From: Minisyncoccia bacterium | GTDB taxonomy: Bacteria; Patescibacteriota; Minisyncoccia; Phycocordibacterales; PALSA-1337 | Direction of reading: 5' to 3' | NCBI GenBank assembly: GCA_044234345.1 | Contig: JBIIIW010000003.1 | Coordinates: 1 to 46,367, forward strand | Length of the DNA: 46,367 bases | Part shown: one piece after another, positions 1 to 46,367 of the stretch | Layout of the letters: each line of letters begins with the position of its first letter | Position numbering within the stretch: the stretch's first letter is position 1 | Notes under the pieces: model-generated | Seen by the model: the letters and a program-made list of their open reading frames with translations, nothing else | The model's database searches: none | Told to the model about the DNA's origin: nothing | Program-made: the position numbers and the translations under genes

Positions 1-2356
1 AATCAATGTTTGATGTGAGAAGGATTGTGTCTCCGTATGATGATATTTCATCATCATCCACCGCTTCTAACTCTGTACAGTCAGATACCTCAACTGTAAT
101 TGGTGATCTTAGTGTGTCAAAAGTTCCTTCAGAAGAGTACGCTAAAGTCAGTCCGTTATCAGCAAAAGCTTTGTAGTAGTAGGTAGTGAAGTCGTCTAAG
201 CCTGGTATTACAACATAGAAGTTACTTGCTTGATATGCGTTAAAAGTAGTACTAGGCGTAACAGTGGCGGTGTAAGGTCCACCTAGTGTAGTACCGTACA
301 CGAATCCAACTGATGTTGGCACGTTACCCCAGGTTTCAACATATGCATTGATAGTTGTAGTGCCTAGTAATGTCTCTGATGAGTCATCTATGACTGTAAG
401 TAATGCTGGGTCAACTGTCGTAAACGAATTCTCCGCTGAATATCCATACTCAAACCCATTGTATGTATATGCTTTGAAGAAGTATGTAGTTGTATTGTCT
501 AGTCCAGTAATATCATTTTGGAATGAACCAACACCAAAGTCTCCTGTCTGTGTTGATGTAGCTGTGTAAGGACCTCCCTCTGTTGTACCATATACGAATC
601 CAACTTCTGTAGAATTGATTGGAGCTACGTCAAGGGATCCATAGAGTGTTGCGGTTGAGGTGGCTACATCAACACCCTCTTCTGATACTGCTGGAGTATA
701 GTCACAAGCTGAAGTAGTGAAGGTATCATCACTACTGTATGTAGTACCAACTTCATTAGTTGAGAAGGATGCTATGTGATATGTGGTATTACATGTAAGT
801 GATGATATTGATGCTGTATATGCTCCTGTAGAGTAGCTACCACTGGTTGATGATGTAGCTCCATATGCTGATGTAGTACCATATACGAATCCTCTAGTAG
901 TTACTATGGTGTTACCGTTAGATGTGATTGTACCGTTTAGTGTAGCTCCTGTGGTAGTAATGCTACTAGCTGCTTGTACTGTCATAGAGGGAGCTGAGAG
1001 AGCTAGGGTTGTAAATGTTGTATTGGTACTTGTACCAATACCTTGTGAGTTGATTGAGTATGATCTTACATTGTATGTAGTGTTTGGTGTTAGACCAGTA
1101 ACGTTTTGACTGTATGCTCCTACCCCGTATGTACCACTGGTTGATGATGTAGCTCCATATGAGAGAGTTGTACCGTAGTTGAATCCTCTAGATGTACTTG
1201 ATGCATTACCATCAGATGTGATTGTTCCGTTTAGAGTTACTGTAGTAGTACCTACATTTGATGCAGATTGTACTGTCATAGTTGGGATTGAGAGATCGGC
1301 TACGGTTGTAAATGTTATGTTTGGTCCATACCCAATACCTTCTGTACTACTTGCAAATGCACGGTAGTGATACAGGGTGTTTTGTGTTAGTCCTGTTATA
1401 TTAGCTGAGTATGCTCCTGTGCCGTATGTGCCACTGGTGGAAGTTGTAGCTCCGTATGCTGTAGTTAGACCGTATTGGAAGCCTCTTACGGTACTTGATG
1501 CTGCTCCGTCCGCTACTATAGTTCCATTAAGTGTAGCTCCTGATATAGTTAGACCACTTGCAGATTGAGTAGTTACATCTGGCCTACCTGTATACAGATC
1601 AGTTACATCATCAATAGTTAGTACACGATCATAGAATCTAAAATCATCGATACTTCCCTCAAAAGATGCACCGTCTTCAAAAGCCCCAAGAAGCATGGAC
1701 GATGTAGTCGTCCTAACATCACTTCCGTTAGTAGCTCTGTTTGTAAACGCAACTGGAGAACCATCGACGTACAGACTAAAACCTGTGTCCCCACCATTTC
1801 CGTTATATGTAAGTACAACATGATGCCAATTAGAGTCTACAAAGCTAGGTGTAGATGCTGTACACGCATACGCTCCCATTCCAGGGGCCTGATAGAATAC
1901 GATACCTAGAGTATCGACAGTTGCGCATTGTCCAGATCCTCGTATACCAAAAAATATTCCTTTTAATATATCCTCTTGAAAGTTACTAAATAGTGCACTA
2001 TATCCATCATCTCCTTGACTTACATACTTATACCAACCAGAGAAACTGAATTCATCATCTCCACCAAAGTTATATGCTGTAGTGAGTGTGTTAACATAAT
2101 CATCTATACCATCTAGAACTAGAGCATTACCAAAACGTCCCACAGAAGTAGTAGTTGCACTTATACCCAAATTTAATACTGCATGACGTCCCAGTCCAGA
2201 GCTATCAGGAACATTGTTAATTATACTGTCGAATGTCCAGTGACCAATCAAACCAGCTGTCGTATCAGCTTTAGATATATTGAAAGATAGTATATATAAT
2301 ATTGAATATATCAAAAATATACCTATTCTTAAATTACGAAAAAAAACATTTCTCAT
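1..2356 (-). CDS. Large secreted/surface protein: signal peptide, LamG/concanavalin A-like domain, about five FN3-like repeats; 3' end runs off the left edge
   Basis: Not in the ORF track (no stop inside the window). Manual translation from ATG 2356: MRNVFFRNLRIGIFLIYSIIYILSFNISKADTTAGLIGHWTFD...WHHVVLTY...LYVDG...FEGSIDDFRFYDRVL (LamG), then repeated ATLNGTI...RGF.YG.T..YG...ITGL..NT.Y.YRA units (FN3-like); frame stays open to the window edge. Confidence 0.9.
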   Translation of the reverse strand, partial: MRNVFFRNLRIGIFLIYSILYILSFNISKADTTAGLIGHWTFDSIINNVPDSSGLGRHAVLNLGISATTTSVGRFGNALVLDGIDDYVNTLTTAYNFGGDDEFSFSGWYKYVSQGDDGYSALFSNFQEDILKGIFFGIRGSGQCATVDTLGIVFYQAPGMGAYACTASTPSFVDSNWHHVVLTYNGNGGDTGFSLYVDGSPVAFTNRATNGSDVRTTTSSMLLGAFEDGASFEGSIDDFRFYDRVLTIDDVTDLYTGRPDVTTQSASGLTISGATLNGTIVADGAASSTVRGFQYGLTTAYGATTSTSGTYGTGAYSANITGLTQNTLYHYRAFASSTEGIGYGPNITFTTVADLSIPTMTVQSASNVGTTTVTLNGTITSDGNASSTSRGFNYGTTLSYGATSSTSGTYGVGAYSQNVTGLTPNTTYNVRSYSINSQGIGTSTNTTFTTLALSAPSMTVQAASSITTTGATLNGTITSNGNTIVTTRGFVYGTTSAYGATSSTSGSYSTGAYTASISSLTCNTTYHIASFSTNEVGTTYSSDDTFTTSACDYTPAVSEEGVDVATSTATLYGSLDVAPINSTEVGFVYGTTEGGPYTATSTQTGDFGVGSFQNDITGLDNTTTYFFKAYTYNGFEYGYSAENSFTTVDPALLTVIDDSSETLLGTTTINAYVETWGNVPTSVGFVYGTTLGGPYTATVTPSTTFNAYQASNFYVVIPGLDDFTTYYYKAFADNGLTLAYSSEGTFDTLRSPITVEVSDCTELEAVDDDEISSYGDTILLTSNID

Positions 2357-2404
2357 TTGTGATAATTGTATCACAAATGAGGCACGTTAAATGTGGATAA
2401 CACA

Positions 2405-3616
<1,212 letters not shown>

Positions 3617-3621
3617 TTACC

Positions 3622-4305
3622 ATGCTTAACGAAAAAGAATTGACTATTGAGATGATCAACGAGAATATCGAAGGTCATATACAAGATATTACCAAAGAGT
3701 TTAAGAATGGTTTTGAGTTTATAAAAAAATACCCTAGATCTGTAACCTTCTTTGGTTCATCACGTCTAACACAAGAAAGCTCACACTATTGTGATGCTAA
3801 AAAGCTTGCTAGTGAGATAGTTCACAAGCTTAACTATGCCGTCATAACTGGAGGAGGTCCTGGTATTATGGAGGCTGCTAATTGTGGAGCAATTGAGGCC
3901 AAAGGTAAGTCTGTGGGATTAAATATTATAATCCCTAGTGAGCAACATACAAACGATTATACAAATGACAACGTAGTCTTTGATTACTTCTTCACAAGAA
4001 AGACTATGCTTACTTTTGCAGCAGAAGCATATATCTTCTTCCCTGGAGGATTTGGTACATTAGACGAACTATTTGGAATACTTACTCTAATTCAGACAAA
4101 GAAGATCCCTAGAGTCCCTATTGTCCTATTCGGTAAAGACTACTGGAATCCAATGAAGAAGTTTCTACAGGAAACTGTACTTGATCAACATCATGCAATA
4201 GATGCAGAAGATCTAAATCTTTTTGTTATCACAGATTCTATAGAGAAGACTGTTGATCTCATTAGTAAAGCTCCTATCTCTGGTTGGTGGAAGATGATGG
4301 ATTAA
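3622..4305 (+). CDS. LOG family (TIGR00730-like) nucleotide phosphoribohydrolase
   Basis: TFFGSSR, ITGGGPGIMEAAN, FFTRK, PGGFGTLDE; start moved to ATG 3622. Confidence 0.92.
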   Translation: MLNEKELTIEMINENIEGHIQDITKEFKNGFEFIKKYPRSVTFFGSSRLTQESSHYCDAKKLASEIVHKLNYAVITGGGPGIMEAANCGAIEAKGKSVGLNIIIPSEQHTNDYTNDNVVFDYFFTRKTMLTFAAEAYIFFPGGFGTLDELFGILTLIQTKKIPRVPIVLFGKDYWNPMKKFLQETVLDQHHAIDAEDLNLFVITDSIEKTVDLISKAPISGWWKMMD

Positions 4306-4306
4306 G

Positions 4307-4344
4307 TAAAACAAAAAACACCCTAAGGGGTGTTTTTTGTTTTA
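4307..4344. terminator. Bidirectional intrinsic terminator
   Basis: Perfect 17-bp stem TAAAACAAAAAACACCC-TAAG-GGGTGTTTTTTGTTTTA between convergent genes. Confidence 0.9.
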
Positions 4345-4360
4345 GTAAGACGAGTAAGTA

Positions 4361-4666
4361 TTACCAATTTCCACGGCTCTCACCACCACGATTGAAATCC
4401 TTTCTTGGTGCGCGAGGTTCCATAGGACGAGCTTCATTAACAGTAAGATTTCTACCATCTAGAGGCTTACCGTTGAACATGTTGATAGCGTTGTCTGCTT
4501 CAGCATCTGAAGACATTTGAACGAAACCAAATCCCTTTGATCTGTTTGTCATCTTGTCGATGATGATACTAGCTGATTCAACTGCTCCGGCCTGAGCGAA
4601 GTGTGCCTTAAGCGCATCCTCACTTGTACCGTATGAAATACCTCCTACATATAACTTCTTTGCCAT
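4361..4666 (-). CDS. RRM RNA-binding protein
   Basis: RNP2 LYVGGI, RNP1 KGFGFVQM, VNEARP, G/R-rich tail; start MAKKLY at 4666. Confidence 0.95.
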   Translation of the reverse strand: MAKKLYVGGISYGTSEDALKAHFAQAGAVESASIIIDKMTNRSKGFGFVQMSSDAEADNAINMFNGKPLDGRNLTVNEARPMEPRAPRKDFNRGGESRGNW

Positions 4667-4728
4667 TTCTTTTAACATTACCTCGTCTTTAAATATAAAC
4701 GTAAGCGACTAGGAAAACTTACAGGAAT

Positions 4729-4757
4729 ATAGTACAGGAGTATTGAAGCGAAGTCAA
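4729..4757 (-). promoter_or_regulatory. sigma70 promoter of the RRM gene
   Basis: TTGACT-17 bp-TACTAT on the minus strand. Confidence 0.75.
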
Positions 4758-4934
4758 TGTTTTTGCAATGAAATAATCCATAAAATTATTTAGGTACTTG
4801 AAAGAATTTAGCTCAACAGATACCCAAAGTTAGGTAGTAATGGCTTGTTTTATAACCTTAATACTAGTTATAAACATCTAGTAAACCTTAATACAAATGT
4901 TATAATGTCTATCAAGGTTTACTAAGCATTAGTA

Positions 4935-5189
4935 ATGTATCAAATGGAGAACAAATACATAACAATTAAGCATGCAGCTAAGATACTTGGAGTATCAGAA
5001 CTGACTCTTCGTAACTGGGACAACAGTGGAAAATTCCCTGCTGGAAGACACCCTATAAGTAACTACAGGGTCTACAAAATTGAGGATATAGAGGATATTT
5101 TAATGAAAATGGGAACCAGGGTTATTAACGACAAAAAACCCTCTAGAGAGGATATAAAGCGTTTAATAGTGAAGCATCTGCACGACTAG
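4935..5189 (+). CDS. Small MerR/excisionase/BldC-like HTH DNA-binding protein
   Basis: TIKHAAKILGVSELTLRNWD..G...A.R....YRVY; no effector domain. Confidence 0.88.
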   Translation: MYQMENKYITIKHAAKILGVSELTLRNWDNSGKFPAGRHPISNYRVYKIEDIEDILMKMGTRVINDKKPSREDIKRLIVKHLHD

Positions 5190-6596
5190 CTATTTGATAG
5201 CTTCTAGTATCAATTTCTTGAGCATTTCTGGATTAGCAGAACCCTTTGTGGCCTTCATTCCCTGTCCTACTAGAAACTGTAGTACTGATTCCTTACCAGC
5301 TTTGTACTCAGCTACTACACCCTGATTCTTACCAACAATATCTTCGACAATTTTCTTAATCTCCCCTTCATCATTCTTCTGTATTAGTCCATTCTTTTCT
5401 GCTATAGATTCTGGATCAGAATTATCATTAAGCATGATAGCTAATGTGTCCTTAGCACCTCTTGAAGACACAATTCTATTAAGTACCATAGTCATCAACT
5501 TTCTAAATTTGTCAGGTGATATTGTATCTATCTTCTTTCCTTCTTTCTTAATAAGTCCTAGATAGTCTGAGAGGATGTAGTTAGTTGAGAGCTTGTATAT
5601 CTCCTTATTCTCCCCTACAACCAATTCAAAGTATTTAGCAATTTCTGGTGATTCAACAAATACTGATACTTCCTTTTCAGTCATGCCATATACAGAAGAA
5701 AATCTATCTCTCTTGATCCAAGGTAGTTCTGGTGTCTCTTTGGTAATATGCTCTTTGTTAAATTCAGATATCTCACTAATCTTTAATTTAGGTAAATCTG
5801 GATCTGGGAAATATCTATAGTCATGTGAACTCTCCTTCAATCTTTGTGAGTATGTTGTTCCGGTATTCTCATCAAATCCTCTTGTCTCTTGTACTACCTT
5901 CTCCCCTTTCTCAAGTAGTCTTATCTGTCTTTCAATTTCGTATGCGATAGATTTCTCAACAGCCTTAAATGAGTTAAGATTTTTTACCTCAGTCTTTGTT
6001 CCAAATTCTTTTGTCTTACTAACTGATATGTTAGCTTCAACTCTCATCTCTCCCTTCTCAAGATTAGCTTCACCTGCACCGATGTATCTAAGTAGTAACT
6101 GTAATTCTTTAGCGAACTTTACTGCTGTATCTGCATCATGTATTACAGGTTCTGTAACAAGTTCCATTAGAGGTACACCTGATCTATTGTAATTTATTAA
6201 ACTCTTTTGATGAGTATCGTGAGTAGACTGTGCTGTATCTTCTTCTAGATGAATACGTGTTAGTTCTACACCAGCAAGTTTACCTCCACTTACAAGTGGA
6301 TATTTATATTGAGATATCTGATATCCTTTTGGGATGTCTGGATAGAAATAGTTTTTACGATCCCATTCAGTAAAGTCTGCAATAGTTCCACCTATCGCAT
6401 GACCAATCTTAAGTACATGCTTTATAGCCTCTTTGTTGAGTACTGGTAGAGTACCAGGATGACCCATACAAACTGGGCATATATTTCTATTAGCCACCTC
6501 CTCATCTGGATTGTTTCTACAAGAACAGAACATCTTAGAAGATGTCTTAAGTTCTGCATGTATTTCAAGACCTATTGTTGCTGTATAGTCCTTCAT
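5190..6596 (-). CDS. gatB: Asp/Glu-tRNA amidotransferase subunit B
   Basis: IGLEIHAEL, CPVCMGHPG, RKNYFYPD, RIHLEED, EVKNLNS, DYRYFPDPD. Confidence 0.98.
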   Translation of the reverse strand: MKDYTATIGLEIHAELKTSSKMFCSCRNNPDEEVANRNICPVCMGHPGTLPVLNKEAIKHVLKIGHAIGGTIADFTEWDRKNYFYPDIPKGYQISQYKYPLVSGGKLAGVELTRIHLEEDTAQSTHDTHQKSLINYNRSGVPLMELVTEPVIHDADTAVKFAKELQLLLRYIGAGEANLEKGEMRVEANISVSKTKEFGTKTEVKNLNSFKAVEKSIAYEIERQIRLLEKGEKVVQETRGFDENTGTTYSQRLKESSHDYRYFPDPDLPKLKISEISEFNKEHITKETPELPWIKRDRFSSVYGMTEKEVSVFVESPEIAKYFELVVGENKEIYKLSTNYILSDYLGLIKKEGKKIDTISPDKFRKLMTMVLNRIVSSRGAKDTLAIMLNDNSDPESIAEKNGLIQKNDEGEIKKIVEDIVGKNQGVVAEYKAGKESVLQFLVGQGMKATKGSANPEMLKKLILEAIK

Positions 6597-6614
6597 AACG
6601 GTATGTATTATACA

Positions 6615-7586
6615 CTATTTCCTCAATCTCTTTACTATTTCATCAGATATATTCTTTATAGACTTATCATCTAGTACAGTTACAACTAGTATATCTTTGT
6701 TGAACTTCTGCAACTTCTTTATCGCACTATCAATACCCTTTTCATCAGTCATATCAGTCTTTGTAAGGATGATTGTCTCTTCCTTCTCATCAAGTCCTTG
6801 TCCGTATTGTTTAAGCTCGTTACGAATAGTTTTGTATGTCTCAACAATAGCTGTATTCTCAAGAGAGATTAGATGTAAAATTATATTAGTTCTCTTGATA
6901 TGTCTCAAGAACTTATGACCTAGTCCCTTACCTTCTGAAGCACCCTCAATAAGTCCCGGAATATCTGCAAGAATGAATCCTCCCTTCAGCGCACCTAGGT
7001 TTGGCTCAAGAGTAGTAAACTGATAGTTACCAACTTTAGCATCTGCATTAGTTAGTGCATTAAGTAGACTTGATTTACCAGCATTAGGAAGCCCGACTAA
7101 TCCAGCATCAGCTACTAGTTCAAGTTCAATATGAAAATCTGCTTCTTCTCCATCTCTTCCTGGAGTTGATTGTGTAGGAGTAATATTTGTTGATGCTTTG
7201 AAATGTTCATTACCAAGACCCCCACGTCCACCTTTAAGAATTTGTATAACTTCACCATCATTTACAAGATTGTATTGTCTCTTTGTTCTGCCATCAGTTA
7301 TAACTGAACCTATAGGTAGCTCTATAGTAAGATCATCACCATTTTTTCCATACATACTGTTCTTCATACCATCTCCCCCTCTTTGAGACTCTAATTCCTT
7401 AACATTTCTATACTTCTCTAGAATACCAAGATCACGTATAGCTTTTACATATACGTCTCCACCATTACCTCCGTTTCCACCAGAAGGACCAGCAAGCTCA
7501 CGACCTCTCTCATGAAGCCAGCGAACAACGCCATTACCACCGTTTCCGGCCTTAATATGTATAGTTAGATCATCAATGAATGCCAT
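6615..7586 (-). CDS. obgE: GTPase ObgE (no C-terminal extension)
   Basis: Gly-rich Obg fold, GLPNAGKS, YQFTTLEPNLG, DIPGLIEGA, TKTD. Confidence 0.97.
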   Translation of the reverse strand: MAFIDDLTIHIKAGNGGNGVVRWLHERGRELAGPSGGNGGNGGDVYVKAIRDLGILEKYRNVKELESQRGGDGMKNSMYGKNGDDLTIELPIGSVITDGRTKRQYNLVNDGEVIQILKGGRGGLGNEHFKASTNITPTQSTPGRDGEEADFHIELELVADAGLVGLPNAGKSSLLNALTNADAKVGNYQFTTLEPNLGALKGGFILADIPGLIEGASEGKGLGHKFLRHIKRTNIILHLISLENTAIVETYKTIRNELKQYGQGLDEKEETIILTKTDMTDEKGIDSAIKKLQKFNKDILVVTVLDDKSIKNISDEIVKRLRK

Positions 7587-7601
7587 ACTAGCACTGTAAC
7601 A

Positions 7602-8642
7602 CTATCTAGTGGTCTTGTAAATTTCTAGTAGAGCAAAAAGGAGGGCAACAATTAGTGGACCTGCAATGAATCCGATAGGGCCAAAGAATGCTAATCCTCC
7701 CATAACAGATAGCAATATTAGGAATGGATGCACATTTACCCCTCTGTTTACAAGCATTGGACCTAGGAAGTTATCTACCAATCCAACTGCAATTATTCCC
7801 CATACCAACAGTCCAACAGCGTGTAAGTTTGTACTAACGAAGAATAGGTAGAGTACTCCAGGAACTATAACTAGTGATGTACCGATACCAGGAATCAATG
7901 CTGCAACAACTGCGAAGCTTCCCCATAGAGCTGGGTTTGGTACTCCAAATACCCAAAATCCTAATCCTGTTAATACTCCCTGTATTAATCCAACTACAAG
8001 TGAACCCACAACAACTGAACGTATAGCTTGCTTAAGCTTTGAGAAAATCTTTTCATCATAATTATCAGCCAATGGACTTACTAGTATGATATCTTGCTTG
8101 AACTTACCTCCATCACGTAATAGGTAGAAGAGAGCGAAGAGCATTATGAATAGCTCTAGAGCAAATTTGGTAATACTAGAGAATATTGTGTCTAGGTTAG
8201 CAAATGACCACTCTAAGAAGTTCTGTACATACTTTGTAATATTAAATGAGTCGAAGCTATATGCCGGAAATACTCCACCTAGTCTGTATGATAGTGATTC
8301 AGAGAATGAATTCAATGAATCAATAAGTAGTGATCTACTACCCTCGTCGGTTAGACTATAGTATAGGTTTTCACTTTCCATATATACCTGCTTTGCAACG
8401 AATATTAGAGGGATAATAATCGCAACAGCAACAACTGTTAGAGTTACGAAGGTTGATACACTACTTGATTGTACTCCGTTAGAGAATATTCTTGATATAT
8501 ATCTGTGTAATGGTCTAAACATTACAGAGAAGACAAGAGCGAGTAGTAGGGACGTCATGTAAGGATAGAAGATGTAGAAAGTCAGTACACCTACACCGAT
8601 AAGGATTAGGAGGAAGAAATAATGTTGTGATTTATTTTCCAT
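7602..8642 (-). CDS. AI-2E family transporter
   Basis: Multi-TM protein, ALIPGIG, GLVDNFLGP, VHPFLILLSVMGG...FGPIGFIAGP. Confidence 0.9.
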   Translation of the reverse strand: MENKSQHYFFLLILIGVGVLTFYIFYPYMTSLLLALVFSVMFRPLHRYISRIFSNGVQSSSVSTFVTLTVVAVAIIIPLIFVAKQVYMESENLYYSLTDEGSRSLLIDSLNSFSESLSYRLGGVFPAYSFDSFNITKYVQNFLEWSFANLDTIFSSITKFALELFIMLFALFYLLRDGGKFKQDIILVSPLADNYDEKIFSKLKQAIRSVVVGSLVVGLIQGVLTGLGFWVFGVPNPALWGSFAVVAALIPGIGTSLVIVPGVLYLFFVSTNLHAVGLLVWGIIAVGLVDNFLGPMLVNRGVNVHPFLILLSVMGGLAFFGPIGFIAGPLIVALLFALLEIYKTTR

Positions 8643-8682
8643 TTTAGTTTAAATTATACATTTATTATAGCACGCGAATAAA

Positions 8683-9525
8683 TTAAAGCATGTATAGATC
8701 CTGCTTCATATCCCCAATTCCTATATATTCTGCTTCACCCTTAAGTATTTTCTCGAAAGGTCTACATGCAAAACATCCAGCTTCTCCCTTTGGGCACTTG
8801 AATTCTCCCTTGTCTCTTGCTTCCTTAACCTTAATTGCAATCTCGTATACCCTATCAAACGATTCCTGCATACTAGGTAATTCGACATCTACAGGTACAT
8901 CATCTTTGTCTAAATACCAATAGCTTGCACCAGTTACCTTCCTCTTCTGTAATTCCTTAAGTAATAGTTGATATATTGGTAGTTGTAGTGAACCCTCACT
9001 CTCCTCATTCTTCCCTGTCTTGAAATCCAGAATGTGTACACTGTTATCCTCAGGCTTCCAGATTAACCAGTCAATCTTTCCACATAGGATAATATTCTTG
9101 TCTTCACTTAGATAGAAGTTTGGTGGTAATCCATTATCTCCTTCTTTAACCTTAACTGTTTTCTGCTTAAGTGGTGTAGGGTTATCAATTACTCTCTTAA
9201 TCATTGCTCTTGCCCTTTCCTTCACTTCTTTCTCCTCCTTTTCAGTCTTGAATCCTCCTTTCTTACCACTTACCTTCTTCCAAGCAATATCTAGATCATT
9301 CTCTAGTGATCGATTAAATCTCTCTTCTGTCTTAAAGTTAGCTAATCCTTCTAGTACCTCATGAACAGCAAGTCCAAGTGATAGTGCTGGATTAACTATA
9401 TTCATCTTCCTCTTAGTCCCTGGATCCTTATATACATTATGTAGGTAATACGCTCTAGGACATTTTATAAAATCTCCCATTGATGAATGTGATACCCACG
9501 TAGCTTTGTATGGATCCTTTGCCAT
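8683..9525 (-). CDS. PD-(D/E)XK nuclease, RecB/AddB/Cas4-like
   Basis: SHS...CPR, G.AVHEVLE, GKID, ILDFKTG, QLPIY, C-terminal C-x5-C-x2-C. Confidence 0.88.
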   Translation of the reverse strand: MAKDPYKATWVSHSSMGDFIKCPRAYYLHNVYKDPGTKRKMNIVNPALSLGLAVHEVLEGLANFKTEERFNRSLENDLDIAWKKVSGKKGGFKTEKEEKEVKERARAMIKRVIDNPTPLKQKTVKVKEGDNGLPPNFYLSEDKNIILCGKIDWLIWKPEDNSVHILDFKTGKNEESEGSLQLPIYQLLLKELQKRKVTGASYWYLDKDDVPVDVELPSMQESFDRVYEIAIKVKEARDKGEFKCPKGEAGCFACRPFEKILKGEAEYIGIGDMKQDLYML

Positions 9526-9527
9526 TA

Positions 9528-10088
9528 TTACTTTGTACTTACAGTAACTTTTTGTATTACAACCTTATCTATTGGTCTGTCTGCTCCATCAACTGGAGTT
9601 GTAGCTATTGCATCAACAACCTCAATACCAGATACAACCTTACCGAATATTGTGTATAGGTTTGGTAATGGATTATCATTATGCATTATGAAGAACTGAC
9701 TTCCATTTGTATTTGGACCGGAGTTTGCCATAGCAACAACTCCTCTCTTGTATCCTTCCTTGTATGAAGGTGTACTTGGATTAAGCTCGTCAGCGAACTT
9801 GTATCCTGGACCTCCAGTACCTGTACCAGTTGGATCTCCTCCTTGGATCATAAATCCTTCAATTACTCTATGGAAAATTACACCATTGTAGTATCCCTTG
9901 TTGGCTAGGGTGATAAAGTTCTCCACTGTCTTTGGAGCATCCGCATCATATGTCTCAAATACTATTACCCCCTTATTTGTCTCTATTGTTACTGTATTCA
10001 TAAGATTTGTTTTTGCTGTTTGTGGCCAGAAGTATAACATTCCAGCTAGAACCGCTATTAAAATTATTAATATATATACTTTTTTCAT
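9528..10088 (-). CDS. Cyclophilin-type peptidyl-prolyl isomerase with N-terminal membrane anchor
   Basis: FHRVIEGFMIQGGDPTG, AMANSGPNTNGSQFFI. Confidence 0.96.
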   Translation of the reverse strand: MKKVYILIILIAVLAGMLYFWPQTAKTNLMNTVTIETNKGVIVFETYDADAPKTVENFITLANKGYYNGVIFHRVIEGFMIQGGDPTGTGTGGPGYKFADELNPSTPSYKEGYKRGVVAMANSGPNTNGSQFFIMHNDNPLPNLYTIFGKVVSGIEVVDAIATTPVDGADRPIDKVVIQKVTVSTK

Positions 10089-11072
10089 CTAAACATTATA
10101 TATTTCCTTTACAGTTTTTACTACTGTCTCAATTGCTTCGGAAAGACCAGATTTTAAATTAGCTCCTGCAGCTTGCTTATGTCCTCCGCCTCCGAGCTTA
10201 ACTGCAAGCTTTGATACGTCATAGTTAACCGCATCCTTACTTTTAAAACTACATTTTACCTTACCAGGTTCCACTTCAACCAATGTTCCTGCTATCTCTA
10301 CACCTAATACAGACTTAATCTTATTCGAGATGTATCCAGTAAACCTATCACCATTTAATATATTGTTCTTTATTAAATCATCATTACTTATATGTGCGAG
10401 CGCCAACTTACCATCGTAATATGTCTTTACAGATGATAGCACTAGACTTTCGAATACAAGACTCTCTATCCTATTACTATTCTCCATTGTTGAAATAGTT
10501 TTCTGATAGTCTGGAGCAATCTCTGTCAAACTTGCTGCTAACTTCAATGTTCTTGGGCCATTAATGCCATATCTAAAACCTCCAGTATCTGTATACATTC
10601 CCATAAACAAATTAAGTGCAATGTTTCTATCTATACTCACCCCCATCTCTACTAGTATATGGTGAACTAATTCTGCAGTAGATGAATATGTAGGATCTAT
10701 GTAGTTTATCTTTCCGTATCCAACATTACTTACATGGTGATCTATTATAATTGTTGTAAGTGAATCAGGGAATGTAATCTTATCCTTAGCTGATATCATC
10801 TCTATACTACCGCTATCTAGTATTATGAATGTATCAAACTCATTTATATCTATCTCAAAGTAGTTCTTCCCTACTATAGTCTCTACTCCCGGGAAATCAA
10901 ATGCTTTGGGTATATCAGAATCTCCTTTAATTAGGGTTACTCTCTTACCCAATTGCTCTAGTGCAAACTTCATTGCTAGAGTTGAACCTACACTATCTGG
11001 ATCAGGTGATGGGTGACAATGAAGAAGAATATTGTTTGCTTTCTTTATCTGTTCTTGAATTTCATTTATCAT
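10089..11072 (-). CDS. nrnA: DHH/DHHA1 phosphoesterase (NrnA-like nanoRNase/pAp phosphatase)
   Basis: H.SPDPD, ILD, IDHH, TDTG, GGGHKQAAG. Confidence 0.88.
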   Translation of the reverse strand: MINEIQEQIKKANNILLHCHPSPDPDSVGSTLAMKFALEQLGKRVTLIKGDSDIPKAFDFPGVETIVGKNYFEIDINEFDTFIILDSGSIEMISAKDKITFPDSLTTIIIDHHVSNVGYGKINYIDPTYSSTAELVHHILVEMGVSIDRNIALNLFMGMYTDTGGFRYGINGPRTLKLAASLTEIAPDYQKTISTMENSNRIESLVFESLVLSSVKTYYDGKLALAHISNDDLIKNNILNGDRFTGYISNKIKSVLGVEIAGTLVEVEPGKVKCSFKSKDAVNYDVSKLAVKLGGGGHKQAAGANLKSGLSEAIETVVKTVKEIYNV

Positions 11073-11073
11073 G

Positions 11074-11505
11074 TTATTTAAATATTACTGGTAATATATA
11101 TATCTCACCATTCTCCTCTGGAAAAGCTGTAGTATCAGATTTAAATATGAGTTTACCCTCTGAACCCTTGATATAGTTACTGAACTCTAAATCTCCGATA
11201 AATGTAACGAAGTCTTTAGTCATCCAGTCACCTTGAGCTGATACATGCCCTTCTGCAATCTTGTTACCATAGCTATCCTCTAGTATTACTGGGAATATAC
11301 CTTCGAAGAACCATTTGCCACGAGCACGGCCTGCAATACTTAATGGAGAAGATATCTCTGCATCTTTAATTGGAGAAGTTATGAGGATATCTTTTCTTCT
11401 ATCAGAAGGAGTTAGATCTATAACATTATCAAAATACACTGATATCTTTACTGATAGCAAAAATACTACAGCGATACATATAATTATAAATATAGTTCTT
11501 CTCAT
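11074..11505 (-). CDS. Membrane-anchored Gmad2 immunoglobulin-like domain protein
   Basis: N-terminal TM, ISSPL.I.GRARGKWFFEG.FPV, DWMT.DFV.F. Confidence 0.8.
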   Translation of the reverse strand: MRRTIFIIICIAVVFLLSVKISVYFDNVIDLTPSDRRKDILITSPIKDAEISSPLSIAGRARGKWFFEGIFPVILEDSYGNKIAEGHVSAQGDWMTKDFVTFIGDLEFSNYIKGSEGKLIFKSDTTAFPEENGEIYILPVIFK

Positions 11506-11517
11506 GTATTGATAATA

Positions 11518-11895
11518 TCAGACTTCTAAATCTAGGCAAACTGAATTAAGACAGTATCTCTTACCTGTCTTTGTGGGACCATCATTGAATACATGTCCTA
11601 GATGAGAGTTACAGTTAGAACAAACAATCTCAGTTCTAGTCATGCCATGAGTATTATCCTCAATCTGCTTTATTGCTCCAGGTAGTGCTTCATCGAAGCT
11701 TGGCCATCCTGTACCTGAGTCAAACTTTGCATCTGAAGAAAACAACCTATTACCACATACGACACAGACATACATACCGTCCTTATCCTCATACACATAC
11801 TTACCAGTAAATGGTGCTTCGGTACCCTTTTCTCTAAGTACCTTATATTGCTCAGGTGTAAGCTTCTTCTTTAGTTCTTCTTCATTAATTTCCAT
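11518..11895 (-). CDS. msrB: Methionine-R-sulfoxide reductase
   Basis: [32 protein letters not shown], two CxxC. Confidence 0.97.
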
Positions 11896-11897
11896 AT

Positions 11898-12431
11898 TTA
11901 TTTAATTAAACTATTAAATCTCTCTTGTAATTTCTCAAGCTTTGGTGCGATTACTAACTGACAATATGGCTGACTGCTATTGTTCTCATAATACTTCTTA
12001 TGATATTCCTCAGAAGGATAGAACTTGGTAAGTGGAACTACTTCAGTAACTATATCTCTGTCATATGCCTTACTCTCATTTAATTCTTGTATTAATTTAT
12101 CTGATTTAATCCTCTGTTCTTCATTTGTATAGAATATTGCTGAGCGATACTGTGTACCAACATCATTACCCTGACGATTTAGAGTAGTAGGATCGTGAGT
12201 ATTAAAGAATACTGAGAGTAGATCATCGAAGGATATCAGATTTTGATCATACTCAATCTGTATAGCTTCAGCATGACCTGTGTTACCATTACAAACTGAT
12301 TCATAACTAGGATTCTCTGTCTCACCTCCTGTATATCCTGGGGTAACGGATTTAACTCCCTTTAGCATTGAAAAAACTGCTTCAGTACACCAGAAGCATC
12401 CGTTTGCAAAGACAGCTGTATTAATATTCAT
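11898..12431 (-). CDS. msrA: Methionine-S-sulfoxide reductase
   Basis: [34 protein letters not shown]; start moved to 12431. Confidence 0.97.
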
Positions 12432-12451
12432 TAGTACATTATACAACCAAA

Positions 12452-13579
12452 CTAGTGTATATGCTTAATCTCTGGAGCATCATCAGGTACAGCTTCACCA
12501 TCAATTTTAACAATCATCCACACTGAAATGAGTGTAGTTATTGGCACGGCAAGTATTAGTCCGATACTACCAATTAATGTTCGTATAATCTCAACAGCAA
12601 ATATCTCTCTATTAAGTACAGATATACTTGTATTACTAGACGTTGAGAAGAGTAGCAGGAGAGGTAGTGATGCACCTACGTAAGCTATGGCTAGAGTATC
12701 AACTAGTGCACCTATATGTTCTCTACCCATACGTAATGCTCTTAGATATATCTTTTTTCTACTTACTCTAGGTGCAATCTTATGTAGTTCTTCGACTGAT
12801 ATTGCTTGACCTATAGCGACATCATATAGCACTCCGAGTAATCCAATCATGATTCCACTTAAGAGTATTCCTACCATGTCTATACTTCCTCTGGTACTTA
12901 AGTTTAGATATACAGCCTCCTCTGACTCAAATCCAGTTAGTTTAGTAGCATCTACAGAGTAGTATGCGAGTGCTCCAGTTATTAATATGGTTACAAGCAT
13001 ACCGAACACCGCTGATGTTGTTGTCTTATTGAATCCATGAGTTATATACGATCCTAGAATTATTATCATTGAAGAAACTAGCATACTTACAATTATCGGT
13101 GAGTACCCATCTAGGATACTTGGTATGAGTACATACATAATTAGAAGCAAGCTACCAGCAAGACTTAGTAGTCCACGTATACCTTGTACACCACCGATTA
13201 ATACAGTTAGGACGATAAATACAACTGTCAGTATAACTATCGCGGGTAATCTATATGAATCAAAAACTGTATACATCTGTAGATTGTCTTCAGCACGAAC
13301 TGTATCGTTTAGAAGAAATACATCACCGTGATCCAGTTTTAGATAATCATCTTTAATATCGATAACCATACCCTTCTTCTCACCTTCAAGAATCTTAACT
13401 CTCAATGATTGATACGTAGTCACTACATCAGTTCCTGGAACGTTCTTGGTTTCCTCACTTAATACACTTACAACTTCTGCTTTAACTATAGATGTCTTAT
13501 CTTGCAGGAGACTAGGACTTTGTGCGCTAACAAAGTTAAATGATGACAGTAATATAATTGTTATTATTATCCTATACAT
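12452..13579 (-). CDS. YibE/F family membrane protein
   Basis: Signal peptide, soluble domain, TM bundle with GLLGVLYDVAIGQ, GREHIGALVDTL..AYVGASLP, EIIRTLIGSIGL. Confidence 0.88.
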   Translation of the reverse strand: MYRIIITIILLSSFNFVSAQSPSLLQDKTSIVKAEVVSVLSEETKNVPGTDVVTTYQSLRVKILEGEKKGMVIDIKDDYLKLDHGDVFLLNDTVRAEDNLQMYTVFDSYRLPAIVILTVVFIVLTVLIGGVQGIRGLLSLAGSLLLIMYVLIPSILDGYSPIIVSMLVSSMIIILGSYITHGFNKTTTSAVFGMLVTILITGALAYYSVDATKLTGFESEEAVYLNLSTRGSIDMVGILLSGIMIGLLGVLYDVAIGQAISVEELHKIAPRVSRKKIYLRALRMGREHIGALVDTLAIAYVGASLPLLLLFSTSSNTSISVLNREIFAVEIIRTLIGSIGLILAVPITTLISVWMIVKIDGEAVPDDAPEIKHIH

Positions 13580-13965
13580 TTTTTACAGATTCCAAAAAAT
13601 TCAAGTGAGTGTTCATTAACAATACCGAACTTATTAGACTTAGGTTTAAGTTCACTAATGCCACATACATGTATTTCCTCTATATCATTACAATTAGTAC
13701 AAACGATGTGATGGTGATGACTTCTTACCATTTCGTAGTACAGAGAATCACCTCTTAGATCTACTCTTTTGATTATATTACATTTTAGGAAAGTTTCTAT
13801 TGTTCTATATATAGTAACAACATCTATCTTTTTATTACCTATTTTCTTTGCAATACCTTCTACGGTAATTGGTTCATGACTTGAGTTCAATATCTTGTAT
13901 ATCTCCTCTCTTGCTTTGGTAATCTTTAAATGATTTTTGGTTAGTATGTCGACTAAAGTTTTCAT
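13567..13965 (-). CDS. Fur family regulator, probably Zur-like
   Basis: TIYRTI, HHHHIVCTNC, HSLEFFGICKKC; divergent from a ZIP transporter. Confidence 0.9.
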   Translation of the reverse strand: MKTLVDILTKNHLKITKAREEIYKILNSSHEPITVEGIAKKIGNKKIDVVTIYRTIETFLKCNIIKRVDLRGDSLYYEMVRSHHHHIVCTNCNDIEEIHVCGISELKPKSNKFGIVNEHSLEFFGICKKCIG

Positions 13966-13984
13966 TTGAATATTATACAACAAA

Positions 13985-13999
13985 TGCAACTAACTTGCA
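13985..13999. promoter_or_regulatory. Candidate Fur/Zur operator
   Basis: Palindrome TGCAA-CTAAC-TTGCA in the 63-bp divergent gap between regulator and ZIP gene. Confidence 0.6.
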
Positions 14000-14028
14000 A
14001 TTATATTAAAATAGTATATTGTGTATGC

Positions 14029-14793
14029 ATGATAATTTATATTTTAATTAGTTCGGTATTAATAATGTTAGCTTCCCTTATTGGATCTATATCTATATGG
14101 AAGAGTTTGGGTGGGGCTATAGAGAAGAATCTTCACTATCTTGTTAGCTTCTCTGCTGGAGTGTTCCTACTAATATCATATGGCCTAGCTCATGAGTCTA
14201 TAGAGCATTTAGAAAGTTATACTACTGGAGGACTATGGATACTAGCTGGTATCGTATTATCTATTGTTATTTTTAAAGTATTACCTGAGTTCCACCATCA
14301 TCATGATGCTAATCATAATGATCACACTCATTCTGCTATAGATTCTAGAAGAATACTGGTAAGTGATGCTATACATAACATTGGTGACGGTATACTACTT
14401 GCTGCATCTTTTTCAGTTAGTGTCACACTAGGACTTACAACCGCTCTTAGTGTATTCATCCACGAAGTGATTCAAGAAATATCTGAATTTTTTGTTCTTA
14501 AGCAAGCGGGATACAGCACAAAGGGTGCACTGAAGGCTAACTTTATCGTCTCATCAACAGTATTAATTGGTGCAATTGGTGGATACTTCCTACTTGATAG
14601 GTTTGAAGCTTTTGAGGCTCCGCTATTAGGCATTACTGCTGGATCATTCTTTGTCATTATATTCCACGATCTAATACCCCACTCTATAAAGGATATAGTT
14701 AGAGGTAGACATGCAGTGAAGCACATTGTGTATTTCTTACTAGGTCTAGCAAGTATGCTAGTTGTTAGTAATCTTTTCTCTCACCTACACTAA
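14029..14793 (+). CDS. ZIP family metal transporter
   Basis: SFSAGV, His-rich loop HHHHDANHNDHTH, DAIHNIGDG, HEVIQEISEF; start moved to ATG 14029. Confidence 0.93.
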   Translation: MIIYILISSVLIMLASLIGSISIWKSLGGAIEKNLHYLVSFSAGVFLLISYGLAHESIEHLESYTTGGLWILAGIVLSIVIFKVLPEFHHHHDANHNDHTHSAIDSRRILVSDAIHNIGDGILLAASFSVSVTLGLTTALSVFIHEVIQEISEFFVLKQAGYSTKGALKANFIVSSTVLIGAIGGYFLLDRFEAFEAPLLGITAGSFFVIIFHDLIPHSIKDIVRGRHAVKHIVYFLLGLASMLVVSNLFSHLH

Positions 14794-14794
14794 G

Positions 14795-16057
14795 TTAGTC
14801 TACGAAAGTTAGAGCCTTACCCTTCTTGTTTGCACGTCCTGTTCTTCCGATTCTGTGAACATAGTCATCGTATGTAGCAGGTATATCAAAGTTGATAACA
14901 TGACTTACATCAGGTATATCAAGTCCTCTTGCAGCAACGTCTGTAGCTACTAGTATTTGTACTTGATTCTCTTTGAATCCCTTTAGTGCACGCTGTCTTT
15001 GACTATGATTCTTGTCTCCGTGTATAGATTCTGCTTTGAATCCTTTCTCTATTAGAGCTTTAGATAGCTTCTCTACTCCATGCTTTGTTCTACCGAAGAT
15101 TATAACCTTGTTGAAATCTTCTTTTGATAGCAATTCACCTAGTACATCAAACTTGTTCATTCCTCTTGCAACACGAACGATATCTTGTTCAATATTCTTT
15201 GAAGTATCTCTTGTCTTAACTGATATTCTTACTGGCTCATGTAGGAATTCTCCGATCATTCTCTCGATTTCTGGTGATAGAGTAGCTGAGAAAAAGAGAG
15301 TGTGTCTTGGCTTAGGCATACCAGCCATTAGATATCTCATATCATTTACGAATCCCATATCAAGCATACGATCAGCTTCGTCTAGTACGATAGTTGAGAA
15401 TTGATTTAGTACAATTGCCTTTCTCTCGATTAGATCCTTAAGTCTTCCTGGAGTACCGATTATAAACTCATTTACATATCTTAGTTCAGAAAGTTGCTTA
15501 CCAATGTATGCACCTCCAACGCAACATACAGAGAATATCTTCATACCTGCTGTAAAGCCTGTAAGTTCATTCTGTATCTGTATTGCAAGTTCACGTGTTG
15601 GAACTACGATTAGAATCTTGTTCTTTCTGTTCTTAAGCACCTTATCAATCAAAGGTATTAGGAATGCTGCGGTCTTACCTGTTCCTGTATTAGCTATACC
15701 TACGATATCTTGTCCCTTTAGAATATGAGGTATTGATCTGTCCTGAATTGGAGTGGGTAGAGTATATCCTTTCTTTATAATTCCTGACTTTAAGTTTTCT
15801 TCAATAGCAAAATCAGCAAACTTATGTTCTGGAACGAAGTGTTCTACTTCCTCAGTTATTGTTGCTTTGTTTATAAATCTTGCATGAGAAATGTTCTCGC
15901 CTTGTGGTCCGCGATTATGACTTCTTGCCTTATTATGGAATCTTTTAGGTCCGTTTCCTGGTCTTCCTCCTCCTCTAAATGGTGGTCTTGAGCCATATCC
16001 TGGTCTACTTGAACTAGAGTTTCCTCTGCCTGCACCGCTTGAATTATTTCTGTACAT
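14795..16057 (-). CDS. DEAD-box RNA helicase
   Basis: Q motif, TGTGKT, PTRELA, TPGRL, DEAD, SAT, HRIGRTGRA; RG-rich N-terminal tail. Confidence 0.97.
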   Translation of the reverse strand: MYRNNSSGAGRGNSSSSRPGYGSRPPFRGGGRPGNGPKRFHNKARSHNRGPQGENISHARFINKATITEEVEHFVPEHKFADFAIEENLKSGIIKKGYTLPTPIQDRSIPHILKGQDIVGIANTGTGKTAAFLIPLIDKVLKNRKNKILIVVPTRELAIQIQNELTGFTAGMKIFSVCCVGGAYIGKQLSELRYVNEFIIGTPGRLKDLIERKAIVLNQFSTIVLDEADRMLDMGFVNDMRYLMAGMPKPRHTLFFSATLSPEIERMIGEFLHEPVRISVKTRDTSKNIEQDIVRVARGMNKFDVLGELLSKEDFNKVIIFGRTKHGVEKLSKALIEKGFKAESIHGDKNHSQRQRALKGFKENQVQILVATDVAARGLDIPDVSHVINFDIPATYDDYVHRIGRTGRANKKGKALTFVD

Positions 16058-16072
16058 ATATTATTGATCTAC

Positions 16073-16101
16073 ATAATATATTAAAATGATAAATGTGTCA
16101 A
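16073..16101 (-). promoter_or_regulatory. sigma70 promoter of the helicase gene
   Basis: TTGACA-17 bp-TATTAT, directly abutting the upstream terminator. Confidence 0.7.
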
Positions 16102-16102
16102 G

Positions 16103-16130
16103 AAAACCCCAGCCAATTGCTTGGCAGGGG
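16103..16130 (-). terminator. Intrinsic terminator
   Basis: CCCCTGCCAA-GCAA-TTGGCTGGGG (one mismatch) followed by TTTTCTT on the minus strand. Confidence 0.8.
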
Positions 16131-16142
16131 CTGTTCTGAAAG

Positions 16143-16949
16143 CTATACGAAGAGTTTGTCCAACCACACTATTACCGCAACCGGCTTTGGTGGCGAGCTA
16201 ACAAATTCCTCAACAACAACTTTCTCGTTGTGCTCAAAGGCTCTAGGCCATGGAGCGTATGTCCCGAAAACGAAGTCTGGTATCGGGATACCGAAGAAAG
16301 CACTGATTCCTTCATTACAATCGATGTTGTAATGATGGCGCATATGGAAGCAATACACTGAAGTCCAGAATCCTCCAAAAGTCTTGTGAGTTACCTTCGG
16401 TTTCCAGAAGGTATCAAACGACAGATGTTCAATCATGTGCATTATCTCATACAGTATGATTGCCCACGTAACTGAGATACCTGCACCGAGCATAATGGGC
16501 CAATTCGGAAAGACCAATTGTGCTGGTATGGATATGATCAGAGATACTGCCAAAAAAATCGCTAGAGAATACCAAGGAAAGTATGATGCTTCGTATTGGC
16601 TCTCAACGAGAATTGGGTATCTGTTGAATACTCTACCCTCTCCACCATCAACATCGATCAATTTAACATTTGTAAGTCTATGGTGGAGAGTATGCTGACG
16701 GCACAGACTTTCGAGAAACGGAAACGGTCTGTGAAGCATGTATCGATGGAAAAAGTATTCAGCAAATGCTGTTATGAGGTGCCAGTTCAAGAAGACAATA
16801 AATATCATCGAGGCTGGACTTTCGATTTGAATTGCCCAGATTCCTGGAGCAACAGTCTTTATGGCAAGTAGGTATAACGCGAAGGTTATAGAGACTACTG
16901 CGATAAAGAAAGGTATAGACAACTTTTTGTGAGTTTTCTTGTTCTTCAT
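16143..16949 (-). CDS. Fatty acid hydroxylase/sterol desaturase superfamily membrane enzyme
   Basis: Four His boxes EYFFHRYMLH, HTLHH, YEIMHMIEH, HMRHH; TM segments; DFVFGT. Confidence 0.85.
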   Translation of the reverse strand: MKNKKTHKKLSIPFFIAVVSITFALYLLAIKTVAPGIWAIQIESPASMIFIVFLNWHLITAFAEYFFHRYMLHRPFPFLESLCRQHTLHHRLTNVKLIDVDGGEGRVFNRYPILVESQYEASYFPWYSLAIFLAVSLIISIPAQLVFPNWPIMLGAGISVTWAIILYEIMHMIEHLSFDTFWKPKVTHKTFGGFWTSVYCFHMRHHYNIDCNEGISAFFGIPIPDFVFGTYAPWPRAFEHNEKVVVEEFVSSPPKPVAVIVWLDKLFV

Positions 16950-17022
16950 GGTAGGAGCAGTTTATCTGACAGCATTATACCACCTTATACATACAAATTT
17001 TAAAATATGCTAGTATCAATAC

Positions 17023-18252
17023 ATGGAAGATACAATCTATGATGTAGCAGTTATCGGTGGTGGTCCTGCTGGTATGATGGCAGCTGGTAGAGCCTGTAAG
17101 ACAGGTAAGGTAATTCTTCTTGAGAAGAATCCTACACTAGGAGTTAAGCTACTAATCACTGGAGGTGGTAGATGTAATGTTACTAATGCTCAATATGATG
17201 TACGTACTTTTCTTAAGAAATACAAAGAGAGTGACAAATTCCTTTTTTCTGCATTCTCTCAGTTTAGTGTAAAGGAGGCATTAGAATTCTTTAATGGCAA
17301 TGGAATGGATACTAAGGTAGAGGCTGAGAATCGAGTCTTCCCTGTTAGTAACTCTGCGCAATCGGTATGGGATGTACTTGTAAAGCAGATGGGTAACGTA
17401 ACTATAGTTAACAATACTACAGTTACTGGTTTTGATAGTGATGGTAAAGAGATTAAAGCTATTAACCTAAAGAATGGTAAAAAGGTATCTGCAAAGAAGG
17501 TTATACTAGCAACCGGTGGTAAGTCTAGACCAGAGACTGGATCTACTGGTGAGGGGTTTGATTGGCTCAAGAAGCTCGGTCACAATATCATTGCATCTAA
17601 CGAAGCTCTTGTACCCATAGCACTTAAGGACAAGTGGGTAAAGGATCTTTCTGGAGTTACCCTGCAAGATATTAAGTTAACAACCTACCAGAACAATACT
17701 AAGCAACAAGTTAACAAAGGCAAGCTATTATTCACTCATTTTGGTATCAGTGGTCCTACAGTACTTAATATGAGTAGTGATATTGGTGAACTACTTAAGT
17801 ATGGAGAAGTAGATATACGTCTAGACCTACTTCCTAATCTTGATCATGGAAACATGAATGCAAAGCTTCAGGAACTGTTCAAGATTGATGACAAGAAGAA
17901 GATTAAGAACTCTTTAGACTCTCTAATACCTTCTGCTCTAGTTGGTTTGGTATTAAAATCTGCAGGTATTGATGAGAACAAGACTAATAACTCAGTTAGT
18001 AGAGATGAGAGGATTAGACTGATAGATGCAATTAAGAATGTATCAATGAATGTTGATAGTCTTTTGGGATCTGACAAAGCTATTGTGTCTTCAGGTGGTG
18101 TAGATCTAACTGAAGTTGATTTTAAGACTATGCAATCTAAGATCATCAGCAACCTATACTTAGCGGGTGATGTTTTGAATATTGATAGGCCATCTGGAGG
18201 ATATAGCTTACAGCTTTGTTGGACTACTGGATGGATTGCTGGGGGGAATTAA
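17023..18252 (+). CDS. HI0933/YhiN/BaiN family flavoprotein
   Basis: GGGPAGMMAA, KLLITGGGRCNVTN, LATGG.S.P.TGSTG.G, LLFTHFGISGP, GGYSLQ. Confidence 0.93.
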   Translation: MEDTIYDVAVIGGGPAGMMAAGRACKTGKVILLEKNPTLGVKLLITGGGRCNVTNAQYDVRTFLKKYKESDKFLFSAFSQFSVKEALEFFNGNGMDTKVEAENRVFPVSNSAQSVWDVLVKQMGNVTIVNNTTVTGFDSDGKEIKAINLKNGKKVSAKKVILATGGKSRPETGSTGEGFDWLKKLGHNIIASNEALVPIALKDKWVKDLSGVTLQDIKLTTYQNNTKQQVNKGKLLFTHFGISGPTVLNMSSDIGELLKYGEVDIRLDLLPNLDHGNMNAKLQELFKIDDKKKIKNSLDSLIPSALVGLVLKSAGIDENKTNNSVSRDERIRLIDAIKNVSMNVDSLLGSDKAIVSSGGVDLTEVDFKTMQSKIISNLYLAGDVLNIDRPSGGYSLQLCWTTGWIAGGN

Positions 18253-18595
18253 TCGGAAAATCTAATTGAGCAACAGGTATTCCTATTGAAATACCATAAT
18301 CTATAGCCTGTTTCCAAGTACCCTTATTGTAATAGTTAATGTCGAAGGTTTTGTCTCTATAGACAACAACAATATCACCGTTACTATTCCAGAAGTGGGC
18401 GTACCACTTATTTGGCTTTATCACCCTAGAGAGTTCTTTTAACAAATTAGTATCACCTTCAACAGTGTGTATAGTCCATCGTTCGCTAGGTTCAACTTCA
18501 TTAGTAGTGCGAGTATCTAATACATTAAATTTAAATAGGATCGAAACATCCTCTAAACTTTCTTTTATAATTGTTCCTTTGAATAGATTTGTCAT
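18224..18595 (-). CDS. Hypothetical protein
   Basis: 123-aa ORF with KGTIIKESL, WYAHF, YGISIGIP.AQLDF; follows EVE and GIY-YIG genes; -10 box upstream. Confidence 0.75.
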   Translation of the reverse strand: MTNLFKGTIIKESLEDVSILFKFNVLDTRTTNEVEPSERWTIHTVEGDTNLLKELSRVIKPNKWYAHFWNSNGDIVVVYRDKTFDINYYNKGTWKQAIDYGISIGIPVAQLDFPINSPQQSIQ

Positions 18596-18599
18596 GTAA

Positions 18600-18848
18600 T
18601 TATTTTATATTAATTAATTCCTTCTTCCCCTCCCTCCCCATCTTCTTTATCTCCCATTCTCTCTTTAGAGCTTTGCTTTTAGTTTTAAATGCCTCGCTAT
18701 ATACAAGTCTTACTGGTCTTCTAGCCTTGGTGTACTTAGCTCCATTCTTACCAGTATTATGAGCCAATACTCTTCTATCTAAATCATTTGTATATCCTGT
18801 ATATAGTGTTGTATCTGCGCATAAGAGAATATATACATAGTGCTTCAT
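18600..18848 (-). CDS. Small GIY-YIG nuclease family protein
   Basis: YVYIL.CAD.TLYTGYT.D..RR...HN.G..GAKYT. Confidence 0.93.
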   Translation of the reverse strand: MKHYVYILLCADTTLYTGYTNDLDRRVLAHNTGKNGAKYTKARRPVRLVYSEAFKTKSKALKREWEIKKMGREGKKELINIK

Positions 18849-18849
18849 A

Positions 18850-19320
18850 CTACTTTGCTAGTTTTAATATTTCTTTAAAATGTTTTTCCTCCACAGGCAT
18901 AACTGATAGTCTCTGTCCTGTTTTAGCAACTAACATCTTCTTAAGCTCCTTGTCTTTCTTTATTACCTCAAGTGATACTGGTTTCTTGAACTTCTCTACA
19001 AAAGACATATCTACACAAATCCAGGTTGGATCCTTCCCCTCGAATTGATTCATTATAGAGTCTGGATCGTAATGTTCATCATTAGGATCAAATGCGGTAC
19101 TGTCTTCGTGTGGCTTGCTACTTACCTTAGCTATACCATATACACCTGATGGTTCTGAATTAGAGTGATAGTAGAGTACTAAATCTCCAATCTTCATATC
19201 GTCTCGCATAAAGTTTCTTGCTTGAAAGTTACGTACTCCAGTCCAAGGAGCTATCTTATCTTTCTTTAGATCATCGATTGAATAGCAATCTCCTTCTGAT
19301 TTTATTAGCCAGTATTTCAT
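18850..19320 (-). CDS. EVE domain protein
   Basis: YWLIKSE, WTGVRNFQARNFMR, YYHS, RLSVMPV. Confidence 0.95.
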   Translation of the reverse strand: MKYWLIKSEGDCYSIDDLKKDKIAPWTGVRNFQARNFMRDDMKIGDLVLYYHSNSEPSGVYGIAKVSSKPHEDSTAFDPNDEHYDPDSIMNQFEGKDPTWICVDMSFVEKFKKPVSLEVIKKDKELKKMLVAKTGQRLSVMPVEEKHFKEILKLAK

Positions 19321-19343
19321 ATTAAGTATGTTACTATATATGG

Positions 19344-19970
19344 ATGGATAATAGAAGCAGGAATATACTTATAGTCATCTTTGTAGCTATAGCTGTGGCA
19401 TTAACTCTAGTTTTTGTATTGAAGGGAGAAAAACGCATAACAAATATGGACTCTAAGGGTAGTACTATAGTTGCCTTTGGTGATAGTTTGGTGCAAGGAG
19501 TTGGTTCAACTGATGGTAATGATTTTGTTTCAGTGCTATCTAGAAGAATTGGTAGACCTATAATTAATCTCGGTGTAAGTGGTAATACAACTGCTGATGG
19601 TCTGTCTCGTATTGATTCTGCTCTCAAGCAAGATCCTAAGATTGTAATACTACTATTGGGTGGTAATGATTATTTAAAGAAAGTTCCAATAGATCAGACA
19701 TTTGATAACTTACAGAGAATAGTGATGGCAATACATAGTAAAGGGTCTATGGTTATCTTGCTTGGTGTAAGAGGAGGACTACTCAAAGACAACTTTGAAG
19801 ATAGGTTTAGGAATTTTGCTAAGAGAAACAATGTTGCATTTATACCTGATGTTCTTGATGGCATTATTTACAACAAGGAATTTCTATCAGACTCAATACA
19901 TCCAAATGATATTGGATACAAAATGATAGCTGATAGGGTTGAGCCTGTTCTAAGAGAATTACTTTTCTAG
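19344..19970 (+). CDS. Membrane-anchored GDSL/SGNH esterase
   Basis: FGDSL, GVSG.TT, LGGND, DSIHPN. Confidence 0.93.
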   Translation: MDNRSRNILIVIFVAIAVALTLVFVLKGEKRITNMDSKGSTIVAFGDSLVQGVGSTDGNDFVSVLSRRIGRPIINLGVSGNTTADGLSRIDSALKQDPKIVILLLGGNDYLKKVPIDQTFDNLQRIVMAIHSKGSMVILLGVRGGLLKDNFEDRFRNFAKRNNVAFIPDVLDGIIYNKEFLSDSIHPNDIGYKMIADRVEPVLRELLF

Positions 19971-21431
19971 GTCTAATATCTCGTCTATACGTATTTTTTC
20001 GATAAACTCAGGCACGTGAGATACGATTATCATTGCTCCTTCATACTTGTTTAGTGCTTCGGCAATAATCGGAAGATGTCTGAAGTTAATATGGTTTGTA
20101 GGCTCATCAAGTATCAGTAGTCCTGGTCTTTCTAGTACTAGTCTAGCGAATGCTACTAGTCCCTTCTGCCCTTCAGACAAACTACCTATCTTTATGTTTA
20201 TAACATCACTAGTTATGAGGAAACCTGCTGCTACTGTACGCATATCCTCTTCATTCTTCTTTACTGTTACATCAAGTAGTGATTCTCTTACTGTCTGATT
20301 GAAGTCTAGTGTAGAGAAGTCTTGTCTATAGTATCCAACGCGTACGTCTGGAGCTATTATCGATCCCTCACCAGCCTTAGCTATTGTCTCAAGTAGAGTA
20401 CTCTTACCAATACCATTAGGACCCTTAAGTAGAAGATGATTGTTTCTTCTTAGAGTTACCTTGGCCTTACGTTCAGTAGCCTTATGGTCTTTGATAACCT
20501 TATACGAATTAATATTAAGTATATCCCCTATCAACTCTGGTTGATGTGGAATTGTAAATGGTCGTATAGTCTTGTCCTCTCTTCTTACATCCACCATTTC
20601 TTCTTCTAGTTCTTCAGCCTTCTCTCTCATTCTCTTAGCAACTAGTCTCATTTGCCCTCCTTTGTTAGCGAAGAATCCTGCTTTGTCTTTGTTTTCTTGA
20701 ATCTCTTTGGCTAATTGAGCATTCTTCATATTCTCCTTCTCAATACGTAGACTAATCTGCTCTCTCACATCAAAGTAGTTACCGAAATATTGTTCAATCT
20801 TCTTTGTATATACATCAAGGTACAACACGCCATCTGTAAATGAGTTTAGGAAATCTGCATCGTGAGAGATAACTATAACAGTCTTAGGATATGATTTAAG
20901 AAACTGTGTTAAGTGCTCTATCCCCGCCTTATCAAGATTGTTTGTAGGCTCATCAAGGAGTAACAAGTCTGGGTTCTGTATGATAGCTGAAGCTAGTAGT
21001 AGTCGAGCTTGCTGTCCACCTGAGAATGATTTAACAATTCTGTCATATGGTGCATGGAAGTTTACAACTTCAAGTACTTCATCGATCTTTACATCAATAT
21101 CGTATATCTTCTTGTCGAAACATTTCTCGAAGAATTCTCGTACGGTAAGATCAAGAAGATCTCTAGGTATTACTTGTCTTGCTTGAGCTATAGATACTCC
21201 GTTTACAATATGAATCTTTCCTGATTCAGGTTTTGATTGTTTTGTGATTAGACTGAACAATGTACTCTTACCTGCTCCATTTTGTCCCATAAGGGTTACC
21301 TTCATACCACGCTTAACTGAGAACGAAGCCTCGTCTAATATTGGCTTGTTATGACCATACTCAAAAGAAACATCCTCAAAACTTAGAAGTGTCTCCTTTG
21401 GTGTATTTGACTGTTTGTCACTTTTCGACAT
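19959..21431 (-). CDS. ABC-F family ATPase
   Basis: Two ABC cassettes (GQNGAGKS/FSGGQ/LDEPTN and GPNGIGKS/LSEGQ/LDEPTNH), no TM segments. Confidence 0.92.
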   Translation of the reverse strand: MSKSDKQSNTPKETLLSFEDVSFEYGHNKPILDEASFSVKRGMKVTLMGQNGAGKSTLFSLITKQSKPESGKIHIVNGVSIAQARQVIPRDLLDLTVREFFEKCFDKKIYDIDVKIDEVLEVVNFHAPYDRIVKSFSGGQQARLLLASAIIQNPDLLLLDEPTNNLDKAGIEHLTQFLKSYPKTVIVISHDADFLNSFTDGVLYLDVYTKKIEQYFGNYFDVREQISLRIEKENMKNAQLAKEIQENKDKAGFFANKGGQMRLVAKRMREKAEELEEEMVDVRREDKTIRPFTIPHQPELIGDILNINSYKVIKDHKATERKAKVTLRRNNHLLLKGPNGIGKSTLLETIAKAGEGSIIAPDVRVGYYRQDFSTLDFNQTVRESLLDVTVKKNEEDMRTVAAGFLITSDVINIKIGSLSEGQKGLVAFARLVLERPGLLILDEPTNHINFRHLPIIAEALNKYEGAMIIVSHVPEFIEKIRIDEILDLEK

Positions 21432-21502
21432 GAATTAGAGCATAGCACAAGGAGAGGGGGATGGGAAGAAAATTAGTTAACCAAATTCCAATTAAATAAA
21501 TT

Positions 21503-21649
21503 CTATATTGTTGTTGTTGAAGCCACCATATCTGTACTAGTTGCTGTATCAACTACTGCTGGTGCTACAGATTTGTTACCCCTGAAGGCAAATACCGCAA
21601 CTATTAATATTACTACTATCACTGCTATTATTATTTTTGTGTTTTTCAT
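21503..21649 (-). CDS. 48-aa membrane-anchored small protein (not in ORF track)
   Basis: MKNTKIIIAVIVVILIVAVFAFRGNKSVAPAVVDTATSTDMVASTTTI*; TATATT 8 nt before ATG. Confidence 0.7.
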   Translation of the reverse strand: MKNTKIIIAVIVVILIVAVFAFRGNKSVAPAVVDTATSTDMVASTTTI

Positions 21650-21659
21650 TGTTTTTAAA

Positions 21660-21690
21660 TATAAATACCCACTTAAAGTGGGTATTTATA
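21660..21690. terminator. Palindromic hairpin, probable terminator of the SWIB gene
   Basis: TATAAATACCCACTT-A-AAGTGGGTATTTATA, 14 nt after the stop codon. Confidence 0.7.
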
Positions 21691-21704
21691 TAATTAATCG
21701 TTAA

Positions 21705-21959
21705 TTATGATAGATGCTTTGAAACAAGCTTTGTCATCTCAAACATGTTTACAACATCCTTTCCTCCGAAAACCTTCTTTAGTGCAGCGTCTGCATTAAT
21801 ATTTCTCTTGTTCTTAGGATCTTGTAGGTTGTTCTCCTTAATGTATGCCCATAGCTTCTTAACAACCTCTGAACGTGGTAATGGTCCTTTTCCAACTACA
21901 GCAGCTAGGTCAGCTCCTACAGTCAAAGGCTTCATAAATGCAGAATTCGTATTTGCCAT
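21705..21959 (-). CDS. Stand-alone SWIB/MDM2 domain protein
   Basis: LAAVVG..PLPRSEVVKKLWAYIK.NNLQDP.NKR.I.AD..L. Confidence 0.93.
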   Translation of the reverse strand: MANTNSAFMKPLTVGADLAAVVGKGPLPRSEVVKKLWAYIKENNLQDPKNKRNINADAALKKVFGGKDVVNMFEMTKLVSKHLS

Positions 21960-22021
21960 AAATTTTTCCTCACTTTGGAGGTCTCTATTTGATTATTTAA
22001 TAACGGAGATATTATAGCATA

Positions 22022-22486
22022 CTATACAGGACATGTCTCACCAGCCTTGAAACTTGCTTTGTCGTCAACTTCTAGGTAATCAAACAGTGTTGTCTTCATA
22101 GGATCTAGATTTAGTCTCTTACACTCTCCTGCAAACCAATCTTTCTTAGCAGGATCTGTTGAATATGAGAAGTCAGTTCTAAATGACTTTGACCAAGCCT
22201 CGATCTCAGCGTCACTCTTAGCAATACCGTTATCCTTTACCCACTTAGCAATCTCTTCATCTGTATGTCCTTCTGAAACATACGCCTTGAAGTCATCTCC
22301 CTTAATCCCCTTGAAGCTAAACAGTACGTTATCTAGTGGGCAATCAAAATGATACTCACCATTTGTTCCTGCAATCTTTGCTCTGCACTTATCAATAGTA
22401 CGAGCAATGATAGCAAATCCACCAATTGTCTCGTATGGACTTCTTGGTGCTACTTTTGTTAAGTCTTTTGCTGTTATGTTATTCAT
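22022..22486 (-). CDS. DUF5069-like protein
   Basis: PRSP...GG....ARTIDKCRA...GT.GEYHFDCPLD. Confidence 0.8.
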   Translation of the reverse strand: MNNITAKDLTKVAPRSPYETIGGFAIIARTIDKCRAKIAGTNGEYHFDCPLDNVLFSFKGIKGDDFKAYVSEGHTDEEIAKWVKDNGIAKSDAEIEAWSKSFRTDFSYSTDPAKKDWFAGECKRLNLDPMKTTLFDYLEVDDKASFKAGETCPV

Positions 22487-22576
22487 ATTTATATATATTA
22501 AAATTGATATGTTATAAGTATAAGGTATTACTTTACTTTGTAAAGTATTTACACCTATGATATAGTATGGTTACGT

Positions 22577-22906
22577 ATGTTACGAACAAAGAAACAAGTA
22601 AAGAATATCTGTACAGAGTGCCCTCTGGCAAAGACAGCTAATATAATTGGTGATACTTTCTCCCTACTCATCATTCGTGATCTATTAACTAAACCTAAGA
22701 GGTTCGGAGAGATTACTGAATCACTTAAAGGTGTTAGTTCGAGAACCATAACAAAGAAATTAGCATTCCTTGAGGGGGCTGGTCTCGTATCTCGTACTGA
22801 ATTTACAGAAAAGCCTCCAAGGGTTGAGTATGCACTTACAAAGAATGGTAAGGCATTGCATGAGATTATCGAGTCTATGCGAAATTACGGTGAGAAGTAC
22901 CTATAG
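22577..22906 (+). CDS. HxlR/DUF24 winged-helix regulator
   Basis: N-terminal CTECP, RFGEI, PPRVEYALT..G. Confidence 0.93.
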   Translation: MLRTKKQVKNICTECPLAKTANIIGDTFSLLIIRDLLTKPKRFGEITESLKGVSSRTITKKLAFLEGAGLVSRTEFTEKPPRVEYALTKNGKALHEIIESMRNYGEKYL

Positions 22907-23563
22907 CACTATCCTTCCATCATCTAGTCTAACTATCCTCTCTGCCATTCTTCCATATTCTTCTTCATGAGTTACCATGATTATCGTCTGACCCTGCTTA
23001 TGTAACTCTTTGAATATATCCATAACTATCTTTGATGACTCACTGTCGAGGTTAGCAGTTGGTTCATCTGCGAACAATATCTCAGGTCTATGTGCAATTG
23101 CTCTAGAGATTGATACTCTCTGTTGTTCTCCTCCTGATAGCTGGCTAGGAAGGTTATTAAGTCTCTTTCCCAAGTTTACGAGTGTTAATGCATCAGTAGC
23201 CATCTTCATAGACTCCTCCTCTGATATATTCTCCATAATTAGTGGGAGTGCAACATTCTCTACGGCTGTAAGTTCAGGTAGAAGTGCGTAATCCTGAAAC
23301 ACATATCCAAACTTTGCTAGTCTAAATGCCATCTTCTCTCTTTCAGACATATTATGTACCTCAACTCCATCTATATATATCTGACCACTACTAGGCTCAT
23401 CAAGAAGACTCATCTGATACATGAATGTACTCTTACCAGCTCCGGATCTACCCATGATTGCAATGAATTCTCCTTTCTTGGCTTCAAAATCAATACCCTT
23501 TAGAACTTGAGTTTCTATATCTCCATTCTTAAATGATTTTTTTAGATTTTTTACTTTTAACAT
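22901..23563 (-). CDS. MacB/LolD-type ABC ATPase
   Basis: GRSGAGKST, LSGGEQQRV, FADEPTANLD, VTH; start moved to MLKVKNL. Confidence 0.95.
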   Translation of the reverse strand: MLKVKNLKKSFKNGDIETQVLKGIDFEAKKGEFIAIMGRSGAGKSTFMYQMSLLDEPSSGQIYIDGVEVHNMSEREKMAFRLAKFGYVFQDYALLPELTAVENVALPLIMENISEEESMKMATDALTLVNLGKRLNNLPSQLSGGEQQRVSISRAIAHRPEILFADEPTANLDSESSKIVMDIFKELHKQGQTIIMVTHEEEYGRMAERIVRLDDGRIVL

Positions 23564-23567
23564 ATAT

Positions 23568-24830
23568 TTAATTTCTACCAAGAATCGAATCTAGGGTATT
23601 TCTCTTTACTATCATTCTAGCAGGTATATACCCCGCTATCATAGTAGCTAGAACCAGGAGGAATACTCTAAACAATGTACCGAATAGTGGTGCGTAGATT
23701 ATAACTTGCCCAAGTGGAAGCTTAATTGGATTTGCAGTATTTAATGGAAGTACAATGAAGTAGAGGAATGCCAATCCAATACCAGATCCAGTTAGGGCGT
23801 AGAATAAGGATTGAAATATATATGATATTTCAATCGCTTCTCCTGATATACCTATACCCTTTAATATACCGATGAACTTACGACGAGTAAGTGCATTAAC
23901 GAAGATAACTATAAATATAGTAATGGATGCAACGACTAGACCTATAGAACTTACGACATTACCTATTGCTGCAAATGTTGCTGTAATCTGAGCAACTCCA
24001 CTTGGTGTAGCTTCAGCATTAGTCTGTATCTTAGCTATCTCTCCAATCTTGCTATTAACCAGGAAGTTCTTAAATGCCATTGGATCTTCTCCAGGTTTTA
24101 GTTTTATACCAAGCTCCTGTACGCTGTAATCACCAACTCCAGTAAGTGCAACAAATTGTGATGCATTCATGAATGCTCTTTGAGATAGGTTTCCACCTGC
24201 ACCCTTAACAATACCTTTTACTGTAACCTCTCTAGAAGCACCATTAATTGTTAACTTAACTTTTGTACCAATACCAACATTCTTAAGTGATGGAATACCT
24301 CCTTGATCAGGACCTCCGAATGAATATTGTTCTAGTAATTCAGAGCCTAGTATAACTTGATCGTAATCAGTCGGAGAAAGATAACTTCCTTCGATTAGGT
24401 TCTCTGATATCTTAGAGAACTTGCTCTCAGTATCAAGATTAATACCAACCATCTCTACATTAACAGTATTAGGTTTCTGATTTGTATCTGTAACAGTCTT
24501 GTAATTTGCTTCTATCTTAGCCCCTGCTGTAAATCTAGCATCATAAACGTCAACTTGTGGTAGAGATTTTATAAATGAGATTAATTGAGGAGTATTCTCT
24601 ATATAGCTCTTCGATGTAAGTGGACTGATGAATACATCTCCAGTTAACTGATCCTTGTATCCTCTACCGATACCATTAACTAATCCAACCAATATTCCAG
24701 TTACTCCAACTAGATTGAGGAATGTTAGAAGCATTACGAATACGATAAGGCTTGTAGTCCAAAGACTTGAACGACGTATCTGGCGTATAGCGAGATAGAA
24801 ACCGATTCGTATATTTAAGAATGAAAACAT
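23568..24830 (-). CDS. MacB/FtsX-like ABC permease
   Basis: TM1, large extracytoplasmic domain, three C-terminal TMs, IGILKGIG, YIPAR. Confidence 0.9.
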   Translation of the reverse strand: MFSFLNIRIGFYLAIRQIRRSSLWTTSLIVFVMLLTFLNLVGVTGILVGLVNGIGRGYKDQLTGDVFISPLTSKSYIENTPQLISFIKSLPQVDVYDARFTAGAKIEANYKTVTDTNQKPNTVNVEMVGINLDTESKFSKISENLIEGSYLSPTDYDQVILGSELLEQYSFGGPDQGGIPSLKNVGIGTKVKLTINGASREVTVKGIVKGAGGNLSQRAFMNASQFVALTGVGDYSVQELGIKLKPGEDPMAFKNFLVNSKIGEIAKIQTNAEATPSGVAQITATFAAIGNVVSSIGLVVASITIFIVIFVNALTRRKFIGILKGIGISGEAIEISYIFQSLFYALTGSGIGLAFLYFIVLPLNTANPIKLPLGQVIIYAPLFGTLFRVFLLVLATMIAGYIPARMIVKRNTLDSILGRN

Positions 24831-24831
24831 A

Positions 24832-26373
24832 TTACTTTATTACTGGACTTAGGACGATTACATCACCCTCCATAACTCCTGATACAACATTAACTTCACC
24901 TATTATAGTACTTGAACCTAGTGTTACCTCCCTGTCCTCATTTACTCCATTAACCTTAACTTGTATGTATTGCTTATCATTCTTCTTGAATACAGACCCT
25001 ATTGGAATTACAAATGTATTTGGTATCTCTTGAGTAGTAATATCTATATTAGCTGTCATACCAGATCGTATTATCCTATCAGTCTCTAGAAACTGTAATG
25101 TTGTCTTGTAGTTTGAAACTCCATTTACAACTGTCTCAGCTGGATCTATTGCTATAACCTTAAGTTCAAACTTTACACTTGGGCCGTATGCATCTAATGT
25201 TGCAACTGCTGTATTACCAACATTTAGATTAGATATGTATACCTCAGGTACATTACTCTTTACGATGAATGCTCCACTACCTATCATAGATATACTCGAG
25301 CTATTTGATCCAGCAACTTCCCCCACCTTTATATCTATCTTTGTAACTATTCCATCAAATGGTGCACGTATAATTGTCTTTGCAAGTTGAGCTTGAGCAT
25401 TTAGAACATCTGCCTCTGCTGCCTTTACTGCCGCTGTCTGTGCTTGTATATCGTTGTTTGTAGATCCGGCAAGATCTAGAGATAGCGAGTTACTAGCAAG
25501 GTTTAGTGCTGAAGCAGATGTGTTAAGCGCTTCTGAAGCAGCTGAAATTAATAGGCTTGCATCATTTATCTCTGTTCTGTATGTCTCGACTTCACTCTGG
25601 TCTGTACCAACGTTTGAAGCTAGGTAATCAATATTAGTTGATAGCAATCTCATCAAACTCTTAGCGTTATCAATTGTCTTCTTAGAAATTAGTTTAGCTG
25701 AACTTAAAGAATCATTTGTTTTGTTTGAGGAATACAAATTAATCATTACAGAGTTCCACTCTGCTAGATTTCTAGTTAACACTGCTCTACTTTTTTCTGT
25801 CAGAGACTCATCTACACGACTACTTAAAGTAATATTTAGTTGTGGATTAGCTGAACTACCGTAATTAAACAGAGTATCTGAATTTGATATCAATGCTTCC
25901 TCAACTTTTAGGTATGCTGTATGTAATGCATCGACATAGTCTGATACTGCATCATCATATTTCTGTTGTGTGATCTTTAATTCTTCAGGTCGAGTACCTT
26001 GCTGCTTTGTTGCTAGATTAGCTTTCTCTCTTTCAAGTACAGACTGCTTCTGTAGAAGTGAAGCGTATAGATCACTGTTCTCAATATTAGCTAAAGTATC
26101 TCCTTGTTTTACAGTATCCCCTACTTTTACATATATCTTTGATATACGTCCTGATTGAGCGAAGCCTAGATTAGCACTTTCATTAGATTCTACAGTTCCT
26201 GAAACTGATAGTTTTTGTACGAATGTCTCCCTTTTAGCAGTTATCGTATTCTCTACATCATTGCCGCCAGTGAAGGATACAATTAGTATAATTAATATTA
26301 CTAATCCTGGTATTACACCAAAAACTATTGGTCTTTTTTTAGGTAAACTAAGTATTTTTTTAATATTGTTCAT
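24832..26373 (-). CDS. Membrane fusion protein (efflux adaptor subunit)
   Basis: N-terminal TM, lipoyl-like halves VKVGDTVKQGD and IRAPFDGIV, long coiled coil, GMTANIDI. Confidence 0.9.
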   Translation of the reverse strand: MNNIKKILSLPKKRPIVFGVIPGLVILIILIVSFTGGNDVENTITAKRETFVQKLSVSGTVESNESANLGFAQSGRISKIYVKVGDTVKQGDTLANIENSDLYASLLQKQSVLEREKANLATKQQGTRPEELKITQQKYDDAVSDYVDALHTAYLKVEEALISNSDTLFNYGSSANPQLNITLSSRVDESLTEKSRAVLTRNLAEWNSVMINLYSSNKTNDSLSSAKLISKKTIDNAKSLMRLLSTNIDYLASNVGTDQSEVETYRTEINDASLLISAASEALNTSASALNLASNSLSLDLAGSTNNDIQAQTAAVKAAEADVLNAQAQLAKTIIRAPFDGIVTKIDIKVGEVAGSNSSSISMIGSGAFIVKSNVPEVYISNLNVGNTAVATLDAYGPSVKFELKVIAIDPAETVVNGVSNYKTTLQFLETDRIIRSGMTANIDITTQEIPNTFVIPIGSVFKKNDKQYIQVKVNGVNEDREVTLGSSTIIGEVNVVSGVMEGDVIVLSPVIK

Positions 26374-26473
26374 TTGTAATAATATATCATAAATCAGCCC
26401 AACTATGCCATATTGATATCTATATAATGGAGCATGCTGTAGATATGCTTCTACACATAAGAGAACAAGCTAA

Positions 26474-26638
26474 CTATCTAGTTAGCTTGAATCCTACGTA
26501 TATACCAGCTATACCTCCTACTGCTGAAAGGAATATTGAGGAGAAGGAGAATGTGCTACCTCCCCAGATTAGTGGAAGGTATCCTCCTGCAAACAAACCT
26601 ATTGTCATAGTTAGATATATTAGTTTCTTTGAGTCCAT
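26474..26638 (-). CDS. 54-aa two-TM small membrane protein (not in ORF track)
   Basis: MDSKKLIYLTMTIGLFAGGYLPLIWGGSTFSFSSIFLSAVGGIAGIYVGFKLTR*; TGT-TAATAT 6 nt before ATG. Confidence 0.8.
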   Translation of the reverse strand: MDSKKLIYLTMTIGLFAGGYLPLIWGGSTFSFSSIFLSAVGGIAGIYVGFKLTR

Positions 26639-26665
26639 ATGGATATATTAACATTTAATATTACG

Positions 26666-26691
26666 AAAGGCACAACGAATGTTGTGCCTTT
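26666..26691 (-). terminator. Intrinsic terminator
   Basis: AAAGGCACAAC-4 nt-GTTGTGCCTTT, 6 nt after the oxygenase stop. Confidence 0.8.
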
Positions 26692-26697
26692 GTTGCT

Positions 26698-27516
26698 CTA
26701 TGAGAACAGTTTAGAGAATTCTTCCACACTCATTTTATAATTAAAGCCTGGTGTTTTTTCTTGCAGCCTACCATTCTTCGATTTGTTATATTTGGGTGTA
26801 TTAGCGAGCTGAACGAAACATACAGCAGAGTATCTACTATTCCTAACAGACTCTTCAGTTGCGACTACCCTGTGACATAATGCTCTCAACTTACCAGCTG
26901 ACCGTAGTTGCATTTGCATTGCATTGAATATGATTGTCTCCCCTGATGAGACAACTGAATCAACCCAATCTCCATCGTACTCAAGGCATTGTAATCCTGG
27001 AGTGCTCTCGTATAGGTGAAATGTAAAACCACTTTGGTCTGTATGAGCCCTAGCGATCTCGTCTCCAGAACTTGCACCTGGGAAGTAGTGAATGAATCTT
27101 ATAAAATATTTATCCATACTGTCATCTACTTCTTGTTTGAATCCCTTAATTTCGAAATCTCTTTCTACGGTAGCTGCAAAATCAGAGATCGTCTGTCTCA
27201 TCCTATCAACTAACAGGACCGCGTTATTAACAAAGTCTAGTATCACCTGGTTATTTACAACTCTTATGTTTTCAAGTAACCATTCTCTTCCAGAAAGTGA
27301 GATATCGAAATTCTCCTTTTTATCGCCCATATTACCTGACCCATCCTTTAACTCATACCCGACTCCGTCAGCACTATTACTGTATGGAATATCTCTTTTG
27401 GTATCTTCTGGCAACATACAAACCTCCTTCCAAGACTTAATCGTTATTTCCATTAAGTCTCTTAAATCTTTTGGATACTTTACAACAAGATAGCCTTTAT
27501 CTTTGAGTGTGTTCAT
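26698..27516 (-). CDS. 2-oxoglutarate/Fe(II) oxygenase (IPNS-like)
   Basis: HTD, distal H (LCHRV), RYS; start probably MNTLKDKG. Confidence 0.88.
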   Translation of the reverse strand: MNTLKDKGYLVVKYPKDLRDLMEITIKSWKEVCMLPEDTKRDIPYSNSADGVGYELKDGSGNMGDKKENFDISLSGREWLLENIRVVNNQVILDFVNNAVLLVDRMRQTISDFAATVERDFEIKGFKQEVDDSMDKYFIRFIHYFPGASSGDEIARAHTDQSGFTFHLYESTPGLQCLEYDGDWVDSVVSSGETIIFNAMQMQLRSAGKLRALCHRVVATEESVRNSRYSAVCFVQLANTPKYNKSKNGRLQEKTPGFNYKMSVEEFSKLFS

Positions 27517-27599
27517 AGAATATTTATTAATTATATAATGGTCCAAATGCATTCTATAACTTTGGCTATATAATTTAAAAGAGAGGGCTCCCTCGGTAA

Positions 27600-28310
27600 C
27601 TACTTCATATCACTCTGAATTTCTTCATTAAAGAAGAATGGTAATTTATCTATATTACCCCTCTTTATCGCTTTGAGGACTGTATTTATACCTTTAATTG
27701 AGTCGAATTCTGATGATTCGTTCTTTATAGCATTATCAATTGAGACCCACATATTGTGTCCAAATGTTGTATCTTCTATTAACTCTCCTTCACTGGAATT
27801 AGAATATGCTATTGGGAACATTAGATCAGAGAATAGCTCTCCGTCTTTGTACATTATTCTCCTCTCACATCCGACTAATTTAAATTTAGCTTGGAGTCCT
27901 GTCTCTTGTTTTAGTTTTCTGTTTGCTGCAGGCTCGATTAGCTCTCCTTTTAATACCACTCCTCCCATTACTCCAATCTTACCAAATGATGGATTAGATT
28001 TTCGTATCTGATTTAGTATCTGTATCTTTCCATTAACTACCCTTGATACGATTGTAATTACATTAATTTTAAACAAACTTGTTATTGCATTGTTATCTGG
28101 TACTGGATCTGCAACATGTCGTATTCCTTTTTTTGAGAGTGTGTATCTAGTATTTACTTTATCCACCATTACCTTCTTAACTAGATGTTGTAGGTGATAG
28201 TTGAACAGATCATTAGGTACACCTGTTGGTTTTAATTCTGAATACTTAAGACTCTTAGCATTCTTAAGTTTAGATAGTATATGGTTTTGTATCGGTGATA
28301 TGTCCTTCAT
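27600..28310 (-). CDS. Winged-HTH plus degenerate NUDIX domain protein, probable regulator
   Basis: wHTH LKYSELKP....DLFNYHLQHL....Y.LS.KG; NUDIX-like GGVVLKGE...AANRKLKQETGL. Confidence 0.78.
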   Translation of the reverse strand: MKDISPIQNHILSKLKNAKSLKYSELKPTGVPNDLFNYHLQHLVKKVMVDKVNTRYTLSKKGIRHVADPVPDNNAITSLFKINVITIVSRVVNGKIQILNQIRKSNPSFGKIGVMGGVVLKGELIEPAANRKLKQETGLQAKFKLVGCERRIMYKDGELFSDLMFPIAYSNSSEGELIEDTTFGHNMWVSIDNAIKNESSEFDSIKGINTVLKAIKRGNIDKLPFFFNEEIQSDMK

Positions 28311-28378
28311 GTTTACCCATACTAGTTTATCTACAGTAAACATTCAAGCTACGTATATTTTAATGTTACAATTATACA

Positions 28379-28939
28379 ATGAAAGAATCCATAGCTATAT
28401 TTGCATCTATATTAGCAATAGTTGGTAATGTTCCATACCTTAGAGATATTATTAAACAGAAAGTACAACCCCATCCATATACTTGGTTTGTGTGGTCTAT
28501 TGTTTCTTGTATTATCTTCTTCGGTCAGTTAGCAAAGGGTGCTGGCATCGGTGCATTACCTACTGCTGCATCTGAGATATTTACTATCATTATATTCTTC
28601 TTCTCTATACGCTATGGATTTAAGAATATTAAGTTAGTTGATACTGTATTTTTGATCATTGCTCTACTTGGTATTATCCCTTGGATTATTACCAAAGACC
28701 CAACTGTGTCAGTTATAATTGCTGTGAGTATAGATTTAATAGCTTTCATTCCAACTCTACGTAAGACATGGAAGCATCCTGAGACGGAGACTCCGCTACT
28801 TTACAGTATGAATGTATTTAGACACATCTTAATGCTCTTCTCTCTGAAGGCATACAACATTGCAACAACTCTACATTCAATAGCTATGATTACTTCAAAT
28901 ACTATTATGACCCTATTTATCCTTAGAAGAAGAAAATAG
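28379..28939 (+). CDS. Multi-pass membrane protein with internal duplication (PQ-loop/SWEET-like)
   Basis: About seven TM helices; repeated PYLRDIIK..VQP and PTLRKTWKHPETE. Confidence 0.75.
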   Translation: MKESIAIFASILAIVGNVPYLRDIIKQKVQPHPYTWFVWSIVSCIIFFGQLAKGAGIGALPTAASEIFTIIIFFFSIRYGFKNIKLVDTVFLIIALLGIIPWIITKDPTVSVIIAVSIDLIAFIPTLRKTWKHPETETPLLYSMNVFRHILMLFSLKAYNIATTLHSIAMITSNTIMTLFILRRRK

Positions 28940-29404
28940 TTTTGGTATATATCTATCTAGTCCTAAGTTAGTCATTGTCTTTGATGACAACATAATACCG
29001 ATTGATAGCACTAGTAGTACTGGGTTTGAACTTACAGTTCCTGCTAGTAGATAGTTAAAATTCATGAAGAATCCGAAGAATGCAGCTACTGCCGTGAATG
29101 CTCCTAGAATCAATGCAACTCCTACCGCTATCTCTCCCCAAGTCACTAGATGTGACCAGAATACTGGGAAAGGCACCACAAACATATTTAGGAAGTCTGC
29201 ATACCACCATTGAACATCTGGGTGTTCACCTACTGTCTTTGTAAGTGCATTTGCTAGAAATCCTGATATTGCCTTACCTGAATCTGCTCCTACCCAAGCA
29301 CTACTAAATGCTTTATCTATTCCAGCAACAAGCCATTCGTAACCAACGTACATTCTTACTACAAACCAAAACCAAGTTAGTTTTTTGTTATTGAATATTT
29401 GCAT
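28913..29404 (-). CDS. DoxX/DoxD family membrane protein
   Basis: RMYVGYEWLVAG..K, GEIAVG..LILG, MNFNYLLAGTVSSNP, GLD. Confidence 0.9.
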   Translation of the reverse strand: MQIFNNKKLTWFWFVVRMYVGYEWLVAGIDKAFSSAWVGADSGKAISGFLANALTKTVGEHPDVQWWYADFLNMFVVPFPVFWSHLVTWGEIAVGVALILGAFTAVAAFFGFFMNFNYLLAGTVSSNPVLLVLSIGIMLSSKTMTNLGLDRYIPKLFSSSKDK

Positions 29405-29416
29405 ATAGTTTATTAT

Positions 29417-29452
29417 AACCTATATATCATATTGCAATATGATATATAGGTT
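29417..29452. repeat. Perfect 36-bp palindrome
   Basis: AACCTATATATCATATTG|CAATATGATATATAGGTT with no spacer. Confidence 0.9.
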
Positions 29453-29478
29453 GTGTATTGTGAAGATAAAAACACCTG

Positions 29479-32400
29479 TTACATATCCGCTATCGATCCT
29501 CGAGTTAGTGGACCGAAGAATCCTAATGCTGGTGCAATGCTATTAGCCTTTTGCCATTCAGCAAGTGCTGACACTGTGAGTTTGCCGAAATAGCTTGATA
29601 TTCCGTTACTCTTTAGAGCTAATGACGAAGGTCCTTTGTTCTGATCAATTAGGAATTGTTGAAGTATTGTAACATCAACACCCGTCATACCAAACTCAAG
29701 GTTTCGTTTGATTGATCTCACTGAGGTATTAACAGCAGATGTAGACATTGGTGTACTAGTTGATGTGCACTCCTTACTAATTATCTCGTTCATCTTCTTA
29801 AGACTTGTAGTAAACACATATCCGGTACCCCTTGAAAAACCCCACGGTGCAAGTATTTGCTTCGCGTATTTTTCCTGGAAGGCCACAACCGCCTCGGAGT
29901 CAGTCTTCGAGTATACTCCATCGACAGGCAGACTTGTTCCTTCATATGTATTTAGGAAGTTCTCTAATACCTTAACGTCATTCTGATTATTATCTTCATT
30001 TATTCCGATTGGTTTAGCGAACGATATTACACTACATGAATTCTGTAGTGATGATTGAGAATGTGTTGAAACCGACTTAGCTAAACCTTGAGGTATCTGA
30101 TTAACTCTTGGCTTAATACGTGAACCAGCAGATGATTGATTTCTGCCTGTAGTACTGAATGACCACTCTACTTCCTCTCCGATACTTACACCATCCATAC
30201 TCTCTGCGCTATTTAAGGTAATTGTGTATGTAGTGCCGTATTCTAATCTATTGTTATTAGTGAATGTAGCTAACCTACCATCATCAGACCATGAGACATT
30301 GTATGCTGGGCATGACTCACTGCATGGACCAATCGAGAGAATAGGTTCTACATTTGTGTCCATTGGAATAGAAAATCTAATTGTAATATCTGTATCAACA
30401 TCTATACCACTTGCACCATTTGATGGTGTATAACTTACAACTTCTGGTACATTGCCTGTCGATAGGAAGAACGGTTCTCTACCACTTGTTCCATTATTTG
30501 CTCTAAATATTATTCCCCCATTTATAGCAGTTAGGTATCTTGCTGATGATTCGCCTACACCAGGATTAATATCTCCCACCAGCACCGTACCTTCTTCTGT
30601 ACCATCAGACTTCCAGAGTTCATTACCATGCTCAAGATCAATTGCTGTGATATATAGGGTGTCGCCGATTACAGTGAAGCGGTTTGGAGTACCTGATTCA
30701 CCATCAAAAAAATCTTTTACCATTACAGTACCCTCTTCTGTACCATCAGACTTCCAGAGTTCAGCACCGTTTATACCGTCATTTGCACTAAAATACAAAG
30801 CATTATTAAAAACAACGAAATATGAAGGGAAGGAATCTCCAGTCTCATTTATATCCTTAACCATTACAGTACCCTCCTCTGTACCATCGGTCTTCCAGAA
30901 CTCAGATCCATTAACCCCATCATTGACTCTAAAATAAAGCTCACCATCATAAGGCTCGAAATCACTAGGATATGAGTCTCCTGCCACACTTATGTCCTTA
31001 ACCATTACAGTACCTTCCTCTGTGCCGTCTGATTTCCAGAGCTCAACACCATTTACTCCATCTGTAGCACGGAAATACACATTACCGTTGAAAACATAGA
31101 GCTCGGCTAATCCGGACGAATTACCCACACCTTCATAAATATCTTTAACCATTACAGTACCTTCCTCTGTACCATCAGACTTCCACAACTCCTCACCAAA
31201 CTCTCCACTGATAGATTTAAAGTATAGTGTGCTACCAATCGAGACAAATTCTCCTGAATATGAGTCACTACCAACATTAATATCTTTTATTAGTACAGTA
31301 CCCTCCTCTGTACCGTCAGACTTCCAGAGTTCGTAGCCATTAACACCATCATCGGCTGAAAAGTATATTACATTACCAATATTAAGTATTGGACCAGGAT
31401 TAGAGTTTCCGCCCTCATAAATGTCTTTAACCATCACCGTACCTTCCTCTGTACCATCGGTCTTCCAGAGTTCAACACCGTTTACTCCATCATTTGCTTG
31501 AAAGTATATAATATCATTCATTACAACAAATTCGCCTGGTGATGCTCCGCCTCCATTTCCAATATTTTTAACCATCACTGTTCCTTCCTCTGTTCCGTCT
31601 GATACCCATAGTTGATCGAAATTAATTCCATCGTTAGCAGAAAAATATGCCTTACCTCCTAATACTATGAAACCAGAGATATCAGCACCATCATCACCGA
31701 CTACTGGCTGTAGATTAATTGTACCCTCCTCTGTACCATCAGTTTTCCATAATGACGCATAGTATCCTTCTCCTGTTTCGTCTGCTCCAAAATACAAGCC
31801 ACCAGCCGTAGGTGTTAACTGATTAATAAAAGAATCGGAGCCATCTGATGCTACATCCTTAACTAATACAGTACCTTCCTCTGTACCATCAGACTTCCAA
31901 AGCTCGTCGCCCAAAACATCGTTATCATCAGCAACAAAATATAGTTCATCATTGAATATATGAAAGGATGAAGGATGTGAAGGATCAACTCCACTTGAAA
32001 TATCTATAACCATTACAGTACCAACTTCGGTACCATCTGATTTCCAGAGTTCGTAGCCAGTCAATCCATCATCGGCTGAGAAATATATAGTTCCATCAAT
32101 AACAGTTATATTTGCAGGATGCGAGTCCCCGCCTTCGTTAATATCCTTAACCATTACAGTACCAACTTCGGTACCATCAGACTTCCAGAGTTCAATACCA
32201 TTTACTCCATCAGTTGCTTGGAAGTACACTGTGTTACCAAAAGCCTCTAGTTCGCTTGGATTTGAACTATCTATAATTGCAATATCCTTAACCATTACAG
32301 TACCAACTTCGGTACCATCTGATTTCCAGAGTTCGTAGCCAGTCAATCCATCAGTTGCTTCGAAGTACAGAAAATCACCAGCAATCACTAAACCTCCTGG

Positions 32401-33138
32401 ATACGAGTCCCCGTCTTCGTTAATATCCTTAACCATCACAGTACCAACTTCGGTACCATCAGTCTTCCACAATTCACTACCATTTACACCATCATCGGCT
32501 TCAAAGTATATACTACCTTCAAAAAGTATTAGTCCTATAGGGTTCGAACTGCCCGCTTCAGTCTCATTGATATCTTTTATCATTACCGTACCCTCTTCTG
32601 TACCATCAGACTTCCACAACTCTGTACCATTTATTCCATCGTTTGCTCTAAAGTACAACACACCGTTAATATCTTTTAGTCTATTTGGTAAGGAATTTCC
32701 AGTCTCATTTATATCCTTAACCATTACAGTACCCTCTTCTGTACCATCGGTCTTCCACAACTCTGTACCATTTATTCCATCATCAGCTGTAAAATACACC
32801 ACGCCACCGACGTAAGTAAGGCGTCCAGCGCCTGAGCCACTACTCCCTTCATTAATATCTTTCAGAAGGACTGTTCCTTCCACCGTACCGTCAGACTTCC
32901 ACAATTCCCTTCCATAATCCTCATTCGCATAGGTTACTATCACACCTCCAGGATAATAAACGATATCATTAATTTCTGATTCTTGAGTTGGTGAAGCTGG
33001 TACTTCGTTTATATTCTTAATCAAGACCGGAGTTTGACCGTAAGCAAATATGGTTGGAAAAAAGGTAAAAACGAAAATTAAGACTGTAAATGATTTCGAA
33101 ATATTTCTTAAGACTGAAACTACTTTAGTATAATTCAT
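29479..33138 (-). CDS. ELWxxDGT-repeat surface protein with Ig-like and peptidoglycan-binding-like C-terminal domains
   Basis: Signal peptide; 17 (E)LWK(S/T)DGT..GT.MVKDI units plus one degenerate unit; PSNGASGIDVDTDITIRFS.PMD (Ig-like); two DV..L..FL...G.(Y/F)...(FQ/WQ) modules. Confidence 0.93.
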   Translation of the reverse strand: MNYTKVVSVLRNISKSFTVLIFVFTFFPTIFAYGQTPVLIKNINEVPASPTQESEINDIVYYPGGVIVTYANEDYGRELWKSDGTVEGTVLLKDINEGSSGSGAGRLTYVGGVVYFTADDGINGTELWKTDGTEEGTVMVKDINETGNSLPNRLKDINGVLYFRANDGINGTELWKSDGTEEGTVMIKDINETEAGSSNPIGLILFEGSIYFEADDGVNGSELWKTDGTEVGTVMVKDINEDGDSYPGGLVIAGDFLYFEATDGLTGYELWKSDGTEVGTVMVKDIAIIDSSNPSELEAFGNTVYFQATDGVNGIELWKSDGTEVGTVMVKDINEGGDSHPANITVIDGTIYFSADDGLTGYELWKSDGTEVGTVMVIDISSGVDPSHPSSFHIFNDELYFVADDNDVLGDELWKSDGTEEGTVLVKDVASDGSDSFINQLTPTAGGLYFGADETGEGYYASLWKTDGTEEGTINLQPVVGDDGADISGFIVLGGKAYFSANDGINFDQLWVSDGTEEGTVMVKNIGNGGGASPGEFVVMNDIIYFQANDGVNGVELWKTDGTEEGTVMVKDIYEGGNSNPGPILNIGNVIYFSADDGVNGYELWKSDGTEEGTVLIKDINVGSDSYSGEFVSIGSTLYFKSISGEFGEELWKSDGTEEGTVMVKDIYEGVGNSSGLAELYVFNGNVYFRATDGVNGVELWKSDGTEEGTVMVKDISVAGDSYPSDFEPYDGELYFRVNDGVNGSEFWKTDGTEEGTVMVKDINETGDSFPSYFVVFNNALYFSANDGINGAELWKSDGTEEGTVMVKDFFDGESGTPNRFTVIGDTLYITAIDLEHGNELWKSDGTEEGTVLVGDINPGVGESSARYLTAINGGIIFRANNGTSGREPFFLSTGNVPEVVSYTPSNGASGIDVDTDITIRFSIPMDTNVEPILSIGPCSESCPAYNVSWSDDGRLATFTNNNRLEYGTTYTITLNSAESMDGVSIGEEVEWSFSTTGRNQSSAGSRIKPRVNQIPQGLAKSVSTHSQSSLQNSCSVISFAKPIGINEDNNQNDVKVLENFLNTYEGTSLPVDGVYSKTDSEAVVAFQEKYAKQILAPWGFSRGTGYVFTTSLKKMNEIISKECTSTSTPMSTSAVNTSVRSIKRNLEFGMTGVDVTILQQFLIDQNKGPSSLALKSNGISSYFGKLTVSALAEWQKANSIAPALGFFGPLTRGSIADM

Positions 33139-33210
33139 TTTGAAAGTACCATAATATTACACCAGAATGCAAAATATGAATACATATAAACTGGGGGTAT
33201 TTATTTCTTA

Positions 33211-33435
33211 CTATTGAGTTCTTACATATACCTTATCATAGCTCACGTATGATAGCGCTAGGATGATTAAAAATACTACAGGGAACAAAACTACTAGACT
33301 AAATCCATCTACTATCCACATACTTGCTGTAGCAGAGATGAAATCGATACCGAATCCAGCATATGCCCACTCCTTTATTCTTCTAGGTACCCTAGGCAAT
33401 ATTAGAGTAAATCCTCCTAATACTTTAAAGACAGA
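33211..33435 (-). pseudogene. C-terminal half of a DoxX-like membrane protein
   Basis: VFKVLGG..LILP.VP.RIKEWAYAGF..DF; N-terminal half absent, upstream sequence belongs to the YdeI-like gene. Confidence 0.7.
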
Positions 33436-33688
33436 GATGCTGACATCCTGACCAACAACAAGGCCTGCGTTTACCATTAAACAACTCTTCTTGTAATCTT
33501 GCTATATGCTTAATACGAGTTTCTTGTTTTTTCACAGTAACTGTCCAGCAAATCCATTCATTTCTTGCGAGTGGAGTGAGTGAGTTCCAGATTTGTAACA
33601 ACCTACCGTCGGAAGACAAGATTTCTTGCAAATCCTTTGGAGTTTTATGTGTAGTACCGTGTTTTATTGTATTTGATTTGTTGTCCAT
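33425..33688 (-). CDS. YdeI/OmpD-associated family protein
   Basis: P.DL...L......W.SLTPLARNEWICW....KK.ETR......GKRRPCCW.GC.H. Confidence 0.85.
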   Translation of the reverse strand: MDNKSNTIKHGTTHKTPKDLQEILSSDGRLLQIWNSLTPLARNEWICWTVTVKKQETRIKHIARLQEELFNGKRRPCCWSGCQHLCL

Positions 33689-33689
33689 A

Positions 33690-33801
33690 TTATTTCTTTG
33701 TCATTTTTCACCACATATACTTTTCTACCACTCCTATAGTTACCATATATTATCCATTGCTCTGTATCTGTAAATTGATCTGATACCTTCTTGAATATCT
33801 T
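33690..33801 (-). pseudogene. Possible remnant of a FlaR/adenylate-kinase-like gene
   Basis: Startless frame KIFKKVSDQFTDTEQWIIYGNYRSGRKVYVVKNDKEI resembles the WIIDGNY motif joined to a family-like C terminus. Confidence 0.4.
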
Positions 33802-33822
33802 TCAGTCTATTCTGCGGTCCTA

Positions 33823-34323
33823 TTACTCGTTTAGCATCTTTGCCTTCATCTCCAACGCTCTTTTTGTAATATGATCACCAATCTCTCCCCAGTTAAAATA
33901 TTGCCTATTAAAATCCTTTGCACCTATCAGCCTTATCTCCGTTATATCCCCCTCATCTGGATCTTCAACAAAATCTCCATATGGTTCTACTATACATACA
34001 AACCTGACTTGTGTAGAGATATTACCAGGTTCGTAAACATCTTGATACCCAACAAATCTCCATTTCAATACTTTCATATTTGTCTCCTCTCTTACCTCTC
34101 TAATCATTGCATCTATGCAATTCTCTCCATCTTCTACACCTCCACCTGGCGGCGTCCAGATATCTTTCTTTTTAGCATATACTATTACAATTTTGTCTCC
34201 GCAAAAACACCAAGCATGAACAGCTGAAACCTTTCTATTCTCTAATTCATCTATACTATCTATATCTCTATATACGAGATCGTGGTTTTTGCCTCTCCAA
34301 GAGATTGTAGATTTGATTTCCAT
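33823..34323 (-). CDS. NUDIX hydrolase
   Basis: PGGGVEDGE...DAMIREVREETN. Confidence 0.92.
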   Translation of the reverse strand: MEIKSTISWRGKNHDLVYRDIDSIDELENRKVSAVHAWCFCGDKIVIVYAKKKDIWTPPGGGVEDGENCIDAMIREVREETNMKVLKWRFVGYQDVYEPGNISTQVRFVCIVEPYGDFVEDPDEGDITEIRLIGAKDFNRQYFNWGEIGDHITKRALEMKAKMLNE

Positions 34324-34326
34324 TGA

Positions 34327-34872
34327 TTAGTTGGTAAATTTGAAAGTTGAGAATATCTTCTCTATATCTATCGCAATTTGTGAACCAGCCTTATCTGATA
34401 TACGCAAGACAATCATATAACAAGTATCACCTTTAAATTTGTAGTATCGTTCCTCGGTTATTATTTTTGTAGGACTAGACGAATCTTCTTTATACAAAAG
34501 ACGATATTCGTTTCCATATTTGGTGACAGTCCCTTCTTTTATAGAATTTTTAGCACTGCTGTACGGATTACTTTTACAAAAATCTTCTTCTGGGTGTGTG
34601 GTTACATCAAATGTATTCATCCAATCACTCGTCAAAACGACGGTTGTATCTGTTACTACAGAATTTGTTTCCTCAATTTTTCCATAAGTTGGGTAACTGA
34701 ATTCATACATATTATTTCTTGTGTATATCTTCCAATCTGATGTTGGTGTAGTTTGGTTTAGATACTGTTCCCCATGGCAACAATCGAAAGGTTTTATTGA
34801 ACTGTAGATGTAATAAACAGCCCCAGTTATCACCACGGCTATTATAATTAGCCAAATTAATTTTTTATTCAT
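34327..34872 (-). CDS. Membrane-anchored extracellular protein (PsbP-related-like)
   Basis: N-terminal TM, DWKIYT...YEFSYP, C-terminal IFSTFKF. Confidence 0.75.
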   Translation of the reverse strand: MNKKLIWLIIIAVVITGAVYYIYSSIKPFDCCHGEQYLNQTTPTSDWKIYTRNNMYEFSYPTYGKIEETNSVVTDTTVVLTSDWMNTFDVTTHPEEDFCKSNPYSSAKNSIKEGTVTKYGNEYRLLYKEDSSSPTKIITEERYYKFKGDTCYMIVLRISDKAGSQIAIDIEKIFSTFKFTN

Positions 34873-34993
34873 AATTATAGTAAGTATACTACCAACTATG
34901 GTTTTATATACAATTAATTATTTTGAGAACATCCTGTAGAGCTACAGGCTATGTGATAAGAAGTTGTAACCATTATGAAAAATGTATTTAAAT

Positions 34994-35029
34994 AAAAAAA
35001 AGATCTGCAACTTTCGAAGCAAATCTTTT
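34994..35029 (-). terminator. Intrinsic terminator
   Basis: AAAAGATTTGC...GCAGATCTTTTTTTT just after the 35043 stop. Confidence 0.75.
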
Positions 35030-35042
35030 GAGTAGAAATATT

Positions 35043-35555
35043 CTAATCAATCTGGTAAACAGATAACTCAGGTCCACGTTCGCGTGGTCTCCCGTTAACA
35101 CAAGTTGTATCGAACTCTTTCCAATTATGTTCTAGAAAATCTGATCGAAGACTTTCTACGAGCCTCCGTCTTTCTTCACACCATAATTCTATCTGTGCTT
35201 TAAGAGGGAGTGCACGCTCATCCGAGGAACACTCATTTTCTTGCCAGTTATCAAAGGCAAGCCAGTAATCGTCAACAATGATCATGAAAGGGATTTGTCT
35301 GCCGTCTTTCTCAAAAACACCTGACATAGAAACCTCGAGGCTACTTCCATGGTCTTCGGTTGTAATAGGATCATAATCCATATCATAGATTTGACCCCTA
35401 ACCAGCAAGAAAGGCATGGATATTTCCTTTACGAACCTGAAGCATTTAACACGCAGGTGGTCTGGTACGAGATCACTAGTTCCACTTTCTCTCCTTTTAC
35501 GTAGAACAGAGGTGGGAGGAACTTGTAATACATCGTAATACAATTTAATTTTCAT
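35043..35555 (-). CDS. Orphan hypothetical protein
   Basis: 170-aa ORF with its own terminator and a structured upstream region; no family recognised. Confidence 0.65.
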   Translation of the reverse strand: MKIKLYYDVLQVPPTSVLRKRRESGTSDLVPDHLRVKCFRFVKEISMPFLLVRGQIYDMDYDPITTEDHGSSLEVSMSGVFEKDGRQIPFMIIVDDYWLAFDNWQENECSSDERALPLKAQIELWCEERRRLVESLRSDFLEHNWKEFDTTCVNGRPRERGPELSVYQID

Positions 35556-35563
35556 AGTTCATT

Positions 35564-35661
35564 TACTTCATTCACTTAACTCCGTACTATCGGTACGCCT
35601 TTTTGAGGCCGCTTGATGCGGTAAGAAAATGCCACTCTCGCAAATTCATGTGAATAAAATA
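35564..35661 (-). ncRNA. Candidate structured leader RNA (multibranch)
   Basis: 12-bp closing stem with 2 G-U pairs, weak GAGA-capped hairpin, three directly abutting hairpins with 5-nt loops. Confidence 0.5.
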
Positions 35662-35713
35662 CTATATATATTTATAACACAGATTTTAAATAAGGGCAAA
35701 TTAGTTAACCTAG

Positions 35714-35784
35714 CTGCCGGACTTGGAATCGAACCAAAATTTTCGCTTTCAGAGAGCGACGTACTACCTTTATACGATCCGGCA
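35714..35784 (-). tRNA. tRNA-Gln (anticodon CTG)
   Basis: TGCCGGA/TCCGGCA acceptor stem, TCGCT-CTCTGAA-AGCGA anticodon arm, GGTTCGATTCC T arm; CCA not encoded. Confidence 0.96.
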
Positions 35785-35792
35785 ATGGGTAA

Positions 35793-35821
35793 ACAATACT
35801 GTAAAATCGGCTTTTTTTCAA
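35793..35821 (-). promoter_or_regulatory. tRNA promoter
   Basis: TTGAAA-17 bp-TATTGT, 8 nt before the tRNA. Confidence 0.65.
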
Positions 35822-35823
35822 GC

Positions 35824-35859
35824 AAAAACCGTCTTGTGCGTATGTAATACACGAGACGG
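35824..35859 (-). terminator. Terminator-like hairpin upstream of the tRNA promoter
   Basis: CCGTCTCGTG...CACAAGACGG (one mismatch) followed by TTTTT. Confidence 0.6.
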
Positions 35860-36104
35860 CCATCTGAACACAAGATACTATTTCTTTAAGGGAAGAATGT
35901 GTATCTATAATCGAATTGAGGTAGAGGATACCGGATATTGGGTTCAGGAGTTAAAGATAGTAACAAATGATATGTATATTGCAACATAAATACTGTGGGT
36001 ATATAATATCTATGTGTGAGTACTGTAAAGCTTGACTTAGTTGTTGGTACTTCCAAAATAAAATGTCTACATAAGGTCCTGCCTCGGCAGGATTTTGTGT
36101 ATAT

Positions 36105-36131
36105 AAAAAGGGCTCTGCAAATGCAGAGCCC
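36105..36131 (-). terminator. Intrinsic terminator
   Basis: GGGCTCTGCA-TT-TGCAGAGCCC-TTTTT. Confidence 0.85.
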
Positions 36132-36142
36132 GTGTTTGGGAG

Positions 36143-36685
36143 CTACTTCTCCCCAACCCTATCCCAAGGGAAGAAGACAACCCTTTCCCGTCTCGAAACA
36201 TCGTCGATGAGCCTGCCGATATTCCTACCGGGATAGACAGTGTGGATAATCACGACCACCTCATGAGGATTGTAATTAAACTTGATACTTAGCGACACAG
36301 CCAAATGATTGGTCCTGGGTGCGGTGAAGAGATCCCCAACCATCAAGCCAGTTGCTCTTCCGTTAATCTTAAACGGGCTAAGATCGCGAGGATCATACCT
36401 GCCCAAATCGTCGGTGCTCGACCATCCGACAAACTGCTTCATGTCGAGGGTCGCCAACAAATTGTAAGTCCTATTGTGAATTGCGTTCTCGACCTCTCCG
36501 ACAATAAGTGAGGAAACCCTATTGTCGTTGAAGAGTTCACTTGCGCTACCCCAATCAAAGAAATTACCTGCAAGGCGCCTTCCTCTCCCTCGGAAACACG
36601 TAGTCATCAACCTCTGCTCGTTGTTACGAGACATGATGATAATAACCGGCCTTCCATCAATAAAACAATTGGTAAACACATTCAT
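36143..36685 (-). CDS. Orphan hypothetical protein
   Basis: 180-aa ORF bracketed by a consensus-like promoter and a terminator. Confidence 0.75.
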   Translation of the reverse strand: MNVFTNCFIDGRPVIIIMSRNNEQRLMTTCFRGRGRRLAGNFFDWGSASELFNDNRVSSLIVGEVENAIHNRTYNLLATLDMKQFVGWSSTDDLGRYDPRDLSPFKINGRATGLMVGDLFTAPRTNHLAVSLSIKFNYNPHEVVVIIHTVYPGRNIGRLIDDVSRRERVVFFPWDRVGEK

Positions 36686-36727
36686 ATCTCAAAAAACTAA
36701 TTCCTCGTTCTAAATGAACGTTTAGGT

Positions 36728-36756
36728 ACAATATAACTAATATATCATTATGTCAA
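36728..36756 (-). promoter_or_regulatory. sigma70 promoter
   Basis: TTGACA-17 bp-TATTGT. Confidence 0.7.
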
Positions 36757-36787
36757 CTGTATATATTTGTACTAACCATTGACTTAT

Positions 36788-36897
36788 TGATATAATAGAC
36801 ATATTGTTCCAAGCGTTGACGACCGGCTGTACTCACATCTTAATTTAGACATTATATTTGGAGCTAACACCCGTTCGTCAACATTTGGAGTAATATG
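36788..36897 (+). promoter_or_regulatory. murB promoter (TGa-TATAAT) and long hairpin leader covering the SD and AUG
   Basis: 36800-36830 pairs without gaps to 36867-36897: 25 Watson-Crick, 3 G-U, 3 mismatches. Confidence 0.7.
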
Positions 36898-37914
36898 ACA
36901 ATAAAAGAAAAAATATCTTTAAAAGAATTCACTACATTCAGGATTGGAGGTCCTGCACGGTATTTTTGTGTAGTTACAAATGAAGATGAGCTAATCGAAG
37001 CAATTGGTTTTTCTAAGAAGAACAAAATTCCTTTTTTCATACTAGGTGGAGGTTCAAATATTTTAGTATCAGATGCTGGGTTTAATGGAATTGTTATCAA
37101 GATGGAGATGAAGGGTAAGAAGTATGAGGAGAATGGTAATGAGGTTTATGCTACTGCATTTGCTGGAGAGAATTGGGATAATTTCGTATCTGAAACTGTA
37201 GATATGGGATTACATGGCATTGAGAACCTATCTTGGATTCCTGGAACTGTGGGTGGTGCTCCGGTTCAAAACATTGGTGCATATGGTAGTGAAGCTAAAG
37301 ATACAATACATACTGTACATGTACTTGATGTTGTTAAGGATGAATACATTGATCTAAAGAACGATGATTGTAAGTTTGGATACAGAGACAGTATCTTTAA
37401 GCAGGATCCAGGTAGATATGTAGTGCTATCTACAACATTTCTTCTTAAGAAGAAAGCTGGGTTGAATACAAACTACAAAGATCTTAAAGAATATTTTGAT
37501 TTCAAGAAGATTACTGAACCTACTCTTAAGCAAGTTCGTGAAGCTGTTATAGAGATACGCAAGAGAAAGCTTCCTGATATTAAGGAATATGGTACTGCTG
37601 GTTCATTCTTCAAGAATGTGGTTGTGTCTGCTCTTAAGGCTAAGGAGCTTACTGACATGTATCCTGAAATGATAGTTCACCCAGTAAATGACAAGAGGGT
37701 TAAGATCCCTACTGCATGGATATTGGATAACTTATGTGGTTTTAGAGGTGTAAAGAAAGGTAATGTAGGTACGTACAAGAACCAAGCTTTGGTGCTTGTA
37801 AACTTTGGTGATGCTACAGCGGCGGAGATAATTGGTTTGGCTCAAAAGATGGTGGATGGGGTGTATGAGAAGACTGGAATTGAAATTGAACCTGAGGTGG
37901 AATATGTGGTATAG
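36895..37914 (+). CDS. murB: UDP-N-acetylenolpyruvoylglucosamine reductase
   Basis: TTFRIGGPA, LGGGSNIL, IPGTVGGAPVQNIGAYG, FGYRDSIFK, AGSFFKN, EPEV. Confidence 0.97.
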   Translation: MTIKEKISLKEFTTFRIGGPARYFCVVTNEDELIEAIGFSKKNKIPFFILGGGSNILVSDAGFNGIVIKMEMKGKKYEENGNEVYATAFAGENWDNFVSETVDMGLHGIENLSWIPGTVGGAPVQNIGAYGSEAKDTIHTVHVLDVVKDEYIDLKNDDCKFGYRDSIFKQDPGRYVVLSTTFLLKKKAGLNTNYKDLKEYFDFKKITEPTLKQVREAVIEIRKRKLPDIKEYGTAGSFFKNVVVSALKAKELTDMYPEMIVHPVNDKRVKIPTAWILDNLCGFRGVKKGNVGTYKNQALVLVNFGDATAAEIIGLAQKMVDGVYEKTGIEIEPEVEYVV

Positions 37915-37925
37915 TAGACCGACAT

Positions 37926-40397
37926 ATGGCATTTTCAATCAAAAACATATTCGGAGATCCAAACAAAAAATTACTTAAGAAATACGAGCCTATAGTAGGC
38001 CTTGTAGCTTCATTTGAGCCTGCCATCTCTTCCCTATCAGACGAAGGTTTGAGAGCTAAGACTATTGAGTTTAAGGAGAGATTAGCTAAGGATGAGACTC
38101 TAGAGGGTATACTTCCTGAAGCATTTGCTGTAGTTCGTGAAGCATCTAAGCGCGTACTTGGACAAAGACACTTTGATGTACAGCTAATTGGAGGAGCGAT
38201 ACTCAATAGCGGTAGTATAGCTGAGATGCGTACAGGAGAAGGTAAGACTCTTGTTGCAACACTTCCTGCATATCTAAATGCATTAACTGGTAAGGGTGTA
38301 CATGTTATTACTGTAAACGACTACCTATCACGTCGTGATGCAGTTTGGATGGGACAGATATATAACTTCCTAGGACTTTCAACTGGAGTTATCAATCACG
38401 AAAGTTCATTTATATACGATCCATCACATACAGAAAAGGACAAAGAGAGAGATGAATTGGGATCATTTAAGGTGGTTCACGAGTATCTAAGACCGGTAAC
38501 TCGTAATGAGGCATACATGGCTGATATTACTTATGGTACTAACAATGAGTTTGGTTTCGACTATCTAAGAGACAATCTTGAATATGATTCTAATTCTCTA
38601 CGTCAGAGAGAGTGGAACTATGCAATTGTGGATGAGATTGACTCAATATTGATTGATGAAGCACGTACTCCCCTAATCATCTCTTCCCCTACTACAGATT
38701 CTGAGAATTTATATCAGATATTTGCATCTATGGTTAAAGACTTCAACAAGGACGAAGACTATACTGTAGACGAGAAACAGAGAAGTATTTCTCTAACTAA
38801 TAGCGGTATATCTAAGGCTGAAAAGAAGTTAGGTGTTGAGAATATATATACAGAGAAAGGTATTAAGTATGTTCATCATCTAGAGACTGCTGTTAAGGCC
38901 AAGGCATTGTTTAATATCAACACTGAGTATGTTATCAAAGACAACAGTATAGTTATCGTTGATACATTTACAGGTAGACTACAACCTGGACGTAGATGGT
39001 CAGATGGTCTACATCAGGCAGTTGAGGCGAAGGAAGGTGTATCAGTTCAGAAAGAAAGTAGAACATTTGCATCTATTACCTTCCAGAACTACTTCAGACT
39101 ATACAAGAAACTATCAGGTATGACAGGTACTGCAAGTACTTCTTCTGAGGAATTCTACAAAGTGTACGGTCTTGAGACTGTTACTGTTCCTACAAACAAA
39201 GGTATACAGAGAGTTGATCATAATGATTTAATATTCCAAACAGAAGTTGGTAAGTTTAAGGCTATTGCACGCAAGGTTAAGGAATTGAACAAGCTTGGAC
39301 AGCCTGTGCTAATTGGTACAGTATCTATTGAGAAGAATGAAGTGCTATCAGAATTCCTTAAGGCTGAAGGTGTACCTCATGAAGTACTTAATGCTAAGAA
39401 TCACGAGAGAGAGGGAGAGATTGTCGCTCAAGCTGGTAAGAAGGGTGCTGTAACCATAGCTACAAACATGGCTGGTCGTGGAGTGGATATTAAGCTTGGA
39501 GGTAATCCTGGTTCCCCTACCCTATACGAAGAAATTAAGTCTATTGGTGGACTATTTGTACTTGGTACAGAGAGACACGAAGCTCGTAGAATTGATAACC
39601 AGCTGAGAGGTAGATCTGGACGTCAGGGTGATCCTGGTGCAACACAGTTCTTCGTATCTCTAGAGGATTCTCTAATGAGAATATTTGCTTCTGATACTAT
39701 CAAGAACCTTATGGGTAAGCTTGGTGTTGCTGAAGATGAAGCTATCGAGAACAGTATGATTACTCGCTCACTTGAAGGAGCGCAGACTAAGATTGAGGGA
39801 TTCAACTTTGATTCTAGAAAGCATGTTCTTGAGTATGATGATATTCTAAATCACCAAAGAAAGACTGTTTATGAGAGACGTAGAAATATACTTGTTGGTA
39901 GTTTAGATGTTGTTAATGAAAAGATTAATGAGGTTGTTGGGGACAATGAAGAAGCAAAGAAGGTTATTGCAGAGAAGATCAACCTACTTGGTAAGGACCG
40001 TTTCCTAACTGTTGTTCGTCAGCTTATGCTACAAGCTATAGATATGTTCTGGGTAGAGCATCTAGAGGTTATGGACTATACTCGTTCAAGTGTGAACCTT
40101 AGAGCGTATGGACAGAGAGATCCTCTAGTTGAATACAAGAAGGAAGGATTGAGATTGTTTAAAGAAATGCAATTAGCTATTAACTCTCAGATACTCAACC
40201 TTCTTCCTCATGTTGGTGGTGGTGTTGTAACTCAAGAAGCAGTACAACTTAAGGAAGTTCATGAGCAAGCTCAGGTTATAGGTGATGGTGATGGTAGTAA
40301 CAAGCAAGTGGAAGCACCTAAGAAGGCTGAAGTGGGTAGAAATGATGCTTGTCCTTGTGGATCTGGTAAGAAGTACAAGAAGTGTCATGGACAATAG
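37926..40397 (+). CDS. secA: Preprotein translocase ATPase SecA
   Basis: MRTGEGKT, DEIDSILIDEARTPLIIS, ATNMAGRG.DI, QLRGRSGRQGDPG, SEC-C GRND.CPCGSGKKYKKCH. Confidence 0.99.
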   Translation: MAFSIKNIFGDPNKKLLKKYEPIVGLVASFEPAISSLSDEGLRAKTIEFKERLAKDETLEGILPEAFAVVREASKRVLGQRHFDVQLIGGAILNSGSIAEMRTGEGKTLVATLPAYLNALTGKGVHVITVNDYLSRRDAVWMGQIYNFLGLSTGVINHESSFIYDPSHTEKDKERDELGSFKVVHEYLRPVTRNEAYMADITYGTNNEFGFDYLRDNLEYDSNSLRQREWNYAIVDEIDSILIDEARTPLIISSPTTDSENLYQIFASMVKDFNKDEDYTVDEKQRSISLTNSGISKAEKKLGVENIYTEKGIKYVHHLETAVKAKALFNINTEYVIKDNSIVIVDTFTGRLQPGRRWSDGLHQAVEAKEGVSVQKESRTFASITFQNYFRLYKKLSGMTGTASTSSEEFYKVYGLETVTVPTNKGIQRVDHNDLIFQTEVGKFKAIARKVKELNKLGQPVLIGTVSIEKNEVLSEFLKAEGVPHEVLNAKNHEREGEIVAQAGKKGAVTIATNMAGRGVDIKLGGNPGSPTLYEEIKSIGGLFVLGTERHEARRIDNQLRGRSGRQGDPGATQFFVSLEDSLMRIFASDTIKNLMGKLGVAEDEAIENSMITRSLEGAQTKIEGFNFDSRKHVLEYDDILNHQRKTVYERRRNILVGSLDVVNEKINEVVGDNEEAKKVIAEKINLLGKDRFLTVVRQLMLQAIDMFWVEHLEVMDYTRSSVNLRAYGQRDPLVEYKKEGLRLFKEMQLAINSQILNLLPHVGGGVVTQEAVQLKEVHEQAQVIGDGDGSNKQVEAPKKAEVGRNDACPCGSGKKYKKCHGQ

Positions 40398-40398
40398 C

Positions 40399-40809
40399 AT
40401 GATCAAATCTAGAAGTGCTGGTGGTGTTGTTATTAACACTAGAGGTGAGGTTTTGGTTGTAAACCAAAAAGGTATATCGTGGTCTCTACCTAAGGGCCAC
40501 ATAGAGAATGGTGAGGATGAGTTACAGGCAGCTATTAGAGAAATATATGAGGAATCAGGTGTTAAGGACTTGGAGCTCATTCGTAGACTTGGTAGCTATA
40601 CTAGATACAGGATTGGTAAGGATGGTAATGATATCAAAGATGAGTTAAAAGAGATTACTCTTTTCTTGTTTAAGACTAACGAACTTGAATTAAAGCCAAT
40701 TGATCCTGAAAATCCTCTGGCGGTTTGGGTAGACAAAGAGAAGATTACTGAGCTATTAACACACCAGAAAGACAAGGAGTTTTTTAATTCCATATTGAAG
40801 GATTTGTAA
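40399..40809 (+). CDS. NUDIX hydrolase
   Basis: SAGGVV, WSLPKGHIE.GE...AAIREIYEESG; start is the ATG 1 nt after the secA stop. Confidence 0.92.
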   Translation: MIKSRSAGGVVINTRGEVLVVNQKGISWSLPKGHIENGEDELQAAIREIYEESGVKDLELIRRLGSYTRYRIGKDGNDIKDELKEITLFLFKTNELELKPIDPENPLAVWVDKEKITELLTHQKDKEFFNSILKDL

Positions 40810-40824
40810 GGTTGCTGAATATAA

Positions 40825-40852
40825 AAAAGCCGCCAATGCATTGGCGGCTTTT
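40825..40852. terminator. Bidirectional terminator
   Basis: Perfect palindrome AAAAGCCGCCAATG|CATTGGCGGCTTTT between convergent genes. Confidence 0.9.
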
Positions 40853-40863
40853 GAGAGTAAAAC

Positions 40864-41481
40864 TCATTTCCAGTATGAAGATATTACCAGGAAAAGAATA
40901 GCTAAGATTGTTAACAACACAATGATGGATAGAAAAATTGACCTACTTCTTCCATCAGAGCTACGCAATTCATCCATGATGCAGGTATAGATGTGTATTC
41001 TTGCATACTCGATTGGAGGAATCATGTTTGGAGCGAACTGCTTAACAGGTCTTCCTTCAAGCACTCTTTCAAAATGCTCATCTTCGTCTTCATGATACAA
41101 AGTGCCGCTTATTGTTGCCCCACTTCGCTTTAGATCGGCGATTGTGTCATCCAAATTTCGGCCTTCTGATAGAAACTTGTCGATCTCAGCGTTTACGAAT
41201 TCTCCAGTTATATCAAATAGCCTGTCGTATACTTCTGGGCTATCAAGACGTTTGATAGTCCAATGCTGATGAAACTCAATAGTGAAGAGGTTTGGACTTC
41301 CCTCTATTTGTCCAACATATGGCAATTTCGTTGCCTGGATATTGAGTATTGCATCGACATCTTCAGCTGTGAGTCTCAACGCTATTCGCTTGAGCCTAAT
41401 CTCCTTCACGAATAGCTCTTTGACTTTACCGATTCCTCCGCAAACCCTCCATGAATATCTACGTGGTCTTCTGTATTTCAT
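40864..41481 (-). CDS. Orphan protein with XRE-like N-terminal segment and C-terminal TM helix
   Basis: IRLKRIALRLTAEDVDAILNI...YVGQIEG; tail IFLSIIVLLTILAILFLVISS. Confidence 0.7.
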   Translation of the reverse strand: MKYRRPRRYSWRVCGGIGKVKELFVKEIRLKRIALRLTAEDVDAILNIQATKLPYVGQIEGSPNLFTIEFHQHWTIKRLDSPEVYDRLFDITGEFVNAEIDKFLSEGRNLDDTIADLKRSGATISGTLYHEDEDEHFERVLEGRPVKQFAPNMIPPIEYARIHIYTCIMDELRSSDGRSRSIFLSIIVLLTILAILFLVISSYWK

Positions 41482-41508
41482 TTTGATTATCCTTTTTTGT
41501 CTAGGATA

Positions 41509-41537
41509 AAGCTAGCATATAATCTATATGCTTTCAA
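41509..41537 (-). promoter_or_regulatory. Promoter with palindromic spacer
   Basis: TTGAAA-17 bp-TAGCTT; AGCATATA-3 nt-TATATGCT fills the spacer. Confidence 0.55.
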
Positions 41538-41574
41538 ACAAACAACACCCCACCAGTACCCTAGATGGAGTGTT
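41536..41574 (-). terminator. Probable pyrG terminator
   Basis: AACACTCCATC-9 nt-GGTGGGGTGTT then GTTTGTTT. Confidence 0.6.
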
Positions 41575-41680
41575 ATCGTTACCACATGTAAATGTTATAA
41601 CCGACCGTATAACTATATAAGCGTATCAAAACGAGATGAAATCCGTATAAAATTTTGATAAAATCTAAATGAAATTTTTA

Positions 41681-43360
41681 TTAAGATTTTATCTTCTTTA
41701 TAGCCTTAATAAACTCGGTAAATAGTGGATGTGGTGCAAGTGGACGAGCTAGGAACTCTGGATGGAACTGTGTTCCCAAGAAGAATGGGTGTACTGATCT
41801 AGGTAGTTCAGCAATTTCCATAAGTGTTCCGTCTGGAGATGTTCCAGAAAATACTAGTCCTGCATTAACTAATCTCTCTACATACTCTGGATTAACCTCA
41901 TATCTATGTCTGTGTCTTTCCTCTATTGTACTTGATTTATATGCTTCAAAAGCTATTGTATTCTTTGCGATACTAGCAGTGTATGTACCTAGTCTCATGC
42001 TTCCTCCATAGTTCTTCTGTAATAGCTTTGCCTTCTGATCTGGCATTATATCGATAATTAAATGAGGTGCTTTAGGATTGATTTCTGCAGTCTGTGCACC
42101 ATCTAACTTAAGTACATTTCTTGCATACTCTATAGTCATTAATTGCATACCATAACATAGGCCGAAATATGGTATTTTGTTCTCTCTAGCATATCTAATT
42201 ACATTTAACTTCCCCTCTATACCCTTCTCTCCGAAACCTCCTGGAACGATAATACCATCGAATTTCTTTAGGCTGTCATAATCTGGATTAGATATTTCAA
42301 AATCATTTGCATTGATAGTGTATATCTTAGGCTTAACTTTCTGTGAATATGCTGAATACTTAATTGCCTCTAATACTGATACATATGCATCTGTTAGTAC
42401 GAAGTCTCCTGTACTGAAGTACTTACCTACAATAGCTATATTAACTTCTTTCTCCGTATTCTTAACTGAATTAGTAAACTTCTTCCAATGTGTTAATCCT
42501 GGACCCTTTCTCTTCTCAAGCTTAAGTAGCTTCATTACAATACCTCCAATATTATCTCTTTCGAAGTTTAATGGCACATCATACACACTATCTATATCTG
42601 GTGCTGAGATAACATTCTCTTCAGGTATATTACATGCAATACCAATCTTCTCTTTTCTCTTCTTGTCTACAAGCTTCTCTGAGCGTGCAATTATGATATC
42701 CGTATGTACTCCGTATCCAGCTAGCTGGTTTACAGCATTCTGTGTAGGTCTAGTCTTCATTTCTCCAATCTTTGAAGGTATTGGTAGATAGCTCACCATC
42801 ACAAAGATTACATCATCTGGATGTTTAATCTTAAGTACACGAGCTGCTTCGATGAACATAATGTTTTGATAGTCTCCAACTGTACCTCCGATTTCTATAA
42901 TTGAGATTTCGGAGTTATTAAGCTTTGCTGCATTCTCATATCTAGACACTATCTCATCACGAATATGTGGTACTGCTTCTACACACTTACCTCCAAATCC
43001 TAGATTACGTTCTTTATCGATAACATGTTTATATACCATACCTGATGTCATATAGTCTGTATGCATCAAATCTCTATTAAGGAATCTTTCGTAATTACCC
43101 ATATCCTGATCGGTCTCTAGTCCAGAATTCAAAACAAAAACCTCACCGTGTTCAGTGGGGTTCATTGTTCCTGCATCGACGTTTAGGTAAGGATCTACTT
43201 TAGCTAGATTTACATCAAATCCTTTAGCCTGTAGGAGTGTACCTAGGGAAGATGTAGCGATTCCCTTACCAACTCCAGACATTACTCCTCCGACGACAAA
43301 AATATACTTGTGATTCTTAGTTCTTCCTTTCTTTTCTTTCGTAACAGTCTTTCTTTTCAT
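41681..43360 (-). CDS. pyrG: CTP synthase
   Basis: GGVMSGVGKG, DPYLNVDAGTM.P.EHGEVFV, GLCYGMQ, ERHRHRYE, QFHPEF. Confidence 0.98.
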   Translation of the reverse strand: MKRKTVTKEKKGRTKNHKYIFVVGGVMSGVGKGIATSSLGTLLQAKGFDVNLAKVDPYLNVDAGTMNPTEHGEVFVLNSGLETDQDMGNYERFLNRDLMHTDYMTSGMVYKHVIDKERNLGFGGKCVEAVPHIRDEIVSRYENAAKLNNSEISIIEIGGTVGDYQNIMFIEAARVLKIKHPDDVIFVMVSYLPIPSKIGEMKTRPTQNAVNQLAGYGVHTDIIIARSEKLVDKKRKEKIGIACNIPEENVISAPDIDSVYDVPLNFERDNIGGIVMKLLKLEKRKGPGLTHWKKFTNSVKNTEKEVNIAIVGKYFSTGDFVLTDAYVSVLEAIKYSAYSQKVKPKIYTINANDFEISNPDYDSLKKFDGIIVPGGFGEKGIEGKLNVIRYARENKIPYFGLCYGMQLMTIEYARNVLKLDGAQTAEINPKAPHLIIDIMPDQKAKLLQKNYGGSMRLGTYTASIAKNTIAFEAYKSSTIEERHRHRYEVNPEYVERLVNAGLVFSGTSPDGTLMEIAELPRSVHPFFLGTQFHPEFLARPLAPHPLFTEFIKAIKKIKS

Positions 43361-43381
43361 GTTCGTATTGTATCAAATATT

Positions 43382-44335
43382 CTATACTCGTAAATACCTC
43401 TTTACGGCGAGGTAACTTGATATACCTCCCATTACTATTCCTGATCCCATTATTATCGCAAATATCTGACCTAGGTTTTGCATGAAGTAGCTTGAGAATA
43501 CATTTGCTAGTAGGGAGAAGTCATTTACTCCTTGTACTCCTGAGAACTTAACTATTAGTGCATCGCTATAGAATGCGAATACTCCGAGTATTACAAGTGT
43601 TAATAGTGATGATACGATTCCGTACATTATACCTGAAGTTACGAATGGTCCTCTGATGTATAGGTTTGATGCTCCAACCAACTTCATAACTGATATTTCA
43701 TCCTTAGCTGTAAAGATTATTAGACGTATTGTGTTGAATACGATAATTATTGCAATTATGATGAAGAGGACTGCAACTAGTGATCCTGCTCTTTCTGCTG
43801 CGGGGATTATTCTTCCCAATCGGTCGATAACTAACTTATTTTGGTTATAGTTAACCTTCTCTACAATACTTGTACCTTTAGATATTGAATTCTTACTATC
43901 TAGAAATGATGCTATTCCAGCATACTGTGATGGTTCCTTTGCCTTTATATTAAGTACAGCTGGGAATGGATTACTACCTATCTCATCTAATCCCTGCATT
44001 ATCAAAGCATTATCCTTCCACTTATCCTTAAAGTCAGCTAATGCTTGGTCTCTAGATACATACTCCACCTTATCTACTTCAGGTAATGCTTGTATTGTCT
44101 TTCTTAATGCAAATATCTCTGATTCTTGTGAATCTAGTGTAAAGTAGACGTTTATATCTACCTTATCCTTAACCTCCTTTATCAAAGCCCTACCGAATGC
44201 ACTACCAAATATTAGTGCTCCGAATACCGTAAGAGACAATGTTAGTACGATTACAGCAGAAAAAGAAAGGAAACCATTTCTCCAAAAGTTTATAAATCCT
44301 GTACGAACTATTCTTTTAAAATGTGTGAATATCAT
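43382..44335 (-). CDS. ftsX: Cell division permease FtsX
   Basis: Follows ftsE; NTIRL.I....EI.VMKLVGA....IRGPF. Confidence 0.93.
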   Translation of the reverse strand: MIFTHFKRIVRTGFINFWRNGFLSFSAVIVLTLSLTVFGALIFGSAFGRALIKEVKDKVDINVYFTLDSQESEIFALRKTIQALPEVDKVEYVSRDQALADFKDKWKDNALIMQGLDEIGSNPFPAVLNIKAKEPSQYAGIASFLDSKNSISKGTSIVEKVNYNQNKLVIDRLGRIIPAAERAGSLVAVLFIIIAIIIVFNTIRLIIFTAKDEISVMKLVGASNLYIRGPFVTSGIMYGIVSSLLTLVILGVFAFYSDALIVKFSGVQGVNDFSLLANVFSSYFMQNLGQIFAIIMGSGIVMGGISSYLAVKRYLRV

Positions 44336-44337
44336 AT

Positions 44338-45021
44338 TTATTTAATAACATACTTACCATTCTTATCATCTCTTACGACCCTACCCTTCTCCATAGTTAT
44401 TACTCTTCCTCCAACCTCATCTACAATACCCTTGTCATGTGTCGTAAGTAGTACCGTGGTTCCGAGTTTATGAATCTTCTGTAGGATCTTGATGATTTCA
44501 AGAGTATTGATTGGATCTAGATTACCTGTTGGTTCATCTGCAATTATTATATCTGGTTGAGTAACGATAGCACGAGCAATTGCTACTCTTTGTTTCTCTC
44601 CTCCTGATAGTTCATGGGGGAAATTCCATATCTTCTTACCAAGATCAACTAGTTCTAGAACATGTGGAACATCTGAAGCGATCTCGCTATCACTTCTTCC
44701 TGAAGCTTCCATTGCAAAAGCAATGTTCTCATATGCTGTCTTGTTAGGTATTAGTCTAAAGTCTTGAAATACAGTACCAATACGTCGTCTAAGCTTGTTC
44801 ATCTGCCCCTTACCGAGCTTGTGTATATTAGCTGATTCGAAGAATACTGCTCCATGACTTGGTCTATCCTCAGCAATTATCATCTTCATTAAAGTACTCT
44901 TTCCTGCACCTGAGTGACCTACTATGGTTACAAATTCATTAGGTTCAACGGCAAAGCTCACTTGATCTAGAGCGATTGATTCATCTGGGTATATCTTACT
45001 TACTTTATCGAAATATATCAT
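44338..45021 (-). CDS. ftsE: Cell division ATPase FtsE
   Basis: GHSGAGKST, LRRRIG.VFQDFRL, LSGGEKQRVAIARA, ADEPTGNLDP. Confidence 0.95.
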   Translation of the reverse strand: MIYFDKVSKIYPDESIALDQVSFAVEPNEFVTIVGHSGAGKSTLMKMIIAEDRPSHGAVFFESANIHKLGKGQMNKLRRRIGTVFQDFRLIPNKTAYENIAFAMEASGRSDSEIASDVPHVLELVDLGKKIWNFPHELSGGEKQRVAIARAIVTQPDIIIADEPTGNLDPINTLEIIKILQKIHKLGTTVLLTTHDKGIVDEVGGRVITMEKGRVVRDDKNGKYVIK

Positions 45022-45029
45022 GGGAGTAA

Positions 45030-45917
45030 TTATAGCATAGTTCTTTCTGCTACCAGAAATTCTTCCAAATCTCCTTCTAATACCTTATCTACCTGACTAG
45101 TCTCCACATTGGTTCTATGATCCTTCACCATCTTATACGGATGAAATACGTATGATCTTATCTGATTTCCCCACTCAATTGCTGTGCTCTTACTAACATA
45201 CATACCCTTTTCACGAGCAATTCTCTCATCTTCCATTTGCTTAAACAGCTTACCCTTGAGTATATCTATTGCCTTCTCTTTGTTCTGTGCTTGTGATCTT
45301 TCTGAAGTTACGTGTACTGATAGCCCTGTAGGTTTATGCACTATGCGAACCGCAGTCTCTCTCTTGTTTACATTCTGTCCTCCTGGTCCTCCTGATTTAG
45401 CTATTGATATCTCTATATCCTTTTCTGGTAGTTCCAAATCTGCACTATTAACCTTCTCAAATTTAGGTATAACTTCAACCATTGAAAAAGAAGTATGTCT
45501 TAGTTGTTTTGCATTAAATGGAGATATTCTAACTAGCCTATGTACTCCACTTTCATTCTTAAGTGTTCCATACACGTCCTTACCAGATATCTCAATTGTA
45601 ATATTTCTATACCCTCCGTGATCATTTGTATTCTCATGTATTAACTCCATTCCCCAACCTTTGTTCTCCGCTAACTTTCTATACATTCGATACAGTATGG
45701 CTGAGAAGTCTTCAGCGTCATCTCCTCCTGCACCTGAGAATATTGTCATTATTGCATTACCCTTATCGAATTTCCCTATACCGGACAATACATCCTTTAG
45801 TTCCTGTAATTCCTTTATCATCCCCTGTGCTTTCTGAGGATTAGACCAGAAGTCACTAGCTTCCATAGCTGTCTCTATCTCAGTTATCCTATCTTGAGTC
45901 TTTTGTTTTGAGTCCAT
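45030..45917 (-). CDS. prfB: Peptide chain release factor 2, shortened form
   Basis: [11 protein letters not shown] (SPF), GPGGQNVNK (GGQ), WGNQIRSYV; prfB-ftsEX gene order. Confidence 0.93.
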
Positions 45918-45943
45918 GGCAATATGTTATCACAAATGATATT

Positions 45944-46195
45944 TTAAATCGCTTTTTCTCTCTTAAGTATCTTTATCTTATTACCCTCTCCTCTGTTATA
46001 CCCTCCAGTCTTACCATCACTTCGTATTACTCTATGACAAGGTATTTTAGGATCATAATTCTTGTTTAATATATTACCCACCGCACGGCATGCTTTTGCA
46101 TTACCTGCTTTTACGGCAACTTGTTTGTAGGTCAAAACACTACCCTCAGGGATTTTAGCAACTACGTCATATACTTTCTGGGTAAATGTTTTCAT
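45944..46195 (-). CDS. Single-domain MGMT/Ogt family alkyl-DNA repair protein
   Basis: IPEG.V.TY..VA, RAVG, IPCHRV with active Cys. Confidence 0.92.
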   Translation of the reverse strand: MKTFTQKVYDVVAKIPEGSVLTYKQVAVKAGNAKACRAVGNILNKNYDPKIPCHRVIRSDGKTGGYNRGEGNKIKILKREKAI

Positions 46196-46215
46196 TTGTC
46201 TATATTATCACAAAG

Positions 46216-46241
46216 AAAAAGGCCTCCGGAAGGGAGACCTT
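46216..46241 (-). terminator. Intrinsic terminator
   Basis: AAGGTCTCC-CTTCC-GGAGGCCTT-TTT. Confidence 0.75.
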
Positions 46242-46265
46242 GAAAGGGTGGGTGGTTGCTTGTAA

Positions 46266-46367
46266 TCACCTGGATTGGAAGAATAAGTTGTGTCGTCCTT
46301 TCCAGGCAAACCAATCGTGTGCTAATTTTTTGAACCCGTAACTCGGGCTGTGTGCAGAGTCACGATT
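46266..46367 (-). CDS. 3' end of a gene entering from the right edge
   Basis: Open frame ...NRDSAHSPSYGFKKLAHDWFAWKGRHNLFFQSR* followed by a terminator. Confidence 0.5.
   Translation of the reverse strand, partial: NRDSAHSPSYGFKKLAHDWFAWKGRHNLFFQSR

Follow-up and report, generated by a model that had tools for sequence, protein, structure and literature searches.

A conserved hairpin RNA in front of murB and secA and its putative antisense partner in a Minisyncoccia bacterium

In Escherichia coli, the small RNA IstR-1 blocks the upstream standby site of the structured tisB leader and induces its cleavage by RNase III. Antisense pairs that work through loop contacts are familiar from plasmids and include CopA/CopT of R1, RNAI/RNAII of ColE1, Sok/hok and the countertranscripts of pT181. 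The SecM-secA leader of E. coli acts through peptide-mediated ribosome stalling, CpxQ and SroC are small RNAs derived from 3' untranslated regions, and RNA thermometers of the ROSE and fourU types are weak hairpins that mask a Shine-Dalgarno (SD) sequence and melt at physiological temperature. For the Patescibacteria (CPR bacteria), our full-text literature searches found no described regulatory RNA of the kind reported here, and nothing relevant on structured or non-coding RNAs or about the signal recognition particle (SRP). Here we describe two RNAs of a Minisyncoccia bacterium, RNA1 and RNA2, neither of which is in Rfam. The best explanation of the comparative data, to which we assign a probability of roughly 0.55, would be that they constitute a new antisense small RNA/leader module controlling murB and secA.

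The analysis concerns a long hairpin at positions 36800-36897 of the window, i.e. of the whole 46,367-nt stretch of DNA that was analysed. The initial annotation read this hairpin as a leader that locks the SD sequence and start codon of murB, and its description of the sequence is accurate. The arms 36800-36830 and 36867-36897 pair without gaps through exactly 25 Watson-Crick and 3 G-U pairs with 3 mismatches, and a search of the 46 kb that required ungapped 31-nt arms, 28 or more pairs and a loop of 20-60 nt returns this hairpin as the single match. The four motifs named, TGaTATAAT (36788-36796), TTTGGAG (36857-36863), GGAG (36887-36890) and ATG (36895-36897), are all present, the downstream open reading frame (ORF) is indeed murB by its Pfam domains, and the hairpin sits, as described, just 3' of a conserved extended -10 box and ends at the murB start codon. 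The features are as follows.

36788-36796, + strand: extended -10 box of RNA2, TGaTATAAT, read in the sequence
36800-36897, + strand: RNA2, the flagged hairpin; the conserved RNA covers about 36803-36894 (about 92 nt)
36803-36826, + strand: 5' arm of the closing stem P1; 17 of 17 P1 pairs show compensatory changes among 96 sequences
36829-36837, + strand: site A of RNA2, the near-invariant GUACUCACA, 5' strand of the small helix P2, complementary to the 5' end of RNA1
36845-36870, + strand: site B of RNA2, the apical loop with the invariant UUUGGAG (36857-36863), complementary to the RNA1 tail
36871-36894, + strand: 3' arm of P1, containing a genome-specific SD-like GGAG (36887-36890)
36895-37914, + strand: murB (UDP-N-acetylenolpyruvoylglucosamine reductase), Pfam FAD_binding_4 at 6.1e-25 and MurB_C at 1.6e-20
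37926-40397, + strand: secA, Pfam SecA_DEAD at 1.8e-122 plus further SecA domains

The murB start codon (36895-36897) abuts P1, and the N-termini of relatives' MurB proteins align with it from residue 1. The gene secA starts 11 nt 3' of murB and is probably carried on the same transcript. A terminator scan of the window found no intrinsic terminator at P1, directly 3' of which the murB coding sequence lies. The three outermost pairs of the hairpin (CAU/AUG) are specific to this genome, and a TGnTATAAT or similar -10 box is found at a constant distance from the stem base in relatives.

Folded as a 104-nt RNA, the hairpin has a minimum free energy of -37.1 kcal/mol, against -17.2 +/- 3.0 kcal/mol for 200 dinucleotide shuffles (z -6.61; none of the 200 as good). 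The antisense strand of this single sequence reaches -38.8 kcal/mol (z -6.83); both strands thus fold equally well and energy alone leaves the strand undecided, which removes the force of the initial argument that the G-U pairs of this one sequence point to an RNA. The relatives restore that argument. The covariance model described below scores the window at 108.8 bits on the plus strand versus 37.7 on the minus strand, alignment columns 8 and 119 form U-G in 54 of 96 sequences, and several stem positions are mostly G-U or U-G in relatives; these comparative data place RNA2 on the plus strand. A DNA-level palindrome (a protein operator, repeat element or MITE) would account for the equal folding of both strands in a single sequence, but we see next to no chance for it: the model prefers the plus strand by 71 bits, covariation keeps the pairing rather than the sequence, and many of the G-U pairs would be A-C on the other strand. 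The hairpin is also single-copy, both by BLAST and by covariance model, in its own genome (633 kb, 36 contigs), and essentially one copy per genome exists across the order, which answers the concern that it might be a MITE-like repeat. Its longest perfect run is 8 nt, and a repeat search with a seed of 9 therefore missed it.

We call RNA2 the conserved, single-copy structured RNA of which the flagged hairpin forms the closing stem, P1. The DNA upstream of murB is conserved over the hairpin in 23 of 24 same-genus genomes, the remaining one (G017) having just a 34-nt piece of it elsewhere; in three genomes the hairpin DNA is 88-91% identical versus 68-73% for the MurB protein. An alignment of 28 sequences, which was used to build the covariance model, has 24 consensus pairs, and compensatory changes occur in 11 of these. 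Of 151 genomes sampled throughout the order, which spans more than 118 families, 106 had RNA2 by this model, essentially once each. Among genomes of other orders, it was detected in 15 of 145 in a class-wide draw and in 1 of 149 when 150 relatives were drawn from the whole phylum. RNA2 was not found in the other 45 of the 151, where 'not found' differs from 'absent' in that strict filters were applied in covariance-model searches over more than 40 genomes. When 96 sequences were aligned to the model, 95.6% of the cells were paired and 21 of the 24 pairs showed compensatory changes, so the covariation that the initial annotation proposed to look for is present in relatives. The covariation score is 0.493, versus 0.185 for shuffled alignments (none of 500 reaching 0.493) and at most 0.116 with the partners slid; these figures are somewhat favoured by an alignment fitted to the model, and the relatives are non-independent, so that shuffling tests here overstate significance to some degree. 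The invariant parts of RNA2 are apical: G(Y)ACUCACA, a loop with AGACAUU or variants thereof, and UUGGAG(C). The small apical helix P2 is made by pairing of CUCaCA with UGGAG, and the apical loop is variable, at 13-25 nt. No conserved small ORF was seen in the alignments of either RNA1 or RNA2.

The hairpin has no Rfam family. With the gathering thresholds of Rfam 15, only a tRNA-Gln passes in the whole window; eight RNA1-RNA2 loci of other genera gave no match; and E-value scans of RNA1 and RNA2 returned chance matches only (of microRNA type for RNA2), far below threshold. A diverged housekeeping RNA, be it SRP RNA, 6S RNA or a piece of tmRNA, would be in keeping with a single-copy hairpin RNA of ~95 nt adjoining secA in a genome in which none of these three RNAs was detected. 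We give this reading a very slim chance, since RNA2 shows neither GNRA nor SRP loops, neither T-arm nor tag frame, the genome yielded no Ffh M domain or SRP-type GTPase, 45 of the 151 genomes had no detectable RNA2, and the Rfam scans produced chance matches only. In detail, the small SRP RNA model RF00169 matched 0 of 41 genomes at E <= 1, with 13 of 14 controls positive, and RF01854 had no match; as the GNRA motif and the SRP domain IV loops are generally defined, no GNRA tetraloop and no domain IV loops occur in the RNA2 alignment. The 6S RNA model RF00013 had no match, the tmRNA model RF00023 had only sub-threshold, tRNA-like matches elsewhere, and ARAGORN predicted 0 tmRNA genes in the 36 contigs. 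A regular expression for an SmpB motif, possibly inexact, had no match, to which we give no weight. The Ffh M domain (PF02978) was not found in the own genome, nor was any SRP-type GTPase, and the searches used found no SRP components in the lineage and no SecM-type leader peptide. An RNase P RNA lies elsewhere in the genome, at C23:23827-24132.

About 100 nt upstream of RNA2, other families and the genus's more distant members carry another conserved element, made up of a -10 box, a 5' GUGAGUG, a variable hairpin, an A-rich single strand running to AAUGUCU and a long terminator-like hairpin. A motif search of the own genome located its counterpart, RNA1, in the window.

35979-36007, + strand: promoter-like site of RNA1, TTGCAA-17 nt-TATAAT, 10 of 12 matches in a consensus scan
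about 36014-36100, + strand: RNA1, from the motif search, its 5' end placed by the promoter
36013-36024, + strand: site A' of RNA1, predicted to pair with RNA2 36829-36839
36041-36070, + strand: site B' of RNA1, predicted to pair with RNA2 36845-36870
36069-36100, + strand: terminator-like hairpin and U-rich tail of RNA1, predicted fold

From 5' to 3', RNA1 is composed of GUGAGUAC, a hairpin, a single-stranded A/U-rich tail to AAUGUCUA and a long terminator hairpin; the predicted fold has the 5' hairpin, the free tail and a 14-bp terminator stem. Its covariance model (R2) scores 62.2 bits at C15:36013-36111. The -10 box recurs in relatives 6-7 nt before GUGAGU, and across 50 sequences 96% of the cells of the terminator stem are paired, 8 of 13 pairs having compensatory changes and many being G-U. 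Full-length matches to RNA1 at E <= 1.2e-4 occur in 104 of the 151 genomes used for RNA2. Both RNAs were detected in 101 of these, a lone RNA2 in 5 and a lone RNA1 in 3, whilst 42 had neither; several of the genomes in this last group are 100% complete. The arrangement of the two RNAs varies among loci.

83 RNA2 loci: RNA1 upstream of RNA2, same strand, within 600 nt, median gap 39 nt
9 RNA2 loci: RNA1 and RNA2 on the same contig, 640 nt to 51 kb apart
5 RNA2 loci: RNA1 upstream of RNA2 on the opposite strand (divergent)
5 RNA2 loci: RNA1 on another contig than RNA2

The divergent, distant and other-contig loci argue that the RNAs are separate genes and transcription units. By its sequence features, namely a promoter-like site, a covarying terminator and a divergent or unlinked position in 10 genomes, RNA1 would be a transcription unit of its own. 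An alternative would be one long pseudoknotted cis leader of about 230 nt, riboswitch-like, which is transcribed past the RNA1 'terminator' and responds to a metabolite, for example a cell-wall precursor. The tandem same-strand arrangement with its short median gap in the 83 loci would suit such a leader, as would the order of the pairing segments, a..b..a'..b', which is that of an H-type pseudoknot; but we regard it as highly improbable, because the two parts are divergent in 5 loci, lie on separate contigs in another 5 and have 640 nt to 51 kb between them in 9, because a -10 box lies in the gap before RNA2, and because no conserved unpaired pocket is left once the mutual pairing is removed. 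In the window itself, RNA1 lies 700 nt upstream of RNA2, with an opposite-strand ORF (36143-36685) in between. A riboswitch ligand pocket within RNA2 was rejected on similar grounds, the conserved unpaired nucleotides being accounted for by the pairing with RNA1. With regard to the constant 5' untranslated position expected of a riboswitch-type leader, RNA2 stands directly before murB in 58 of 88 loci and directly before secA once, and at least 17 of the 28 loci without murB have an RNA2 terminator.

The two RNAs are complementary at two sites, GUGAGUG(C) of RNA1 to (G)CACUCAC of RNA2 and AAUGUCU to AGACAUU. For the RNAs of the window, the predicted duplex energies are -15.1 kcal/mol at site A (RNA2 36829-36839 with RNA1 36013-36024) and -21.3 kcal/mol at site B (RNA2 36845-36870 with RNA1 36041-36070). 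Together the sites span the entire apical domain of RNA2, and the pairing ends at the top of P1, which is not invaded. Nested co-folding by RNAcofold returns two separate folds (-66.8 kcal/mol, the sum of -36.0 and -30.8) with no intermolecular pairs, because a complex of this kind is of the pseudoknot or kissing type; its stability was accordingly estimated from the separate duplex energies only.

Several comparisons bear on the pairing of the two RNAs. Among 63 genomes (three loci were dropped because the regular-expression anchor failed), the mean energy of the cognate duplexes is -20.7 kcal/mol versus -17.1 for non-cognate ones, and none of 10,000 permutations was as low; the cognate RNA1 is the best or tied-best partner for 10 of the 63 RNA2s and within the top tenth for 23. 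In the eight-position core of site B, counted in the 48 genomes common to both alignments, 328 of 360 cells pair (0.911, versus 0.850 +/- 0.007 when genome pairing is shuffled; 0 of 2,000). Four positions show double changes: A-U in 37 and U-A in 7; G-C in 40, U-A in 2 and A-U in 1; A-U in 42 and G-C in 2; and C-G in 44 and U-A in 1. Site A is nearly invariant, the pair being kept in 56 of 58 genomes (C-G 47, U-G 6, U-A 3), and the two apparent mismatches are rows with wrong regular-expression anchoring. Lineage-specific complementary runs of 12-14 nt occur in four genomes (G089, G113, G032 and G078). In six of six loci examined from the class's other orders, an RNA1-like match (nhmmer E 1.5e-8 to 4.3e-6) lies upstream and both sites show matching changes; murB is directly downstream in three of these and secA in one. 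A seventh such locus (G274) has murB directly downstream and no RNA1 match with the same profile. An all-against-all search for column covariation between the MAFFT alignments of RNA1 and RNA2 was too noisy, owing to U/G-rich columns and to indels in the variable segments. Taken together, the sequence comparisons show that the complementarity of RNA1 and RNA2 is maintained by co-evolution. A trans-acting RNA was one of the triggers listed for the hairpin in the initial annotation, and it has gained direct comparative support, the partner being encoded in the same window.

The lock on SD and AUG fared differently. The part of the initial reading that stands is a single-copy, RNA-level element outside Rfam; the masking of the SD sequence and start codon does not stand as a conserved function. 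In this genome the 3' arm does hold GGAG and AUG, the stem is very stable and the start codon abuts P1 in most genomes, all of which would favour an autonomous hairpin that locks the murB initiation region and needs no partner RNA, its opening being left to temperature, a helicase, a protein or RNase III. However, the 3'-arm GGAG is present in just 2 of 23 genus sequences (this genome and one other, G011), most others having GGCG, and within the genus anything from 0 to about 160 nt separates the stem from the ATG. An autonomous lock would also leave the invariant apical motifs unexplained, and these covary with RNA1. We consider it very improbable. Temperature in particular can be set aside as a trigger, and with it a thermometer of the ROSE or fourU type, since the stem, at -36 to -37 kcal/mol, is far too stable and the SD position too variable. 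Comparison likewise gave no support for TTCCAA pairing instead with the apical TTTGGAG, as had been proposed: 74.6% of cells are paired versus 73.2% in shuffled data, and at two of the seven positions most sequences have no pair.

The genes downstream of RNA2 were surveyed in 88 genomes of the order, one for each locus fetched.

58 of 88 genomes: murB downstream of RNA2, same strand
24 of 88 genomes: secA without murB downstream of RNA2, same strand
6 of 88 genomes: neither murB nor secA within the RNA2 locus, 2 of these cut by contig ends

In the 58 murB loci the median distance between the end of the RNA2 match and the extrapolated start of the gene is 5 nt (within 5 nt in 30, within 20 nt in 41, beyond 100 nt in 7). 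In the 24 secA loci the gene lies 335-961 nt downstream of RNA2, with the exception of one locus (G135) at -4. A small Lys/Arg-rich ORF often stands between RNA2 and secA in the loci that lack murB. The status of a leader, which the initial annotation took for granted, is therefore not general: 28 of the 88 genomes have no murB downstream, and RNA2 then usually has a terminator of its own. A strict scan found a separate hairpin with a U-run within 85 nt after RNA2 in 17 of these 28, and in 2 more a U-run directly follows P1. From the murB counts and these terminators, it looks as if RNA2 is a leader in about two thirds of the genomes and a free-standing small RNA in at least a fifth. In two genomes (G033 and G039), murB is found elsewhere and has no RNA2. 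The upstream neighbour in many families encodes a Wzy_C/TPR protein, and the ancestral order seems to have been Wzy_C-TPR gene, RNA1, RNA2, (murB), secA.

These loci bear on the possibility that RNA1 and RNA2 are a free-standing bipartite non-coding RNA, or a small RNA and its sponge, unrelated to murB, which in compact genomes would merely share the RNA2 promoter. We hold this to be unlikely and yet worth serious weight. Both the structure of RNA2 and its pairing with RNA1 are kept where murB is missing, and there RNA2 has the 17 terminators and 2 U-runs just described. Gains and losses of the two RNAs coincide, each RNA accounts for its partner's conserved motifs, a third conserved single-stranded target site being absent, and the predicted pairing of RNA1 stops short of the murB initiation region. 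Against this, 58 of 88 genomes, from different genera, have RNA2 immediately before murB, for the most part only a few nucleotides from the start; the position before murB recurs in other orders of the class, and RNA2 once lies directly before secA. Since these genomes rearrange, such an adjacency would be hard to keep by chance. In addition, the module was not found in 42 of the 151 genomes, which speaks against an essential housekeeping RNA. We prefer the reading of RNA1 and RNA2 as an antisense module that controls murB and secA.

Building on the fold of RNA2, the two-site complementarity, the co-evolution and co-occurrence of the two RNAs and the position of RNA2 at the murB start, we propose the following mechanism for such a module. 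RNA2 would be transcribed from its own extended -10 promoter, running straight into murB-secA in this genome, and its apical domain (P2 and the loop) would be the docking site for a separately transcribed RNA1. In free RNA1 the 5' GUGAGUAC should be paired with GUACUU in its own hairpin, and in free RNA2 CUCACA should be paired with UGGAG in P2. Pairing may nucleate where RNA1's free tail meets the open RNA2 loop, whereupon the tail would pair with the loop and the UUGGAG strand to form site B, of about 25 bp. Strand exchange would open both small helices, and the freed GUACUCACA could then pair with the 5' end of RNA1 to form site A, of about 9 bp; the resulting order of pairing, a..b..a'..b', would be an H-type pseudoknot if the segments were in cis. 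P1 would meanwhile hold the region of murB initiation within a very stable helix or right next to it. Binding of RNA1 is proposed to alter the output of murB-secA in either direction (on or off). P1 stays intact after the predicted pairing, so RNA1 alone would not free the murB start and an extra step would be needed. One candidate is cleavage by RNase III, either of the intermolecular duplex of at least 20 bp or of P1 itself, which would uncouple the arms of P1 or start decay; an ORF with an RNase III signature is present in the genome. A second candidate is that RNA1 masks the invariant SD-like UUGGAG and thereby blocks a ribosome standby site, which would serve a start codon that has no SD sequence of its own in most genomes.

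Sequences antisense to RNA2 occur at a further locus. In eight same-genus genomes the 3' end of a gene for a PKD-domain surface protein, just before its terminator, is antisense to site B of RNA2. Tested against the genome's own RNA2, this stretch is predicted to pair at -41 to -55 kcal/mol in all six of the eight genomes that were compared, and the other strand of the same DNA reads as an RNA2-like decoy after the thrS terminator. BLAST of the own genome shows that the copy is absent from the genome of the window. A broader idea, which we find distinctly unlikely and which goes well beyond the murB-secA module, is that of an RNA-only circuit for envelope biogenesis in CPR bacteria. RNA2 would be the receiver at the head of murB-secA and would accept several docking inputs, among them RNA1 through two-site strand exchange and, in some species, the 3' untranslated region of an abundant mRNA for a secreted surface protein. 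If that were the case, secretory or cell-wall demand would be reported directly to the synthesis of SecA and MurB.

RNA1 and RNA2 are a small-RNA pair with unusually clean comparative support for intermolecular pairing. The module is widespread in one order (both RNAs in 101 of 151 genomes) and present in other orders of the class, and it fronts two core envelope genes, those for MurB, a peptidoglycan precursor enzyme, and SecA, the secretion motor. The module offers a directly testable case of control by a trans-acting RNA in organisms beyond current manipulation, the two RNAs being short enough for in vitro work and heterologous reporters. The two-site, permuted pairing, between hairpins that one and the same strand encodes, is also an uncommon design among antisense systems.

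Among the known systems, CpxQ and SroC find a candidate parallel, from sequence alone, in the PKD-gene 3' end that is antisense to site B in eight same-genus genomes. Like the SecM-secA leader, RNA2 would be a dedicated control element upstream of secA whose mRNA structure limits initiation; unlike it, RNA2 has no leader ORF, and the first regulated gene would usually be murB. The likeness to IstR-1/tisB is that a trans-encoded small RNA is predicted to pair well upstream of a start codon buried in structure, that a candidate standby element, the invariant UUGGAG, lies within the binding site of the small RNA, and that the genome has an ORF with an RNase III signature. The two systems are unrelated in sequence and family, however, and the predicted target of RNA1 is the apical domain of a 28-bp hairpin, which it would pair in two sites in permuted order; this arrangement is conserved throughout the order and beyond, and RNA2 can also stand alone. 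With the plasmid antisense pairs, RNA1 and RNA2 share the meeting of two folded RNAs with mutually complementary hairpins, a predicted nucleation between tail and loop followed by strand exchange, and a target that is a leader. They differ in being chromosomal and lineage-wide and in matching no Rfam countertranscript (ctRNA) family. The plasmid pairs are cis-encoded on opposite strands, where complementarity is automatic, whereas the genes for RNA1 and RNA2 occupy different places on one strand, or are unlinked, and their complementarity must therefore be kept by co-evolution, as observed.

Two features separate RNA1, the small RNA predicted to pair with the apical domain of RNA2, from RNA2 itself, the conserved hairpin RNA just 5' of murB-secA, and both are inserted between the two RNAs in the window's lineage. 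These are given here with two other features of the window:

29417-29452, perfect palindrome of 18+18 nt with no spacer, AACCTATATATCATATTG and its complement
35713-35784, minus strand, tRNA-Gln (CUG), detected by both Rfam and ARAGORN
36110-36131, minus strand, terminator of the 180-codon open reading frame
36143-36685, minus strand, 180-codon open reading frame

The product of the open reading frame has no Pfam match, and a relative's contig carries an equal-length, strongly diverged counterpart of this stretch. The tRNA-Gln gene is the sole Rfam or ARAGORN match within the window.

Genome G070 has two full-length copies of RNA1 (C3:71393-71479 and C1:53282-53367); in G066, RNA1 and RNA2 are each found twice, on contigs C1 and C31, with identical scores, and this doubling is possibly an assembly duplicate. 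At eight loci (L083-L090, from G017, G012, G013, G008, G018, G015, G006 and G020), part of the RNA2 apical core recurs as a second copy of 25-39 nt with 88-100% identity, flanked on one side by the thrS terminator and on the other by the 3' end of a PKD-domain surface-protein gene that runs convergently. The copy would be an antisense partner to RNA2 when read on the PKD strand, where it sits immediately 5' of a terminator, and an RNA2-like decoy when read on the thrS strand. The duplex between the PKD-strand copy and the RNA2 of the same genome was computed at -41 to -55 kcal/mol in the six genomes tested. The window's own genome (G000) has no such thrS/PKD copy.

Upstream of murB, five relatives (G017, G024, G022, G020 and G018, at L034, L035, L037, L044 and L046) carry an insertion of roughly 130 nt that contains a long hairpin of its own, whose arms are of the type GGAAGTC...GCTTCC. 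It is alike across the five genomes and lies in the RNA2-murB gap, or 5' of murB where RNA2 is missing; the contigs of G017 and G018 break at it. The insert is possibly a small element, either mobile or repeated.

Among the housekeeping RNAs of G000, RNase P RNA is present:

C23:23827-24132, RNase P RNA

ARAGORN found no tmRNA gene across the 36 contigs, and RF00023 (tmRNA) gave only sub-threshold tRNA-like matches. The signal recognition particle (SRP) RNA model RF00169 matched in none of 41 genomes (G000 and 40 relatives), and RF01854 had no match in G000. None of 121 genomes of the phylum (G000 and 120 others) had a match to the Ffh M domain (PF02978); the SRP54 GTPase domain (PF00448) had no match in 35 of the 41 genomes and only weak, partial P-loop matches in the remaining six. 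The motifs GKTT, DTAGR and TKxDG do not occur together in any frame of G000. Controls for these searches were positive in 13-14 of 14 genomes. These searches found no SRP parts, either because the lineage as a whole has truly lost them or because the first-look filter is blind to them.

Where murB is absent, the RNA2-secA gaps hold small open reading frames of 40-100 codons 5' of secA (L059, L064, L071, L126, L133, L143, L153 and others). They consist almost exclusively of repeated Lys, Arg, Ala and Thr residues, a composition like that of histone H1.
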